Assembly (NCBI GenBank): GCA_043818055.1
Contig: JBDRGF010000109.1
Location: 1-14,027 of the forward strand
Length of the DNA: 14,027 nucleotides
Source of the DNA: Pseudomonadota bacterium
GTDB lineage: Bacteria; UBA10199; 2-02-FULL-44-16; JBDRGF01
Direction of reading: 5' to 3'
The position numbers were made by a program, and so were the translations under genes. Under the pieces are notes generated by a model. The model did no database searches. It was not told the origin of the DNA and worked only from the letters and a program-made list of their open reading frames with translations. Below are positions 1-14,027 of the stretch, piece after piece (the stretch's first letter is position 1; every line of letters starts with the position of its first letter).

Positions 1-94
1 GCCATGCCAATCTGCGCACAAAAAAAACCAGCTGATACTATGATCGAGAAAAATCATATGGTGAGTTGTTTTTTGTTTGAGTGAATTTAGGATC

Positions 95-115
95 AAAGGC
101 ACATGTGGCATGTAG
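95..115 (+). repeat. CATGTRG heptamer interspersed element, left copy (AAAGGCA-CATGTGG-CATGTAG)
   Basis: Two tandem heptamers at 102-115. They match the reverse complement of 4102-4115 exactly. The context (GATCAAAG...CATGTRG...T[A/C]AAATC) recurs at 11185-11223. Confidence 0.7.
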
Positions 116-137
116 TAAAATCTCAACATTTTGTTTC

Positions 138-166
138 TTGACTATTATTTCACGATAACCTACTAT
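138..166 (+). promoter_or_regulatory. sigma70-type promoter of the AbiE-like/RT operon
   Basis: -35 TTGACT (138-143), 17-nt spacer, -10 TACTAT (161-166), directly upstream of the ORF at 177. Confidence 0.75.
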
Positions 167-201
167 TTTCACGAGCGTGAAAATTATGCAAAATCGTGAA
201 A
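148..201. promoter_or_regulatory. nested palindromic operator with four TTTCACG/CGTGAAA half-sites, putative autorepression site of the AbiEi-like protein
   Basis: Inner inverted repeat ATTTTCACG(165-173)-AG-CGTGAAAAT(176-184). Outer inverted repeat TTTCACGAT(148-156)/ATCGTGAAA(193-201) about the same centre. AbiEi antitoxins are known to autorepress through promoter inverted repeats. Confidence 0.7.
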
Positions 202-869
202 ATTACAAAAAAAACACCTTAAAAAGCCCTTTAAATCCAAATTTGGTGGCTCAGTCGTTAAAAACGCCTGAGCGAGTCTGGATGGCCATTTTGCTCATCA
301 ATCAACACCAGGAGACCCCAACTATTGAGGAATTTTCAAAACTCTCCAATTTGAGTTTGGGATTCATCTCAAAATTTGCCAACATTTTGAGGGATGCTGG
401 TTTTTTGGCAAAGGGGCGAACTCTCAATCTTTTGGAGCCGGGACAACTCCTGGATATTGTCCGAGACACCTATCTTTTTGAAGCTAATCAGATTATTTCT
501 TATTATGCAGAAGGATCAGCTGAAGAAATTCTTAAAAATTTTAAAACAGCAAATAAGTCCTACGCACTGACTCGAATGTGCGGTGCTTCTTTCATCGCAC
601 CATTTGTTCGATATCAATTGATTGATTTTTATATCCCCAACCAAAGCAATCTTGCTTACTGGAAAGAAAAATTAAAGCTCATAGATGTTGAGCTCTCTGG
701 CAATGTCAATCTTGTCATTCCTCAAAATCCAAGAATTTTTAATCAGGTACAAAAGTTCAAAGGGTACAACATCGTCAACAATATCCAACTCTACCTGGAT
801 CTCTATAAATATCCAGCTCGTGGCCGGGAACAAGCGGAACATTTACGAGAACAGGTTATAAAGATATGA
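177..869 (+). CDS. type IV toxin-antitoxin AbiEi-like antitoxin / winged-HTH transcriptional regulator (true start may be ATG 186)
   Basis: N-terminal wHTH-like segment (TIEEFSKLSNLSLGFISKFANILRDAGFL) and C-terminal QLYLDL...RGREQAEHL motif typical of AbiEi_2-like proteins. ATGA overlap with a downstream nucleotidyltransferase. Confidence 0.75.
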   Translation: MKIMQNRENYKKNTLKSPLNPNLVAQSLKTPERVWMAILLINQHQETPTIEEFSKLSNLSLGFISKFANILRDAGFLAKGRTLNLLEPGQLLDIVRDTYLFEANQIISYYAEGSAEEILKNFKTANKSYALTRMCGASFIAPFVRYQLIDFYIPNQSNLAYWKEKLKLIDVELSGNVNLVIPQNPRIFNQVQKFKGYNIVNNIQLYLDLYKYPARGREQAEHLREQVIKI

Positions 870-1732
870 ACGATCGATTCATCACTCACTTTGAAAACAA
901 TGAAGCCAACAGATCGCAATCTGTCCTGCTAGAACTTATGACTATTCTAGGAAAATATCGCAATAATCTCTATTTAGTTGGGGGATGGGCTCCATATTTT
1001 TTACTCAAAATGTTTCAGAAGCCTGAAAACAATTTTCAACACATAGGTTCCATTGATATCGATATTGCAATCGACTGTTCGAACATCTTGCAAAACCAAT
1101 ACGCAAGCATCGTCGAGCTCATCAAAAATAAGGGTTACACCGAAAGGAAGAGTCGAATTGGTACAATCATTCCCTTTTCATTTGAACGAGTGATCGATGG
1201 TTTAGCCGTTGCCATTGATTTTCTTGCTGGCGAATATGGTGGAACACCTAAGAAACAACGACACCAGCGGGTAGATGATGAATTGCTAGCACGAAAAGCA
1301 AGAGGGGCGGATATTTTGCCAGAGCATCATATTGATTTTCGTCTTGATGGGTTTTTGCCAGATGGAAGCAGGCAATCATGTGACATAAAGATGGCCAACA
1401 TCGTAAGCATGCTTGCCATGAAGGGAATTACCATTTCCGAGCGCTATAAAGAAAAGGATGCCTATGACATTTATGCATTGTTAGCGCATTATAAGAATGG
1501 ACCAAATTCATGTATTGAAGAAATTGGGCTTTATCTTGAAAACAAGTTGATAGAAGAGGGAATACAAAGCATCTGCGAAAAATTTGCATTTGAAAATTCA
1601 GTTGGCCCTACATGGGCGGCAAAGTTCATTGAACCTACTAACCCAAAGGCTGCAAGGGTTTTGCAGGCTGATATCTACAGACGAGTTTATCCATTCATTG
1701 AAGAGATAAAGAGCTATGAAAAACGATACTAA
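866..1732 (+). CDS. AbiEii-like (Pol-beta superfamily) nucleotidyltransferase, putative type IV TA toxin
   Basis: LVGGWA...SIDIDI (GG + DxD) N-terminal motif, a later IDFL acidic strand and a C-terminal KEKDAYDIY motif. Coupled to the AbiEi-like gene. Confidence 0.75.
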   Translation: MNDRFITHFENNEANRSQSVLLELMTILGKYRNNLYLVGGWAPYFLLKMFQKPENNFQHIGSIDIDIAIDCSNILQNQYASIVELIKNKGYTERKSRIGTIIPFSFERVIDGLAVAIDFLAGEYGGTPKKQRHQRVDDELLARKARGADILPEHHIDFRLDGFLPDGSRQSCDIKMANIVSMLAMKGITISERYKEKDAYDIYALLAHYKNGPNSCIEEIGLYLENKLIEEGIQSICEKFAFENSVGPTWAAKFIEPTNPKAARVLQADIYRRVYPFIEEIKSYEKRY

Positions 1733-3251
1733 AAAAAACATATTGTCTTTAAATTCAAAAGAAGCACGGGAATTTTTCCTAAAGGAAGAAAAATACTTCA
1801 CTACTAAATTGCCACCATATTTCACCTTTTCAGAGCTTCTCAAAAATCTCTCAGATAAACTTGATGGTGGTAATCTCTCCGATTATTATAAAAAGATCTC
1901 CAATGAGAATAAAAAAGAGAAATCGTTGAAGCCTGAAGATTTTGAGAAAGTTAACTATTTGTTGATAAATAATAAAAATGGGAAATATGCCTGGAGACCT
2001 TTGGAGCTTATTCATCCTGCGTTATATGTATCATTAGTTCATAATATTACATCCAATGGAAATTGGAAGATTATTCAAAAGAGGTTTAATGGAAACAGTT
2101 GCGTAGAATGTATGAGTATTCCTGTTGTATCTGAAGGTGAAAAATATGATGAGTCAGAGCAGAATATACATTTTTTGGGAACGGTTGAGAAAAAATCCAT
2201 AGAGCTTGCTTTGGATTATGAATATATATTTCACACGGATATTTTACACTGTTATGGATCAATTTATACTCATTCAATAGCATGGGCGCTTCATACTAAG
2301 CCGATCGCAAAAAAGAATAGATCAGATAAACTGCTCGGAAATGTTATTGATCGGCATTTACAAGGTATGTCATATGGTCAAACAAATGGTATCCCGCAAG
2401 GAAGTGTTTTAATGGATCTTGTTGCTGAGATAGTACTCAGTTATGCTGATGAACTGCTCAGTGATAAGTTATCCAAATTTGAGGAAAAGGATTATAAGAT
2501 TTTAAGGTATAGAGATGACTATCGAGTATTTGTGAATAACCCGCAGGTTGGTGAAGAAATTATAAAAGGCCTCAGTGAAGTCCTTGCCGATCTTGGCATG
2601 CAACTCAATGCGCAGAAGACATCTTATTCAAAGGATATTATCAATAATTCAATTAAACCGGATAAGTTTTATTCAATAGTAAACAGTGAAATATCTGAAG
2701 ATATACAGCGTGAGTTGTTCAATATAAAAGATTTGTCTATGCGCTTTCCTAACTGCAAAACTTTATACAAGAGGCTTAAGAATATTAGCGAAAAAATTCT
2801 AACAGATGAATCGCCTAAATATGATCTTCAAATGCTTATTAGCATGGTAGTGGATTTAGCATTAAATAATTCCAATACTTACCCAGCTGCCTCAGCTATT
2901 TTAGGCAAATTGATTAAATTTCTGCCAGAAAAAGAGCGTGAAGATGGCATATTAAAAATAAAAAATAAATTCGAAAGTATTCCAAATACAGAATATATGG
3001 ATTTGTGGTTACAGCGTATTTCTATTTTATATAAGTTTAAAAATATCGAATATGAAGGAGAACTTTGCAAGCTTGCTAATGAAGAGCCATCCATAACAAT
3101 ATGGAAATCTGAATGGTTGAACAAAAAAATAACAGGAATAATTTCTTCAACAAGTATCATTGATAAAGAAAAGATTAAAGATATAATTGAGAAACAAAAT
3201 GCAAATATTGATGATGAAATTCCAGATTATGGACTAGATGAATATTGTTAA
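1716..3251 (+). CDS. Abi-P2-family (AbiK/Abi-P2 clade) abortive-infection reverse transcriptase
   Basis: RT motifs TDI..CYGSIYTHS, QTNGIPQGSVLMD, RYRDDY (YRDD at 2508-2519) and LNAQKT. N-terminal LPPYF and GKYAWRPLELIHP plus helical C-terminal PNTEYMDLWLQR closely resemble Abi-P2 RTs as recalled. No maturase, RNase H or Cas1 domain is seen. Confidence 0.85.
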   Translation: MKNDTKKNILSLNSKEAREFFLKEEKYFTTKLPPYFTFSELLKNLSDKLDGGNLSDYYKKISNENKKEKSLKPEDFEKVNYLLINNKNGKYAWRPLELIHPALYVSLVHNITSNGNWKIIQKRFNGNSCVECMSIPVVSEGEKYDESEQNIHFLGTVEKKSIELALDYEYIFHTDILHCYGSIYTHSIAWALHTKPIAKKNRSDKLLGNVIDRHLQGMSYGQTNGIPQGSVLMDLVAEIVLSYADELLSDKLSKFEEKDYKILRYRDDYRVFVNNPQVGEEIIKGLSEVLADLGMQLNAQKTSYSKDIINNSIKPDKFYSIVNSEISEDIQRELFNIKDLSMRFPNCKTLYKRLKNISEKILTDESPKYDLQMLISMVVDLALNNSNTYPAASAILGKLIKFLPEKEREDGILKIKNKFESIPNTEYMDLWLQRISILYKFKNIEYEGELCKLANEEPSITIWKSEWLNKKITGIISSTSIIDKEKIKDIIEKQNANIDDEIPDYGLDEYC

Positions 3252-3269
3252 TAAAGTTTTTAAATCATA

Positions 3270-3330
3270 GCACCCCCGCAAAGCGTTGGGCTTGACGGCC
3301 GTGAGCCACCCGGAGAGTGGCCAGTTTGAC
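3270..3330. other. GC-rich structured intergenic patch between convergent genes
   Basis: Hairpins CGC-AAA-GCG, GGCTTGACGGCCGTGAGCC (3289-3307) and GCCAC-CCGGAGA-GTGGC (3305-3321) within AT-rich DNA. Confidence 0.45.
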
Positions 3331-3348
3331 TTATCCCTACTCGATTTT

Positions 3349-3405
3349 TTAAAGAAAATCAGAGATATCATACTCTTCACTTGCACAAACTTCTTTTGAT
3401 TCCAT
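3349..3405 (-). pseudogene. possible truncated 5' stub of the HEPN-type partner of the MNT gene (MESKEVCASEEYDISDFL*)
   Basis: The ATG at 3405 overlaps the 3' end of the MNT gene, with a G-rich tract just upstream. This is the usual position of a coupled HEPN toxin, but the frame stops after 18 codons. Confidence 0.3.
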
Positions 3406-3970
3406 TCAATACCCCCATTATAAACGTAAAGCTCTCCCTGGATCCATCCAGAAAGAGCGGCGTATAATCCATCTCCTTAAAAAACCACTCCGGCGCATTA
3501 TCCATATTGATGAGATCAATTCCTCTGGGTAGATCCTCGGCCATCTCTTCAACTATTCCTCTAAGCTTTAAATATTCCTTGCCGGCCAATGGATTTTCAC
3601 CACACGTTATCGCCAGATCCCAATCTGCAAAGGATTTTGCCTTACCTTTGGCCCTCGATCCAATTAGAATAACCGCAAGTTTCTTATCCGCTTTGGCTAA
3701 TTTAGCGATGATGTGAAGCACCTCATCGATTTGAGGAATCGAAATTGTAGTCTCGGATATCGGCATCATCAACTCAACAGGATCAGCATTCAATGCCGAA
3801 CATATGTTATTAAAGGCACTGGCATAGACATCCTTGCCATCAAGATATTGCTGAATTGTGCTCCGATGAATGGAGCTCTTTCTGGAAAAATCGAGCAGGC
3901 TCTCATAGCCCAAACTCATAAGCCCTTTCCAAAACACCTTTTTGTTCATGACATACTTCACAGTTACCAA
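3377..3970 (-). CDS. HTH-fused minimal nucleotidyltransferase (MNT, MntA-like antitoxin); start may be GTG 3961
   Basis: GSRAKGKAKSFADWDLAI fits the GS-x10-DxD MNT motif, with a later IDLI strand. The N-terminal ~65 aa look like an XRE/Cro HTH (LLDFSRKSSIHRSTIQQYLDG). Confidence 0.8.
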   Translation of the reverse strand: MVTVKYVMNKKVFWKGLMSLGYESLLDFSRKSSIHRSTIQQYLDGKDVYASAFNNICSALNADPVELMMPISETTISIPQIDEVLHIIAKLAKADKKLAVILIGSRAKGKAKSFADWDLAITCGENPLAGKEYLKLRGIVEEMAEDLPRGIDLINMDNAPEWFFKEMDYTPLFLDGSRESFTFIMGVLNGIKRSLCK

Positions 3971-4018
3971 CCCTACTCCAGAACACCAGATATGTCAATA
4001 ATATATACAATTTGTATA
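3970..4018 (-). promoter_or_regulatory. putative sigma70 promoter and adjacent palindrome for the HTH-MNT gene
   Basis: - strand TTGACA (3998-3993), 17-nt spacer, TAGGGT (3975-3970). Palindrome TATACAA-T-TTGTATA at 4004-4018. Confidence 0.5.
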
Positions 4019-4094
4019 CATTATTAATATTATATAGATTTATATAAGAATATCGATAGGTTAACAGAAAATCGAATATCTAGGAGGGGGTTGG

Positions 4095-4160
4095 CCACAT
4101 GCTACATGCCACATGCGCTTTTTGCCTTTTGACCACATGCCACATGCGCCTTTGCCTTTT
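4095..4160 (-). repeat. CATGTRG heptamer element, tandemly duplicated, overlapping the purF 3' end
   Basis: CCACATG-CTACATG-CCACATG at 4095-4115. The ~27-nt unit ACATGCCACATGCGC..TTTGCCTTTT occurs at 4104-4130 and 4135-4160. Confidence 0.8.
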
Positions 4161-5511
4161 CCCGCAGATCTTTCCTGTCTGTAGGTTGAATTGGATAATC
4201 GCCTGAGAAGCAGGCGTCACAGTAGTTGCCGGTGCTGTCAAAAGATTTGAGTCCCTCGATGCTAAGATACTCTAAAGAATCGGCAGTGACGTAATCTCGA
4301 ATCTCCTCGACACTTTTCGATGATGCGATGAGCTCATCGCGGTTAGGTGTATCGATCCCATAGAGGCATGGCCATCTTGTGGGGGGACTAGAAATTCTAA
4401 GGTGCACCTCGCTTGCCCCGGCATTTCTTATCATCTTCACGATCTTCATGCTCGTAGTTCCACGCACGATCGAATCGTCAATCACTATCACACGCTTTCC
4501 CGTTATCACCTCTTTCAACGGGGAGAGTTTCAGTTTGACGCCGAAGTGGCGGATGGAGCTCTCTGGTTCGATAAAAGTGCGACCGACATAGTGGCTCCTG
4601 ATGAGACCCATCTCGAATGGAATCCCGGAGGCTTCAGCATATCCCAGTGCTGCCGGCAAACCCGAATCTGGCACCGGCACTATCACATCTGCATCCACCG
4701 GCTTTTCCTGTGAGAGCGCCCTTCCACACAACTTCCTCACCTCGTACACGCTTCTTCCAAAGATTGTGCTGTCGGGTCTGGCAAAATAGACATATTCAAA
4801 GATGCACGGCCTGATGCGACTCGGCTTTTTAAATTCTATCGATCTGTAATTCATCCCCTCAAAGATGAGCATCTCGCCGGGGGCAATCTCCCTTAAAAAT
4901 AATCCGTCGATCAGATTGAAGCAGCTCCCCTCTGAGGCGACGACATACGAGTCCTTCACCTGTCCCAAGACCAGAGGCCTTATACCCATCGGGTCTCTCA
5001 CCGCTATCATCTGAGTTCCCTTGAGGATCACTATCGAATATGCCCCTTCGATCTTTTCAAGCACCCATTTGAGCCTATCTTCGAATTTTCCTTCCGGCGA
5101 TCGGACGAGGAGATGAATTATAACTTCACTATCGGATGTAGTCTGAAAGACTGCGCCATCAGCTTTCAGTTCTTCTCTTAATTTCAATGCATTCGTGATA
5201 TTTCCATTATGAGCCAGAGAGAAATTATCGCCGAAGAGTTCAGCGAAGAGCGGTTGCACATTCGTTATCGATGATTCACCTGAGGTGGAATATCTGACAT
5301 GACCGATCGCGCTTTTACCTTTTAGCTCGTTGAGATTGCGTTCATCAAAGACATCCGCGACGAGTCCCATCTCCTTGCGCTGATAAAAGCGGCCTTCATC
5401 AGAACTGACTATGCCAGCACTCTCCTGCCCCCTGTGCTGAAGAGCATAGAGGCAGAGATAGGCGAGATTCGCCGATTCAGGATGATTATGTATTCCTATT
5501 ATGCCACACAT
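4102..5511 (-). CDS. purF: amidophosphoribosyltransferase (Fe-S type)
   Basis: N-terminal MCGI nucleophile, LQHRGQE, GHVRYST, PRPP loop VIDDSIVRGTT, and Fe-S-type cysteines (CIFEYVYF, CLYGID, CDAC). Confidence 0.98.
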   Translation of the reverse strand: MCGIIGIHNHPESANLAYLCLYALQHRGQESAGIVSSDEGRFYQRKEMGLVADVFDERNLNELKGKSAIGHVRYSTSGESSITNVQPLFAELFGDNFSLAHNGNITNALKLREELKADGAVFQTTSDSEVIIHLLVRSPEGKFEDRLKWVLEKIEGAYSIVILKGTQMIAVRDPMGIRPLVLGQVKDSYVVASEGSCFNLIDGLFLREIAPGEMLIFEGMNYRSIEFKKPSRIRPCIFEYVYFARPDSTIFGRSVYEVRKLCGRALSQEKPVDADVIVPVPDSGLPAALGYAEASGIPFEMGLIRSHYVGRTFIEPESSIRHFGVKLKLSPLKEVITGKRVIVIDDSIVRGTTSMKIVKMIRNAGASEVHLRISSPPTRWPCLYGIDTPNRDELIASSKSVEEIRDYVTADSLEYLSIEGLKSFDSTGNYCDACFSGDYPIQPTDRKDLREKAKAHVACGQKAKSACGM

Positions 5512-5518
5512 AAAGTCA

Positions 5519-5635
5519 GTTACTGGTTGCTTGTCACTGGTCGCTAGTGGGTAGCTGGCAAGAGTGGTTAGTTAGTAACTCTCTTAACAAGTAACCAACC
5601 AGCGACCAGCTACCAGAAACCAGCGACAGGTTTTT
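5519..5635. repeat. inverted arrays of CGCTGGT/ACCAGCG-type heptamers forming a long imperfect hairpin between purL and purF
   Basis: Left arm TACTGGT-TGCTTGT-CACTGGT-CGCTAGT. Right arm ACCAGCG-ACCAGCT-ACCAGAA-ACCAGCG (5598-5625). Central AAGAG...CTCTT stem. Confidence 0.8.
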
Positions 5636-5636
5636 G

Positions 5637-7832
5637 TTAAAAAATCTTCTCATAAGCCGTTGACCAGCCTTCGTATAGCTCTGAAACCGATACGTTGATA
5701 TGATTTCCTATTGTGAGCTTGTCTGAGCCTACCCTTCCGATCACCTGAGCGGGGACACCTTCGGTCTGGGCGATCTCCATTAGCATCGCAAGATCCTCAG
5801 GGGGAGTGGAAACTATAAGCGTCGAGGCTGTCTCGCCGAAAAGGAGCTGATCGACTCTCTTTACACCATTGATGACGACAGCAGATCCGTATTTGGACTC
5901 TGAGAGAAGCGAGCACTCGGCCAGCGCTACAGCCAACCCGCCTTCGGAAAGATCGTGGGCCGACCTGATCAGTCCGCGCGAGATTGCAGTTCTGCAAACA
6001 TGCTGAGTGAGCCTCTCACGCTCCAAATCCAAAACGGGGGCAAGACCTTTTACGACTCCATGAATCCTCTCGAGATATTCCGTCGCGCCAAGCTCGGGTT
6101 CGAAATAGCCGAGGAGAATGATCGCGTCATCCTGCGCCTTCCATCCTTGAGAGCATGCCTTGTCTACATCATCCACAACACCGACCATAGTTATGACAGG
6201 TGTCGGATATATCGCCTTGCCAAAGGTTTCATTATAGAAGCTGACATTACCGCCTGTGACAGGCGTGTTGAAAATTTTGCATGCGTCTGACATTCCTGCC
6301 GTGACCTGTTGGAACTGCCACATGACGCCTGGATCTTCGGGACTCCCAAAATTCAAACAGTTGCTGATCGCAAGCGGCCTTCCACCGACGGCGGAAATAT
6401 TTCTCGCTGCCTCGGCTACCGCGTGAGCGCCTCCGTTATACGGATCCAGAAAACAATATTTTGGGTTCGCATCACACGATAAGACTATCCCCCTCTTGCT
6501 CCCTTTGAGCCTTATCACTGCGGCGTCTCCTCCGGGGTGCAAAACCGTGTTAGTCATTACCATATGATCGTATTGTTCCCAGACCCATGATTTACGAGCA
6601 AGGTTGGGATGAAAGATCAACCTCTTCAACGTTTGCGTCATATCCTTTGGAACAGGAACGTCGCTTGAATTTAGCTGCTGTTTCTCTTCCTGATAATCAG
6701 GCATCGCAACAGCTCTTTTATATACAGGCGCTTCGCAGACGATGGGAGAGACCGGAATCTCGAGCACCTTTTCCCCATTATGAATCGCCTCTATCTTTCT
6801 ATTCCCCACAACCTCGCCGATCATCGCTGCATCGAGATCCCACTTTTTGAAAATATCTATCACCTTCTCTTCAAATCCTTGTTTGGCTACGATCAGCATC
6901 CTCTCCTGCGATTCGGAGAGCATGATCTCGTATGGCGTCATGTTGAGTTCTCTCTGAGGAACGAGATTGAGATCAATCTTCATCCCCACCTCTCCGCGGT
7001 CTGCCATCTCAAATGTGGAACAGGTAAGCCCGGCGGCCCCCATATCCTGAATCCCGATTATGTAATCCTTTTTCATCAACTCGAGGCAGGCTTCCAGAAG
7101 GCGTTTTTCAGTGAAGGGGTCTCCAACCTGCACGGTCGGCCTCTTCTCCTCTGTCGCCTCATTGAACTCCTGAGATGCCATAGTAGCGCCGTGAATTCCA
7201 TCGCGACCAGTCTTCGAACCGACATATATCACAGGATTGCCAACGCCCGATGCCTTTCCTGTGAAGGGCATCCTCCCTTTCAAAATTCCAAGCGTAAAGG
7301 CGTTGACCAGAATATTTCCGTTATAACAGCTATTGAACTGCACCTCACCACCGACCGTTGGAATTCCCATCGTGTTGCCGTAGTCACCGACGCCACTAAC
7401 AACCCCTTTGAGCAAATATGGTGTCTTCGGATGATCCACATCTCCAAACCTCAAAGAATTCATATTTGCAATAGGTCTCGCTCCCATCGTGAAGATATCA
7501 CGCAGAATTCCCCCGACTCCAGTTGCAGCACCCTGATAAGGTTCAATGAATGATGGATGATTGTGGCTCTCAATTTTGAAGATGATTATGTTGCCTTCGC
7601 CAATATCGATAGCGCCGGCATTCTCTCCCGGCCCCTGAACAACGTGTTCACCTTTAGTCGGAAGATTTTTCAGATAGATCTTGGAACTCTTGTAGGAACA
7701 ATGCTCCGACCACATCACTGAAAAGACTCCAAGCTCAGTGATGTTGGGCTCCCTCCCCAGAATTCTCTTTATCCGTTCATATTCATCGGGAGTCAGTCCG
7801 TGATCTTTAACTATTTGATCTGTTATTTTCAT
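5637..7832 (-). CDS. purL: phosphoribosylformylglycinamidine synthase subunit PurL (small type)
   Basis: [41 protein letters not shown] and HDLSEGG motifs; 731 aa. Confidence 0.98.
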
Positions 7833-7835
7833 AAT

Positions 7836-7855
7836 AAAAACCCGTCGCTGGTCGC
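7836..7855 (+). repeat. CGCTGGT-family element end immediately upstream of the purL start
   Basis: AAAAACCCGTCGCTGGT (7836-7852) matches the reverse complement of 5619-5635 at 16 of 17 positions. Confidence 0.7.
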
Positions 7856-7882
7856 ATGCACACTATTAAGCGAGTTCTTACG

Positions 7883-7952
7883 CCCCTCCTTTATAAGGAG
7901 GGGATGGGGGAGGTAAAAACACCCCACCTAACCTCCCCTTATAAAGGGGAGG
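7883..7952. repeat. REP-like palindrome doublet in inverted orientation (REPIN/BIME-like) between purQ and purL
   Basis: CCCCTCCTT-TAT-AAGGAGGGG (7883-7903) and CCTCCCCTT-ATA-AAGGGGAGG (7932-7952), each with a C-rich leader. A third copy lies at 11551-11581. Confidence 0.85.
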
Positions 7953-7964
7953 AATATACAGTGA

Positions 7965-8654
7965 CTAGCGACTGCCCTTAATTATCGAGTCAAAAATTTT
8001 GCGGCCATCTTCGCCACAAAAGGATTTTTCACAGCATCGCTCTGGATGCGGCATCATTCCACAGATATTTCCCTCTTTGTTTACAACTCCAGCGATCGAG
8101 CTCACTGACCCGTTTGGATTTGTTGAATTCGTCACATTCCCTGACTCGCTTGAGTATCTGAGCAGGACCTGCCCATTATCCTCCAGATCCTTCACATCTC
8201 TATGATTGATATAAAAGCTCCCGCACGCGTGAGCGATCGGCATCCTCAAAATTTCCTTTTCTTTGCATGAGGATGAAAAGGGAGAACTGGAATTCTCGAT
8301 TCTTAGATGAATATTTTTGCAGACGAATTTCAGGTTGTCGTTTTTAATGAGCGTACCGGGCAAAAGACCGCACTCCTGAAGTATCTGAAAGCCGTTACAT
8401 ATTCCCATCACAAGGCCGCCTGAATTTGCGAACTTTTTGACGGAGCTCATTATATTCGACTTTGCCGCAATAGCGCCGGCGCGCAGATAATCGCCATATG
8501 AAAAGCCTCCCGGCAAAATTATACAGTCGCACGATTCGAGATCTAAAGATTTGTGCCAGAGATAAACCACATCCTGCCCAAGCACATTTTTCAGCGCATA
8601 GTGACAGTCATGATCGCAGTTGCTTCCTGGAAATACTACTATTCCAAATTTCAC
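7965..8654 (-). CDS. purQ: phosphoribosylformylglycinamidine synthase glutaminase subunit PurQ
   Basis: FPGSNCD, GGFSYGDYLRAG, GICNGFQ (catalytic Cys) and MPHPER. Confidence 0.97.
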   Translation of the reverse strand: MKFGIVVFPGSNCDHDCHYALKNVLGQDVVYLWHKSLDLESCDCIILPGGFSYGDYLRAGAIAAKSNIMSSVKKFANSGGLVMGICNGFQILQECGLLPGTLIKNDNLKFVCKNIHLRIENSSSPFSSSCKEKEILRMPIAHACGSFYINHRDVKDLEDNGQVLLRYSSESGNVTNSTNPNGSVSSIAGVVNKEGNICGMMPHPERCCEKSFCGEDGRKIFDSIIKGSR

Positions 8655-8890
8655 GATAGCTCCACTTTATAGGTTTCTATGACGGAATTGGCCAAAAGCT
8701 TTTGACACATCTCCTCCACACGTTTCTTGTTTCCCTCAACATCATCCGATCCCAACTCCATCTCAACAAATTTCCCGATGCGCACACCTTTGACACCTTC
8801 GTATCCGAGTTTAGAGAGCGTATCCTCAACAGCCTGCCCCTGTGGATCGTGCACGCCCTTTTTTAATGTGATATAAACTTTTGCCAACAT
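8651..8890 (-). CDS. purS: phosphoribosylformylglycinamidine synthase subunit PurS
   Basis: 79 aa with DPQG, VRIGK and LLAN motifs, lying between purC and purQ. Confidence 0.96.
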   Translation of the reverse strand: MLAKVYITLKKGVHDPQGQAVEDTLSKLGYEGVKGVRIGKFVEMELGSDDVEGNKKRVEEMCQKLLANSVIETYKVELS

Positions 8891-8899
8891 TTTTCCTCC

Positions 8900-9610
8900 T
8901 CAAATTGATGCGGAAATTAATTCATGCACTCTATTGTACGCTTCCTCCACTCCTCCCAAGTCCCGACGAAACCTGTCCTTGTCGAGCTTTTCACCAGTCG
9001 CTAAATCCCATAGCCTGCAACCATCCGGCGTGATCTCGTCCGCAAGGACGAGTTTCCCTTTGTGGCGCCCGTATTCGAGTTTATAATCTATGAGCTCGAT
9101 GCCGATGCCCTTGAAAAAATTTATCAGCCAATCGTTGATAACAAATGAAGTCTTTTTTATAGAGGCGATTTCATCTTCCGTTGCAAATTCAAAAGCACGA
9201 ATATGATCTTCGTTGATCATGGGATCACCAAGCTCATCGCTCTTGTAGTACCATTCAAGTATAGTTCTCTTTAGCGCTGTTCCCTCTTTCAAACCCAGCC
9301 TCTTGGCCAGGGATCCGGCGACTTTGTTTCTGAGGACGACCTCCACAGGAACGATTTCACTCCTCTTCACAAGAAGTTCGTCATCAGCGTTTAGTTTTAC
9401 AAAGTGAGTCGAAATGCCAGCCTTTTCAAGCTTCTCATATATCAACGCCGTAATCTGACAGTTGACTTTACCCTTGTTTTCGATCGTCCCTTTTTTCAGA
9501 CCGTTGAATGCAGTAGCATCATCTTTGAAGTGGATGACGAGCAGATTCGGATCATCTGTCGAGTAAACGATCTTAGCCTTTCCCTCGTACAATTTTTCAT
9601 TTTTCTTCAT
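8900..9610 (-). CDS. purC: SAICAR synthetase
   Basis: LYEGKAK, FKDDATAF, DYKLEYG, LADEITPD and LDKDRFR motifs. Confidence 0.98.
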   Translation of the reverse strand: MKKNEKLYEGKAKIVYSTDDPNLLVIHFKDDATAFNGLKKGTIENKGKVNCQITALIYEKLEKAGISTHFVKLNADDELLVKRSEIVPVEVVLRNKVAGSLAKRLGLKEGTALKRTILEWYYKSDELGDPMINEDHIRAFEFATEDEIASIKKTSFVINDWLINFFKGIGIELIDYKLEYGRHKGKLVLADEITPDGCRLWDLATGEKLDKDRFRRDLGGVEEAYNRVHELISASI

Positions 9611-9613
9611 CTA

Positions 9614-10912
9614 TTACTCCTGTCCAAAGACCCTTTGAAAGATGGTATCTATATTTCTGAAATGATAATCGAGGTCAAAGAGGGCGATTAGCTCCTCTTC
9701 CTTCAAAATGTATGTCACCCGATCATCAGCCATGAGCAGATCTTTAAAATTCAGAGACTCGTTCCACGCCTTCATAGCAGCGTCCTGCACTATCACATAA
9801 GCCTCTTCCCGCGTTAACCCTTTATCGACAAGCGCCAGAAGAACCCTCTGCGAATGTATGAGACCGCCGCCCAATTCGAGATTCTTCTTCATCCTCTCTG
9901 GAAAAACATCGAGTCCGGATAAAACTTTTATCAGCCTGTCGAGCATAAAATCGACGAGTATCGTCGCATCAGGCGCGATGACCCTCTCTACCGAGGAGTG
10001 GGATATATCCCTCTCATGCCACAGCGCCACATTTTCAAGGGAGGCGGACGCATACGATCTCACAAGACGGGCAAGCCCAGTGATGTTTTCACAGAGAATC
10101 GGATTTCGTTTGTGAGGCATCGCACTCGAACCCTTTTGTTTTTTTCCAAACGGTTCTGCGACTTCAGAGACCTCTGTGCGCTGCAGGTGACGAATTTCAA
10201 TCGCAACACTCTCTATGGATGATGCTATACCGGCTAGCACAGAGAAAAAATTTGCATGACGATCCCTCGGCACGACCTGTGTGGATGCCGGGGATGGAGT
10301 GAGTCCCAATGCCTTACACACACCCTCTTCTACCTGAGGCGGAATATGGGCGAAGGTGCCGACTGCTCCCGAGATCTTTCCAACGCTTACATCCGCAGAT
10401 GCCCTCTTCAAGCGCTCCCAGTGCCGTTCAAACTCAGCATACCAGAGCGCAAATTTAAGCCCAAGCGTTACAGGTTCGGCATGAATGCCGTGAGTCCTGC
10501 CGACCATGGGAAGCATCTTATAGGCAAGAGCCTTTTCCTTGAGCACAGATAAGAGCTTACCGATGTCGGAGAGTATGAGCTGGGTGGCGTCTCTCAGCTG
10601 AGTAGCAAAAGCGGTGTCGAGTAAATCTGAGGAGGTCATGCCAAGATGGATATAGCGGGACTCTGCTCCGATGCTCTCAGAAAGGGTCGTGAGAAAGGCT
10701 ATGACATCGTGGCCGACGTCGTTCTCAATCTCGTTCATACGATTGAGATCAAACTTCACCTTTTCCTTTATTATTTTTAGAGAAGATTCAGGGATGCGAC
10801 CTAACTTAGACCATTCATCGCAGACAGCAAGTTCAACCGACAGCCAGCGCTGATATTTGGATTCATCGACCCAGATATCGGCCATCTCATCTCTGGCATA
10901 TCTTTGTATCAT
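9614..10912 (-). CDS. purB: adenylosuccinate lyase
   Basis: HLGMTSSD, GRTHGIHAEP and the fumarate-lyase signature GSSAMPHKRNP. Confidence 0.98.
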   Translation of the reverse strand: MIQRYARDEMADIWVDESKYQRWLSVELAVCDEWSKLGRIPESSLKIIKEKVKFDLNRMNEIENDVGHDVIAFLTTLSESIGAESRYIHLGMTSSDLLDTAFATQLRDATQLILSDIGKLLSVLKEKALAYKMLPMVGRTHGIHAEPVTLGLKFALWYAEFERHWERLKRASADVSVGKISGAVGTFAHIPPQVEEGVCKALGLTPSPASTQVVPRDRHANFFSVLAGIASSIESVAIEIRHLQRTEVSEVAEPFGKKQKGSSAMPHKRNPILCENITGLARLVRSYASASLENVALWHERDISHSSVERVIAPDATILVDFMLDRLIKVLSGLDVFPERMKKNLELGGGLIHSQRVLLALVDKGLTREEAYVIVQDAAMKAWNESLNFKDLLMADDRVTYILKEEELIALFDLDYHFRNIDTIFQRVFGQE

Positions 10913-10941
10913 TTGTTTTTCCCGTGTTTTTGGATGAGGGG

Positions 10942-10969
10942 CTTATATCACGAAATTTCTTCGATGCAA
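10942..10969 (-). promoter_or_regulatory. putative promoter of the pur operon
   Basis: - strand TTGCAT (10969-10964), 16-nt spacer, extended -10 TGnTATAAG (to 10942), ~30 nt upstream of the purB ATG. Confidence 0.45.
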
Positions 10970-11067
10970 GGATTTTCACGATAAAGATGTTCGACCAGAG
11001 AATCAAATGAAAAAATTGACTTAATAGTTTAGCATGATAAATCTCCACATATTTGGGGGTGTAGCAA

Positions 11068-11122
11068 CGGTCGCAAGTCGCTGGTTACTTGTCGCTGGTT
11101 GATTGCTGGTAAGAACAGTTAG
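11068..11122 (+). repeat. CGCTGGT-family heptamer element
   Basis: CGCAAGT-CGCTGGT-TACTTGT-CGCTGGT-TGAT-TGCTGGT-AAGAACAGTTA. It is colinear with the reverse complement of 5576-5627, including the 4-nt register break. Confidence 0.75.
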
Positions 11123-11184
11123 CAGGTAACAAAACGAAACACCTGAGGACTTCACTCCCCGATTTATATTTTTTTTCATTTTAA

Positions 11185-11223
11185 GATCAAAGCCGCATGT
11201 AGGATGTAGCATATAGTCAAATC
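11185..11223 (+). repeat. CATGTRG heptamer element
   Basis: GATCAAAGCCG-CATGTAG-GATGTAG-CATATAG-TCAAATC, homologous to 91-122. Confidence 0.65.
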
Positions 11224-11237
11224 CTTAAAGATAGAAA

Positions 11238-11265
11238 TTGACTTAAAAAATCATAATGATAGCCT
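11238..11265 (+). promoter_or_regulatory. putative promoter of the protease gene
   Basis: TTGACT (11238-11243), 16-nt spacer, TGnTAGCCT. A similar module lies at 11016-11043. Confidence 0.4.
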
Positions 11266-11288
11266 TTTCCCAATCAGGGAGGCTGTCG

Positions 11289-14027
11289 ATGAGGGGTAGT
11301 GCCTCTAAATATCGTTTGAATACAAAGGCGGGCTCAAAACCTGCCTTTTTGTTTTTTAACTACATGCTACATGCCACATGCTACATGCTTCTTCTTATCG
11401 CTTGCGGGTCTCAAGGTAATAACGACATTCAAAAGGATGATGCTGTTCCTATAAACAAAGAAATCACACCTGAAGATATGATCATGTCAGATCGATATCT
11501 GGGCGAGCTTGTTGTACATTTTAGGGATGATTTGGTTGTTAGATTATCACCCCCACCTGACCTCCCCCGTCAAGGGGGAGGGGCAGAGCGGAATAATCAT
11601 TTAGAGGTGCGGAATTTCTATTTTCAAAGCCTTGCTGATGATCTGAACAAAATCCTCGAAGAACACCAGGTTGCGGTGAGAAGATATCTAACAATGGGTC
11701 AGGATAAGTATGACACTTTCAAGCGCGATCTCGAAGAACTAAACTCCGAAGAACTGCCCGATCTCAATTCTATCTATTATTTCAGGGCAGAACCTAAAAA
11801 AGCGCTTGTGTTATATGATAAGTTAAAAAATATCTATGGCGTGGAATATATCTATCCGCATCTGCAAAAAGTTTTGACGGCTACAACAACCCCCGATCTG
11901 TCATTACAGCAGGGATATCTAACAGCAAACGGCGGTATAAATGCCGAATACGCCTGGAATCAGGGAATCATGGGAAAAGGTGTCCATGTGTATGATCAGG
12001 ATAGCGCGTTTAATTTCGACCACGAGGATTTGCAGCTTGATTATACTGTTTATGATGAAAAAAATAATCCAAACGGTTCACTTGTTGGAGCGAATACATC
12101 ACTGGCAGCGCATCTTCCTCCTGAGAAGCAACCTTTTGTAAGCACAGGCGTTCCTCTTTATCTCGCCATTGCACACGGGACGTCTGTTGCAGGTATCATA
12201 AACGCTTCACATAATAATGGAGGGGGAAATTTTGGAGTAAAGGGCATTGCACCAGATACAAAATTGTTGGCCGGGTTTGCACCGATATATAGAGACGATA
12301 AAAATATATTTCCAATTAGCAAAAAAGATACTGAGGATGACAATGGATTTATGGGTTCAGTTTTTGTCATCGAATCGGCTGTCACGGGAAAAGATGGATG
12401 TCAAAAAACCAGTGGAGGAATCGATGATCCATGCTACGGCAAAGGTCAGCTTCCATGCGAAGTCGTACCAGATGAGATGAAATACTATCAAACGCTTTCA
12501 GCTATGGGGATTACGGTTGTCGAAGGTGCTGGAAACTCTGGACTCGATATCGGCGATCCTGATCAATACACAGGCAAATGGAGTGTGTGGGTCAATCCAA
12601 CGACACAGGACAGCGGCGCTATTATGGTAGGTGCCAGCGATGGCGCTAACATGCAAAAGGCCGCTTTCAGCAATTACAGCCCAAGGGTGGATGCCTATTC
12701 ATGGGGGAGCGGCATAGTCACGACGTCATACCCATACGGCGACGCTGCGACATCTCCCTTTTACTGGAAAGGTGCCGGCGGCCCGCCATCCCAAGACCCT
12801 GTGAACGACAAGCACAAATTTTACACAAACCGTTTTGGGGGGACATCCGGTGCGACGGCTATTGTCGGTGGTGCTGTGACACTTGCTCAAAGCAGATTCA
12901 TGCAATTAGCCGGCAACAATCGCATGAGATACATCATGCCAAAGAAGATGAGAGAGCTCGTTCGATCAAGCGGCGATAGTCAGAAGGATACGACAGGCAA
13001 GAACATCGGCGTCCAGCCGAAGATGGACAAGCTCATCAAGGCCGTCGATAACTACTGGCAGACGATCTCTGCAAAATATCCGGCATTGAAGCAAAAGTCC
13101 CCCAACATCAATCGTATGACGAAGCAGGAGATAATCTCAATGCGATCAGATGGTGTTGGATTAACCTGCATCAAATACGACCCTGACGGCAGCTCAAGCG
13201 ACCCACTCTGTTCAGACGATCTCCTGTGGCCACGAGCCATCCAGATGAATGTCGATATGGATATCGACGGCGATGGTTTGATGGATCTCGTAAGCTGGAA
13301 ACGTGGGGAGTTTAAGGTGGACATCAGTTCACAAGGAGCAGATTCAGCATGGTGCTCCGATCTCAAGGGGGTGAGAGAAGCCGACGGCTATTGTGACAAA
13401 TTTCCTGAGAAATACGGTTCGTGGGATTTGACAATCAGCTACAACGATATCAACAGCAAGTGGGTCTTGCCATATGTGAAGGACATGGACGCAGATCATA
13501 GATCAGACCTCATGCTCTACGACAAAGAACATGGACGTTGGTACATCGAATATATGAATGTCGATTATATCAACGGGAGTGAGAATCGTATCGCAACATG
13601 GGATAAAGAACTTCAATACAACTGGAAGGACGAACTGAACATTGACCCATGGAAGAGCAAATATTCGAGACCTGCGGTCAGCGATTTGGCAAGCTCTTAT
13701 AAAAATAGCAAAGGGATCTATTTCAGCGATGGGTGGGCAGACATCTCAATCTTGTGTTCTGACGGCTACTGGCGGGTTGACCTTGGAGGGCCAAATGGCC
13801 CTGATGGCATATGGGATATCGAAGTTAAATATCTCACAGATGAACAATTGAAAGCAGCCCCGGGCTGGGCATATCAGACTTATGTGAGTTCGATATTAGG
13901 TGGTCACACAGAAATTGGGAAAAAAGAATATGATCATGAAACTTTCTATGTGAAAATTCCGGATACGATAAATGGAGCAGGAAAAGTTTTAGTCTGGGCT
14001 GGGGGGGTAGGATATGTTGAGGCTTTC
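11289..14027 (+). CDS. subtilisin-like S8 serine protease, predicted lipoprotein with C-terminal FG-GAP/VCBS-like repeats; runs off the window (at least 913 codons)
   Basis: Hand translation is open from ATG 11289 (SD GGGAGG 11277-11282) to the edge. Lipobox LIAC (Cys39, 11403). Triad VYDQD (11994), HGTSVAG (12174) and GTSGAT (12846). Oxyanion GAGNS, FSNY. DIDGDGLMDL and DMDADHRSDL repeats. Confidence 0.92.
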   Translation, partial: MRGSASKYRLNTKAGSKPAFLFFNYMLHATCYMLLLIACGSQGNNDIQKDDAVPINKEITPEDMIMSDRYLGELVVHFRDDLVVRLSPPPDLPRQGGGAERNNHLEVRNFYFQSLADDLNKILEEHQVAVRRYLTMGQDKYDTFKRDLEELNSEELPDLNSIYYFRAEPKKALVLYDKLKNIYGVEYIYPHLQKVLTATTTPDLSLQQGYLTANGGINAEYAWNQGIMGKGVHVYDQDSAFNFDHEDLQLDYTVYDEKNNPNGSLVGANTSLAAHLPPEKQPFVSTGVPLYLAIAHGTSVAGIINASHNNGGGNFGVKGIAPDTKLLAGFAPIYRDDKNIFPISKKDTEDDNGFMGSVFVIESAVTGKDGCQKTSGGIDDPCYGKGQLPCEVVPDEMKYYQTLSAMGITVVEGAGNSGLDIGDPDQYTGKWSVWVNPTTQDSGAIMVGASDGANMQKAAFSNYSPRVDAYSWGSGIVTTSYPYGDAATSPFYWKGAGGPPSQDPVNDKHKFYTNRFGGTSGATAIVGGAVTLAQSRFMQLAGNNRMRYIMPKKMRELVRSSGDSQKDTTGKNIGVQPKMDKLIKAVDNYWQTISAKYPALKQKSPNINRMTKQEIISMRSDGVGLTCIKYDPDGSSSDPLCSDDLLWPRAIQMNVDMDIDGDGLMDLVSWKRGEFKVDISSQGADSAWCSDLKGVREADGYCDKFPEKYGSWDLTISYNDINSKWVLPYVKDMDADHRSDLMLYDKEHGRWYIEYMNVDYINGSENRIATWDKELQYNWKDELNIDPWKSKYSRPAVSDLASSYKNSKGIYFSDGWADISILCSDGYWRVDLGGPNGPDGIWDIEVKYLTDEQLKAAPGWAYQTYVSSILGGHTEIGKKEYDHETFYVKIPDTINGAGKVLVWAGGVGYVEAF
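11324..11357 (+). terminator. intrinsic-terminator-like hairpin inside the 5' end of the protease ORF
   Basis: AAAGGCGGG-CTCAAAA-CCTGCCTTT followed by TTGTTTTTT. Confidence 0.6.
11360..11387 (-). repeat. four tandem CYACATG heptamers inside the protease signal-peptide region
   Basis: CTACATG-CTACATG-CCACATG-CTACATG, translated as YMLHATCYM. Confidence 0.85.
11551..11581 (+). repeat. REP-like palindrome inserted in frame in the protease pro-region
   Basis: CCCCACCTGA-CCTCCCCC-GTCAA-GGGGGAGG resembles 7922-7952 and encodes PPDLPRQGG. Confidence 0.75.

Follow-up and report, generated by a model that had tools for sequence, protein, structure and literature searches.

The window analysed here is the whole 14,027-nt stretch of contig JBDRGF010000109.1 from a Pseudomonadota bacterium, and near its left end it carries three plus-strand genes, for an AbiEi-like protein (gene 1), an AbiEii/MenT-like nucleotidyltransferase (gene 2, 288 aa) and an Abi-P2 family reverse transcriptase (RT)-like polymerase (gene 3, 511 aa). 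All three reading frames were intact, with a 4-nt ATGA overlap between genes 1 and 2 and a 17-nt overlap between gene 2 and the RT gene, confirming the arrangement of overlapping genes described by an earlier sequence-only reading. The same reading had seen a single upstream promoter and no intergenic room, and this was borne out by a sigma70-like promoter ahead of gene 1 and by the missing gap before the RT gene. A sequence scan of the junction between gene 2 and the RT gene gave nothing terminator-like. The sole promoter-like site near the end of gene 2 (1464-1492, 9/12) fell inside the chance count (19 sites found vs 15.4 +/- 3.7 by chance). Transcription of all three genes from the autorepressed promoter is likely. 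The locus site looked chromosomal and adjoined pur genes.

Table 1. Coordinates of the features at the locus, numbered from the first letter of the window.
Feature	Position	Strand	Basis or detail
Sigma70-type promoter	138..166	+	-35 at 138-143, -10 at 161-166; consensus scan 9/12
Predicted operator	147..202	.	Direct half-sites 147-154, 166-173; inverted half-sites 176-183, 195-202
Gene 1, AbiEi-like antitoxin/autorepressor (predicted)	186..869	+	Longest ORF 177-869, 230 aa from GTG177
Gene 2, AbiEii/MenT-like DUF1814 nucleotidyltransferase	866..1732	+	Pfam AbiEii 25.2 bits, cut-off 22.5
Gene 3, Abi-P2 family RT-like polymerase, full length	1716..3251	+	PADLOC AbiP2; phmmer to 7r08
18-codon remnant	3349..3405	-	HepT/HEPN toxin gene position by HTH-MntA gene; from translation
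HTH + MntA-like nucleotidyltransferase antitoxin gene, flanking, outside operon	3377..3970	-	Pfam Polbeta, HTH_26

The start of gene 1 is probably ATG186 rather than GTG177: the GTG falls inside one of the operator half-sites, and in L023, the closest homologue, the equivalent ATG serves as start. The product is a short form that lacks the ~130-aa N-terminal part of distant homologues, with a winged helix at about residues 17-85 and a nucleotidyltransferase (NTase)-like C-terminal domain at 110-227. It scored 17.6 bits against Pfam AbiEi_2, under the cut-off of 21, while 39 of 53 aligned homologues matched that family. The structure model (pLDDT 93) aligned with Streptococcus agalactiae AbiEi 6y8q at Z 7.8 (rmsd 3.4 over 105 aligned residues), a level that many unrelated entries equalled. 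The homologues' AbiEi_2 matches and the model together gave the N-terminal wHTH and AbiEi C-terminal domain of an antitoxin, with middling Z values. A complex prediction for the gene 1 and gene 2 products (score 0.00, controls not folded) counts neither for nor against an interaction.

The promoter, TTGACT-17-TACTAT, was kept upstream of homologous pairs, and TTGAC stood at a constant offset from the operator in 11/11 close homologous promoters shown. In 8 of these 11, the half-sites lay at +11, +30, +38/39 and +57/58 from the -35 element. Four predicted half-sites with fixed spacing provide the inverted repeats over the promoter that are typical of AbiE. Across a wider set of 77 promoters, 53 exceeded the best of 8 shuffles and 13 scored >=29/32, a score reached by none of the shuffle maxima, in a fixed search window that missed real operators such as those of L023 and L017. 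Counting the operator hexamer across the whole genome was rejected as a control, since the genome is full of an unrelated heptamer repeat, and spacing conservation and shuffles took its place. The gene 1 product is the likely binder of this predicted operator.

All four DUF1814 motifs were present in gene 2 (G39-G40, S62-x-D64-x-D66, K186..R193 and K197-D198-x-x-D201), their residues were kept in 63-64 of 64 homologues, and together with the Pfam match they correspond to the AbiEii NTase toxin with motifs I-IV as described in excerpts of PMC3985639. Its best fold matches were MenT1 (Z 13.5, rmsd 3.3, 177 aligned), MenT4 (Z 10.7) and MenT3 (Z 10.6). The profile search returned no PDB sequence match and no viral contig, and the PADLOC AbiEii match was weak (E 0.012). 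Neither the length nor the motifs of gene 2 departed from the norm, and nothing pointed to an added domain.

Gene 1 accompanied gene 2 in 78/78 testable loci, a conserved bicistronic linkage, and by sequence and predicted fold genes 1 and 2 are an AbiEi_2/AbiEii(MenT)-like toxin-antitoxin (TA) pair. As in S. agalactiae AbiE, the wHTH regulator gene and the DUF1814 NTase gene share 4 nt, and promoter inverted repeats and NTase motifs I-IV are shared with AbiE of S. agalactiae and Lactococcus lactis (both likenesses from PMC3985639, as far as its excerpts go). Unlike AbiE, the pair belongs to a distant subfamily, recognised by Pfam AbiEi_2, with four short half-sites instead of two 11-bp repeats, a motif I-II spacing of 23 instead of 15, and a third gene behind it. 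The pair also resembled MenAT1, MenAT3 and MenAT4 of Mycobacterium tuberculosis in the fold of its NTase, and an invariant Ser (S62) precedes the first catalytic Asp by two positions, like T39/D41 in MenT1 and T65/D67 in AbiEii; by motif, S62 occupies a phosphoacceptor-like position. In sequence, gene 2 was only 11-18% identical to the MenTs, and the likeness is known here from sequence and predicted fold. The MenTs of MenAT1/3/4 are tRNA nucleotidyltransferases and are assigned to type VII by autophosphorylation. The pair had been called an AbiE-like type IV TA in the sequence-only reading; AbiE-like stands, while the type IV label is challenged by a 2026 preprint in which AbiE is moved to type VII. 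In E. coli, AbiE of S. agalactiae failed to protect cells from 32 coliphages, which makes the role of the pair in defence uncertain.

Gene 3 matched PADLOC AbiP2 with 595 bits over profile positions 3-473 of 489 (next family, 182 bits), and phmmer aligned its residues 7-498 with PDB 7R08 at E 8e-74, placing it within Abi-P2. The family calls of the earlier reading, AbiEi-like, AbiEii-like and Abi-P2, were thus right by Pfam, PADLOC, phmmer and fold matches. The predicted catalytic residues, D175 and YRDD 265-268, were kept in 87/87 Abi-P2 relatives. According to the portions of PMC9508834 covered, Abi-P2 alone polymerises DNA in vitro and primes synthesis from Tyr61 in an LPxY loop. By a residue count made by hand, Y61 of 7r08 aligned to Y35 of gene 3, which was also kept in 87/87, suggesting that Y35 is the likely priming residue. 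Tyr57, Tyr58 and Tyr81, which had been put forward for this role, all exist and are probably the wrong candidates, with conservation of 9/87, 28/87 and 68/87. Gene 3 shares the RT and helical domains, YRDD and LPxY loop of Abi-P2 from E. coli P2-like prophages (7R08; Class 1 UG/Abi RT). It differs in being divergent, its closest database relatives being 59-60% identical, and in lying not in a P2 prophage but beside pur genes, behind an AbiE-like pair.

A flanking gene lies to the right of the cassette. The HTH-MntA gene, of a type matched in 34/93 phylum genomes, scored 40 bits against NCBIfam MntA, under the cut-off of 60; a HepT/HEPN toxin gene normally follows such a neighbour. The 18-codon remnant matched homologous loci in its start position and MESK-like start, where a ~120-aa NTase_sub_bind/HepT-like gene is found, and BLASTP of the remnant against an intact homologue gave no match. 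The remnant is likely a rearrangement scar at the cassette's right edge.

The central question is whether the pair and the RT travel together. Database relatives were plentiful, with about 5,600 Abi-P2 RT matches at E<=1e-30 and 517 gene 2 homologues. No RT was found near the pair in any of 85 non-redundant pair loci (best E 0.61), of which 77 had >=500 nt and 65 had >=1600 nt downstream. Conversely, neither gene 1 nor gene 2 was found near the RT in 89 RT loci (best E 0.55 and 0.65), 78 with >=300 nt and 57 with >=1700 nt upstream. From genome_contigs, where gene 2 had 245 relatives, 80 were sampled; from metagenome_contigs, with at least 567 relatives of the RT, another 80. The counts leave out six duplicates (L036-L041), and many of the sampled contigs were short. 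Among 93 phylum genomes, gene 2 was matched in 13 and the RT in 3, and at the thresholds used both occurred only in the genome of this locus (G000). Because none of the 93 was of its genus or family, a small lineage-specific three-gene unit is possible. Plasmid searches gave distant relatives of each module in 113 and 88 records. Two further tests, both weak, were also negative: no RT fusion occurred among the 2 longer gene 2 homologues (8000 scored candidates), and no PADLOC row for AbiEi/AbiEii at E<=1e-5 appeared among 150/155 representative RT neighbours (proteins 150-420 aa long and encoded no more than 3 kb from an RT), a profile set in which gene 2 itself reaches only the E value given above. 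Left out of that scan were an RT fragment, three Pfam-named proteins and L207:8614-9783. No system of AbiEii with an AbiP2 RT was named in the literature searched, main texts without supplements, and excerpts of PMC8934634 mention AbiEii as one of the genes that now and then neighbour RTs in general.

Recurrent linkage, as a multi-gene AbiE plus Abi-P2 system would display, was thus absent from the loci and phylum genomes surveyed. The conserved three-component system proposed from the sequence alone is unsupported, and within the sample the linkage was unique to this genome, the outcome which that proposal had itself named as its refutation. Since each module occurred without the other in all other related loci examined, the locus likely reflects a single joining of two known defence modules, not a new three-part system.

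The surroundings of Abi-P2 genes were consistent with such a join. Relatives of gene 3 lay within 60 nt of the upstream gene in 35 of 78 loci, with distances computed from a conserved residue, and that gene was hsdS in 19. Pfam found Methylase_S in 14/56 upstream neighbours and AbiEi/AbiEii in none. The tight junction is thus not special to this locus, and the overlapping codons need not mean partnership. On a FastTree tree, from which one split RT (L147) was left out and which served only to identify the sister, gene 3 grouped with L033 (59% identical, support 98), the nearest relative with known context, whose RT terminates an hsdR-fic-hsdM-hsdS operon; an equally close RT, P0123 (60% identical), lay outside the context sample. 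PrrC is a passenger defence gene in a type I R-M operon, with functional guarding. Abi-P2 relatives resemble PrrC-like passengers in their frequent place directly after hsdS (19/78); gene 3 shows the same habit with another kind of host operon, a TA pair, and no sign of PrrC-type functional guarding was seen. In the literature covered (main-text excerpts, Figiel included), no published statement that Abi-P2 tends to follow hsdS was found. Mestre et al. 2022 (PMC9226505), in its excerpts, lists AbiP2 as stand-alone and highly mobile. Behind gene 2, the following genes varied, 13/85 lay within 30 nt, and most were unrelated or housekeeping genes; R-M methyltransferases and other defence-type genes sat tightly behind close homologues (L027, L028 and L022).

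An assembly chimera of two unrelated contigs might be suspected from the fragmented source assembly (166 contigs) and the GC step-down at the gene 2/RT junction (31.7% in the RT; GC3 0.28 in the RT vs about 0.38 in genes 1-2). Contigs from two runs of two studies, one of which may be the source sample, crossed the junction with zero differences (X1, 1482-1774; X2, 1679-2101), which largely refutes a chimera and leaves it a negligible probability. Because the genes are intact, the junction recurs in two studies and no terminator-like site separates gene 2 from the RT, selection for the arrangement is possible. A recent but selected join, in which RT expression is tied to infection through the AbiEi-like repressor and loss of that repressor frees both effectors together, with no physical or catalytic link, would fit the strong conserved operator over the promoter, the lack of intergenic space, the chance-level promoter-like site within gene 2 and the defence-type genes docked behind other pairs. 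We consider it unlikely, as the instance is single, the genes behind other pairs are mostly unrelated or housekeeping ones, and Abi-P2 works behind many other promoters.

Retrons are a precedent for effectors gated by an RT, and together with the overlapping frames of one apparent operon they lend some appeal to a true three-component system, in which RT activity or ssDNA would trigger the NTase toxin or the pair would guard the RT against phage inhibitors. Such a system is very unlikely: the sampled pair and RT loci gave no second case, the weak fusion test was negative, gene 2 carries no new domain, and Abi-P2 needs no partner to polymerise DNA in vitro. We favor, with a probability of roughly 85%, a mobile stand-alone RT that landed behind an AbiE-like pair, the modules likely sharing a promoter and working independently. 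The points that likely count for independent modules are the lack of co-occurrence, the tight-docking habit of the RT, L033, the variable slot, the codon difference, the HepT-like remnant and AbiP2 mobility.

Under this independent-module reading, a mobile RT gene would have landed in a variable cargo slot and borrowed the pair's autorepressed promoter. By analogy with characterised relatives, gene 1 would bind the four half-sites and repress the operon, and it would probably neutralise gene 2, perhaps via induced autophosphorylation of S62, as AbiEi and MenA do. Once released, gene 2 would add nucleotides to tRNA 3' ends and stall translation. The RT, as in other Abi-P2 proteins, would oligomerise, synthesise ssDNA without a template, using its own Tyr35 as primer, and act as a single-gene anti-phage factor. 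As the RT gene follows gene 2 without a gap, its translation likely proceeds from the transcript that gene 1 represses, and RT levels would consequently rise, as a by-product, if gene 1 were lost.

The locus would then represent ordinary defence-gene shuffling. It contributes one more Abi-P2 member and the description of a divergent AbiE subfamily whose predicted operator is clear. Overlapping stop and start codons by Abi-P2 genes are no proof of partnership, as this family routinely docks at the ends of other genes. A bolder and rather unlikely idea is that the pair's four-site autorepressed promoter is an infection-released switch for docked defence genes, making the locus a new two-layer system that frees a tRNA-targeting toxin and an Abi-P2 polymerase on loss of the AbiEi-like repressor, with protection above that of either alone. 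If true, it would show how multi-gene defence systems originate, with promoter capture before any biochemical link, and would provide a handle on what turns Abi-P2 on.

The AbiE-like pair (genes 1 and 2) and the Abi-P2 polymerase (RT) encoded by gene 3 each belonged to a known family, and their arrangement here is probably a one-off. The survey took the 80 best-matching gene 2 relatives out of 245 in genome_contigs and the 80 best-matching RT relatives out of at least 567 in metagenomes, together with 17 viral RT loci and wider regions from the phylum; removal of six duplicates and clustering at 95% left 85 loci for the pair and 89 for the RT. Where 300 nt or more lay upstream, gene 1 accompanied gene 2 in every case (78/78). 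No RT match occurred at any of the 85 pair loci (best E 0.61), 65 of which extended 1600 nt or further downstream; the 89 RT loci gave no match to gene 1 (best E 0.55) or gene 2 (best E 0.65), 57 of them extending 1700 nt or further upstream. Pfam identified no AbiEi or AbiEii among 56 neighbouring genes upstream of RTs, neither of two longer homologues of gene 2 contained an RT domain, and no RT lay beside the genome's second pair on contig C36. In the phylum, gene 2 matched 13/93 genomes and the RT 3/93, with both present only in the window's genome (G000), which had no relative of the same genus or family among the 93. The conserved three-part AbiE and RT system proposed by the sequence-only reading was therefore not borne out, and the neighbourhood survey of RT relatives yielded no AbiEi/AbiEii partner in the sampled loci. 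A named AbiE and Abi-P2 system was not found in the available portions of the literature searched.

The window was an entire contig of a 2.93-Mb genome in 166 contigs, and the three overlapping genes described earlier were recovered as listed in the table. Contigs from two runs in two studies, one run maybe from the source sample, spanned the gene 2/RT junction without differences, so the junction was not an assembly join. Farther along lay a run of what we take to be purine-synthesis genes. The heptamer repeats formed two intergenic families genome-wide (CATGTAG/CATGTGG-like and CGTGAAG/CTTCACG-like), often in inverted tandem arrays.

Features of the window, in order of position
Feature	Position	Strand	Remark
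Heptamer repeats	94-121 and 4095-4155		also in many G000 contigs
Predicted operator	direct 147-154, 166-173; inverted 176-183, 195-202		four half-sites around promoter
Gene 1 ORF	177-869	+	longest ORF, from GTG177
Gene 2 ORF	866-1732	+	overlaps gene 1 by 4 nt
Gene 3 (RT) ORF	1716-3251	+	overlaps gene 2 by 17 nt
GC-rich intergenic stretch	3262-3330		3' of RT stop; short hairpin-like inverted repeats; unique in genome
HTH-MntA-like gene	3377-3970	-	beyond three-gene cassette
Subtilase (Peptidase_S8) ORF	11256-14027		big; lipoprotein-like N-terminus; continues past contig end

The AbiE-like nature of genes 1 and 2 held up. Gene 2 scored above the Pfam AbiEii cut-off, and its model (pLDDT 90) matched the MenT1 fold best (Z 13.5, rmsd 3.3, 177 aligned), followed by other DUF1814-like nucleotidyltransferases, including MenT4 and MenT3. 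Gene 2 also carries all four DUF1814 motifs of Dy et al. 2014 (PMC3985639), with 63-64 of the 64 sequences in the alignment conserving them. Two residues ahead of the first catalytic Asp, S62 was invariant, a position equivalent to the reported phosphoacceptors T39 of MenT1 (PMC11375011) and T65 of AbiEii (bioRxiv 10.64898/2026.01.19.700257). The latter preprint reclassified AbiE as type VII, and the S62 motif suggests that the window pair may behave likewise. Gene 1 fell under the AbiEi_2 cut-off, but 39/53 aligned homologues hit that family; its model had the AbiEi combination of a winged helix and an NTase-like domain, though the Z values were middling. Gene 2 homologues with C-terminal extensions of ~250 aa, of at least three unrelated kinds, occurred at L049:1949-3577, L057:5983-7590 and L095:5992-7602 and in proteins P0241 and P0242; the extensions had no RT similarity and, in those scanned, no Pfam match. 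At L024:5422-6473, a second AbiEi/AbiEii-type pair, canonical-looking from its N-termini and with a truncated toxin, lay 450 nt from gene 1/gene 2 homologues.

Half-site offsets from the -35 were identical in 8/11 close homologous promoters, with a degenerate form in the remaining three. In a wider set, 53/77 promoters exceeded the best of eight shuffles, and 13/77 scored at least 29/32, which no shuffle maximum reached. Across subgroups the layout was constant and the half-site sequence varied, as expected of a cognate autorepressor site, here predicted to bind the gene 1 product. AbiEi of S. agalactiae is reported to repress its promoter via inverted repeats (PMC3985639). Position 186 is the likelier gene 1 start, since GTG177 fell within half-site 3 and the closest homologue begins at the equivalent ATG. 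A second, long-form pair (C36 4144-6035, L017; 33-35% identical) had by eye the same four-half-site layout with different half-site sequence, which suggests that each gene 1 paralogue may have its own operator.

The Abi-P2 identity of gene 3 was confirmed: it scored 595 bits over nearly the whole PADLOC AbiP2 profile (next family, 182), and residues 7-498 matched the solved structure 7r08 (E 8e-74). Abi-P2 is reported to form trimers and synthesize DNA without a template, activity being lost in Y61F and not in Y46F (Figiel et al. 2022, PMC9508834). By residue count along the 7r08 alignment, Y61 corresponded to Y35, conserved in 87/87 independent RT loci, whereas the priming candidates suggested earlier, Tyr57, Tyr58 and Tyr81, were kept in 9, 28 and 68 of the 87 and are disfavoured. 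AbiP2 has been classed as stand-alone, defence-island-enriched and highly mobile (Mestre et al. 2022, PMC9226505).

The gene overlap was weak evidence for partnership, because RT relatives often sit tightly behind upstream genes and the cargo behind gene 2 varies. With distances measured from a conserved residue, an upstream same-strand ORF ended within 60 nt in 35/78 RT loci, a few being short ORFs and maybe chance; hsdS was that gene in 19 of the 35 (anywhere in 29/89), and other tight upstream partners included a TPR-protease, an Eco57I-type enzyme and a PD-(D/E)XK nuclease. The sister of the window RT (L033; 59% identical, FastTree support 98) terminated an hsdR-fic-hsdM-hsdS operon. The 19 of 78 testable loci with Abi-P2 directly 3' of hsdS spanned several tree branches (e.g., L127, L129, L133, L135, L141, L146, L150, L153, L155); no printed statement of this habit was found in the available portions of the literature searched. 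The genes in the slot behind gene 2 varied, R-M methyltransferases and a metallophosphoesterase being examples, and in 13/85 loci they lay within 30 nt. Another instance of cargo swapping at a stop/start junction was G000 contig C139 (~7410-8929), where a tRNA-like gene (tRNA-Ser by eye) preceded the 63 final codons of a homologue of gene 1 (70% identical); an unrelated gene of 391 aa stands in place of gene 2, its start overlapping the stop of that fragment by 4 nt.

Signs of recent rearrangement were the GC3 gap (RT 0.28, pair ~0.38), the HepT-like partner of the neighbouring MntA gene, cut to 18 codons here and intact 3' of MntA in most relatives examined, and, as a hint only, one contig of run X3 whose sequence ceased to match the window 5' of position 3253, just past the RT stop. 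The HTH-fused MntA-like antitoxin family (L214-L225) occurred in 34/93 phylum genomes; a HepT-like gene of ~120 aa usually comes next and overlaps it.

We favour two independent modules on one transcript, with a probability of about 0.85. Counterpoints are the limited depth of sampling among gene 2 and RT relatives, the lack of a same-genus or same-family genome among the 93, the intactness of all three genes, and the report that even the AbiE pair of S. agalactiae failed to protect E. coli from 32 phages (bioRxiv 10.64898/2026.01.19.700257). RT levels would be tied to gene 1 because transcription is shared; that this dependence was itself selected for is the main rival, and an improbable one. 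Biochemical coupling of all three parts is very unlikely, as pair and RT were together at none of the loci fetched from either side. As independent modules, gene 1 would repress the promoter and restrain gene 2, a putative tRNA-targeting nucleotidyltransferase by analogy with MenT/AbiEii, and the RT would act alone as a self-priming, untemplated polymerase, any dependence of its level on gene 1 being a side effect of the common transcript.
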